From Octopus vulgaris (lineage: Eukaryota), in assembly GCA_951406725.2 (NCBI GenBank), contig OX597824.1:56482001-56546000 (forward strand): a stretch of DNA of 64,000 nucleotides, read 5' to 3'. A program made the translations under genes and the position numbers. Under the pieces are notes generated by a model that was given only the letters and a program-made list of their open reading frames with translations, was not told where the DNA came from and ran no database searches. Each line of letters begins with the position of its first letter. Position 1 is the stretch's first letter. Positions 1-64,000 of this stretch are shown one piece after another.

Positions 1-389
1 GGGCACACAATGCACCTACTTGCTGGAAAGTGAAGCTAAATCCTCAAGTAAACCACCGAATTACACTGAAATATACAACATACCAACAGAAATTGGGCAA
101 GGAACGATTATCAGAATCATCACAGAACAAAGCTGTAGAATGAAGAATTGGATATTTTGAGTTCTGGCTAATACCTCATCTCATGATTTTGAGTTCTGGC
201 TAATATCTCATCTCCCCTCAGCAAGTATTTTCATATGAGAAAAATGAACTCACCTTGTTGGAATCTGTGTCGCTGTGAACTGTCTCGCGCAAATTCATAA
301 CGACTTCAGTGTATAATATATTGCTTCTCTTTCCAGCAAGTAAGCATTATAGTTAATTATAATTATAATTATAAATTTTATATATAGTT

Positions 390-525
390 GCAGGAGTGGC
401 TGTGTGGTAAGTAGCTTCCTTACCAATCGAATAATTCTGGGTTCAGTTCAACTGCGTAGCCTCAGGCTGACCAAAACTTTGTGAGTGGATTTAGTAGACG
501 GAAACTGAAAGAAGCACGTCATATA

Positions 526-561
<36 letters not shown>

Positions 562-780
562 TGTGTGTGTGTTTGTTTGTGTGTCTGTGTTTGTCCCCCC
601 CACCACTATTTCACAACTGACGTTGGTGTGTTCACATCCCCGTAACTTAGCGGTTCGGCAAAACAGACCGATAGAGTAAGTACTAGGCTTACAAAGAATA
701 AGTCCTAGGGTCGATTTGTTCAGCTAAAGGCAGTGCTCCAGCATGGCCACAATCAAATCACTGAAACAAATAAAAGAATA
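390..780 (+). mobile_element. tRNA-derived SINE with internal microsatellite
   Basis: A-box-like TGGCTGTGTGGTAA and B-box-like GGTTCAGTTC; tail GTGCTCCAGCATGGCC...ACTGAAACAA.TAAAAGAATA that recurs elsewhere in the window. Confidence 0.75.
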
Positions 781-1082
781 TGTATAACTGACACTCTGTT
801 GCTTACAGTGACAAAGGTTCTAGTTGATGAAATCAATGGAACAGCTTGCTCGTGAGATTAATGTGAAAGTGGCTGAACACTCTACAGACACACACGTACC
901 CCTTCACATACTTCTCAGAGAGATTCAGCATGACACAGATTGTGACAAGGCTGGCCCCTTCGAATACAGCTGAGTGGACTAGAGCAATGTGAAATAAAGT
1001 GACTTGCTCCAGGACACAACATGCAGCCAAGAATTGAACTCACAAGCCTAATACCCAAACCACTAAGCCACACACTTCCAAT
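781..1082 (-). mobile_element. tRNA-derived SINE (CORE-like)
   Basis: Minus strand TGGCTTAGTGG...GAGTTCAATTC followed by TGTGTCCTGGAGCAAGTCACTT; related sequence at ~5880-6160 (+). Confidence 0.6.
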
Positions 1083-1104
1083 GCATATATATATATATAT
1101 ATAA

Positions 1105-1165
<61 letters not shown>

Positions 1166-1168
<3 letters not shown>

Positions 1169-1565
1169 TTATATATAAAAGTCAAGTTGTGTGTCTGTCT
1201 CCTACGATTTAGATTCCTAACTACTCCCACATTTTGCGGTGCAGTTTAACCAAAACCGGGTATCTTATAGTCGCGATTCATATCAAGCCCTTCTGGGTAT
1301 TAGCGCGCGTCTACGATGAGTCTACGATTTAAAAAAAAATTTACCATAATTTTTTTCCATTTTAATGTATTTTTTCGCTATTATATAAGGGAAGTAACTC
1401 TCTAAAAATGTCTACGATGAGTCAACGATTTAAAAAAAAATTTACCATCATTTTTTTTCCATTTTTAATGCATTTTTTTTTGCTATTTTTTGGCTATAAC
1501 TCTCTAAAAATGCTTATATAGTTATTTCCCTTACAAACCCGAGCAACGCCGGGTGATACTGCTAG
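1166..1565 (+). mobile_element. Non-autonomous Helitron in a (TA)n tract
   Basis: 5' TC, 3' hairpin CCCGAGCAACGCCGGG then CTAG; inserted between A and T with no TSD; ends shared with 19858-20704. Confidence 0.85.
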
Positions 1566-1584
1566 TATATATATATATATATAT

Positions 1585-1765
1585 CGTTTGACAACCAATG
1601 TTGGTGTATTTACGTTCCCACAACTTAACAGTTTGGCAAAAGAGACTGATATAATAAGTAATAGGCTTACTAAGAATAAGTTCTGGGATCGATTTGTTTG
1701 ACTAAAGGTGGTGCTCCAGCATGGCTGCAGTCAAATGACTGAAACAAGTAAAAGAATAAAGAATA
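1585..1765 (+). mobile_element. SINE 3' half
   Basis: Same sequence family as ~610-780. Confidence 0.7.
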
Positions 1766-1859
1766 TGTACATAAACCTAAAGGTACCAAAGGATATGCCA
1801 ACACCCCTAGACATACACAACACAATAAATTGTCCCAATCCTGTACAGTACACCAGAAC

Positions 1860-2720
1860 CAATAAGCCTAACATCAAATATATGAAACATGTCCTCTGGT
1901 ATAACCCAGTCTATGGTTCACATTTCAACGAAGATCGCTAGGGAATTTTTTGCCACTTTAGACAGATATTTCCCAAAATCAAATAGATACCATACTATTT
2001 TTAATAGGCATACTGGGAAGGTATCATATACAAATTCCACTAACTTAGAACAATACCTACACCACATTAATAACAGGAAAATGAACAAAGTGTTGAATAA
2101 CTCACCCACTGGGCCCCTAGCCTATGGCGGGGGAACTACTTTCAGCTCAGCAAATAGGAAGGATAGCAAATATTTAGAATAAAATGTCATGGAAAACAAT
2201 ACTAACCAGAATGTAAAGCATTTGCTGCGGTCACATTGGAATAATAATGAAAATAAAGATAGCCAACAATAAAGTCAACAGAGCCACAAATGCAACTAAA
2301 TCTAATCTGTTCATGCAGAGAAAAAACAAATTGCTCATTGATGAACCTCTGTATGAGTAACATTGTTGTATATAGTGCACCATGCACACAAGGGGAGAAC
2401 TGTACATTTACATTGGTGCAGCTACTGATTCATTCAAGAACTGATGTTGAAACCATGTCTCCAGTTTCAATAAAATTAGCAAGGGCACTCAACATCTTTG
2501 GCTGATTTTGTGTGGCAACTTAAGGAGGATAAGATTAAATATAATCTCTAGTAAGACATGCACAACCATACAATATTCTTTCCAGGAGATGCAGATTGTG
2601 CTCTCAGGAATTGCTGTCCAGTTTGTGGACCAATGAGAAACTCATTAATAGGATTTATGAAAGACTATCAAAGATGCTTGCATACTACTAAATGTACTTT
2701 TGCATAAGACAGTGGGCATG
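1860..2720 (+). mobile_element. Penelope-like element relic (RT C-terminus and GIY-YIG endonuclease)
   Basis: Fragments LWYNPVY, FFATLDRYFPKSNRYHTIFNRHT.KVSY, CSCREKTNCSLMNLC..NIVVYSA, YIGAA, RRCRLC; many stops and frameshifts. Confidence 0.8.
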
Positions 2721-3153
2721 AATTAGAGTAATCATTAACTAAATTAGTGACCACACTTTACTTAAATGTGTGGTTGAATAACTACACAATTCCACAGTGT
2801 TACAAGCATCATTGGGATACCCCTTGGCTATCATATACTGCTTATAATGAGAAAAATACTGACTTGAGTTTCCCAATAAATCCCTCACTTTGGGATGAAA
2901 ACGCAAAAAACCTATGTCTATCTACACTACAGATTGTCTATCTACACTGGCATTGATGCTTTCTACAGGCTATCAGTTGTTTCATTAGTCATTGTTAAAA
3001 AAATACACATCTACTATGTGTGTATTTATGAGTCTACAGCTGTTCTAAGTATATCAGCCAGACCCAGTGAATAGCCCCACAGAATTTGTGATTCCTCGTC
3101 AAGCAGAGTCATATCAATAGCCACTAATAGGTACTAACTTTATTGATATCAAC

Positions 3154-5502
3154 TGTTGTAGTGAAAATGGTACTCCCCTTCCCACATGACAAAGTGGTAT
3201 GAGAAGCCACTGTAAAGTCAGATAGTCAGTTGTTGTTGTGGGTCAATAGCAGTAGAGTGAACAGAGGATGCAAGAGATTTAAACTGGATAAACTAACTCC
3301 AGACTTGTCCATGTGCCTGATTTTAGCTCAGGGATTTACTGCTAAAAAGGACACAGAAGTCAGAATAAAAATTCTCACAAAGCTGGAAATGAACCGGGAT
3401 ATAACTCCCCAGAAACTGTCAGAAGAATGCAATATGATATTAAGTACAGGGAAGGTGCTGTACTCCTACACAAATGTGAAGATGGCAGCCAAAAGGCCAT
3501 AGCTCATGTGTCAAGGATACTATTGCCAGCAGAAAAAAATTATAGCCAAATTGAAAAAGAGATACTTGCGATTATATTTGGCATAAAAAAGTTCCACAGG
3601 TTTATACATGGTTGATGGTTTAGACTACAAACTATCGCCCATTGCTAACAATTTATGGATCCAAGAAAGGAATCCCAGTACATATAACAAACAGGTTGCA
3701 GTGATGGAGTACCATACTACTAAACTATGACTACACAATGGAAAATTTACCTTTGGAAAAGCTAGGACATGCTGACAGCCTATCCTGGTTGATACCCAGA
3801 AATGGCAAACCATTCGAGGACACAGTAATAGTAGCCCTAAGAGCTGAAGGGAAAATTAAACACATAATTTGGGACATTGTATGAGAGTTACCAATAACTC
3901 TGGAGTGACACACATCAAAAGATAAGTTTATTGATGAAACAAAAAAAAAACACTGTGGTCAGCTAAAGAAAACAAAAATAGGTTCAGTAAGAAAAAAACA
4001 GCAACAAATAAACATATATTCAACATGCGACAGCATACTAATGTATGGCCAAAGGGTAGTGATACCTGAGATTTTACAAAAAAGTATGTTGAAAGACTTC
4101 CACATTGGACATTCAGGGATCGCAAGGATGAAAGCACTTATGCACAGTTACGTGTATTGGCTGAAGATGGATAAGGAAGTTGAAAACGTAGTTAAAGGCT
4201 GTAGAGGATGTGCTGTGGCAGCAAAATTGCCTTCTCAAAAATGGGAGTCTTGGCCAACAGTAAAAAGTCCATGGTCAAGACTACATGTTGATTTTGTGGG
4301 TCCGTTAAATGGTTATTACTACCTAGTAGTAGTTGACAGTTTTACAAAATGGCTGGAAGAAATTGTTAAGTGCAAAAGACCAAAACAATAATAATTTTTT
4401 AGCACAAATTATTCACAAGATTTAGCATCCCAGACATGATTGTATCTGATAATGGAAAGCAATATATGTCCTGTGAATTTCGAAAATTCTGCAGAATGTT
4501 CTCAGTAGAACATAAAACGATAGTGCCTTACCATCCCAGATGAAATGGACAATCAAAGCATTTTGTGGACACTTTTAAAAGAGCTTTGAGAAAAGCAAAC
4601 AAGGAAGTCATAGATGAAGTTGCTCTGCAGCAATTCCTAAGGGTATACAGGGTGACACTGAACCCCAACACAGCAGCAGGAAGCTCACTGGCAGAACTGA
4701 TGTTCACAAGGAAGGTGAAATCAGTTTTTGATAAACTATTACCTGGCAAGTACCAGGAAAGACAATCCAAAATTTTTCAAAATTACTGATAAGGTGTACA
4801 TGAGGTTGTATAAAAATGGAAAACAGTACTAGGAAGAAGGCAAAATTACAAAGTACATAGGAAAAATGATGTACAGAATTAAAAGCAGAGAAGGTATTGA
4901 AAAAAGTCACAGAAACCAATTGAAGAAGAAATTCATAGAAAATGAACCAGACAGATTAGAAGAACTTATGGAATGGCTGTATGGCACATTCCAGGTACCA
5001 ACACTGTTACAGGTGGTTGAACCCACATACAAGTGGAAGAAAAAGGAAGAACACAGAGTTCCTACAAATAGACAGCAAAAAGAAAATATATTAAGTTGAA
5101 AAAAAGAACCTAAAAATGGAGGAGGGGTGAATAAAGTAAAATAAAATTACTTGCTCCCCCCCCCCCCTAAATAATAAAAAGGGAGATGTAGTGAAAATGG
5201 TACTCCCCTTCCTAAGTGACAAAGTGGTATGAGTCAGACAGTCAGTCATTGTAGGAGGTCAGTAGTAGTAGAGTTGTATGAGTTCTCAGTTGGAGTCAGT
5301 GTCAGTTACATGATATATATGAATACAAGTTACAATCAAGGCAGACATTTCAAAGTCATTGTCTTGCGGAGCAATCAGCGATAGCACGATAGATGGGTCA
5401 AAGATAATAAGACGTGGAATACTGCCACAGCATAATAGTGACAACAAGAGTATTACAACGCTGACAGTAACATACAAGTGGATGAGGATCCACATTATAA
5501 CA
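3154..5502 (+). mobile_element. Internally deleted Ty3/Gypsy LTR retrotransposon
   Basis: TG...CA ends; TSD TCAAC (3149-3153, 5503-5507); LTR start repeated at ~5187 after a purine tract. Gag fragment, RNase H (AEKNYSQIEKEILAIIFG), integrase (H..H/C..C, WSRLHVDF.GP). Confidence 0.9.
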
Positions 5503-5749
5503 TCAACTTAATTCTGTGTGCAAGTGTACGTATGCCAAACCAAATGTGTGTGTGTTAGTATGTATATGTGCATTTGTACAAACAAGTGTATGTGTGCCAG
5601 ACCATGTATGTGTGGGCATTTGTGCATCCATATCAACTAACAGTTGTATCTAATACTTTTTTTTGTACGTGTTTCTTTTTGTATCTCTATATGAAAACCT
5701 AAAAGAAATCTTGTGAAACCAAGTTTATTTTATCACGATACCTCTTGAA

Positions 5750-5855
5750 ATCACCTGAGGAGACACATCTACATCAAGGGATACACCTAAACCAGATGTT
5801 CAGTATCTCACATGCGAGGGATCAATGCTAGATGGTTCGAAACAATTGTAGTGAT
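5750..5855 (+). ncRNA. Candidate type I hammerhead ribozyme
   Basis: ATCAC-CTGAGGA-stem II-GAAA-CAATTG-TA-GTGAT: complete core, stem I ATCAC/GTGAT, palindromic stem III. Confidence 0.65.
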
Positions 5856-5879
5856 CAATGAAGATTCTCGTATCTTCAA

Positions 5880-6392
5880 TAGTTAGGGTGCTGCACTCAC
5901 AATTGCTAGATCATGATTTCATTTCCTATACTGGGTGGTGTGTTGTGTTCTTGAGCAAAACACTTCATCTCATGTTGCTCTACAATCACTTCAACACCTG
6001 GCACATAATATACAGTGCACCTGTTCAGACAATGTTGATTTGATGGAAAGAGTGAGCTTAATGTGCAGCATGAACACTATAAAGAAATCATTTGTGTTGG
6101 TCATTTGGCAAAAGCTGAATGCTCATGTGTTGTTTGTAATGGTAGAGTTCATATATATAGATATACCTATGTGTGTGTGTCTTTGTGTCTGTGTTTGTCC
6201 CCCACCACTGCTTGACAACCAGTCTTGGTATGTTTATGTGATTTAGCTGTCTGGCAAAAGAGACTGATAGAATAAGTACCATGTTTTAAGAAAAATTATT
6301 GGGGTTGATTCATTCAACTAAAAATTCTTCAAGGTGGTGCCTCAACATGGTTGCAGTCTAATGACTAAAATAAGTATAAGATAAAGGATAAA
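5880..6392 (+). mobile_element. SINE remnants
   Basis: CORE-like segment followed by the same tail as 580-780. Confidence 0.6.
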
Positions 6393-6548
6393 ATATATAC
6401 TCTTCAGTACTGAAAAGTTGTATGAAATAAATCAGAATCAGTAGTAAAACAAAATGTGCAAATTGACTAAACATCCATTTCTTGTTTAAATCTGTCTGAC
6501 TATAAGGAAAGCTTTAATAGGCAAGTTTTTGATCTTTCTGCTTAAAAC

Positions 6549-6636
6549 AATTCTGCCTTTTCTTCTGAAGCGCTGATGTTTTTGCTGCTTTGTGGGGCAG
6601 CGAAAATATCAGCGCTTCAGAAGAAAAGGCAGAATT
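6549..6636 (+). repeat. 40-bp inverted repeat (hairpin) with an 8-nt loop
   Basis: Arms 6549-6588 and 6597-6636 are complementary apart from two G:U pairs. Confidence 0.9.
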
Positions 6637-6799
6637 TTCTTTTAAGTACCCTATATAACGCCTGTAAATTTGTGTTCTACATATGGGAATTCATACAATT
6701 ATGAAAGATAAAAAAAATTTTTGATCCTCCCTCCCCTCTCTTTTTCAATTTTTTTTAAAAAACTCATTCCATTAAATGTTTATGGGAAGAAAAATATTC

Positions 6800-6970
6800 T
6801 TTTCTACTCTGGGCACAAGGCCTGAAATTTTGGGGGAAGGGGCCAGCTTATTAGATGAACCCCAGTACGCAACTGGTACTTAATTTATTGACCCCGAAAG
6901 GATGAAAGGCAAAGTCGACCTTAGCAGAATTTTGCCTCGTGTGCTAACATTTCTGCTAGCTCACCACCTT
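6800..6970 (-). mobile_element. SINE fragment
   Basis: GACCCCGAAAGGATGAAAGGCAAAGTCGACC core; related fragment at ~52760-52870. Confidence 0.55.
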
Positions 6971-9900
6971 CTGGAGAGAAAAATATTGAAAAACATAGAT
7001 ACATGACAGTGACAAAGATGTGGGGATGGTATCAGGAGGTATTGTGAGATGTACTAAAAACTACAGCTAAATTGCCCTTAAATCTTACACAAAAAAGATA
7101 TTTTTTGCATAATCATATGAATTCCTGTCTGTAGAACACAAATTCACAAAGATTTTCTGAAAATTCCAAAAAATTAAAAAGTTATGAGTTTCTTAAACTG
7201 AAATATGTTAACAGCATGTCAGCTGGGTCTAAGGTGAGCAGTAAAAATAATGCTTTTTCTGCCTTTCTCTTTGTGACCTCCCAGTTTTTTCTCTTGTCTC
7301 TCTTTTTCACACACACCTTTCTTGAAGAGAATAATAGAATACAAACAAGATAACACTACCCTTTTCTTAACTATAATTGAAAGCAAGCAGAAAAAAAAAT
7401 CTGCTTGCCTCTCTCTCGCTCATTTGCTTTCCTCTGCCTTTCTCTTTGTTTTTTTCTCTCTTCATGTTCCCTGCTTGAGGAGAAGAGAAAAGCAATTAAT
7501 TCATTGCTTTCTTTCATTTTTTTCTCACTTAACAAACAGGATCTTTTTCTATTTAGACTTCTTAAATATCAGTTGCTTATAATTTATACTAAGAAATGAA
7601 GGAATGGAGAGTACGAAAAAACTTCACGAGGATAGTGAAAATTATCAATAATTAATTTTATATTATACAAAAATTATTTATCCTGAAAAAAGTAAGGCAT
7701 GCAGTGCATTGCCCCTGATAGGATGAGGTGGTGAAGGCTGATTTTATGGAAAAAATGAGCAAAGGGCTGAGATGATCTAATGCTTGAAAGCGTCTGCCAA
7801 CTACAGCATGACTGAGACTGTCAGAGAATAATGTCCATGAACATACATATAACTGGGTCTCTGCCAAGCCTACAACTGTTGTTTCTTCCCCAACTTTTCA
7901 CTACTCACCAACTGGGTTTGTCCTTTGTACTGCTTCTTATTGACATGCATTCCTCACTATTATCTTCCGCCACTCCTACTCCAGTTTGTAACCATCATTC
8001 ACTTTCCCTCACTTGCAAATTTAACCCTACCCCTCATCACTGTATCACTCATCCCTCTTCTACTGTTTTGTTCTGGTGCTGTAAGAAATGAAAGTAGAAC
8101 CATGTCACCATTTCTATTATGCCTGTCATAACTCTTTGTTCTCTGTGTTACTCCTGGTCAGCATCCATGCCTCATTCTTATTGTCTCCCACTCATGTTTA
8201 CCATCCCCACTTCTATTCACTATACTACATTCACCCTCTATATACATCTGACCACTTCCACACATGTTTATATTGATTCTTTATTCTCTTCCCACACTCT
8301 TGCATCCTTACCCACTGTGCCTGATTCTTGTCTCCATGCTGTGTTATCGTCTCCTTCTTGGATATATTATCATGTGGGTATATTCTATTTTCTATGCTGG
8401 GGAAGGAGGACCTCTCCACATAACTGCCAACATACTTTTGCATAAGTTTATGTTAACAGACTGTGATATTTTGGCTAATTTTCAATGTTTCACTATAAGT
8501 AACTATTATTGTGCTTAAACAAACTTAACCTGGTTTCCTAGCCTGCAACACTCTTCTGTCCGTAATACGACCTCATTAGGCACAAGGCAATGTTTTGATA
8601 CATTTAAAACAAACAGGAAGAACATGTTTCTTGTATACCAACAAATACAATATGTATAATTCAGCATTGCAATAACAAATTATTTAAATTTTAATTGTAT
8701 ATTAATTTCAGTATTATCAACTCATGAAAAGAGCACAGTTTATGACTGCATCTTGCCCCAGTCCTTAGAGCACCTCTTGCATAATCTAGACACATAAGCA
8801 ACAATATTCTTTAGTACTATGTTCTAACCGAAGTAGAAAAATACACAAGTAGCTGCAGCGTCCATTTATCTATCTCCTCTTAGTGAATTGATTAGCCAAC
8901 GAATTTGATTGAAACTTAGTTACCACATTACCTTCCATTCAGTGAAAACCTGCTTAATGAACCATGCAATGTACTCTAATGCAAGATACAAGAACATTGA
9001 GTTTGTGAAATGTTGTCTGTCATATCCATCTATTCATAAAAAGCTGAAATGCTTTGCAAATGTTTATAGAGACGTTCGTGTAGTTGGGTGCAGAGATATC
9101 AGATACCATTTATACATTCATGCTGGACTGACTTGCAATACTGGTTGGTTATCTTTTTCTTTTGCATATTTTTATGTATGTACTGTAAATTCACATCAAT
9201 TATTCTAGCAGTCTCAGCATTTGAAATGCTTAGTAGAAATAGAAAAAATATTGATGTTTCTATGGAAAATAGATTGTGTTAATGTAGAAAAATTCATAGT
9301 GCAGATTAACATATTTTATTCTACAGTAAATGCTAAAAGAAATATATTTTCTATTTCTTACCAGCTTTGACTGTGACCAGTCTAGACAGTAAAAATGGTT
9401 CCTATTTGAATGTTATGAAAACTTAGTATAGCTAAACATGTAATCTAAAAAAGTGTTCTTTGATCATGAAATAACTCCTAGCAGACGATCTGGGGAAATC
9501 ATCATTCTTCTACAAGAGCTTTAATGTATATCCATGGGCAGACATGCACATATGATGTGACAATCCAGATAATGTGTCCTTTTATTGTAAGCGTTAGCTG
9601 GAAAGTGAAGAAAATTAATCACTGCTTAATAACATCAAAGACAGTAGTAAAGCAATCACTAGTAGGCAATTAAAACCCATTAACTTATTCTACCTGTTCA
9701 ATAAAATAGTGTGCAACCAAATAATGATGTAGGATAGTTTGTAATAAAGCATTTACCTGTACAGCTTTTCTCTTAGATGTGTTATGCTCATGTGAAAACA
9801 TGAAAAATCTTATATTCATATGAAAAATATGATAAAAATTATATAATTAGAAATATTCACCTAACATGAATTTATTAATAAATATCTCTTGGATTATCAA

Positions 9901-9988
9901 TTGTAATGTCATTACTATATTGACTGTTCATTTTCTTTTCCTTATAATTCCTGATTCACAACAGTAATAATGGTAATTGTTGTTTCAG

Positions 9989-10161
9989 ATGAATTATATA
10001 TATTTGACTGTCACTGGAATTATCGCCCAGACCACTGTATGTATATGAGTGTATGTAAATCAGCAGAAAAAGAAGGAGCTGCTATTATACATGGTTGTCG
10101 AAGAGTCATGCACAATGATCAGCAGCCAGCATTTAGATCAGTTTATCGCACATTTAAAAAA
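9989..10161 (+). CDS. GXYLT1: Glucoside xylosyltransferase (GXYLT1/2-like, GT8), penultimate coding exon
   Basis: Translates (D)ELYIFDCHWNYRPDHCMYMSVCKSAEKEGAAIIHGCRRVMHNDQQPAFRSVYRTFKK, matching the GXYLT WNYRPDHC...HG.R...H.D.QPAFR.VY signature. Acceptor tttcAG at 9987-9988 (phase 1), donor GTAAG at 10162 (phase 0). Paralogue assignment (1 vs 2) not resolvable; no upstream exons found in the window. Confidence 0.9.
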
Positions 10162-10589
10162 GTAAGATTTTTAAACTACTACTTTCAAACTGACCTGGAA
10201 ATAATCTGTCATTCAGAAACTTTTCATGTACTGTATAATTTGAGATAATTTGTGTGTGTGTGTGTGTGTGTGTGTGCACGCGCGCGTGCATGCGTGTGTG
10301 TAGAATATAACATTAAATAATTGATTCATAACATTTTAACATGTTTCTTTGATTGTTACAGAATTATTACATTAGATAAACTTATGTAATTCTTTATGCA
10401 GATGCCACTTCATCAGAAGTTTTATAAGTGAAGAATTGTGTTTAGTGAGAGGCACTTATAGGTGTCTAGAAGTTTGAAGGAGGTATATTTAAAAGATTGT
10501 AGACATGCAATCTGGTTTGAGTTTAAAGCAGTCAGATGTGTTTACATATATCTTTGTACTGGTTTGTGTGTGTGTGCGTGTATGCATAC

Positions 10590-12550
10590 ATGCATACATT
10601 CTTTTTCTCTTTTTAATTTGGAGTTAATTTTAACCAGCCACTTGCTTGGTGGCAATGTTTCAAAGGAGAGCATCGTGTTTTTGTTCATCATCCCTTAAAT
10701 ATTAAGAAGGTCTTGCAGATTTTAATCATCCCATATGTCATGCTCACTTGTTGTGTATGAATTTAAGGAGCAATGTTTTCTCCCCAAGAACCCATGCTCA
10801 TATGTATTTTGCTCCAATAATAACAGATATAAAGCAGAGGATGTATGTTGGGTACTGGATTTGCAAAGTCCTTATCAGTGGTCCATGGACATCCTCTTTT
10901 TCTTGTATTTTTCTGATCACATTATCATCCAGAGGGCAGTTGATTTCAACAACAAAGCATATCTTTTTGTTGTGGTCCCATACCACAATATTTGGCTGGT
11001 GTTTTAACTTGCTCTCTCCTTAATGATGGGTCCATCATAGCTGACATTTTCATTTTGCCCAAGCTATTAGTAACTTTACCAGAAAGCAGAGGCTGTATTT
11101 CTAAGTTGTTTATGCATAGAGTCATGGAGGAGGGCACTAGTTTCCCATTTTTTACCATTAAAAATATACATTTGAACTCACAAAATTTCATTCCAGTATT
11201 TTTGGAGTTATGTGATCCAATTGTATTTTGATGTGGCTCATACAACATCATGTCATCAACAAAGAAAAATTAAGAGATGTCATGAAACCCATTGCTATGG
11301 CTGCTGTGTTTTGTGGTTAGGTATGACAGTAAGTTTAGGGAGAGCACAAAGAACAGTACTGAAAAGATATTGCCCTGAAGGATGCCTTTTTCAGTAGTGT
11401 ATGGCATTAGATTTGATGTCTTCATTGTTACCTCTAAGAATTAGAGATGTGTGTACCAGTTTTTGGTTAGGTGGTGGATGGAAGCTACAAGTGGTGGTAC
11501 ACTTTGACTAACTGCAGTGCCTTGGTACTCAACCCATATTATATTCTATCAAAAGCTTTTTGGTTGTCTATCCATACTATGGACAAGTTATTGCAGTTTT
11601 TATTGTTCTTTTTTGTGTCATTTTGTTAACTAGCAGATACTTAATACATCCCCACACTTTCTTATTTCTCCCATCTTGTGGGTTTACAATATTGTTAGTT
11701 ATATAATGAATCTCTTGAAACATGTTGAGGCAGCCAATGTACTTTGACAGACTATCAAGCGGTAATTTTTAGCTTTGGTGGTTTAGCTATTTGGGGGATG
11801 AGAAGGGTGATGGCTGTTAGCCATGTGAGTATACTTAACTTGCCTTTAATACTCTTCCCAAATAGTCTTATTAAATCTTACTGATAAAGCTTTCATTTTT
11901 AAACAATATCCTGTAATAAAATCTGGGCCTGGGGATTTCCTGTTTGGTATTTTTGGGGGTTTGTTTCCAGTACTGTACTCTTGATTTTGTATAGTTTTGA
12001 TTTAATGCTTGCAGTATCCCTGATCTAATTTTTTCTATCCATTCAGCTTTTTCATTGAATTTATCATTCTTTTCCCAAATTGATCTCCAGTAACTGATAC
12101 TTTTATTTCTTGCTTTAGCTGATGAATTTTAAAAAGTAAAGTGTTAGTTTTTGAATCCCTAAACTGCTTTCCTAGTTTATTTTTTTTAAATATTCCTGAT
12201 TTTGTGAATTTATTTATAGTGTTCACTTCATAACTATGATAATCTGTGAGACAGTTGTTTGAAGAAACAGAATTTGATATTTCAAGTTGTAGCCCATCCT
12301 GGCTTTGAATGCTTACCTCTGTCTTTACTCTGCTTCTCCAGCTCCTTATAGTAGGCAATGTTATTGCTGACATATATCACTTTCCCATATGGATTCTATT
12401 TCAAATGTTATTCTTTTTTTTCTTTTAATCTTGTAATCTCATTCACAGTGCAAGTATCATTATAAAAATTCTTTATTCATGCTTCAATGAGTTTTCTAAC
12501 TGGATACCACCAGTAAGGGCGAGGAGCTAAGGGTGTGTCCTTAGTTCTTC
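10590..12550 (-). mobile_element. Highly degraded LINE relic
   Basis: Residual RT-like traces (KSPGPD near 11920-11942); no intact ORF. Confidence 0.4.
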
Positions 12551-13083
12551 TCCCTTTATCAGTAGAATTATCATTTGAACTAGAATAGCTGATATTTTAA
12601 CATGTAATTACACTATTGTCAAATTTCTTTGCCTTTTATTATTAATTTCTTTCTTTCAAATCTTCATTTTTTTTCCAGTTCTGTGATTGCATAGTTAAAT
12701 TAATAAATCTCACTGTCAACTTGTTCTGTTTGCCCACTATTGTCTTGAATAATGTTGATTGCACTTTCTGTTATGAAATCTTTACTAATATATCTACACT
12801 CTTTCTTGTACATGAGTTTTAAGTGATCAATCGATTGTTGGCTTACTAATTAACTTACTGATATGTCAATTAATTAATTCACTTGTTTCAAAGAATTAGG
12901 TTCATTTATTCACTCTCCTTTCTTATTCTCTTACCAGTTTATAACTGGAAATCATAGCATATAATGTGAAATATCAGTGCTATCAATTTTATGAGTTCTA
13001 TCAATTTTAGTAACCTTGATCTGATTTAATGTCAAAATGTTTCATTACACAATAGGAAACATGACCATTAAGCTGAAGACCAG

Positions 13084-13822
13084 CATCATCATCATCATCG
13101 TTTAACGTCCGTTTTCCATGCTAGCATGGGTTGGACGGTTCGACTGGGGTCTGGGAAGCCAGGAGGCTGCACCAGGCTCCAGTCTGATCTGGCAGTGTTT
13201 CTACTGCTGGATGCCCTTCCTAACGCCAACCACTCCTTGAGTGTAGTGGGTGCTTTTTACGTGCCACTGGCACAGGAGCCAGAGGAGGCTGGCAAATGGC
13301 CACGATCGGTTGGTGCTTTTACATGTCACCGACACGGACGCCAGTCAGGCAGCGCTGGCATCTGCCATGTTCGGACAGTGCTTTTTACATGTCACTGGCA
13401 CGGGTATCTTAACTACAATTTCCATATGATTTTCATTTTGATGCTGGTGTTGATGTACTTGACTCAATAGGTCTCCTCAAGAACAGCGGGTCACTCTACG
13501 ATCCAAGGTTAGCACAGCAGGCCGTCCTGCGAACCATGAACTCACTTCATTTGTTGGGTCTTCACAGTCACAGCATATCTCAGAGGTGTCAGTCTTCGTC
13601 ATTTCCCCTGTGAGGCCCTACATGCCACCGGCACGGGTACCACAACTGCAATATCCATACGATCTTTATTTTGATGTTGATAAACTTGACACAATAGGTC
13701 TCCTCAAGCATAGCAGGCTGTCCTGCAAGCCATGAACTCACTTCATTTGTAGGGTCTTTGAAGTCACAGCATATCTCCAGAGGTCTCAGTCTTTCGTCAT
13801 AGCCTCTGTGAGGCTCAACGTA
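13084..13822 (-). mobile_element. RTE-clade LINE 3' fragment
   Basis: (GAT)n tail and 3' UTR matching 16681-17400; internal duplication. Confidence 0.8.
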
Positions 13823-14110
13823 CAAACAAGATTAAATTTAGACAACTTGCTGCTCCTTATCTCATCTAAAGTCTTAATCAGCAACTTATTGTCTTTTACT
13901 AGATCTGCAAAATTTATTGGCAAGTGATTTTATACTCTTAACTTTCAATAGCTTAGTACTCTAAGTTATACCCCTTCACTTCAGTGCTTCTTTTATCATA
14001 TTCTTGACTTAGCTTCTCCTTAATAATACTAAAATTATTTTTACTTGCTGATATTTGTTTTAATGTTGTTATTGTCATTACCATTATTGCTGTTATTGTT
14101 ATTATAAGTA

Positions 14111-16399
14111 TTGGGTTGTCCGGAAAGTTCATGCAGATTTTTAAAAGAAAGGAAAAGGTCAATAAATACTTACCATTACATTTTTAATCAACCAAATATG
14201 AACCATTTTGTTGCGTCTCCATCTTTCCTTTAACTTGAAAATACCTTCTTCCCAGAATTGAGGTGGTTTCATGGCAAAGAATTCATCAAGGTATCTTTTT
14301 ACGTCATCCAAGGAATTGAAATTTTTATCATTAAGACTATTTTGCAGAGAGCTGAATACAGTGGCCTGGGAACAAAATTTGCTTAGGGGATATTGAATGG
14401 TCGTTTTGCCCCAAAAAGGTGGACAGGGGGAAGACCCATTGACCTGGGAGTGCAGGTAGAAAGAAAGAGGAAGTGTAGAGAAAGAAGGCAATAAAGATAG
14501 ATAGGAGGTGGTTATAGAGACAGGAAGAAATGAAAGGTAGTAAAGAGGGAAAAGAAGATGTGTAGAGAGAAAGAACCATAGAAATAGATAGGGAATGTTT
14601 TACAAAGAAGAGGATAGGAAAGGTTAGAAAACGGAGACAATGTCCACCAAATGTTGAAAGCTGTGTGGGATACCACTGAGTAAGAATAGAAGCGGATGTG
14701 TGGCTTTACAAATTTATTTCGTAATTTCAGTTTGCAATTATTTATAGTTAAATGTTTCCTTTCAAAGTTTTTACTTTCAAACAATTTTTTCATGCACATT
14801 TTGGACCTAACAACCTATATGAGAAAATCGTTTTGACTGAAAGAATTTTGAAAGGGTTTTGAATCCATTCAACCATGTTTTAAGTCTTTAGCAACACCAA
14901 TTACAAAGAACTTGGGAGTGGTACTGAAAGATGGAGAGTAGTATTTGACAGACAGAAAGAGAGAGTTACATATTTTAACTGGGTGGGAGCTGTCTTCAAT
15001 AATTCAAGTAATGCTATATATTCAAAATTAACCATACATGTTGGTTTTGTTGTTATTGTTGCTGCTACTGTTGTTATTGTCACTTATTTTTTTTTGTATT
15101 TTGACACTACTTTCCTTCAGAAGTTAGTGGTCATAAACTCCCTAGGGAATTTTATGCCAGCTTCATCACTTTTATTTATTATTATTTTTTTTTCTTTGTT
15201 TTGAGACGAGATCGAACTTAAGCATTTTATACCTTTGAATTTTAGACACTTTTTTCTGAAACTGGTAAGATTATGTAGGGGGTGCAAATTTTGATCTTGC
15301 ACCCCCTGAGAATTCTAGGGGGTGCAGGTGCACCCGCTGTACCCCCTGTTCCCGGGCTCTTGGCTGAATAAGTGGAAATCCAAAGAAGCAATAATATTTG
15401 GTGAATATGGAGGGTGGGGTAACACATCCTAGCCGAGCTGCAGCAATTTTTGTCTGGTTCCCAAAGAAACGTGCGATCTTGCATTATCTTGTTGGAAAAC
15501 AACACCCTTCCTGTTGGCCAATTCTGATCGTTTCTCTTGAATTACTGCTTTTAACACGTCCAGTTGTGTGCAGTATTTCTCATAATTAATTGTCTGGTTA
15601 CTTGGGAGAAGCTCATAGTACAGAATTCCTTTCCAATTCCACCAGACACAAAGCAAGACTTTTTTAGGGAGAAGACCCGCTTTTGGGGTAGCTAAGGGTG
15701 GCTCATGTCACTTACTCCAGGATCACTTTCTCTGAACATTTCAGTAGATAATCCATTTCTCATCACCTGTCACAATTTGCTTTAAAAAAGGAGCATTTTC
15801 ATTGTGTTTATAAAGTGAATCACAGATGGAAATGCGATCCAAAAGGTTCTTCTCACTCAACACATGTGGTACCCAAATATCACAGCAATTTGTGTACCCA
15901 AGCTTTACCAGGTGCTCATGAACGACGGATTTTGATAGGTTGAGGCTTTCTGCCAATTCTTGGGTTGTGCAATGTTGGTTATTCTCAATTAATGGCTTGA
16001 TTTGGTCATCATCTGTAGTGGATGGTCTGCCTGATCGCTCTTTATCAATAAGGCTACAATCTCCAGCTCGAAACCTTGCGAACCACTTCTGTACAGTTCT
16101 TTCGGATAAAGAAACATCACTATAAACTGCATGTTTCTTTGGTTGCTTGTGAGGCATTTTTCCCTTTACAGAAAAAGAAAAGCATCAAGTGCTGAAAATG
16201 AACTTTCTTATCTTCCATTTTAAAAGGTTACAGAATTAACACAGGTTATAGGAACATAAACCTTCTTCCACAAAAAATAGCTTAAACTGTGCTCTAAATG
16301 GAGGTGTAGTCAAATCCTATTTTATGGACTCAACCATGTTCTAAAATAAGTCGAAAGGTAAGCTACTATAAATCGGCACAAACTTTCTGAACAACCCAG
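14111..16399 (-). mobile_element. Mariner DNA transposon (pseudogenised), interrupted by a hAT MITE
   Basis: TIRs TTGGGTTGTCCGGAAAGTT / AACTTTCTGAACAACCCAG with TA on both sides. Transposase motifs WVPHVL, IVTGDEKW, MLCVWWN, QQDNARSH, SLQNSL. Confidence 0.92.
14359..15362. mobile_element. hAT-type non-autonomous element nested in the mariner
   Basis: 8-bp TSD GCTGAATA (14351-14358, 15363-15370); imperfect 15-bp TIRs CAGTGGCCTGGGAAC / CAAGAGCCCGGGAAC. Confidence 0.8.
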
Positions 16400-16680
16400 T
16401 ATTACATGCTATATTAATTAGCAAGGATGTTAACTTGAGGTTTAGTGATGACAAGTCCCCGCAGATTTCAAGAATTTTACTTGAGATTCTTACAGAATGC
16501 AAGATTGCACTTTTCTACAACATGACTTTCAATTTCAGTGTCATTCAACTTCTTAGATAGGAGTTTGGATATTGAATGCTGTACCAAGTGCATCAATTAC
16601 TACAAGAATAATTGTCTTCTGAGTCTTCCACAATTTCTTCATTTCTCTGACTAGGTCCTGATATTTCTCACTAATTGAAA

Positions 16681-19260
16681 TCATCATCATCATTATCATC
16701 ATCACCACCACCACTGCCATCATCATCATCGTTTAACATCCGTTTTCCGCGCTAGCACGGGTTGGATGGTTCGACCGGGGTCTGGGAAGCCAGGGGCTGC
16801 ACCAGGCTTCAGTCTGATCTGGCAGTGTTTCTACAGCTGGATGCCCTTCCTAACGCCAACCACTCTGCAAGTGTAGTGGGTGCTTTTTACGTGCCACCGG
16901 CACAGGTGCCAGGGGAGTCTGGCATCTGCCACGATCGGTTGGTGCTTTTAACGTGCCACCGGCACGGAAGCCAGCCAAGGCGGCGCTGGCATTGGCCACG
17001 TTTGGATGGTGCTTTTTATGTGCCACCGGCACAGAAGCTAGTTGAGGTGGCGCTGGCATCGGCCACGTTCGGATGGTGCTTTTTATGTGCCACCGGCACA
17101 GAAGCCAGTTGAGGCGGCGCTGGCAATGGCCACGTTCGGATAGTGCCTTTTATGTGCCACCGGCACAGGTGTCACAACTACTATTTCGATTGATATTTGT
17201 TTTGATGTTCATGTACATGTACTTGACTCAACAGGTCTCCTCAAGCACAGCGGGATGTTCTGGGATCCAAGGTACTTTGAATGGGCAGAGGCTATGCAGA
17301 ACTGGTGCAGGAAGCAGCCGGGCTCTTTGCAGTCACAGCACATCTCCAGAGATCTCGGTCCTTTGCCATTGCTTCAGTGAGGCCCAACGCTCTGAGGTCA
17401 TGCTTGACTACCTCATCCCATGTCTTCCTGGGTCTACCTCTCCCCCTGATTCCTTCAACTGTTTGGGAGCGGCACTTCTTCACACATCTCTCCTCATCCA
17501 TCCGCAGTACATGACCATACCATCGCAAGCGTCGCTCTTGCATACCAAATCTGATGCTTCTTATGTCCAGCATTTCTCTCAGGTTGCTTACACTCTGTTG
17601 TGCGTGCACACTGACATTAAACATCCAGCGGATCATGCTAGCTTCATTTCTTTCAAGTCTACGCATGTCCTCTGCAGTCACGGCCCATGTTTCACTACCG
17701 TGAAGCATGGCAGTTCGCACACGTGCATCATACAATCTACCTTTCACTCTGAGTGAGAGACCCTTTTTCGCCAGTAGGGGTAGGAGCTTTCTAAACTTTG
17801 CCCAGGCTATTCGTATTCTAGTGGTGACACTCTCTGAGCATCCACCTCCACTACTAACTTGGTCACCCAGGTAGCGGAAACTATCGACTACTTCTAGTTT
17901 CTTCCCCTGGAGTGTGATGGAATCTGTTTTCTGAGTATTTGTGGTGTCTATTGTCCCTGTGCATCTGCCGCACATGAAAGCTATCTAATCAGTTAATTTC
18001 CCTTTGATGTTGCTGCACCTCTAATGCGTCCATAGCTTACACTGGGTGCATCTTATGGAGTTTCTACCTACATCTTTCCTACAGATCGAACAGGGCCACC
18101 TGCCCTATGAGGTGTGTGCTGAGTTCGCCTTTCTGCTTACTATAACTTTGGTCTTTGCTACATTTACTCTAAGGCCCTTTGATTCTAACCCTTGTTTCCA
18201 CATCCAAAATTTCTTTTCTAGTTCCAGTAGTGATTCTGCTATGAGAGCCAGGTCATCAGCATAGAGGAGCTCCCAGGGGCAACCTGTTTTGAATTCCTCT
18301 GTTATTGCCTGGAGGACTATGATGAATAAAAGGGGACTGAGGGTTGAGCCTTGGTGTACACCTACTTCTACCCGGAATTCTTCACTATATTCGTTGCCAA
18401 TCCTCACCTTGCTGACAGCCTCTCTGTATAGGGCCTGTACAGCCCTTATTAACCATTCGTCAATCTCCAGTTTCCGCATCGACCACCAGATAAGGGATCG
18501 GGGGACCCTGTCAAAGGCTTTCTCCAAGTCCACAAAAGCTATGTAGAGGGGTTTATCTTTAGCTAGGTACTTCTCCTGCAGTTGTCGGACCAGGAATATA
18601 GCATCAGTGGTGCTTCTACCCGGCACAAAACCGAACTGCATCTCATCTAAGCAAATTCTCTCCCTAATGAGATGGGTTATGACCCTCTCTGTGACCTTCA
18701 TCACCTGATCCAACAGTTTAATACCCCTGTAGTTATTTCTATCTAGAGCATCACCCTTACCCTTTTAGCAGTTGACTATGGTGCTGCTACGCCAGTCATT
18801 GGGTATGACTCCATTATGAACTACCTGGTTTACAATGCGGGTGACTAGGCCATAGCCCACATAAACCAGCTGTTTTAAGCATTTCAGCAGTGATTCCTGA
18901 TGGGCCGGGGGCTTTACCTGGTTTCATACCCTTAATTGCCTTAACTACAAGGGAGCTGTCTATTTGGATAGCTGGTCCTTCTACTGGGTCAACATTTGGC
19001 AGGCTCTCCTCCTCCCATTCATTCTCCACATTCAGCAGTCTTTCATAATGGCTTCTCCAAGCCTCTTTCTTTTCACCAACATTAAAAGCAAGTGCCCCAT
19101 CATCCATGCGGACACATTTCTCTCCTGTAACATCACTATTTTCTCTCACACACTGTCTAGCAATCCGAAATACCTCAGTTCTTTGGTCCTCACGTCGCTG
19201 GACATTGGCAAACTTCTTTTCTGTTATATCTTTGGCTATGTATACCTGCCGCCCGGCCCC
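16681..19260 (-). mobile_element. RTE-clade LINE, 5'-truncated and frameshifted
   Basis: GKAPGPSG, QFGFVPGRSTTDAIF, DLEKAFDRV, GVHQGSTLSP, YADD, RRLRWYGHV, RGRGRPRKTW; 3' UTR with ~57-bp tandem units and a (GAT)n tail. Confidence 0.93.
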
Positions 19261-19261
19261 C

Positions 19262-19475
19262 CCTTTTGGCTACTTGGTACAGTTCCCTGCTACTCCCATC
19301 CCTCCAGGCTTTCCAGGCCTGTTTCTTTGCAAAGTCTTGGTGTTTTGGTTATGTGTGTGTCTATATGTTTTTTAATCATAATAAAGGCACCTTTTATTAT
19401 AGGGATTATTTCTGTTCTCAGGCTCCAAATTCTTTTCATCTCTATTTTCAGATTTTTGTATTTTAAGAGTTTCTC
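19262..19475 (-). mobile_element. Fragment of a restriction-like-endonuclease LINE
   Basis: KLLKYKNLKIEMKRIWSLRTEIIPIIKGAF resembles the K..KY..L / P.I.GA.G RLE C-terminus. Confidence 0.55.
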
Positions 19476-19509
19476 TGTTTCTTTTAGAGATGTGTTATTT
19501 TTGCAGTGT

Positions 19510-19850
19510 TTGTCTTTTGTCATAGACAGGAAGTTGGAACAAAGAGCCAACATGAAATTTTGTGTTAAACTTGGGATCTGTGGAGTGCGAAGAATTCAAT
19601 TCTTCATTATGAAAATGCAGCCTGTAAATGAGCTCCCCCTATTTGCCAGATTTAGCACCTGCATATTTCCATCTTTTCTCCAAGACAAAAATGCAGCTCA
19701 AAGGTCGCCATTTTAACATTGTTGTTGAGATCAAGAATGAATTGCAGAAGGTCAAAATTAGGGTTAGGAACACTGGGACCTGTGTTGCTGCACAGGGTAA
19801 CTATTTCAAAGCAGATGATGTTAAAACTTAGGTAAATAAGTTATTTTTTA
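19510..19850 (+). mobile_element. Mariner relic
   Basis: EQRANMKFCVKLG N-terminus and PYLPDLAPAYFHLF..K..LKGRHF C-terminus. Confidence 0.7.
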
Positions 19851-19857
19851 TTAAACA

Positions 19858-20704
19858 CTAGCAGAATTGCCCGGCGTTGCTCGGGGCTGAATTGCTTGAA
19901 AGTACTGTTAATGATTGCACTGAATTATGATGATTATTCAGGTAAATATTGATATAAGTTTACGGTGGGAGATAAGGACTTAACGATAAAACGTGTGCCA
20001 TTGCATTGTTTTGGGGGAACCAAATTTCTGATGAGCATTATAGGGTCACCAACTTTAAGTTTGAGAAAGTGTGGTGGTAGTCTGGGGTGCTCAAAGGAAT
20101 TGAGTACCTCTATTGGATAGTTGATGATGTCCTCTGGGTCAGGAGTTGTATCGATAGACTGATATACATAGACTTCCCCAGGAATGAGTTTTAGCATTTC
20201 ATCATTAATATGGTGAACAGTTTTATTCCTCGGGGCCAGTATAGCCTTTTTGCCAATCCAATCCATATTCTGATAATTAGCTTGTAGATCTGGGAACACT
20301 GCATCTCTGAGATCAGAAGGCGTCTTAACAATGGTACAAATGGAATCGATGGCAATATTACCATTTTCATCCCCTGGTATTTTGCCTTCGCCAAGTGCAA
20401 GGAGGGTGTGAGGAAATGCTGCTGATGTGATATTACGTCGCATATGAGCACGCATATTGGTGTGAAGTTTGAGAGTTACTTCCCTTTATTAAAAAAAATA
20501 TGCATTAAAATGGAAAAAAATGATGGTAAATTATTTGTAAAATCATAGACTCATCGTAGACGCACGCTAATACCCAGAAGGGCTCGATATGAATCACGAC
20601 TATAAGATACCCGGTTTTGGTTAAACTGCATTGCAAAATGTGGGAGTAGTTAGGAATCTAAATCGGAGTAGACAGACACACAACCTTTCTTTTATATATA
20701 AATA
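19858..20704 (-). mobile_element. Helitron deletion derivative retaining a PIF1-like helicase fragment
   Basis: CTAG and hairpin at 19858-19886; ORF 19934-20455 with AILAPRN, LKLKVGDPIMLIRNL...CNGTR; 5' part matches 1166-1360. Confidence 0.88.
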
Positions 20705-21550
20705 TTTTCGTCCTAAAAAACTTTGTATGGATTGAATGGTTACCTCTATGGAAATATATACACGCACATTATACATACATGTGTGTATAGATGAATATAT
20801 AAATACATTTAAATATCTATATACACTTTTGGGCGATCTTTCTTTTTCTTAGAGATAACTTTAGATCTTATATTCGTCCTAAAAAACTTTGTATGGAGTG
20901 AAAGGTTACCTCTATGGAAATATATACACACACATTATACATACATCTGTGTATAGATGAATATATAAATACATTTAAATATCTATATACACTTTTGGGC
21001 GATCTTTCTTTTTCTTAGAGATAACTTTAGATCTTATTTTCGTCCTAAAAAACTTTGTATGGAGTGAATGGTTACCTCTATGGAAATATATACACACACA
21101 TTATACATACATGTGTGTATAGATGAATATATAAATACATTTAAATATCTATATACACTTTTGGGCGATCTTTCTTTTTCTTAGAGATAACTTTAGATCT
21201 TATATTTGTCCTAAAAAAACTTTGTATGGAGTGAAAGGTTACCTCTATGGAAATATATACACACACATTATACATACATCTGTGTATAGATGAATATATA
21301 AATAAATTTAAATATCTATATACACTTTTGGGCGATCTTTCTTTTTCTTAGAGATAAATTTAGATCTTATTTTCGTCCTAAAAAACTTTGTATGGAGTGA
21401 ATGGTTACCTCTATGGAAATATATACACACACGTTATACATACATGTGTGCATAGATGAATATATAAATACATTTAAATATCTATATACATTTTTGGGCG
21501 ATCTTTCTGCTACTTGGATATAGATCTTATATTCGTCGTAAAAAACTTTC
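20705..21550. repeat. Minisatellite, ~165-bp unit, about 5 copies
   Basis: The motif TCGTCCTAAAAAACTTTGTATGG recurs at ~165-166-bp spacing. Confidence 0.93.
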
Positions 21551-21969
21551 CTGTCACACACTCATGCACACGCGCACACACACACACACGCATCCTCACA
21601 CACACACACACGCACACACACATGTTAGCTTACAATTTTATTTATATATTTGCGTGTCTATGTGTGTAAAGAGGAAGTGGGAATGTAGAGTGAAAGAGTC
21701 ACTCACTACAGAAAGTGAATTACTTTCACTTTATTCGTTGCACACTGTAAGCATTTGACTCATACACCACGATGTGAGTTTTCTCTAAATTTTGCTTAAT
21801 TGGGGTTGAAATTTAAAAAAGTGGACCTGGCACGACCCGATGCATTCAACTCTTAAAAATGCTAGGTAAATTGTAATTGAAGAAATCCTATATTGTAGAT
21901 TTCTATAAGATACAAAGGGAGGCAGATAAAATCTGCCTTTTATAATAAGAGATAACAAAAAGTTCCTAC

Positions 21970-22446
21970 TTTTTGATACCACCTCATATCAGACAGACTA
22001 ACAACATCAACAATGTCATTGATTGTCCTCCAACAATCCTCATGCACATGCTGATGAATTTTCTCCACATTTCCAGTGGTGACACTTGTGGCAGATCTTC
22101 CAGATTGCTCATTGTCTTCCAGGGATGTTCTGTTTTTGAAGCACCCATGGCACTTGAAATATTGCGTACAACCTATTGCCTTGCTGACACATGCTCAATG
22201 TCGCTGTAACAAACTTCCCAAGTTTAATGCAAAATTTTACATTGACTTTGTTCCTACTTCCTGTCTATGAGAAAATCACATACATGTGATCACAAAAACA
22301 CAAATTTCACAACTTGTGAAGTAATGTCACTTCACACACTGCCTCATGAAGGTCACTACTAGCTCTCACTGCATATGCAACCAAGTCCTAGCATCTGATG
22401 ACATGCTACAGAACTAGTCCAGAAACTTTTTGATACCACCTTCATA
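21970..22446 (-). mobile_element. Mariner-like non-autonomous relic
   Basis: TTTTGATACCACCT termini and degraded transposase-like sequence. Confidence 0.45.
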
Positions 22447-22460
22447 CATATGTGTATATA

Positions 22461-23229
22461 CTAGCTGTTGGACCCGGCGTTGCTTGTGTTTTCTGTATTG
22501 AAGTTAAGCACACCTCTGACCTTGTATTGAAATTTTCTACATTCTCTGTGCCTTTAAGATGTTACATCTGGTTCGGCAGGGATTTTACCTGGTTAACGCT
22601 TTTGACATACTCCTACATACTGGACCATCTGAAATCGCAGTCAAACTTTTGGGTGTACCTCGACCCATTGAGAGTGATGTTTGTTTATTTCTCTCCCCTT
22701 AATGCCACCCTCTGTACAAAATTGATCAGTGTGTCCAATCTCAGAAAATCTGAAGAAAAGTGTTATGGTTATATCATAAAATAGAATCCATGTGACCATT
22801 TACATGAAATTATAAAAGTTACAGCCAAAAATAAAATCCCTATGGGTATTTGCATACAAAAAGCCTATTGATTTTATAAAACCACTGCTCTGGTGCAATT
22901 AGCGATTTTTTGTCAACGCCATATACTGACATCAACTCACTTCCATGAGCCTCGCTCACTCATCGATTTTCATCAAAATCAGTGCAAAAGCTGCAGGAAA
23001 AATAACATCATTATGGGAATTTCCATTCAACGCCCGATTGAGCTCACAAAAATCAATACCAACTGAGCATTATCGAGCTTTTGAAAAATTCTGGCCTTAT
23101 TTTAACTTCAGGGCATGTGATCTACCTATGTGCCAAAATTCATTAAAATCGGTTGGATGGTGTGAGAGGAGTTAGAGTAACCCCAAACATACACAGAGAC
23201 AGACACCATTACAAATTTATGTATATAGA
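22461..23229 (-). mobile_element. Non-autonomous Helitron, second family
   Basis: CTAG at 22461-22464 with subterminal CCCGGCGTTGC; minus-strand 5' end TCTATATACATAAA..TGTCTGTCTC; A|T insertion. Confidence 0.75.
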
Positions 23230-23749
23230 TGTTTATATATATATATATATATAGAAAGGTGAATACTTTTATATATATAAATGTAAGATCCAAGGATTGA
23301 GGTGTAGGAAGAAGGTTAGCTCCAAGCAAACCATAGAAAATATAAAAAACAACTTTCAAGAACAATAGTGGTTTAATGAGGTGGAAGGTTGTGGATTTTT
23401 TTCTGTATCGAAGTATGGTAAGCTGAAAAAAGGTTTTATATTTCATGGCAAACAGGTAGGGTTGCCAGGTATGCAAATAAAATACAAGAGTTAAGGAAAG
23501 GAGTAGATAATATCTGGGCTACATATGTTTTATAGCAAGTGGAATCTCGGAAGTAGTAAATATCCAAGCAAGGTGTATACTGCAGGTTGCTCTTCAGGCC
23601 AAAGGTATCTTGATTAAATGAAGTTTACATTATTGTAAGAAGAAGGTACATGAACGATTCAATCAGAGAGCACTGTTGGAGTGGAGAATATATTGTGAAG
23701 AGTGTAAGAAAGAAAGGAATATAGTAATAAGAAAAAGAATTAAAAAACA

Positions 23750-26700
23750 TGTTATCTCACACATTTGGATAGCATGCCTTCATCAATAACTACTCTACTA
23801 CCGAACTCACACTTCCGACGACTCAACTCAACAGAGCTCGACATCTAGTCTACTGGTGGCTCTGGCTCACTCTATGCGACCCTTCTACGACTAGCTATCA
23901 CATCCACTATTTATACGTATTGGACTAGCCTACTTATCATCTGGGGGTGTCCACACAACACCTCCCCCTTTTGAGAGTTTTTTTTTTCTAAATCTGAATT
24001 TATCAATTTTATTTCCTTGGTGAGAAACTGGCATATATTTTTCTCTTAGCATTAATTTCCATCATTTCTGTAGGTTTTCTCTTCCTGCTTGACCTGTGTT
24101 GGTTCTGCTTCTGCTTGTGGTTCTGGGACCTCGAACAAATCATACCATATATCCATTAGTTCCTCTCACCTCTCTTGATTTTTGGTATATCTTTTTTTGC
24201 AATTGGTTTATATGCCTTCTGTGTTCATATTTTCGTCCTTTTACCATGTACATCACATTACCTAGACATCCAGTTCAGTTATACTTCCTTGTTCCCAGTC
24301 CTGTTTCCCGTTTCTATATATTTTAAAATACACTTCATCACGTGTGTTAAAAAATTTCTTTCTTCTTCCCGAATTTTCTGTTTTCTGTTTCCTACTCAGC
24401 AACAATTTATCAAAAATAGAATGAAATTTTCTGGAAAACATCAAATCTATGGGTGACTTACCCAACTCTGCATTTGGATTCAGTGTTATTCTATACATCT
24501 GCAAAATCTTTGTCATCTTGTATCTTCAAGGGTATCCCGTTTGGTCTTTCTTAAAGCTCTCTTGAATGTGTCGATGAATCTTTCCGCTAACCCATTTGAC
24601 CTTGGATGGTATGGCGGAGTTAACACATGCTTCATTTGAACTGACTTACAGAATCTTTCAAATTCCTTCTCTGTGAATTGTATACAATGGTATACGATCT
24701 GACACGATCGTATCTGGCACCCCATAACAAGCAAATAATTCTTCCAAGAAGTCAATCATCACACTTATGGTTGGCCTTGAACATTTACGCACTTCAGGTC
24801 ATTTGGAATAGCTATCCACCATGATGATGTAATGAGAGCCATTTATTAGTCCTGTGAAATCTACATGCAGCCTAAACCATGCCGAATCAGTTTTTGGCCA
24901 CAGTTGAATCTGCACTAGGGACACCGTTGCTGCCATAGTGCATCCCCTACACTGTTTTACCAGTCTCTCAATTTGCTTGTCCATATTCAGCCAATAAACG
25001 TAACTACTCATGAGACTCTTCATCCGGACAATCCCTGGATGTTCTACATGGAAGTCTGTATTGCAACGCTTTCAATTATTACCACTCTTTGTGCATATAG
25101 TAATACCTCGTCACATACTGAATAGTGCTTTGAACCTGCGTCCCGCTCATTTATATTTTTCGTGTTACTCAACATTTAAAAAAATCTTGTTTTTGAACCT
25201 ATCTTTTCCTGATTCCAATTTAATTTGTTCCAGCATTACCAGCAAATCATGTACTACATTGCACAAAATGTTCTTCAGCTCCATTTAGTTTTAATGATTC
25301 AATCACTGTGTCTTCAAAAGGTTCCTCATATTTTGGCAAATATTTCTTCTGGGTTTGGAAGTGGATAATTGTAATTTTTTAAACAATCATTAAGACTAGT
25401 TAAGAAGTCCACATATACTCTTATTTTGTTGTTCTTTTTTATATATACAGTAGGAGCCACCCACTCAGGGTAGTCAACTTTTTCAATTACCTCCATGTCT
25501 TCCAATCTTTTTAATTCCTTCTCAACTTGATTTAACGCCGCAAAAGGTTTGAACACTGGTGCTGCATTTTCTTTCAACTCAAACTTTACTTTGATTTTTT
25601 TACATGCACTGAGTTCTTTCGAAAACACATCTTTTTCAATTTTAATTTCAATTTTTCCAATACTTTTTCTGACATGGACTGTGACACATTCACCTTATTA
25701 CATAGTGTATTCAGTGGTAGATCTCACAAGTCGAATTCTTCCATTAAATCTGTCCCAAACAGATTCATTGTATTCTTAGATACCATTAGTTTACTTTTCC
25801 GCATCATGTTTTTAAGTTTTATTTCTGGTGAAATTTTGCCCAAGAATTGAACACCGTGAGCTATCCTAGTAGTTTTTTTATACACCGACCTACCTATCTT
25901 ACACCATGTTGCCATATTTATTATCGATATGTCTGAACTGGTATCTAATTGCATATCAGTCTGAAAACCATTTATTTTTACCAACACAAATTTTTGATTT
26001 TGTATGGTATAATTTACTTTTGTTGAGTAGATGTTCTTTGGTTTTACAATTGTCTTCGGCCAGCATTTCGTCTGTATATGCCCAATTTTACCACACTTAA
26101 AACGTGTTTTATCTTTAAAGGGGCAATCTTTCCTCAAATATCGGTGTCTGCAACCAGAGCACTGTTTTGAATTTATATATTTTCTTCTGTCTGTACTTTC
26201 TTTACACATTTGTACATTCTTATCATTGTCTTCTAATTTTCTTGTATCATCTCGAAGGTTTATTATTTGTTAGCATTCCTCAGCCACTTTCTGCAAAGTT
26301 AGTTTCACATCTTGATTCAACTTTGATAATATTCTTTTTCTAATTTCCGCGTCTTCCATTGCCACTAGCCCTTTAACGAATATTAGGCACTTGAACATAT
26401 CTGGTGTTAATTCTTCCAGCTTAAACCTTTTGCAAGCCTTATTAATCATATCAGCATATGTTACAAGATTGTTGGACTCGCTTTTCTTTAAATTTAAACA
26501 TTCCCACTGAATGTTAAACTGCAAACTTTTCTCACTAAAAATATTAGTCAAAATATTTATCATTTCACCAAAACACAATTCCGTGGGCTTTCTCAGCAAA
26601 ATAAAGTTACAAAAACTTTCATGTTCTGGAGGGGCAAGCTTTCGCAAAAGAAGTCTTACCTTCCTTTCACTAGACCATCCCTTGCATTCCTCTTGGAATA

Positions 26701-27146
26701 TGTCTTCGAATCGTCTGTAATATGCAGTAAAAGTAGTTCCTTCATCCAGTTTGTGGTGAAATTTTTCAATGGAATTTGTGACACCATCCGCTGAAAATGA
26801 TTCTGTCATATTTCTCAACTGCAGTAACAATTCTGTTAACATCTGCTATTGCTGCTGTTGCTGCTCTTGTTGTTTGACAACTGCTTTCAGTAACTCTTCC
26901 ATTTTGGTACTATTCGAAACCTTGTCGCCATTGTTATATCTCACGTTCGGATGGCGTGCCTTCGCCAATAATGTACCTCTACTCAACTACTGAACTCTCG
27001 CTTCTGACAACTCGACTCAAGAGAACTTGACGACTAGTCTACTGACATCTCTGGCTCGCTCTATGCGACACTTCTACGACTAGCTATCATGTCCACTATT
27101 TATACGTATTGGACTAGCCTACTTATCTGGGGGCATCCACACAACA
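23750..27146 (-). mobile_element. Ty3/Gypsy LTR retrotransposon, degenerate, RT/RNase H largely deleted
   Basis: LTRs 23750-23960 and 26932-27146 (TG..CA); PBS TGGCGAC; PPT at 23961-23972; TSD AAACA/AAACG. Gag, knuckle KCGKIGHIQTKC, protease LDTSS, integrase [14 protein letters not shown]. Confidence 0.92.
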
Positions 27147-27589
27147 AAACGTAAGGGAATGGGAGAGTCGTAAGGAATTTAAGTAAAGAGTCAAAGAGAA
27201 ATGCTAGATTGGTATTTGAAAGGATGTGGATGGAAAAGAGAGAGCATTTATGGTCTTGAGGGAGAAAAATATGCTTGAAGTGTTGGTGTAGTAGTAAATA
27301 TGAAAGTCTAAAGAAAATGAGAAAGGATACTACAATCTAAGAATTAAAGAATGTATATTGTTGTGCATGAGCATTTGTACTGTATGAAATAGTAGAGGTG
27401 TATGTAGGCATAAGTACTTGTAAGTATAGGAAGGTGGGGTGGAGAAGGGTGTGGAGGCAGGCAGAAAAGAGAAATTAAATTGTATAAATAGTAAGGAAAG
27501 ATAAAGCTAGATATAAACAAGAAATAAGGGGTTATAGTGAAAATAGTGGGAATATATTGATGATTTAATATTTAGTGGTTGTGAGGGTA

Positions 27590-27850
27590 TATAAGAAGGA
27601 ATGTCTAAGATGGCAGGAAGAAGGGAGGTGTTATTTGTATTTTGAGAATAGGTTGTGTAATCGATGTTTGCATGTAAAAGTTATACTGTGGCATTCGTTG
27701 AGACAATCTGTAGATTGCATAATAGCTAAGATTTTGGCTCTGCAGAGATTGCACTTATTATAGCCGGAGTATGTTTTAGTGTGAGTGACTATGGACCACT
27801 TATGAGTAAGAAATTGAACCGTTCTTGAGTTTATGGATAAGCTGAGATAA
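27590..27850 (-). mobile_element. Penelope-like GIY-YIG C-terminal relic
   Basis: KWSIV....YS...KCNLC..K...I......LN.......CKH. Confidence 0.65.
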
Positions 27851-28113
27851 AAATGTACTGTTGGATTTTGTTTGGGACTTGAAGCTGGAGTAGTAGTTGC
27901 CCATGTATCCAGAGTGGAGGGCAATTGCCCCAAACATCTAGCTATTGGTGGTGGGGGTGGAGGCTGATAGGAAAGTCACATAGCCCTCAATGTTACATAT
28001 CCTTGTCTTGTCTTACCCATTTTGCCCCACCTAAATTTATCTTTTATATGCTCATAGTGAACAGTAATAATTTTCTGAAATAGTGTTCTGAATATATCAT
28101 AGATTTTACTGCA

Positions 28114-29575
28114 TTAGTTAGTTAGTTAGTTAGTTAATTTGGCTCAAAAGCAAATAGCAAGGCCATGTAGGGGGACATGGAGTTAAGTACAGGGTGGTGT
28201 TCATGTAAAGAGTTCAGGCCACTTGAGGTCCAGGGAGGCTTTGAACAAAGCGTCGTCGGCATCTTCACCATCTCGTCTGGCAGCTTGTTCCACGGATCCG
28301 CAACCCGGACGGAGAAAGCTCCTCTCCTTCGATTGAGATGAAATCGTCGCAGGTAGAGCTTTTCGGAATGACCCCGCAGCCGACGCTCCGGAGCAGGAGT
28401 GAAGAACAGCTCTTTCGAGAGGTTACACTTCCCGCTTATGATGTTGTGGGCGAGAATGAGATCACCACGGCGGCGGCGTTTTTCAAGAGAATAAAGGTCG
28501 AGCGTCCTCAGCCTTTCTTCGTAGGACAAATTTTTGAGACCATGAACCATGCGGGTAGCCAGCCTCTGGACTCTTTCGAGATGCTGTATGTCTTTGAGGA
28601 GATAAGGAGAAGAGGCTTGAATCCCATACTCCAATATGGGTCTCACCAGCGTGACATAGAGTGGTAGGAATATGGCTGCTGTGAGCATTCCGAATGACCG
28701 TCGAATCAAAAACAGAATTCCGCGCGCTTTGTTGGCAGCATGGACGCACTGGGCCGAAGGCGAAAAGGAGGAATCCACCAAGATACCCAGGTCCTTTACC
28801 TGATCGGTCCTCTCCAGCAGCAGACGACCCGGCTCGAAATCAAGTTGAGTTGCAGGAGTAGAGCCGACAGGCAGATGACAGCACTTTGACACGTTCAGAC
28901 ACAGGTCCCAATCGTTAGACCACTTCCAAATTTGGTGGAGGCATCGACGAAGATCCTCTATACTACCGCGAGGAGCGACCAGTTTGATATCGTCGGCAAA
29001 TAGAAGGGTGTGTTGCGTGAGGTCGTCGGGCAAGTCATTTATGAAGACTAAGAACAACAAGGGCCCAAGCACTGAACCTTGAGGCACGCCACTGCTCGCA
29101 CTGGAGACGTCGGACCGCGAACCATTAACTTGAACTTGGAAGGAGCGATCTGAGAGGAAGGCACCAACCCATCGTACAATATCCGGATGGAAACTATATG
29201 CTTGAAGCTTGACAAGTAGTAGGCGGTGGTTTACCGAGTCAAAAGCTTTGGCAAAGTCCAATAAAACGATGTCAACAGCATCACTATCATCGAGGATGCG
29301 CGTCACCAATTCTTCCATTACTAGTAAGTTGGTGAAGCATGATCTCTTCGGCACGAAGCCATGTTGGGAATCAGTGATCGAGGCTGTGTTTAGGAGGTGG
29401 AGCATCATACTTTTCTTAAGGATGGTTTCGAACATCTTGCTGATTATTGATGTAAGGGAAACCGGTCAGTAGTTAAGCGGGTCTTCGCGGCACCCTTTCT
29501 TGAAAATTGGGCAGATTATCGCTGTTCTCCAGTCTGCAGGTATAACACCCGTCGCCAATGACATATTGAATAGTC
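28114..29575 (-). mobile_element. CR1-clade LINE, 5'-truncated, with a 433-aa RT ORF
   Basis: QHGFVPKRSC, DFAKAFDSV, GVPQGSVLGPLLF, FADD, LERVQRLAT, LEKRRRRGDLI, WNKLP; (TAAC)n 3' tail. Confidence 0.93.
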
Positions 29576-30281
29576 TTTACTCTGCTGATATTGTTTTGGT
29601 AAGGTACTGAACATTTGTAAAAAATATATTCTCTCCAAAGTCAAAAATACAGTAAATATTACTCATAGTAACCCACATACTCTTACTGGAAACTAGAAAA
29701 AGCAGACTTTCAGAAATAGCTGTTTGAATTTCCCTGTTTTTGTCAGGGTTTCCCCTGCTTTTTTTTTATGTATTACAAAGCAATGAAGAGAAGCTGTTTT
29801 AAAAGAAGTATTTTTAAAATCCATGTCTTTTAAATGTTGATATCTCTACTACCCCCCTCTCTCTCTTTCTCTCTCACACACATACACACACCACACACAC
29901 ATACACCACACACACGCACACACATACACCACACCACACATGCACACATATACACACACAAACACTCATCATGGCTTTGGAACAGTAATAACCACATAAA
30001 TGATTTTTTCTTTTTTGTAATTTTCTGTCATTTTATCCTCTTCTGTGTTCTGAAATGTAACTCATGTTAAAAGAAAAAAAATTTTACCCCATTCTTCCCC
30101 CTTCATTGTACTTTAAACAATGAAGGAAAAATCAAACACAGCAAGTGGATTTGTGAAAAACGAAGCTTGAATTTTGAAAAAGAAACATTTTCAGTCAATT
30201 ATTTATGTAACCCGGATATTATCTGCTCCATTCCTTAACTCAGTTTATTATTATTATTATTATTATTATATGTATATATAT

Positions 30282-31318
30282 CATCATCATCATTTAACAT
30301 CTGCTTTCCATGCTGGCATGGGTTGGATGGTTTGACTAAGGACTGGCAAGCCAGGGAGCTGTACCAGGTGCCAATCTGATCTGGCAAGGCTTCTACAGCT
30401 GGATGCCCTTCCTAACGCCAACCACTCTGAGGGTATAGTGGGTGCTTTTTATATGCCACTGGTACGGGAGCCAGTCAGGCGGCACTGGCAACAACCATGC
30501 TCGACGGTGCTTTTACGTGCCACCGGCACAGGACAATTAGCCGGCACTTGTATCAACCACAATTATATGGTGCTCTTTACATGCCTCCAGCACAGGAGCC
30601 AGTCCAGTGGGACTGGCATCAACCACGCTTGATCTGTAGAAAAGGCGTGAGTAGAAATTCCATGTGATGTACTTGGTGTAAGCTATGGACACATAAAAGG
30701 TGCAGCAATATCAAAGGAAGGTTAACTGGGAAGAGTTTTTGTATGTGGCAGATGCACAGGGGCAATAAACCCTAAAGATGTACAGAAAACAGATTCCATC
30801 ATATGCCAGGGGGGTCAAACTAGAAGTAGTTGATAACTTCTGCTACCTAGGCAATCAAGTCTGTAGTGGCGGGTGGATGCTCCGAGAGTGTAGCGGCTAG
30901 AATAAGAATAGCCTGGGCAAAGTTCAGGGAGCTCCTACCTCTACTGGCAACTAAGGGCCTCTCACTCAGGATGAAAGGTAGACTGTATGATGCATGTAGG
31001 CAAACTACCATGCAATAAGCAGTGAAATATGGACCATGACTGCTGGGGACTTGCATAGTCTTGAAAGAAATAAAGCTAGTATGATCTGCTGGATGTGTAA
31101 TGTCAGTGTGCATACATGAAAGAGTGTGAGTGCCCTGAGAGGACAGTTGGACATAAGAAGCATCAAATGTGGTGTCCAAGAGAGATGACTGCACTGGTAT
31201 GGTCACGTGTTACATATGGATGAGGACAGCTGTGTGAGGAAGTGCCACACCCTAACTGTGGAAGTAACCTGTGGAAGAGGTTGACCTAGGAAGACATGGG
31301 ATGAGGTGGTGAAGCATG
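30282..31318. mobile_element. RTE LINE copy with an inverted 5' segment
   Basis: 30282-30630 is the 3' UTR and tail on minus; 30633-31318 is the RT C-terminal region on plus, homologous to 17400-18085. Confidence 0.8.
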
Positions 31319-31323
31319 CCCAA

Positions 31324-31405
31324 GGGCATATGGCGTAGTGGTTAAGAGCATGGGCTACTAATCCCAAGATTCCGAGTTCGATTCCAGGCAGTGACCTGAA
31401 TAATG

Positions 31406-31457
<52 letters not shown>

Positions 31458-31532
31458 CAACAACATCGAAAAATATCTTAGGAATGAGAACCCAGGTTTG
31501 AAATTTCCCCAAGACACCTGATGAAGGCTGGA
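31324..31532 (+). mobile_element. tRNA-derived SINE with internal (AAT)n
   Basis: TGGCGTAGTGGTTAAG A-box and GAGTTCGATTCC B-box; the acceptor stem does not close. Confidence 0.75.
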
Positions 31533-31760
31533 GAACAGTCTCCAGTTCTTGTAGTGATGGTGACGGAGGATATTGACTCCTTACTTGTTTTTCTAAAATG
31601 CACCATAAATGTTCAATAATATTAAGACTGTGGTGGCCAGATAAGATGGTCAACTTCACTAGAATGTTCTTCATGCCATTCAGTAAAAACTTTAGCTGTG
31701 TGAATTGATGCATTACCATCCTGAAAGATTGCTTTTCCCTCCGGAAACAGTTCCATTGAT
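31530..31760 (-). mobile_element. Tc1-like transposase relic
   Basis: IFQDGNASIHTAK, WPPQS, LNIIEHLW. Confidence 0.75.
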
Positions 31761-32175
31761 TTATAATGGGCTTGTGTGAGAGGTTTATTGTCACAAATGT
31801 AAGAGGACTTGTGTGAGAGGTTTATTGTCATAAATGTAAGAGGTCTATTGCCTCCTTAATGTTTTACTATGTAAGAGGTTTGTTACCTCAATATGATAGT
31901 TATAAAGAACATTGTGCTCGGGTAAACAGCAATCGGCTGGCATTGCTGTTGCCCCCATTATTATCATATCATCTATCATTTCATCTCATTATGTCCTTGT
32001 CCAGCCCACAGCTTCCTTTCTTTGTAAGGCCCTTGTGGCCAATTTAATGAATAAAAGAAGCTTGCTTCCCAATCATGATTCTGGGTTCAGTTCCACTACA
32101 TGGTACCTTGGGCGTGTGTCTTCTACTGTTGCTCCAGGCCAACCAAAGCCTTGATGGAAATTGAAAGGAGCCCAT

Positions 32176-32229
<54 letters not shown>

Positions 32230-32604
32230 AATTGCGATAGGGGTTGCAAATTCAACCCTCCATGGGATAACATATATCCAATATACTGCTAGTGAAGTAC
32301 CCAACAAAGTTAATACATAAATGTTAAGAATTGCGATGCAAATGGGCAAAGGTAAAATTATTTTTACCATAAATTAATAATACAAAATAAGAAAATGGAG
32401 AAATACATCTAAATCATTTATCAACTACCAGATAATACCCAATCACATACTTTATTAAACCACTTCATAAGAACATTAAGGTTAAACATAAAGATATATA
32501 ACAAAACAGCGTACATGAATGAGTAATACAATACGATAAGTACAATCATTATAAGAGGATATAAAAAATAAATATAAATAGATATAAATATAAATATACA
32601 CTAT

Positions 32605-32731
32605 ATCTTACAGCTGTTTCGGCCATGCAGATAAGTATGTCTCATTTTACCTATATTAGCCATGTGTAGTATGTCAATATGAAGTTATAAATGAGACATT
32701 TACAAAAATATCCTAAGGCCTCTTCGGAGAT
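32605..32731 (-). ncRNA. Degenerate type I hammerhead motif
   Basis: ATCT-CCGAAGA-GGCC...GGCC-GAAA-CAGCTG-TA-AGAT; one deviation from the CUGANGA core. Confidence 0.5.
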
Positions 32732-34409
32732 TCTAAAGTATAAACCAAATTACATATATACTCATATAAGTGTGGGTACATACCCATAATAAATCATTTA
32801 CATATATATATGAGTGCATACACTCATACTCTTATACATACACATATACATATACATAATAATACAAATAATATAAATCAATAAATATATATATGTTCCA
32901 TATTCAATGTTTTTCAACTTAATATTAAGATATTACAACGTAGAGAACATAGACATATTCATACTTCAATGCAGATATATAGAGTCAGTATTACCTTATA
33001 TTAATTTACAAAAAGTCATTAATGTTAACATCAATACTGTTATCAATATCATTAATGCTACCAATATCATTGTTCTTATTTCTAATTACATGAATACTAA
33101 TAAAACAATACATATATCACATAATTAGCAATATAGTAGCAAAACTAGGGACCAACATAATACCACAGTATTATGCCAGGCATTAAATATTTGCACATAC
33201 ATACAAAAAAAGCAGTCAAGTCAATCGGTTTACATGGTGTTAATTTCCACAGATGCATGTGAATTAATAATTTCTATTGTGACACTAATATATTATTAAT
33301 TTCCGAAATAGTTATGAAACGAACGCCGGAATTTGATTGGCTTATACTTTTAAATTTAAATTACAATTGTTTTTTATGGTTGGTTAGTTGAGAAACATCC
33401 ACACGCGCACACTTGCAAACGTGCGCACATATGCACATACACAGCCAAATCACAACATAACATAAGAGAGATACTAGCCCACACTTACACACACATACAT
33501 GCTTACAAACAGATCCACTCACATATATTCATAAATTCGTATATGTAATCATACATACATTTATACCCAGATGAAGAATGTAAATTATCATAAGGTACAT
33601 AATTAAAATAACATCGTATTTTTCGTAAACAAATTATCCTACCACTAAAAAAATTTCTATATCTTTACATTTCCACTATGTTTCTATTCAAATATTTATT
33701 AAATTATAAAATACAAAATACATGTTTGCCCATCAAAGGACGTATAAATACATACACAATAAGTTAACAGAAAATACTATTAATTAAGATACAAGTAGAT
33801 TAATTGTAAATAGTCAAAATACGTTATTATTCTACGATATATAATCAAATAACACTGTACATTTCTTAAACATACCATCACATCACTGAAACTCCTATAT
33901 CGTTGTATTACCATTTTATTTCCATTCAACCTCTCACCAGCAAACCAATATAGGTACAGGAAAATTATATTAACATCTACACATACACACACACATACAC
34001 ACACATACGTACATTCGTGCATATTCACAAACATATGCACATTCACCTTTGTTGTGTATGCAAACATTCGCATACATATATATATATATATTTAAATATT
34101 AATGGACGTATAAATACATATACAATAAGTTAACAGGACTTATAATGTGTGGGTGTGTCTTTGTATCTGTGTTTGTCCCCCAGTACTACTTGACAACCAG
34201 CATTGGTGCGTTTACATCCTTGTAACTTAGAAGTTCGGCAAAAGAGACCACCAGTAACTGGAGTACTAGCGTTGATACATTCAACTTAAAAAATTCTTCA
34301 AAGCAGCATGTCTGCAGTTTAATGACTGAAACAAGTAAAAGATTATGTGGCCTATATTTCTTACCAAGTCGTTACAACCATATCTGATTTTCCAAGTGCT
34401 TTGATTCCA

Positions 34410-34447
<38 letters not shown>

Positions 34448-34448
<1 letters not shown>

Positions 34449-36315
34449 TTCAACAATTGAGGGTAAAATTAATTAATTATTAATCAATTTCACCAAGTAT
34501 TCAGTATGTAAAGGGACCATTTTAGGCGAATTCAAAATATTACATTATATATAAGGGCTTAGTAAAATAAATTACTTTGCCACATACTGAACTCATTAGA
34601 AATAGCAGCTAAAGAAATTTCTTCAGCTATTTCTAATACTTAAAGAAGATCTCTCTCAGATAGTGCTTGCCTAGACCAACTCACAAAGGTATGGGGGAAA
34701 AAACATTAAAAAATCAAGTGCAAAGGTTATTTGAGAACGTACGTTTCTAGATTAGTCAATTCGACATTTCTTTCTTCAGCTCAGAATTCCTTGAATCGGA
34801 TTTGGGAACACTGAAAGTCGGGAGCATACCCTTTCGGCTTCTTATCACTTCTAGAATTCTGCTCGAACTAAAAGTGCTACCAAATTCGAATATGCAAGCG
34901 AAGAATTTCTGCTCTCCCCTTTCCACCAGCGTGGGTTAAAATTGACAAACACCATGTATTAACGGTGAAAACCGCATCATTTAACAGAGAAAGATGAATT
35001 ATAATTTCAACAATTGAGGGTAAAATTAATTAATTATTAATCAATTTCACCAAGTATTCAGTATGTAAAGGGACCATTTTAGGCGAATTCAAAATATTAC
35101 ATTATATATAAGGGCTTAGTAAAATAAATTACTTTGCCACATACTGAACTCATTAGAAATAGCAGCTAAAGAAATTTCTTCAGCTATTTCTAATACTTAA
35201 AGAAGATCTCTCTCAGATAGTGCTTGCCTAGACCAACTCACAAAGGTATGGGGGAAAAAACATTAAAAAATCAAGTGCAAAGGTTATTTGAGAACGTACG
35301 TTTCTAGATTAGTCAATTCGACATTTCTTTCTTCAGCTCAGAATTCCTTGAATCGGATTTGGGAACACTGAAAGTCGGGAGCATACCCTTTCGGCTTCTT
35401 ATCACTTCTAGAATTCTGTTCGAACTAAAAGTGCTACCAAATTCGAATATGCAAGCGAAGAATTTCTGCTCTCCTTTCCACCAGCGTGGGTTAAAATTGA
35501 CAAACACCATGTATTAACGGTGAAAACCGCATCATTTAACAGAGAAAGATGAATTATAATTTCAACAATTGAGGGTAAAATTAATTAATTATTAATCAAT
35601 TTCACCAAGTATTCAGTATGTAAAGGGACCATTTTAGGCGAATTCAAAATATTACATTATATATAAGGGCTTAGTAAAATAAATTACTTTGCCACATACT
35701 GAACTCATTAGAAATATGTGGCAAAGTAATTTATTTTACTAAGCCCTTATATATAATGTAATATTTTGAATTCGCCTAAAATGGTCCCTTTACATACTGA
35801 ATACTTGGTGAAATTGATTAATAATTAATTAATTTTACCCTCAATTGTTGAAATTATAATTCATCTTTCTCTGTTAAATGATGCGGTTTTCACCGTTAAT
35901 ACATGGTGTTTGTCAATTTTAACCCACGCTGGTGGAAAGGAGAGAGCAGAAATTCTTCGCTTGCATATTCGAATTTGGTAGCACTTTTAGTTCGAGCAGA
36001 ATTCTAGAAGTGATAAGAAGCCGAAAGGGTATGCTCCCGACTTTCAGTGTTCCCAAATCCGATTCAAGGAATTCTGAGCTGAAGAAAGAAATGTCGAATT
36101 GACTAATCTAGAAACGTACGTTCTCAAATAACCTTTGCACTTGATTTTTTAATGTTTTTTCCCCCATACCTTTGTGAGTTGGTCTAGGCAAGCACTATCT
36201 GAGAGAGATCTTCTTTAAGTATTAGAAATAGCTGAAGAAATTTCTTTAGCTGCTATTTCTAATGAGTTCAGTATGTGGCAAAGTAATTTATTTTACTAAG
36301 CCCTTATATATAATG

Positions 36316-36319
<4 letters not shown>
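34448..36319. repeat. ~556-bp tandem repeat (2.3 units) followed by a ~600-bp inverted copy, within (TA)n
   Basis: Units start at 34448, 35005 and 35560; 35716-36319 is the reverse complement of ~35096-35697. Confidence 0.95.
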
Positions 36320-36346
<27 letters not shown>

Positions 36347-36729
36347 TTTACTTGATCGCTAACATTTATCAATGTTGTTTTGATAATGCCATTTTCTATC
36401 ATTAATAAAACTGTCAGCATTTTTGGTCACACATGCTAATATAAATATATCAATGCACATAAAGGAATTATCAAAACACGTAGAATATAGAATATATCAA
36501 TACACAAATCAGGACAATTACATGACATTGGCTTCTGTAGTGCATTATGAGTATAGATTCAGGAAGACTTAATTAAAGGTACATGCAAAAGCTATAAGAG
36601 AATACCTGTAAGATATGAAAAATTAAGAAAGCTATGGGGCTAGTGAGAAGAAGGAAAAGTAAGTAAAATTATTAGGAGGGTAGACAGCTATAAAATGGAA
36701 ATTATCGTTTATATCTTAAGAAAGTCTTG

Positions 36730-37110
36730 CATAATCAATGTTGACATTCCATAATTAGGTTACTATTCTGGTTTATACAATCTTTACATTGCATAATTGG
36801 TAAGATTTCCATGATAAAGAATGAACATCTGTTAGTATACCTGCTCACATGTTGTATGATAAACCACTTAATGTCATAATCAAATGCATCCTGCCTTAAA
36901 GTCTGAATGAGCTTGGACAAAGATGTGCAATTAGTCTTAGCTTCTAATCAAAAACTAAAGTAATGGTTATGCAATCTCACCTTGAAGTTCATGCTGCAGG
37001 CAATCAATAAATATATTGAGATACATTTGTAGTTACCTGTATACAATGTTTACAGCAAGGCATTTATAGTCCGAGGTGCTGGAGATTATGTATTTACAGT
37101 TACAAAATCA
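36730..37110 (-). mobile_element. Penelope-like GIY-YIG relic
   Basis: LSKLIQTL....YDIKWFI.....Y...C.....E...I......N......CQH. Confidence 0.6.
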
Positions 37111-37859
37111 TTCGTTATATGCATGTAGGGTGCAAAGGGGTGGGGCTGCCATTATCAGTATTATGATAGGCCGAGTTGCATGAGCCAACAGGGTTGTTAG
37201 GGTGAGTATTGTTACTATTGATATTGTAAACAGCACCACCCCTGTCACTTATGTTATAGTCCACTGGTATAGACATATCTCTAGGCCTGTTAGGTGGAAA
37301 GAGCTGTGTACCCAATGCAGTGTGGTCAAAGTAGGTGCCAGTTTCTCCCCCAGCCTGAAGAAAATCCACAGGGTCATTATGCATGGGTTTGGGGCTGGAG
37401 GGTATCACACAGATATTGTTGCTAGTACATTTTCCATTTATTCTGATATGGGACAAAGTGTATAACATATGCCAGTTAATAAACTTTGTTGATCAAGTAT
37501 CATCTGCTTTTTGTCATCTATACAAGCCATGTTCATGCTTGATGCTTACTAGTTTCCTGTACCAAGAAATTTTTGGATCACACTACTTTATCACTGTGTG
37601 TGTGTGTGCGTGTGTGCACATGTGTGTATGCATGCGTGTGTGTGTATGAATGTATATGTATAAATATATGTATACAGGGTGGACTAAGTCACTGAGGAGT
37701 TTTCATTTTTAATAACTCCCTTATTTTTACAAATAGGTATATAAAATTTTAATTCAATATAGAGGAGATAATGGAGATTAATTTGCTTTAGTCCTTTTTC
37801 ATCATACCTCTGCATTATGTATGAAAAATTACATCTTTTAACTGGAGTTCATTTTCAGC

Positions 37860-38963
37860 TTCACACATCCACGCCCTTTGGCTGCATGACTTCCTTAAAG
37901 ACAGCAGTCAGGTAGTTGCAGTCAACTGAGGAGACTGAAATCCTAAGTGGCATCCCCCAGGGAACTGTTCTGGGGCCATTACTGTTCATAATAGCCCTCT
38001 TAGACAAGCATAGTCACTTGGACAGCCACTGTCACTAGCTATGCCAATGATACAAGATTATCGCCGGCAATAAAAAATCAAGATGACATCACACACTTAC
38101 AGTAGGACCTGAATTTGATATGCAGTTTATTGCTGGAAAATTTCAAGCCCTGCACTATCAACTCACAAATGCACTACAGCCTGCATATACAGGATCCAAA
38201 GGCACTACAATCCCAGAGTCACCGGTAATGAAAGACTTGGGGATCAGTATGTGCAATGATGTATAATTTTATATGCACATTACCAAGATGGCAGCAAAGT
38301 GCAAATAACTGGCAGGATGGATACTGAGGTCCTTCAAGACAAGAGACTAAAAAAACTATGTTGACCCTGTGGAGATCCTTTGTTCTCAGCTGCCTGGACT
38401 ACTACTTCTGGTTATTGTCACCACATAGTGCCAAACTAACACCACTACACTAAAAAGATAGAAACAGTGCAGTGGATGAGCTACAGGGATAGGCTGAGAA
38501 TGAAGGTGTGAGAAATATGCAATAATCTACGTATGGAAAACTCTAGAAGGGCTCGTACCTAATTTCGGCATTGAGTATTATACAAATGCCAGAAATGGCT
38601 GCTGTTGTGTTGTACCAAAGGTACCATCCACTCCATCTAAATTCAGGACCAGGTACTGCAATAAACTAGAGTTCAAAGGCCCACAGCTCTTCAATGCGGT
38701 GCCATAAAAATTAAGAAATCTGCGTAAGGTGGAAGTAGAGGTCTTCAAAAAGGAACTAAACATCCTCCCCTCCACAATACCGGATGAACCAACAGCCCAA
38801 CATGAGGTGCAGGCAGGAGCAGTGGAATCAAACTCCCTTATACACCAACAGCTGGGACAAAGGCACATACAGGAGTGGTGATGTGAAACATCCCAGATTG
38901 AAGAAATCAGAAAGACCATGGTGGTGTTCCAGCATGACCACAGTTGCATGGCTGAAACAAGTA
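37860..38963 (+). mobile_element. Degenerate CR1-group LINE
   Basis: SGIPQGTVLGPLLFII, YANDT, KDLGI, GPQLFNA, IPDEP; its 3' end resembles the SINE tail. Confidence 0.75.
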
Positions 38964-38975
38964 TGATATATATAC

Positions 38976-39253
38976 GTGGACATGCCTACAAAGTGGACAT
39001 GCCTACAAAGTGGACATGCCTACAAAGTCAGAAAACAACACAGCTCCCATGACTTTCGGAAACATTTTTTCACGCTCAGAGTTGCTGAAGCATGGAATAA
39101 ACTGCCTGCGTCAGTTGTTGACTGCCATGACACTGCATCCTTTAAGGCCTTCATGCTTTCCGAAATCCGCCGAAACTACACCTGATTATATATACACTTT
39201 AGATGAGTTGTAGTGCACCTGAGCACTGTACACAATTATTATTATTATTATTA
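38976..39253 (+). mobile_element. CR1 3' fragment
   Basis: RKHFFTLRVAEAWNKLP; (ATT)n tail; GTGGACATGCCTACAAA repeated 3 times at the 5' junction. Confidence 0.75.
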
Positions 39254-39649
39254 TATATATTTAATCATCAAATTTGTAGGAGTGTTAGTGCATCAGATAA
39301 AATGTTTTGCAACATTTTTCCAACCCCTTATATTTTAAGTTCCCACTATTAAATGAATCATATCCAACACACAAACAGCATAAAATATACAGACACCAAC
39401 AAGCAAACATGCACACACACTTACATACATACAGTATATACATGTGTGTAGCAACAGGAAAGTAATCGAGCTGTAAAACAATACATCAGTAATGTATCTT
39501 CATTTTACCCATGATAATATAGAACAGAAGTAAAATGCACAGAAAGCTGTATCTACATATACATAAGGAAATATGAAAAGTCCTCATTAAAATAGATCAA
39601 ACTTGAATATAACCATGTTTTTGATATAACATGTTTCAATGAAAATCTG

Positions 39650-39925
39650 TATTCTAGCAACACCAGTACACATGTTTTACAGTGCAAATATGGTGAGAGA
39701 AAAGTTGGGCATAAAAAGAATCAGATGTAGTGTGCAAGAAAGAAGATTGCACATGTTCATATGATGCATATGGATGGGAGCAGCTGCATAAAGAAGTACC
39801 AACTGTTAAATGTGAATGGAACTTGGAAAATCCAGGCAAACATGGGATAAAGTAGTGAAGACCATCCTCCAGATGTTGTACCACATAGAGGTGATGACAA
39901 AGGACTGAGATAATTGACATTTCAC
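39650..39925 (+). mobile_element. Old RTE fragment
   Basis: Degenerate homology to 17350-17620. Confidence 0.5.
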
Positions 39926-40659
39926 TGAAATATGAGGTCTCTTATATTCACTTTCTTGAACTGCCATCTTTATCTCATCACTGCCATCTTTACCTCATCA
40001 CTGCCATCTTTATCTCTTTTTCCAGCTCACTCATACACACCCATATGTAATGCAAAGTATCCAGTATCTCCTCTATAGCAAGACACCTCTATCATATTTT
40101 ATCCTCTTAACATCTGACATAAAGCTACCTTCCTTTCTACTACACCCCCACTCACTCAAGGCAGCTTTTTTGTCTTGCGAGTTATTTGCCAGTTCCATGG
40201 AAAGAAACATCCTCTTCACTCTGTAAAGTGGTTGGTATTAAGAAATGCATGCAACCTTAGAAGCCAAGCCAAAGCAGTCACTGGAGCTAGGCACAGTCCT
40301 TCAGCTTGTCAGATCCTGTTGACCTGTGTAACTTGGAAGTTAAATGATGATGGTGATGGTGATGATGATGATGATGATGAAGCAGCAGCAACAGCATATA
40401 CATATATACGTATGTACATTAATACATACATACAATGCATAATAAGTGTAGGTATGACTGTGAGGGTAAGAAATTCACTTCACATGGTCTTGGGTTATCT
40501 CCCACTGCCTGGTTACTTGGTATAACCCCAAACCAACAAATACCTTGTGAATGAATTTGGAAAATCGAAACTTTATGTGTGTGTGTGTATGTGTATACAA
40601 GTATATATGTGTCTACATATTACTATTGCCAATAGTAACAAAGCTAAAGCACACAGAGT

Positions 40660-41452
40660 GAAGCTGCTTGGCACAAATTTACCTTGATTTCTGCTGTGCA
40701 TGCACACTAAGTTTTAACATTCTAGCTCACTTCTGCTGTTTACAGCAGTGCTTGGAAGGAAGATGTGTAGTATGTGATTGTCACATTGACCATGACAGAG
40801 AAAGTTGAGCAGAGAATCTGCATCAAATTTTGCCAAAATCTTGGCAATACCTGCTCAGAGGCCTATGCAAAGTTTTCAAAAAGTTTTCATCATTCTCGAC
40901 ACAATCAAGGAGATCTTGTACAACTGAAACTTGAGGTTATCTTTTTGGTCGTCTGAGAGCAGTTTTTGGCACAAACTTGGCAGACATGCATCTCATACCC
41001 CAATATCTAATGATTATGAACTGAACTGAATGGTAACTAATCTGCATATCCTCTGATAACTCACGGTTGGTGAGTCATTAATTTCCCCTCACAGCTGCAT
41101 GCATGTCTGCAATGTTTTCCTCGATTCTGCTTACTGCAAGTCTCCCAGAACGTTCGTCAATATCGACATATTGTCAGCCATCTTGGAAACATCTGAACCA
41201 CTCGTATACTTGTGTGTGGCTCATACACTTCTCTTTATACACAACTTTGCATAGACCTCTGAACAGGTATCATCATGATAATTTTCTCTGTCATGGTCAA
41301 TGTGACAATCACACTCTACACACCTTCCTTCTAAGCACTGCTGTAAACAGAGTAAGTGAGCTAGAGTTCAAGGTCAATGTGTGCAAAGTGGCTTCACTCT
41401 GCATGCTTTAGCATGTAGCAACAGTCTGGATACTTATTGATCAGACCTTGCA
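40660..41452. mobile_element. Mariner-derived element with two left ends in inverted orientation
   Basis: ~40700-40808 is an inverted repeat of ~41280-41400; MTEKVEQRICIKFC N-terminus. Confidence 0.65.
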
Positions 41453-42332
41453 TATGTATCTGTGTTTTGAACATTTGTGCTTCTCTAAAGAGTATTGAGC
41501 TACACGCATTGACTTTGTTATCATTTTTCTTTTTCCTCACACTTTTGATGGAATAAGATAACCCTGACTTCAAAAATAAATAAAGTTTAGTGATGCCTCA
41601 ATGATATATTCATGTAATCCACAATTGCATGGAGAAACAAGTATGAAAAAGAGCAGATGTGTGTATGTGTGTGTTAGTATTTTGCTTAGCTAGTTAGTTC
41701 ATTTTGAAATTTTGCATTTCTAATATATTGTACTCTATTAGTTTTTAAGTGTCATTTGTACTAGATGCAGATTACATAATGAGGTCTAGCCATTGGTATT
41801 ATTATTTGAAATCTGTCCAACTTGATTGAAGTGTAATTATTTTGACTGATGTGCTGAGATATTTTAAACATTCTGAGTGGAACTTTTGACTGAAATGCTG
41901 AGATATTTTTAAGTGGAACTTTAATGTTGAGCAAGAAGATCAAGCCACTCCCTGCTTTTATCACTTATTGAGTGTTTTTTTTTTATTATTGTTTCATTAC
42001 CAAAATATTGTGTGTTTATATGAAGTTCTCACAAATAACGTTGTTGATTGTATTTGTGAGAATATTTTTTCAAGCAACTCCTTTTTTAGATGCTTTATAG
42101 TGTATATTTTCTAGTTAGTTTGTTTACGGTTAATGCAACGCTACTTATTATGTTTCCTATTTGGAAATAGATAAAATTATTTAGCTTTTAAAGTAGGGAT
42201 ATATAATGATAAAACCGTCACTTATAACTTACTTAAGTGTTATCTTTATACGTAAGTCCTAACTACACCTATATAAATGCCATAGAGAAATATACTTTCT
42301 GGAATGCTAACGAACATAACCGAGCATGTATG

Positions 42333-42695
42333 TTAAATATATTTTCGTGTTCTTTTAACCGCTATAAAAAAATAACAGACTGGAATTGTTAGCCCGTCTC
42401 TTGTAATTTCGATCAATTGTATCTTGTCCTCCCTCTTGTATAGAAGTGTGGCTACAATCCAGCCTACCTCTACTTCGGGAGGGGTGGGGGCATTTAAAAT
42501 GTTTTTCCGGGACGTCCTACGTCCCAGATATAAAGGTAAAAATAGAATATTTCCTCTTTGCAAGTTCGAGTTGAGTACTCCCTTGCACGCTCCGTTGACT
42601 CGAACCTTGCTTCTATTGTGGCGAATTTACCGCCTCTGATTAGATACCTTCCATAGTCGCACCAAGACACTTTTCAAAGGTGCTTTCCTCCATGT
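42333..42695 (-). pseudogene. Old degenerate ORF1 relic (C), downstream part
   Basis: Frameshifted translation MEESTFEKCLGATM..IRGGKFATIEARF..ILFLPLYLGRRTS..PPEVEVGWIVATLL aligns by eye to the ORF1 of A and B. Confidence 0.75.
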
Positions 42696-42941
42696 TGTTT
42701 TATTATTACCCACAAGGGGCGAACACAGATGGGACAATACATTCTGATGATGGGGTCAGACAAACGAATGGGTTTTTACAATAAATCGGGTTTAAAAATT
42801 TTCATGAATAACAATAAATGGACAAAAATCGAGTGATAGGACAGACCGGAAGACATTACGGGTGGAGTGGGTGCGGGTTTAGCTCGGACCCCACGAGCCC
42901 CGCCTCCCCACTGATACTTTTGGTTGCACTTGGTATTACAT

Positions 42942-45900
42942 TTATGTTGTAACTTTCATTCGCAACTTCCGTGCTACATCCTTCCATCGTTCTTCATACG
43001 CTCTCCTAGTCAGGCATATTCTCTCCAGCCCTATCTTCCTTTTCAGGTGAAAGATGAAATAATTCATCAAACCAGGGCCGGAGATGAACTTGCCTGACTG
43101 TAAACCTTTCATTCTCGTCTTCCATATCACCTCTTTCGCGATTGCTACTACAACGAGAAAACGAAACTTACCTTCATTCACGAGGAAATCCGGTGGGTCA
43201 ATTTTTGTAATCGACTCAGTCGACAGCTGTACTCTTCGTGTACCTGACAACAGGTGTTCGGCATAAACCCACACCTCAGACACGTCCGGACAATGAACAA
43301 TCGCGTGCGGGACGGTTTCCCTATCCCGCCCGCATCTTGGACATATCGGACTGTCTTGGCCACCGTGCCTTGCGAGTTTATCCCGAACAGGTAGAGCTCC
43401 TCTGTAGCATTGCCATGCCAGAGACTTCTGGAAGTTGTCCAGTGTCCTTGGCTCGAACGTACGTCGGAACAGACTGGCCAGCTGATTATCGTCGAGACCT
43501 AGGGTTTCCCCCAAGGTATCTTCACATTCCGCCTCTACCAACCCTCTATAGAAGAAAGTGGTGGAACCCCCACCGCAGGCGTTGCCCGAGCGACGGAATA
43601 GCAGGAGAGCCTTGCGACACTCCGTGTACCAAGTACCAAGTTTCGATCTACGATTCAGCCAGGTTTCCCATCCACCGAAACTAGTGAACTTGGGAAACAT
43701 CAGTTTTGCTAGCGAAGACCACACCCGTTCACCATCCAGGTAGAGCCACAGATGTCTTAACCTCAGCGCATGTCTGCGCATCATCAGCCAAGGCATCCCT
43801 AGCCCACCCTTTAACGGTTGTTGACAGCAAGTAGAGCGTTTCACAAGTGGTTTCCCGCCCTTCCACAAGAAGTAGAAGAGCTGTCTTTCCAACTTGATCA
43901 ACCACGAATCAGGGCAAGGAACGACGGAAAGGCGGTAGGTGATAACCGATGCGATAAACACATTGGCCACCTCCGCCCTCCCTTTCAGGGATAGCCACCG
44001 CCAAGACCAGGTCTTGGCTACTGCAGCCACCTTGCTCGTTACCTCGCCCCAATTCTTCTCTATTTGGAGGTCTGGACCGAACCAGACCCCTAGCAGTTTA
44101 ATCGGACCCTCCGTCCAACGTCCCACGACGCTGTCAGGAGGCATCGACTTGCCTCTCCAGGTGCCGAGTTGCAAGCCGACTGACTTTTCGCGATTAACTT
44201 TTGCTCCTGTCACCGTCTCGTACACCTCTATGGCCTTGCCTACTTTACATAGGTGGTCCATTTCGGTTACGATGATGGTGATGTCATCCGCGTACGCTGA
44301 CACTGATTTTCCATTACCTGGCTGTCTCGGGATGCCGCTCAGTTTTCGCAGTAATGGCTCAAGAGCCATCACGTACAAAAGCGGGGAGAGCGGACACCCT
44401 TGACGAACCGAGCGTTTGATTTTGAACGGCTTCGACAAGAAGCCGTTCACCCGAACTACCGAGTCGATGTTATCATAAATTTCGATAATCCACCTGAGGA
44501 ATCCAAGGCTCAGCCCGAACTGTGCCAGGGCAGATACCAGGTAACGATGGTCGACCCTATCAAAAGCTTTAGATTGGTCTAAATGGACCAGTGCCCCACC
44601 CTTGCCAGAATCACTATTAAACCCCTCTATAGTGTACCGCATTAGATGGAGATTATCCTGAATGGATCTGCCCGGAACGGCACATGTCTGTGCCCCTCCG
44701 ATCAGACCATCCGCGACACGCGCCAATCTTTTCGATAACACTTTGGCCAAAATCTTCAACTCTGTGTTTAGCAGAGTGATGGGCCTGAAATTATCAATGC
44801 ACTCCCCCTTGCTCGGGTCCTTTCTGACGAGAGTCACTACTCCCCGGCGCACAGATCTGGGTATAAGCCCGTTCTGCTGCCAGTTCGCGTAGACCTCCGC
44901 CAGTAGGTGCCCGAACAAGTCTGGCATACTCTTATATAACTCATAGGGTAGACCATCCAAACCCGGCGCCTTGCCCGCGCCGCAGTCCGCCATTGCCTCA
45001 ACCACCTCCTCAGGCGTGATTGGCCCTTCACAGCCCTCCGCATCTCGCCCCGATAAGCGCGGCAGACCGTCGAGTAGGTCCGTAAAGGCCCTCCTCCTAT
45101 CCAGTCCGCCGCACTCACCGAAAAGCTGAGCGAAGTGCTCCTGAAAGGCCTCACACATCTCCTCGGGTTCGTTTATCAACTCACCTTGTTGGTTCGTCAA
45201 AGATCGAATCGTGGCATCGTTACCATGCTGAGCTTCCACCACTCGGGCCCATCTCACGGCGTTGATTCCTTCACATCCCATATGACGGATTCTAGCCCTG
45301 ACAATGCAGCCCATGTGTTTGGCCTCGAGGTGCTGGTTTAACACCAGTCTCTTGGCCGCCACCTGAGCCGCAGAGCCAGTTTTCATGGCTTCCTCTAATT
45401 CCTTAACTAGAGTAGTTTCCCTTCTAGCCTCTCTAGCCACTACTCCTATGCTATATCTAATAGACTCAAACTTGATGGCTCGTTTGAGGGCGTACCACCA
45501 TTTGTTATTAATGATGGTACCAGATAGTGCCCTCTGAATTATATTCCTAATCCGGTCTTTGTACTCCTTAATCGCCAAAAGGGACGTATTAAGTTTCCAG
45601 TAACCGGATCCTCTATTTTTAACCTTATCTATGTCAAGCTTACAAGTGACCATTTTATGATCACTGTAGCTGATCGGGTAAAACTGTGGACACTTAGCTA
45701 TTTTACTGTCTACTTTTCTAATTAGTATTCTATCTAGATACGACCTGGAAGATCCGTCGCTGTTTGACCATGTCCACAATGGAGCGTTCGGAAATTCCAG
45801 CCTATAAGGATCTGCTAGCTCAAAGCGGCTTAGCAGTTCCATGAAGCCACTGTTGCCTTTTCTATCTGGACACGAGCCAACATAATCTACATCCGCTTTG

Positions 45901-46337
45901 CAAATTGTGTTAAAGTCTCCTAGCACCACTAATGAATGCGAAGTACCAAGAAAGTTTTCTAGTTCACGAAAATAATCACTTTGCCCTGTATGGTTGGGTG
46001 CGTAAATTGCAACCAGTCTGATAACTTTACCATTACTGAACGTCAAATCCATGACGACCAGCCTACCTTCTGGATCTGCAAAAATTAACTTTTTCTCAGA
46101 AACCCGGTTTCTTTTTAATAGGACCAACACCCCACTCCCGCCTGTAGGACTGCCAGGAGAGAAAAAACTCTCGTAGCCGTCAAACAGCGGGAGTAGACCT
46201 CTTGGCCCCTCTAGCCGGGTTTCTGTAGCAACAATAACATCTAAATTACGCGACCTGATATCATGCAGGAAGCGACCTTGCTTCCAGCCTGCTCCCAGGC
46301 CGCGCACATTTAAACAACCAACATAAATGTAATCCAT
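42942..46337 (-). CDS. LINE ORF2: APE endonuclease, reverse transcriptase and C-terminal CCHC; uninterrupted 1131 aa
   Basis: APE motifs LNVRGL, ATET, IYAPN, GDFN, LDRIL, SDHK, WKLN. RT motifs KAPGLDG, RPITLLN, DQSKAFDRV, VRQGCPLSP, YADD. C-terminal CPRC...ETVPHAIVHC. Confidence 0.96.
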   Translation of the reverse strand: MDYIYVGCLNVRGLGAGWKQGRFLHDIRSRNLDVIVATETRLEGPRGLLPLFDGYESFFSPGSPTGGSGVLVLLKRNRVSEKKLIFADPEGRLVVMDLTFSNGKVIRLVAIYAPNHTGQSDYFRELENFLGTSHSLVVLGDFNTICKADVDYVGSCPDRKGNSGFMELLSRFELADPYRLEFPNAPLWTWSNSDGSSRSYLDRILIRKVDSKIAKCPQFYPISYSDHKMVTCKLDIDKVKNRGSGYWKLNTSLLAIKEYKDRIRNIIQRALSGTIINNKWWYALKRAIKFESIRYSIGVVAREARRETTLVKELEEAMKTGSAAQVAAKRLVLNQHLEAKHMGCIVRARIRHMGCEGINAVRWARVVEAQHGNDATIRSLTNQQGELINEPEEMCEAFQEHFAQLFGECGGLDRRRAFTDLLDGLPRLSGRDAEGCEGPITPEEVVEAMADCGAGKAPGLDGLPYELYKSMPDLFGHLLAEVYANWQQNGLIPRSVRRGVVTLVRKDPSKGECIDNFRPITLLNTELKILAKVLSKRLARVADGLIGGAQTCAVPGRSIQDNLHLMRYTIEGFNSDSGKGGALVHLDQSKAFDRVDHRYLVSALAQFGLSLGFLRWIIEIYDNIDSVVRVNGFLSKPFKIKRSVRQGCPLSPLLYVMALEPLLRKLSGIPRQPGNGKSVSAYADDITIIVTEMDHLCKVGKAIEVYETVTGAKVNREKSVGLQLGTWRGKSMPPDSVVGRWTEGPIKLLGVWFGPDLQIEKNWGEVTSKVAAVAKTWSWRWLSLKGRAEVANVFIASVITYRLSVVPCPDSWLIKLERQLFYFLWKGGKPLVKRSTCCQQPLKGGLGMPWLMMRRHALRLRHLWLYLDGERVWSSLAKLMFPKFTSFGGWETWLNRRSKLGTWYTECRKALLLFRRSGNACGGGSTTFFYRGLVEAECEDTLGETLGLDDNQLASLFRRTFEPRTLDNFQKSLAWQCYRGALPVRDKLARHGGQDSPICPRCGRDRETVPHAIVHCPDVSEVWVYAEHLLSGTRRVQLSTESITKIDPPDFLVNEGKFRFLVVVAIAKEVIWKTRMKGLQSGKFISGPGLMNYFIFHLKRKIGLERICLTRRAYEERWKDVARKLRMKVTT

Positions 46338-46346
46338 TACTTACCT

Positions 46347-47727
46347 TTATATCAGTGGTTCGGTTTTTTCTTCTTCTTCCTTCTCTTTTTCTGGGCCTCG
46401 TGGGGGAGTCTGACGTAGGCCCTCGAATATATGTGGAGATGTTACATCCAACCTAAGTGGGCCTACGTCATGGAAGAATTCTGACTTTATCCGCCCGTAA
46501 TCCTTCCGGTCTATTTTGTAAATTGCAAAGTCATTTTTTTTTCTACTCTCTTCACATTGGCCATGGCTGCCAACACGTTTCCGAGTCTGCTATTTGATGC
46601 TTTTACGGCCATATATGAGTTTATTGACTCTTTTTTCTTTTTTAAAATTACTCTGGGAGGGGTGGTTTCCGTTTTTCTTTTTTTTTTTTTCCGATAATTT
46701 TTGCCCACCCCTCCTCATTTATCTTTTCTTCGCTCTTTTTTCCCTCCGCCGCTGGTTCTGCTGTTACCATCACCTCCACACCTTCAGTCTTCCCATCTGG
46801 GCCGTCTGACGCTGCTTCTGGTGACACATTGTCTTCTTTTCCTTTTGGCTTAGGTGCTTCCTGCGGTTTGGGTTGGGGCTGGCATTCCGCCCTTACATGC
46901 CCCTTCTTACCGCAGCCGAAGCACCTCGGCTTTCTGCCCTCTACGAAGACTGTGACTCTTTCATCTTCGCTTATCCTAAGAGTCTCTGGGATCTCTTCCA
47001 GGGTTTGTACTTCTGCTTGTATGGCTATTATTATCTTTTGCCCTTTCCAGAATTCTTCTTCTTCTACGGTGGCCTGGAGGATGTTTATTTTTTCCTCCAG
47101 GCCTACCATAACTGCTGCCACTAGGACTTCGGCATCCGCTTCTGGCGGGATGTTGTTCATAGTGATTTTGGAAGTTCTCTTGCCTTTATACAGGGGTAGG
47201 AGAACAATATCCTCCGCTTTTATGGGTTCCATGGATAGCTTCTTCGCTACCTCCTCTGACGTGAATCTCACCTCCACTGTGCCGTATTTCTTCCCTCGAT
47301 TGATATACGTAATTTTATCCATTATTGGCTTTAAGCAGTTTTCAATCTTTTTCTCCTCTATTTTTTGGATTGCTCTGTTTGTTATACTGAATGTCTTATA
47401 GATTATTCTCCTATTCGAAATATCCTCCTGTATTTTGGCGTTTGAAGCCACGGTTACTTCCGTGCCCTCTTTTGACACACAGTCTGCATGTTTTCCCAGG
47501 TTGTCCACGTTAATTTTTTTAATTTTCTTCCCAGCCACTTCAGCGAATTTTTTTGCTGGAGTTGATGCTGGTACTGGTTTTACCATTTTCTTGGGCGACG
47601 CCGCCTCTTTTTTCTTCGGCGACAGCGCCTCTTTTTTTCTTGGCGACAACGCCTCTTTTTTACTTGGCGACAACGCCGGGTATTCATCCTCGCTCGTCAC
47701 GGGCGAATAAGTGATGGGGGACTCCAT
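46347..47727 (-). CDS. LINE ORF1 (zinc-knuckle nucleic-acid-binding protein), with two apparent frameshifts in A-runs
   Basis: ATG at 47727 (MESP...); knuckle CFGCGKKGHVRAEC. The reading frame can be continued across homopolymers at ~46678-46690 and ~46534-46542 to a TAA at 46347-46349, 9 nt before the ORF2 ATG. Confidence 0.8.
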
Positions 47728-47957
47728 TTTGAACAAATGGCTTTAACAAGCCTTTGGTAATCTAAATTGATTGTAGTTTTCCCCCACTGAGGGGGGAACA
47801 CCAACGCGAAGTCTTCGCGCGAAGGTTGACTTCGTCCGTTAGACAACAATGGACAAAAAAAGGTAGACCAACAGTATATAATAACAGAGATAAGTAGTAT
47901 GAGAGCAAAAATATATATCAACTTACTAATAACGCAATAAATTGATTTCCTCCATGT

Positions 47958-49710
47958 GATTTTATTACTACCCACAAGGGGCGAACATAGAGGGGACAAT
48001 ACAATCGGGGAACTTAAAATAAGAAAGCGAAATGACAAGAAGGGAAAAAATAAAAATAAAAATGACAAATGAAAGAATATTTACAATGAGATGCAAATGC
48101 CCACTCGATCCCCGGAATCGAGAGGTTACATTTTCGTCACATATAGTTCACAATTTTTTTTTTCTTTTTTCTCTTCTTTCTTCTCTCTCCTCTCACAATC
48201 TCACACGTATTCCATAATACCTTTCAAGTCTCTAAAGTCAATCACTGAGCCCTCAGGCAGCCGCTCTTTCATTCGAACACCCGTGTAAAAAATTACACTC
48301 TCTCCAGCTGCTCTGAGGAACTCAGCGACTCTTTCTTCGGGGATCAGAGCAGTCTCCTGCCACTGATCAGTCATCCTGTTGACCCACACATGTCCCTCCA
48401 TACTACATGTCAATTCCTTCATTTCGGGGCTGAAATGGAAGGTTATTAACTTGTAGTAATCTTGTTTCCGTCCTACGTTTTCTCTCGTTTTTCTTTTCGG
48501 GCTTACTTCTTCCTTGTTCTCCTCTCTTTGTTTCTCTCTTTCTCTCTTTTTGCCTTCTTTTCTTTCTCCTTCCTTCTCTTGTCTTTTTGGTTCTTTCTCT
48601 CGTGTTTTATGTTCCTTTTCTTTTTCCTTTTGTGTGCCGTCTTTTCTTTTCGTTTGATTCTGATCTCTCTCTTGTTTTTTTCCTGTTGTTTCTTTTTCCT
48701 TTTTCTTTTCCTGACTCTGTTTTGGTTCTATTTCTTTCTTTTCTTTTATTTCTTTTTCCTTCGTTGACTTATTATTTCCTTTCTCTTGTTGTTTTGTTTC
48801 CTTTTCTATGTTTTCTTTTTCATTTACCGTATTCTTCTTTTCGAGTTCCTGCTCGCACTCCGCTACGAATTCGTATAACGGGCACTCTTTTTTAATGTGC
48901 CCCCTTGTCCCGCACAAGTAGCAGTTTGGCTTTCTTCCCTCTACAATTACACTGAGGGTTTTCTCGTCTTCGATTTCTATTCTATAGGGGAACCTTTCAA
49001 TGTCCTCTTTTGTGGCCATCAAACACAGTTCTACCCCATATCCTCTCCAATTTACTGCGTTGGACTCCTTAAAGGATTCCACCTCCACTTCCTCTTCTGC
49101 TGCTCCTAGAATAGCTGTTGCCAGCCATTCTGTTTTTACTTCTGGGGGTATATTCGGGATTTTAACCCGGACCCCTCTTCTTCCCTTGTATGAGGGCCAC
49201 ATTATAAATGTTTCCGCTCTTAGAACAGTGGTAGCCAGTGAGGCTGCAATTTCTTCCGTTGCACATCTCACCTCCACCGTACCAAATTTTTTTCCTCTAC
49301 TCACGTAGGTCGATTTATCCATTATGTCTCCCAGACATTTTTCGATCTCTGCTATCTCCACTCTTGCCAGTTTCTTTGTACTTTTGTCCTGGGTTCTATA
49401 CGTTACAGTCTTGTTTTCTTTGTCCTCTTTTGCTTTCGCGGGGGGATTAGCTTCACGCTATCACCCTCCCTTTTGAATAGCTTTTCATATTCTTTGATTT
49501 TACTTTTCTCAAAGAAAACATCCTTCACGATTATCGACGAATCATTATTTTTCTTTCCCGTGACCCCCGCGTAAGTCGCCATGACTAGAGGGTCAATTCA
49601 CCTTCTTCGGAAGGTTTCCACAGGTGGAGGCAAACGCCTCGCGCGATATTAATCACTTTACACAACAAAATTTCAACTTCTAATCACAGATAACAACACA
49701 CGTGGGTAAA
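47958..49710 (-). mobile_element. ORF1-only non-autonomous retroelement (HAL1-like 'half-LINE'), full-length copy A1
   Basis: Single ORF1-like frame with no EN/RT; 3' tail nearly identical to element B; flanked by ATTTCCTCCATGTG direct repeats (47945-47958, 49710-49723). Confidence 0.85.
48201..49582 (-). CDS. ORF1-like protein of element A1 (~460 aa, one frameshift in a G-run at 49440-49445)
   Basis: ATG at 49582 (MATYAGVTGKK...) joins the 386-aa ORF across the homopolymer. Motifs RGKKFGTVEVR, PSYKGRR, VEGRKPNCYLCGTRGHIKKEC; K/E-rich tail. Confidence 0.8.
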
Positions 49711-49800
49711 TTTCCTCCATGTGTTCAAATATTTTTTTTCCTCTACATTGTATACTTTATAGACAATAGTCTTTTCTGTAATTTAATTTTTTATTATCCA
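49711..49800 (-). pseudogene. Old ORF1 relic (C), upstream part
   Basis: Reads TEKTIVYKVYNVEEKK.FEH-MEE, colinear with NKTVTYRTQDKSTKK (A) and NRRIIYKTFSITNR (B), and continues at 42695 once A and B are removed. Confidence 0.6.
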
Positions 49801-49999
49801 TCTGGACTATTCCATTTCTGCACGGTAATTTTATTTTTAGTTTATTCCCATTCATGTGAAACCACTTATTCAAGTTCAAGTCATTGATGCAATTTTATAC
49901 CAATTGCTATTTTTATTTTTGTTATGTTACAATTATATTATACTTTAGTTTGATTTTAATTATTACTTACTACATATAATTCAATTGTTATTATTATTT

Positions 50000-50269
50000 T
50001 TATTGTCAAAGTGAAAGTATCTGATATAAAATAGAGAAACGTTTTTGTTTCACTTTTAACACGTAATACTGAAATAGTGGAGAAGATATGATATTGCTAT
50101 GGGCTCGCTCTAGGCAAGAAGTTGAACATTTTTTTCCCCATGAAACTACATGAACCCTAAGTAAGGCATGTGTAAAATTTGAATGGAATTGGTTGTGTAG
50201 TTCTCAAGTTTTAAGGAAACACACAGACAGACAGACAGACACACATTCTCAGTTTTATATATATAAAGA
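50000..50269 (-). mobile_element. Helitron 5' fragment
   Basis: Minus strand TCTTTATATATATAAAA..TGTGTGTCTGTCTG, like the 5' ends of the other Helitrons; 3' end not located. Confidence 0.5.
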
Positions 50270-50524
50270 TAATGATGTTACTCTTAAGTTTTTGTTCAGG
50301 TTTTAAGAATTAAATATTACTTAAGAATTAATATATTCCTGCTTATGTTGATAACTGATGTAGCACTTATGTGCTTCTTCAGTTATAAAAACTTTAATTC
50401 AATTGAATTTTAATTCATTTCCATTATTCAACAAGCATAAATATTTATATGTTATTAACATACTTGCTTAATCTTTTTAACAAAAGTGGAATCCATTTTA
50501 ATTTATTTTTTTTATCTATTATAG

Positions 50525-50668
50525 CACAGATTTGGAGCTGATCTCCAACATGAGTTACTGCCAAATTTAAAAAGAGAACTCAGCACTGTCGCATCAACAA
50601 ATTGCGGGAAAGTTGCATACATTTTTGTCAAAAGACTACAGGGAGAGGTGCTGAAAATACTTCAATGA
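50525..50668 (+). CDS. GXYLT1: GXYLT-like last coding exon (absent from the ORF track)
   Basis: T-rich tract plus atAG acceptor at 50523-50524. Phase-0 translation HRFGADLQHELLPNLKRELSTVASTNCGKVAYIFVKRLQGEVLKILQ* resembles the GXYLT C-terminus (LL..L..EL......T.CGK...IF.K.L). Phase matches the donor at 10162. Confidence 0.82.
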   Translation, partial: HRFGADLQHELLPNLKRELSTVASTNCGKVAYIFVKRLQGEVLKILQ

Positions 50669-51754
50669 AAAGACAAAGAAACCATATTCTGTTATTCTTT
50701 TAGTAGTTTCCATAATTTGACTGCAGCCAAGTTTTGTATTTGATCAAATCAATCTCAGTACTATTTTATGAAAAGTTTAAGTTGCCATTTTTGGCACAAA
50801 CGAATGTAACTCAACACACCATTTAACAAATGTAAACATAAATATACATGAACATAGGCACACACAAATACATATATTTATATATATCTTATTATCATCA
50901 ATCGTCATCTAATAGTCTACCACCTTCTCTCTCTCTCTTCCTTTACTCTCTTCTCTTTCACTGTCTTACTCTCACCACAACACTTCTATCACTTCACTAA
51001 AATTCTCTTATGTCTTTTTCAACTGGAGATGAGGCAATTCTCTGATGCAAGGGAACAGAGAAAGACAATATGTGAAGAGGTACCAAAAAGTAACCAGAAA
51101 CTGCAACATCTGCATAAAAAACATCTCTTGTATTAGAAAATATCTGGAGAGATGTTGTAACCAAGATTTCATGTTACCATCAAAGCCACAGAATGGAATT
51201 TTGGAAATTTGAGAACTAAAGAGGCTGTCCTTAATTAAAGCTTGTTCCAGTCATAGATAAGAATTGTGCAGTGATAATTATCTGAACCTACCAATCTGTC
51301 CATGTCACATCACCCTCATTTCCCCATATGTCTGTGCAGATTAGAGCTATGCTTAGTCTCCATTTTGTTTTCATAAGGGCTTTTAAGCTAAAATATTGTA
51401 ATATAAGGTAAAAGTGTAAATATTTTTCACTCCTGTATTTTTAACATACATTATTGTAGCTTTTAAAATCACTTTGAACTCTATTTAATAACCTTTTAAA
51501 CAAATAAACTCCCTAATATTAATGTATATTTTAATAGGAATTAAAAAGATATAATCAATTCATTGAGTTGAAATATTTTTAAAGGCATTTTATATTCATT
51601 TTTTGATTTTTGATTTGGTTTGCAAGATTCTTTATGTGAGTTCGTGTGTTGAAGCATATTCTGTTGTGTCTGAGGAGAGTCATTCTCTTTTAGTGCCTTA
51701 TAATTTAACACGCTCACTGGTAAAATTTCCACTCATTTACTTTTTTATGCCACC

Positions 51755-52090
51755 ACATCATCATCATCATCATCATCATCATAGACATCACCATCACCAT
51801 CCTCACCATCACCATCCTCACCACCACCATTATCCTCCTCCTCACCACCACCATGGCATCATCATCATCATCATAGTCATCACCATCCTCAGCACTGTTA
51901 TCCTCCTCTTCACTGCCACCACCACCACCACAACCACCACATTTCATCGTTATCAATACCATCATCATCATAGTCATCACCATCACCATCACCATCCTCA
52001 TCACCACCACCATTATCCTCCTTCTCCTTCTCACCACCACCACCATCATCAGTTGATAAGTGGTGGTGGTGGTGGTGGTGGTGGTGGTCG
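51755..52090. repeat. (CAT/CAC)n trinucleotide tract switching to (GGT)n; partial duplicate at ~52570-52720
   Basis: Direct inspection; both copies end GGTCGAAGGACAGAG.ACTATTAA. Confidence 0.85.
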
Positions 52091-53519
52091 AAGGACAGAG
52101 CACTATTAAATTATTCACTAGTATTTAACTGGAAGAAGTTTTTTCACTCAGCAGAAAATAATAATAAACAAAAAAACATAAATAAACCATAAAAAACATG
52201 AAAAATTTATTCATTTAGACATATACATACATATATGTGTGTGTGTGTGTGTATTCATTAGTGATAGAAGCAGAAATAGTTCAAAATAGCAATCTGTGTA
52301 TTATACTCAAGCAGATATATCATTCAAACTGTAGTATTTATGTTGAGATAGTATCCTCTTATTGACATATAGTGTTAAAAAACACAGAAATGTATCAGTA
52401 GCAGATAATAATTGGCCAGCAACGATGGTGATATTGCTATAGACATATTTCTGCCTCTTTTGGCTTCATCAGTAGCAAGTATCACCCAGCATCACATGCT
52501 AAAAGAAAGTCAGATGCTTTTATTCTAGTAAAACAGTAATTGCAATATGAGTTATTTTTCAATCACTGCTTTGATGGCAGTTGATGTTCTCTTAGTCATC
52601 ACCATTACCATCCTCACCACCACCACCATTATCCTCCTCCTCACCACCACTACCACCATCAGGTGGTGGTGGTGGTGGTGGTCGAAGGACAGAGTACTAT
52701 TAATTAAATCATTCACTAGTAAGCACATAAATGCGAAACAAGGGGGAAAAAATAGTGGAAAAAAGGCAAAGTCAACCTCGGCAGAATTTGAACTCAGAAC
52801 ATGAAGACAAATGAAATACCGCTAAGTATTTCACTCAGTGTGCTAATGTTTCTGCCAGTTCGGCACCTTATACATGCATACATACACACACACATTCAGA
52901 ACGTAGAAAAATTGACATTAAACCAATAAAACATTAAAAATTATTTTTGTGAGTTAATGACTTGGCCATCAGATATTTTCCAGTCTATGTAACTCATAAT
53001 ATCAATTTATTTCAATTTATTCGATGCATAACTTTGCCAGTCCTTCTTGGCAGCTGGATTAACTGGACTCAGATGCATGAGTGTCTCAATACAAAGGTAG
53101 GAGAAAACATCCTGCTGTAAGCCTTTGACCGCTTTTGATGCATTCTCGCTGGCAAAGTTGCTGAGGTCAATAACAAGCTTCACCTGTAACAAATGTACCA
53201 CCTGCAGGAAAGAATGGTTGCATACTGCTCATTAACTGTTTGCGTTCTTTGATTTTTAGTTTTCCTGTTGTAATGTTTTCATCTAAAGTTTTCATGAACA
53301 GAAGTGGGCAGAGGTTGTGTACATAACAGTCTTGAAGAATACTTCTGGGGTTCCAGAAAGAATTTTGAAGAGTTACCAAAACCTTTGACTACTGACCTAT
53401 TGCAAAGACAAAAATAAATGAATAAAAAACAAAATTTTTTTAAATAGGAAAAGGCAATGAGAAGTGGTGTGGTCTTCATTAATCACAATAAAGATGCAAG
53501 CAGATGGTAGAGGGAGCCT

Positions 53520-56500
53520 TATGTACTCTGCATGTGTGCACTTATGTATGCATGCATGTACATATATATGTACGCATGTATGTATGCCTGCATGTATGTT
53601 TGCATGTATGTATGCATGTATGTATTTATGTATATGTGTATCTACGTATGTATAAATGCATGCTTGCATGTATGTATACATGTATGTATGCCTGTATACA
53701 TGTATGTATGCATGCATTCATGTATGTATGTATGTTTGTACGTATGTATGTATGCTTGCATGTATGTATGTATGCATGCATCTATGTATGCATGCATGTA
53801 TGTATCATTTATGTATACATGCATGTATGCATGCATATATACATACATGTATGCATGCATATATGCATGTATGTATTATGCATGCATATATGCATGTTTG
53901 TATGTATGCATGCATGTATGCATGCATGAGTGCATGTATGAATGCATGTATGTAAGAGTGTATGTACGTATGTATGTATGCATGTAGGTATGTATATATC
54001 TGCATGTATGTATGTATGCATGTATGTATTCATGGATGTACGTATGCATGTATATATGCATGTATATATACATGTACTCATGTATGTATGTACGTATGCA
54101 TGTAGGTATGTATATATCTATGCGTGTATGTATTCTTGGATGTATGTATGTACGCATGTATTATTGCATGGACGTAATCTTGCCTGTATGTATGCATGCA
54201 TACATGCATGCATAAATACATGCATACATACATACATACGTATATACACCCATACATACATGCATTAATACATGCATGCATACATACATATATGCATGCA
54301 TATGTGCATATATGCATACATGCGTGTATATATGCATACATACAAGCATATATACATGCATAAATACATAAAAGCATGCATACATACATGCATGTATACA
54401 TACATGCATGTATACATACATGCATGTATACATAAATAGTACATACACACATGTATACATAGGTGCATGCATACATACATACATGCATACATATATACGT
54501 ACATACATACATGCATACATACATGCATGCAAACATACATACATGCATACATACATATATACATTCATGTATACATACATGCATGTATACATGCGTAGTA
54601 CATAATTACACACATGCATATATTGGTGCATACATACATACATGCATGCATACATATATGCATGAATACATGAATGCATGCATACATACAAACGTACATA
54701 CATACATGAATACATACATATATACATGCATACATACATGTATACATGCATACATGAAATGCATGCATTTATGTATACATGCATGCATGTAGGCATGCTT
54801 ACATACATATATATATAAATAAATACATTTATACATACATACATACATGCAAAAATACATGCATGCATACATATATGCGTACATGTATATATACATGCAT
54901 ACATAAAGGCTTGCATGCATATATGCATGCATACATACGTAGATGCATGCATACTGCATACCTACACACATGCATGTATACATACTTAGTACATACAGAC
55001 ATGCATACACAGATGCATGCATGCTTACATACATACATGTATACATACATGCTTCCCATATATATATATGCAAATGCATGCATATATGCATACATAAAAA
55101 CATACATACAGGAATGCATGCATTCATAAATACATGCATACCTACATGTATACATGCATACATACATGGATGCATGCATGCAAACATACATACATATATA
55201 AAGAAATGCATGCATATTTACATGCATACATACATGCATGCATATATGTATACATGTATATATATAAATGCGTGCATTCATACATACATGCATACATACA
55301 TGGATAGATATATACATACATGCATTCATTCATACATGCATACATACATACATGCATACAAACATACGTACATACATTCATACATACATACATGCATACA
55401 TGTATACATACGAAACTGGCAAGAGTGGAGATAGCAGAGATCGAAAAATGTCTGGGAGACATAATGGATAAATCGACCTACGTGAGTAGAGGAAAAAAAT
55501 TTGGTACGGTGGAGGTGAGATGTGCAACGGAAGAAATTGCAGCCTCACTGGCTACCACTGTTCTAAGAGCGGAAACATTTATAATGTGGCCCTCATACAA
55601 GGGAAGAAGAGGGGTCCGGGTTAAAATCCCGAATATACCCCCAGAAGTAAAAACAGAATGGCTGGCAACAGCTATTCTAGGAGCAGCAGAAGAGGAAGTG
55701 GAGGTGGAATCCTTTAAGGAGTCCAACGCAGTAAATTGGAGAGGATATGGGGTAGAACTGTGTTTGATGGCCACAAAAGAGGACATTGAAAGGTTCCCCT
55801 ATAGAATAGAAATCGAAGACGAGAAAACCCTCAGTGTAATTGTAGAGGGAAGAAAGCCAAACTGCTATTTGTGCGGGACAAGGGGGCACATTAAAAAAGA
55901 GTGCCCGTTATACGAATTCATAGCGGAGTATGAGAAGGAAATTGAAGAAAAGAAGAATACGGTAAATGAAAAAGAAAACATAGAAAAGGAGACAAAACAA
56001 CAAGAGAAAGGAAATAATAAGTCAACGAAGGAAAAAGAAATAAAAGAAAAGAAAGAAATAGAACCAAAACAGAGTCAGGAAAAGAAAAAGGAAAAAGAAA
56101 CAACAGGAAAAAAACAAGAGAGAGATCAGAACCAAACGAAAAGAAAAGACGGCACACAAAAGAAAAAGAAAAGGAACATAAAACACGAGAGAAAGAGAGA
56201 ACAGACAAAGAACCAAAAAGACAAGAGAAGGAAGAAGAAAGAAAAGAAGGCAAAAAGAGAGAAAGAGAGAAACAAAGAGAGGAGAACAAGGAAGAAGTAA
56301 GCCCGAAAAGAAAAACGAGAGAAAACGTAGGACGGAAACAAGATTACTACAAGTTAATAACCTTCCATTTCAGCCCCGAAATGAAGGAATTGACATGTAG
56401 TACGGAGGGACATGTGTGGGTCAACAGGATGACTGATCAGTGGCAGGAGACTGCTCTGATCCCCGAAGAAAGAGTCGCTGAGTTCCTCAGAGCAGCTGGA

Positions 56501-59500
56501 GAGAGTGTAATTTTTTACACGGGTGTTCGAATGAAAGAGCGGCTGCCTGAGGGCTCAGTGATTGACTTTAGAGACTTGAAAGGTATTATGGAATACGTGT
56601 GAGATTGTGAGAGGAGAGAGAAGAAAGAAGAGAAAAAAGAAAAAAAAAATTGTGAACTATATGTGACGAAAATGTAACCTCTCGATTCCGGGGATCGAGT
56701 GGGCATTTGCATCTCATTGTAAATATTCTTTCATTTGTCATTTTTATTTTTATTTTTTCCTTTTCTTGTCATTTCGCTTTCTTATTTTAAGTTCCCCGAT
56801 TGTATTGTCCCCTCTATGTTCGCCCCTTGTGGGTAGTAATAAAATCACATGTATACATACGAACATACATACATGAGTGGCTGCATGCATACATAGGTAC
56901 ATACATGAATGCATACATGTATGTATGCATACATATATGCAAAAATACATACATGCATACATGTATAGATATATATATACACACATACATGCATACATAC
57001 ATACATGAATACATACATGCATGTATGCATGCATACATCCAAGCATACATAATGTATACATGCATACAGATGTGCTTGCATACATACATACAAACATACA
57101 TGCATGCTTACATACATGCATGCTTGCCTCTATACATACATACAAACAAACATACATGAATTCATACATACATAGATGCATACATGTATTCATGCATACA
57201 TACATATATACATAGATATATACATGCATGCATTCATTTGTGCGCACATACACTCATGCATGCATACATACATGAATATATACATACAACCATGCATGAC
57301 TGCATACATACATTCATACATACATGCATGCATACATTCATGCATACATGCATGTATGCACGTGTATATATATGTACGTATGTATGTATGCATATATGTA
57401 TGTATTTATCTATGTATGCATGGAACTATTCATGCATGCATGTATGTATGTGTGCATGCATGTATGCATATATGCATGCATACATGTTTCTATGTATGCA
57501 TGTCTATATGCATGCATGTATGTATGTATGCGTTCTTGTATGTATGTATATATGTACTTCTGTATGTATGTGTGTATATATGTATGTATGTACACATGCA
57601 GTCATGTATGCATACATGTACGTATGCATGTATACATGTATGTACGCATTCATAAATGCATGTATGTATATAAGCATGCATGCATACATTCTTGCAGGCA
57701 TGTATGTATGAATGCGTTAATATATGTAGGTTTGTGTGTATATATGTAAGTATGCATGCATGCATGTATGTATGCATGTATGTATGTATGCATGTGTTTA
57801 TGTATGTATGTACGTATCTATGTAGGTATATATGTATGCAAGAATGCATGTATTTATGTATGTATTATGTATGTATGTTTGAATGCATGCAAGTTTGTGT
57901 GTATATATGCATGCTTGCATACATGCAAGCATGTATGTATTTATGTATGTGTTTTATGCATGTATGTATGTATGCATTATGTGCGTATGTATATAAGCAT
58001 GCATGCACGTATGTATATATTCATGCATACATGTATATATGTATGCTTGCATATATGCATATATGTATGTATGCATGTATGTATATTTTTATGCATGCAT
58101 GTATATATGTATGTATCTATGTATGTATGCCTGTATATTAGTATGCATAAATGTATGTAAATATGTATTTTTGCATGTATGTTCATATGTATATGTATTC
58201 ATGCATGTATGCATGTATGTATGTAAGCATGTATGTATGTATGCATGCATGCTTGCATGCATTATCTATGTATGTGTGCATGTAACTATGTATGCATGTA
58301 TTCATGCATTCATGTATGTACGTATGTATGTATGTATGTATATATCTATGCAAATATGTATGTATACATACAGGCAAACATACATGCATATCATCCTGCA
58401 TGCATGCATTCATGCATACCTACATACTTACATACATGCATACACACATATATGCATACATACATACATGCAGTCATACATGCACGCATACATACATACG
58501 TACACATGCATATATACATACATCCATACATAAATACATATATATAAATGCATGAATGCATGCATGCATACATTCATAAATAAATACATGCATAAATATG
58601 TACATGGATACATAGATGCGTACATGCATGCATGTACGCATCTATGTATCCATGTATATATTTATGCATTCATGCATTTATATATATGTATGTATGGATG
58701 TATGTATATATGCATGTGTGTACATATGTATGTATGCCTGCATGTATGTATGTATGTATGCATGCATATATGTGTGTATGCATGTATGTAAGTATGTAGA
58801 TATGCATGAATGCATGCATGCAGGGTTATATGCATGTATGTGTGTATGTATGCTTGCCTGTATGTAAGTAAGCATGTATAAATGCATGTATGTATGCGTG
58901 CATACATGAATTTATGTATGTATGTATTTACACATGTTTATGCATGCATATGTGCTTGCATGCATATGTGCTTGCATGCATGCATATATATATATATGTA
59001 TGGTTACATGTAATTATGTATGCATGCATACATTCAAGCATGCGTGTATGTATGTATATATGTATGTATTCATACATGTATTTTATGTATTCATGTATAT
59101 GTGTATGTACCTATGTATGCATACATGCATGTATCTCTTTGTGAATGTATGTATGAAGGAATGTATGTATGTATAGATGCAAGTAAGTATTTATGCATGC
59201 ATTGATGTACGTATGCAAGTATACATGTATACATGCATGTATGTATGCATGTATCCATACATGCTTGCATGTATGTGTATGCATGTAAGTGTGTATGTAT
59301 GTATGCGTGCATGAATGCATGTGTGTATGTTTGTATGCATGCATGTATTTATGTATATATATGTATATATGTACGCATGTATGTATGCATGTATATATGT
59401 ATGCATGAATGCATGTGTGTGTATGTATGTATTTGTGCAATCATGTATGCATTTATGAATGTATGCATATATGTGTGCATGCATACATGTGTGCATGCAT

Positions 59501-59960
59501 ACATGTATGTATGATGCATGCATATATGTATGCATGCATGTATGGATGTATGCATGTATATATGTACGTTTGCATTTATGTACGCATTTATATAAGAATG
59601 TTTTGGCATGTACGCATTTATATATGTATATATGTATACTTGCATGCAAGCATGCATGTGTTTTTGCCTGTATTTTTGTATGCATGTATGTATGTATGCT
59701 TGTGAGTATGTATGAATGCATATATGTATGTATGTATGTATATATGTACGTATGTATGTATGTATGCATGCTTGTAGGTATATATCCATACATGCATGTA
59801 TGTATGTATATCATTATGCATGCATATTTGTATGTATGCATGTAAGCATGTATTATATGCATGCATTTATACATCTATGTATCTATATATGTAACTATGT
59901 ATGTATGCATGTGTGTACGTAAGTATGTATGCATGCATGCATGTATGTACGTACGTGCGT
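53520..59960. repeat. Multi-kb degenerate ATGT/ATGC/ATAC simple repeat with strand switches, interrupted by A2
   Basis: Direct inspection; it generates the many spurious M/H/Y/C/V ORFs. Confidence 0.95.
55412..56846 (+). mobile_element. 5'-truncated second copy (A2) of the ORF1-only element, inside a simple repeat
   Basis: Near-identical reverse complement of ~47958-49374. TSD ACATGTATACATACGAA at 55398-55414 and 56847-56863. ORF frameshifted near 56160. Confidence 0.92.
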
Positions 59961-59989
59961 GAGGAGAAATATGTGTGCAGTTTATTAAC

Positions 59990-60855
59990 ATCACGCCCTG
60001 GAGACGATACAAAGAAGACAAGGATAGGTCATATATTCCGAGAGAGTTAACCTTAGCAAAATCATGAGTAAAAGCAGCAGCAAAGTACAAAGAAAAGAGA
60101 GTTGGGGTAAGGATGTCACCCTGCTTGACACCATTCTCTACAGGAATGGGTCCCGCCATGGCACTACTAACACTGACCCAGGCATCCATCCCATCATGAA
60201 ATGATTTAATTATAGGTACAAAGTAATCCGGACATCCAAGTTTGCCAAGTATTTTCCATAGAAAGGCCCCATTTACAGTATCTAAGGCCTTTGTTAAATC
60301 AATGAATACCTGAACAAGATCCATATTCTGCTCATAGCACTTCTCCTGCATCTGCCTTGCTGTGAAAATCATATCCATTGTCCCTCTACCAGATCGTAAG
60401 CCACATTGAGATTCAAATAGGACATCATTTACGAGACACCCATTCAGACGGGTAAGAAGTATATTTGCCAGAACCTTGCCAGCAGCTGATAGTAGAGCTA
60501 TACCTCTGTAGTTACCACACATTGTTCTGGTTCCTTTTCCTTTATAATTGCATCCTTCCAGTCCTTAGGGATTGCACTATCCCTCCAGACTGTACTAATA
60601 AGTTCATGAAGAGACTGTGTGATGTAATTACCACCAAATCACAAGAGCTCAGTACAAATTCCATCCTTTCCAGGTGCCCTACCTAGATTCAATTTACTTA
60701 TTGATGGCATTAATTCATCTATTGAGGGCGAGGAGTCTAAGGAGCCAAATGATCACTGTTTCATCTGACTCATGGTTTAGGAGTTCAAAGAAATGTTCGA
60801 TCTAGCGATCTGTGATTTCTGTTGATTTAGTAAACAGAGTGGAAGATTCCTTGGA
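59990..60855 (-). mobile_element. RTE/BovB-like LINE fragment
   Basis: CGNYRGIALLS, ESQCGLRSGRGTMDMIF, FIDLTKALDTV, GVKQGD. Confidence 0.85.
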
Positions 60856-60869
60856 AATGTAGGCTCGTA

Positions 60870-61198
60870 GGAATGTAGGTATGTCTGTGTGTGTGAGTGT
60901 ATGTATCTACATATGTATGTTTGTATGTATGTATGTAGCTATGTATATATGTATCTATGCATGTATATTGGTATATATGTACGTATGTATGTAGGTATAT
61001 ATGTAGGTATGTATGTACGTAAGTATATATTTCTGTCTGTATGTAAGTATCTATAAATGTATGTATGTATGTATTTAGCTATGTAGGCATGCATGTATGT
61101 ATGTCTGTAGATCTGTAGGAATGTATCTATGTGTGAATGTAGGTATGTGTGTATGTATGTATTTATGTATGTATGAATGTATGTATTTATGTATGTAG

Positions 61199-61229
<31 letters not shown>

Positions 61230-61268
61230 TGTATGTATGTATGTATGTATGTATGTATGTATGTATGT
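60870..61268. repeat. (ATGT)n simple repeat
   Basis: Direct inspection; a further tract lies at ~62800-63195. Confidence 0.9.
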
Positions 61269-61269
61269 G

Positions 61270-62795
61270 GTCCTGTATAAGGGAAAGCGCAACAGAAATG
61301 ATTGATGTAATTATTGGGTAGTATCATTGCTGTCTGCCGTAGGAAAAGTTTTATGCAGAATACTTCTGGATCGTCAGCTGAAATACATTGCAGATTGTGT
61401 TCTTCCAGAAAGTCAATTTGGCGAGCTTCAGGAGATACCTTCAATAGAAAAGCATTGTGGAAAGTCCTCCAGAGACTTGGGTGTCCTGAAAAGTTCCTTG
61501 CTTTAGGTCTTTTTATGAAGACATGAATGGTAGGGTGAATGTTAGAGGGAAAATGTCGGAGCCCATTTCAATACAAAATGGAGTGAAACGGGGATATTCT
61601 GGCACCGACCCTATTTTCCATATATTTTGGGATGGTGTTCTGTATTTCATTCAGAAACTGCATGACAACAGTTTTCTTGAGATTGACTGTGATACGGTGT
61701 TTGACTGAGATTGACTGAGATACGGTGTTTACGTCCATTAACGAATCCTTGGCAACATATTTAATATCAGGCGCCTTGCTTCAAAAACAAAGGTATTTAA
61801 CTCTATCTTAAGAGACCTTTTGTATGCAGATGATTGTAGCACACACAGAGATTGATATGCAACACATTTTGAATGCATTCTTTGATGCTTGCACTGCCTT
61901 AAGATCGACAGTCAATCTCAAGAAAACTGTTGTCATGCAGTTGTCATGGTAAGCAGTATAGTGTAGCAAATATCTATGTCTATGGTAAACGACTTGATGT
62001 AGTTGATCAGTTTGTCTACCTGGGAAACACATAACAATATGGATGTTGAAATTCCTTATAGAATTAGGCAAGCAAGTGTTGCTTTCGGAAGGCTCGAAAA
62101 GCGCCTCTCGAGTCGGCGTGATATATGCAGAAAGACAAAGATAAAGGTGAACAAGGCATGGGTGCTCCCTTCTCTTCTCTATGCCTGTGAGACGTGGGTC
62201 ACATATCGATACCACCTTAAGCAACTGGAACGTTTCCATCAGATGTGTCTCAGACAGTATAAGGACTTGCTGAAGAGATGCTTGCGTCTCTCCTGACACA
62301 TGGGAGGGCATAGCTATTGATCGTAGCAGGTGGAGAAGGATTGTGTACGAGAGGACAAATGCTTTTGAGAAATCTCATTTTGCACATGAGAAAGTAAGGA
62401 GGGATGTAAGGAAGGGCATCGCTGTTACACTTCCAAATGGGAAGGTTCTTCCTCTGATGCTGACATGCAATGTTTGTGCAAGTCTATGCCTCAGTAAAGC
62501 TGGACTCAAGAGTCGTCTTCGTAGTCATAAAGCGAGACAGATGAGTGACAACCTCGCCACTGCTGGTGGTGTAACACACAATACTAATCATATCTGTCTG
62601 GCATGTGGAAGAGAGTGTAATTCGGCAGAAGGAGTTAAACGGCATGCAAAGGTACATGAAGCCCAGTACAGCCGGCTATTACCGGTAAAGGGTTCAGTTG
62701 CCAATTCTGTGCATTGTAGATCTGGGCTAAAAAGTCACATTCGATCACAGCACCAGTTACAGTTAAGGTTCATGCAATGACCGATGACGTGGGGG
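61270..62795 (+). mobile_element. RTE/BovB-like LINE relic with C-terminal C2H2 zinc fingers
   Basis: LYADD, LPSLLYACETW, LERFHQMCLR; fingers CNVC...SH, CLAC...RHAKVH, ...SHIRSQH. A short inverted fragment lies at ~63197-63350. Confidence 0.8.
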
Positions 62796-64000
62796 CAGCC
62801 ATAATGTATATAGGCATGTATGTATATGTGTATGTATGTATGTATGTATGTATATATGAATGTATGTACTTATGTAGGTATGCTGGTATATATTTATGTA
62901 TGCATGTAGATGTGTATGTAGGTATGTATGTATGTATTTAGGTATGTAAGTTTGTAGATATGTATGCGTGTAGATATGTAGGTATTTATGTATGTCGGTA
63001 TATATCTGTATGTATGTATGAATATATGTAATGTATGTATGTATGTATGTAGGCATGGGTGTATAGGTATGTATGTATGTTTATAGGTATATAGGCATGT
63101 ACATATGGATATATGTATGTATATATAGGTAGGTAAGTAGTTATGTAGGTATGTATGTATATATGTATGTATATATGTTGGTAGATATGTAGGTATGGGG
63201 CTGTCCTCTCATGCACAATCCTTCTCCACATGCTAAGAGCAATAGCTATGCCTTTCCATGTGTCAGGAGAGATGCAAACTTCTCTTAAGAAACCTCTTTT
63301 TTGGTTTATCTGGAGGTCGTTCTCCTTTTAGCTAACTCTCATCCTGACCAGCTATACAAAGTACACTAAAAAAACAGCAATTTCTTTTTTTAGAATTTGT
63401 TCACTTTTTCATGCTTATTTGCAATATTTTCAAACTTTAGTTTCATAGAATGTTTTATTTCAGTGATCTCTTTCGTAATCACAATCTTATCAACCAGCTA
63501 ACATATATTTGCCAAACAGACATTATAAAAAGTGTTTGTCAGGAAATGAAAAGTCCCAAAACTACTATTGTACATCAAAAAATTTGTCATTTGCAATTAT
63601 ATTCACTTTTTCATGCTCATTTGGAATATTTTGTCGGAAGATTTGTGAGTTCAGTGATCTCTTTGATAAATACAATCTTATTATCAATCACTTAGCATAT
63701 ATTTTCGACACAATTACAAAACGTTGAATGTACAAAATTGTTTACTTTTTCATGCTTATTTCCAATAATTTTAATATTCTATTAATTAATTATTGAATAT
63801 TATTAATATTGAATATTATTGAATATTATTAATAACTGAAAAAGTTATTTGTATGAAAAGTTTCACAAACGTGTAAAAAGACAGTGAAAAACAAAAAATT
63901 TGAATTTTTTCATTTTTTTCACTCTTTTCTGCTTGACTTTATGTGTGTAAATATTGATATGTAGGTATGTATGTACATAAGGATGTAGATATGTTTCAAG

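Follow-up and report, generated by a model that had tools for sequence, protein, structure and literature searches.

Known ORF1-only retrotransposons and site-targeted Tx1 elements

Non-autonomous LINEs in which ORF1 is present include HAL1 of the L1 clade, HeT-A of the Jockey clade and Ag-Sponge of the CR1 clade, and HAL1 arose several times according to the sections of the reports used here (PMC5786205; PMC5753468). The HAL1 ORF1 is a mammalian L1-type protein (Transposase_22, type II), and type I ORF1 proteins combine RRM and CCHC modules, as defined in the relevant part of PMC5203782. At the telomeres of Drosophila, HeT-A, TAHRE and TART, together with other ORF1-only Jockey elements of telomeres, are known for arrays in which ORF1-only and complete elements are mixed; the excerpted account describes repeated losses of ORF2 and ORF1-only lineages that give rise to new ORF1-only families (PMC13534243). 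Among Tx1 elements, the crocodilian Tx1-Mar occurs with SINEU in Mariner-N4_AMi, and the Xenopus Tx1 element in Tx1D; in these systems tandem insertions sandwich the target site duplication (TSD), and transcription from the flank has been proposed in the portion of the report dealing with them (PMC4494074).

We analyzed a stretch of 64,000 nucleotides from Octopus vulgaris (assembly GCA_951406725.2, contig OX597824.1, positions 56,482,001 to 56,546,000; hereafter the window), in which a protein-coding element, A, stands next to a Tx1-like LINE, B. To judge from the excerpts of the sources cited above, A resembles HAL1, HeT-A and Ag-Sponge in possessing only ORF1, in its LINE-type ends and in its presumed dependence on an autonomous partner. 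It differs from them in having a Tx1-like partner, a clade absent from that list, in its sequence-targeted insertion, in the lack of poly(A), and in an ORF1 that does not descend from its present partner. With the HeT-A/TAHRE/TART system, as excerpted, it has in common the head-to-tail arrays that mix ORF1-only and complete elements; unlike HeT-A, the octopus arrays are interstitial rather than telomeric, reside in a dispersed Helitron, contain a 12-bp spacer and have no known host function. The likeness to Tx1-Mar/SINEU and Tx1/Tx1D, within the portion of the source that covers them, lies in the association of a Tx1 LINE and a non-autonomous partner at a common target in a non-autonomous DNA transposon. 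In contrast to the snRNA-headed SINEs of the Tx1-Mar/SINEU system, the octopus partners encode a selected protein, their target is a Helitron, and their arrays exceed 20 units.

Elements of the window

Element A (47958–49710; 1753 nt), LINE B, the host repeat and the target copies are all read on the minus strand. A is a full-length ORF1-only unit, and 47 of the 49 matches listed for it are near full-length. Its ORF1 (48201–49582) begins at the ATG at 49582 and comprises 465–466 amino acids in intact copies; the window copy lacks one C in the C-run near 49439 and consequently reads frameshifted. The preliminary description had seen in A one ORF1-like frame without EN or RT, and indeed the CCHC-bearing frame stands alone, unaccompanied by EN or RT domains. 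Element B (42696–47945; 5250 nt) is a full-length Tx1-like LINE. Its ORF1 (46648–47727) has 359 amino acids here, its C-terminal part going on in other frames after A-runs, and its ORF2 (42942–46337) is an open frame of 1131 amino acids with an AP-endonuclease (EN), a reverse transcriptase with the YADD motif (RT) and a C-terminal zinc-binding domain (zf-RVT). This domain set is that of Tx1 elements and is shared with the wider L1 group; among the 120 matches listed for the B protein, one is labelled 'Transposon TX1 uncharacterized 149 kDa protein' (38% identity). The closest proteins to the element proteins of the window carry the label Octopus.

A lies directly upstream of B, and the two abut apart from one 12-mer. 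The same 12-mer follows the 3' end of B (42684–42695), separates A from B (47946–47957) and precedes the 5' end of A (49711–49722), and thus flanks both elements on both sides. Beyond it lie the 5' part of the host repeat (49723–50271), which begins with TC followed by a GTCT-type microsatellite, and its 3' part (42366–42683), whose similarity to other copies ends before the terminal hairpin of empty copies. A search of Rfam over 41500–51000 gave two chance matches only, neither an RNA-gene target nor a ribozyme. On the plus strand and outside the Helitron, a 5'-truncated A copy, A2 (55415–56846), is embedded in a CATA/CATG satellite; it corresponds to bases 340–1753 of A with 97.8% identity. 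The 17-bp TSD previously ascribed to A2 is found as an exact duplication on both sides (55398–55414 and 56847–56863), and its left copy begins with ACATG like the main target.

Element A is a multi-copy family

An exact 23-mer from the A knuckle has 95 matches genome-wide at about 37 loci, which places the family well beyond the window, and an A-specific 32-mer from the tail has 97; since these numbers are so close, few A copies are truncated. The tail lies within 1.25 kb of the core in 92 of the 93 copies examined (two of the 92 represent a diverged A-like family), which leaves no room for an ORF2, and in the single exception 450 nt of A are joined to a complete B. The two cores outside these 93 fall within full-length A matches. 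When the stretch from the core up to the tail was searched with ORF2 by tblastn for 67 A cores, the B-fused fragment gave the only match. Ten tail matches without a core match comprise five diverged near full-length A copies, three truncated A copies and two A-like relatives, and none of these ten has a B-like ORF2 inside the unit. Hence, A-type ORF1 is not followed by an ORF2 of its own in the copies surveyed.

A is present without B in the Helitron at loci L010, L118, L125 and L234 and in the 8-copy C22 array. The proposal that A moves as a unit, originally made on the basis of A2, is borne out by three further off-site copies (L228, L229, L232), which, like A2, have duplications of their own of 14–17 bp. 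One of 91 A copies carries 47 rare changes, all 47 of them A>G on the sense strand; this is likely a mark of RNA editing, the pattern that ADAR acting on the template would leave. The spread over some 37 loci, the individual duplications, the 5' truncation and the hyper-edited copy are the properties of an ORF1-only element that multiplies as a unit by retrotransposition. We conclude, with a probability of roughly 80%, that A is a real, young, multi-copy ORF1-only non-LTR element that is likely mobilised by a B-type ORF2.

The ORF1 protein of A

In the assembly, only 4 of 91 A copies have an ORF1 of at least 440 amino acids, and 71 of the 91 are one C short at the same run; the corresponding count of such ORF1 frames for B is 0 of 34 copies. 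In short-read contigs, the extra base at the A C-run is present at full depth in two runs and at 75% in a third, and it accounts for about 59% of the DNA-contig depth in a DNA run. Because the short-read contigs carry this base, the break in the A ORF1 is mostly a homopolymer undercall of the assembly, and a programmed or inherited frameshift was dropped as an explanation; the comparison with reads covered the C-run of A only. Runs presumed to be RNA contain A and the A-A junction, which we do not count as expression.

The ω value for the A and A' ORF1 is 0.16 over 199 codons, and it is 0.12 both for C1 versus C2 and for D versus L150; these values are rough, since dS between the ORF1-only relatives amounts to 1.2–2.5. 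Judged by these codon comparisons, the A ORF1 is under purifying selection. The CCHC knuckle (zf-CCHC) is its only match in Pfam, and sequence searches of the PDB with ORF1 likewise gave matches to the knuckle only. A fold model of residues 2–241, computed from a 20-row alignment that includes B, reached a pLDDT of 84, while the single-sequence fold was poor (pLDDT 45). The best Foldseek match of the model is to the tandem RRM protein IMP3 (RRM12; E = 6.5e-6, with a low TM of 0.30). The protein is therefore predicted to have an RRM-like core plus a CCHC knuckle, a fold that would be in line with type I ORF1 proteins as characterized in the cited part of PMC5203782; the prediction, made with B in the alignment, also agrees with a place of B in the Tx1 clade. 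This sets A apart from HAL1 proper, whose Transposase_22-type ORF1 is absent from it. The idea of a special C-terminal domain exclusive to ORF1-only proteins was abandoned because the ORF1 proteins of B and B'' also have a C-terminal part.

Relatives and origin of the ORF1-only lineages

The arrays contain other ORF1-only families of 1.7–1.9 kb (A', C1, C2, D and E) and the related LINEs B' and B''. A generic knuckle pattern has 2930 matches genome-wide, and 50 loci were examined; an ORF2 lies within 1.5 kb at 21 of 30 loci drawn from the generic matches, and at 13 loci picked for a D-like knuckle a single match of 28% is all that resembles a B-like ORF2 over a distance of about 6 kb.

The ORF1 proteins of A and B are 37% identical over 186 amino acids (E = 1e-45). 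In a tree of 20 ORF1 rows, A groups with A', D and a protein from O. bimaculoides (support 95/98), and an autonomous sister of A is found in none of the 20 rows. A grouping of A with B is rejected by the AU test (p = 0.005), as is a single clade of all ORF1-only rows (p = 7e-6), and a clade of A/D plus C is not (p = 0.43); an earlier tree was already known when the tested groups were defined, so that the p values carry less weight, and the clade tests count a row, P0002, that nests in the tested group. The view that A is not a recent internal deletion of B thus holds, such a deletion being ruled out by the DNA comparison together with the AU test. A single origin of all ORF1-only families is likewise ruled out, and family E is responsible for this rejection.

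Shared tail, common target and the likely partner

A and B were described as ending in nearly the same 50 or so nucleotides without poly(A), and this is what we see: the tails of A (47960–48006) and B (42698–42744) are 91% identical over 47 nt (E = 3e-14), which makes this the strongest match of the two elements at the DNA level and the longest of the strong ones, and neither ends in poly(A). The CCC/GGG stem-loop ascribed to the tails is present in the sequence, but it folds no better than shuffled versions (z = 0.02 and −0.77). The same type of tail occurs in the LINEs B', B'', L191 and L192, in the other ORF1-only families and in an abundant SINE, and it therefore does not single out B. The suggested pairing of A with B is supported, although not as a one-to-one relationship.

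As evidence for an A-B partnership, we give more weight to the insertion site that both elements use than to the tail. Non-autonomous Helitrons begin with 5' TC, end with 3' CTAG preceded by a subterminal hairpin, and insert between A and T. The repeat of about 1.1 kb that flanks A and B begins with TC, and its empty copies (L071, L078, L081) have Helitron-type ends, namely a hairpin, CTAG and then T; going by this match to the signature, the host repeat is a non-autonomous Helitron (for Helentron ends, compare the pertinent part of PMC4067079). Genome-wide, its empty site is matched 327 times exactly and 947 times under relaxed criteria. After the tail, a 12-mer within four mismatches of the target follows in 86 of 92 A copies. 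Another 20 B loci, examined in the order of the match list, include seven that end at this 12-mer, among them all three with an identity to B of 99% or more; most of the others lie at a second site of the Helitron, some 330 nt beyond, at one slightly upstream, or in a different repeat. B thus prefers this 12-mer and a few other recurring sites, a target preference characteristic of Tx1 elements. By eye, an ORF1-only unit stands directly upstream in 10 of these 20 loci and downstream in three, and family A proper adjoins B in none of them.

The tail type carried by several related LINEs would also suit a scenario in which a different LINE mobilises A (B', B'' or some autonomous element, as yet unseen, whose ORF1 is of the A type) and B has no more than the site in common with A. 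A-like units do stand with B' at another target, two A copies (L225 and L232) are located at or next to the target of B' and some B subfamilies, and the 50 loci examined are a fraction of the 2930 knuckle matches. Yet A and young B are alike in age and in copy number (95 and 92 exact knuckle matches genome-wide), they use the same 12-mer and have similar 5' heads, a related ORF2 is found in none of the A/D-clade rows, and B'' and the C/D units have their start in the host some 24 nt upstream of that of A and B. We consider this scenario improbable and favor the use of B's ORF2 by A, which we infer from the common site.

The junctions also hold information on the 5' ends. On the host side, the 5' junction 12-mer is often a variant, with CG in 15 of 31 rows versus 0 of 25 on the 3' side (of these rows, one represents an empty site and another is shifted by one base); among the 100 empty sites listed of the 947, CG was seen by eye in three. 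The same 5' head variants recur on different chromosomes, once at a non-Helitron site (L225), and none of these recurrent variants was seen by eye among the 100 listed empty sites. C-type units sometimes begin with 30–90 nt of host sequence inside arrays. The recurrent 12-mer variants and the host sequence at C-type starts suggest that the RNAs start upstream and carry a target-like head.

Growth of the arrays

Head-to-tail stacking of ORF1-only and complete elements has its best-known example in the telomeres of flies. The octopus arrays are spread over many chromosomes, mostly far from contig ends, and include one of 22 A units plus a single B, one of eight A units alone, and one in which C-type units are followed by A and then B. 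Junctions among full-length units number 56 for A>A, 17 for A>B and one for B>A. Such a strong polarity would be expected if A travelled chiefly in cis, carried along at the 5' end of A-B read-through transcripts copied in full by B's ORF2, and the pairs of the window, C19 and C14 are close in both A and B (0.2–0.3%). Against passage in cis, insertions and arrays that consist of A alone terminate in the tail of A itself, A2 and the other off-site copies have their own duplications, and the trees of neighbouring A and B are not congruent (Mantel rho 0.17, p = 0.13, 17 pairs; with B copies this young, the test has low power). The data thus give no support to a general co-transposition of A with B, and we hold transport mainly in cis to be unlikely.

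That the arrays are mainly a DNA-level satellite, produced by tandem duplication or by Helitron transposition carrying an old insertion, is very improbable. In its favor, adjacent A units differ less (1.0%) than those of different loci (2.6%), 11 of the 56 adjacent pairs are nearly identical, and there is very little variation within the C7 and C22 arrays. Against it, no more than 35 of 71 array members find their closest relative within their own array, the host flanks are 88–96% alike where the best A and B matches reach 97–100%, unrelated families are mixed in the arrays, and neither the edited copy nor the off-site duplications can be explained without an RNA step. The arrays are best accounted for by serial insertion together with some local duplication; DNA-level duplication probably contributes to the longest of them and is unlikely as the main route.

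A possible mechanism

In the mechanism that we propose for mobilisation of A in trans, transcription would start at or upstream of the 12-mer, so that the A RNA begins with a target-like head, and A's own ORF1 protein would package this RNA. A B-type ORF2, acting in trans on the A RNA, would bind its tail, nick at the start of the 12-mer and copy A, and the head may help to join the 5' end of the new copy, which could be the reason that almost all copies are full length. Since each insertion would recreate the 12-mer, units would accumulate one behind the other, for the most part on the upstream side of B; local duplication may add to the growth of some arrays.

More tentatively, and at somewhat less than even odds, one may picture a non-telomeric community of the HeT-A/TART kind: old ORF1-only lineages, of which at least one may predate the divergence from O. 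bimaculoides, would survive by taking on the tail and 5' head of the Tx1-like LINE that happens to be active. The RNA-borne target copy would secure full-length insertion, insertions would renew the landing site and thus build ordered trains in Helitrons, and the ORF1 proteins may also serve the LINE.

Novelty and biological meaning

Both the ORF1-only class, as represented by HAL1, HeT-A and Ag-Sponge, and the targeting of DNA transposons by Tx1 elements are already known; their combination, an ORF1-only, site-targeted partner of a Tx1 element, was not found in the freely accessible literature. A 2026 octopus repeat annotation includes L1-Tx1 families, and the terms 'ORF1' and 'non-autonomous' are absent from its main text and one supplement (PMC13282606).

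Octopus gene models include proteins of such elements, and repeat libraries may merge these trains. The system is young, near-identical among its copies and present at multiple loci, and it brings together, at a defined common site, a non-autonomous LINE that encodes a protein and the LINE that likely helps it. It makes it possible to test outside fly telomeres why an element would keep ORF1 yet drop ORF2, and whether ORF1 acts in cis; the role of tail and head in partner choice and the building of ordered arrays by self-renewing target sites become testable as well.

Additional insertion targets of the A- and B-type elements

The 12-mer flanking the ORF1-only element A (window 47958-49710, minus strand) and the Tx1-like LINE B (42696-47945, minus strand) is one of several insertion points. 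A second target, located in a different repeat, is occupied by the B-related LINE B', by B subfamilies, and by ORF1-only units of the A-like, C-like and E types (L128, L129, L163 at G000:C5:96.89 Mb, L225, L232, L238, L244, L250, L253). Within the same Helitron that hosts A and B, B variants (87-95% identity) together with A-like units use a point about 330 nt more 3' (L239, L246, L247, L254). Units of B'', another relative of B, and of the C and D families have their first base roughly 24 nt before the 12-mer, on its upstream side (L166).

The 5' regions

The predicted folding of the 5' UTRs of both B (window 47730-47860; z -3.2) and A (49580-49722; z -2.3) surpasses that of shuffled sequences, and neither region has a match in Rfam. 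In the host Helitron, some 40 nt separate the 12-mer from an upstream TATAAA motif (window 49750-49770), a candidate promoter for the arrays.

The 3' tail in other repeats

A very common SINE-like repeat of about 184 nt ends in the CCCC-TTGT-GGG/AATAAA type of tail found in A and B (L060:113-560, L062, L065). The 3' ends of two LINEs (L191, L192), whose ORF2 is 66-73% identical to that of B, abut the start of this repeat. A single C-type unit (L056, ~6410-6450) differs from the rest in terminating with a run of about 35-40 A residues 3' of AATAAA.

Other repeats in the window

Long inverted and direct repeats at window 34447-36319, 100% identical and with arms of 605 nt, are possibly an assembly artefact or a fold-back. 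A tandem repeat with a period of 166 nt spans 20549-21513, and the CATA/CATG satellite contains an RT-like fragment of 229 aa (59875-60564) from an unrelated LINE.

Unusual copies of A and B

At L228, an old D-like ORF1 is interrupted by a 156-nt tail fragment of A, with a 14-bp duplication, and at L114 (G000:C7:100.14 Mb) a complete B is joined to an A fragment (379-826) at a short common stretch. A/G changes are densely clustered in the ORF1 of a B copy at L145 (G000:C1:8.24 Mb), a pattern suggestive of editing.
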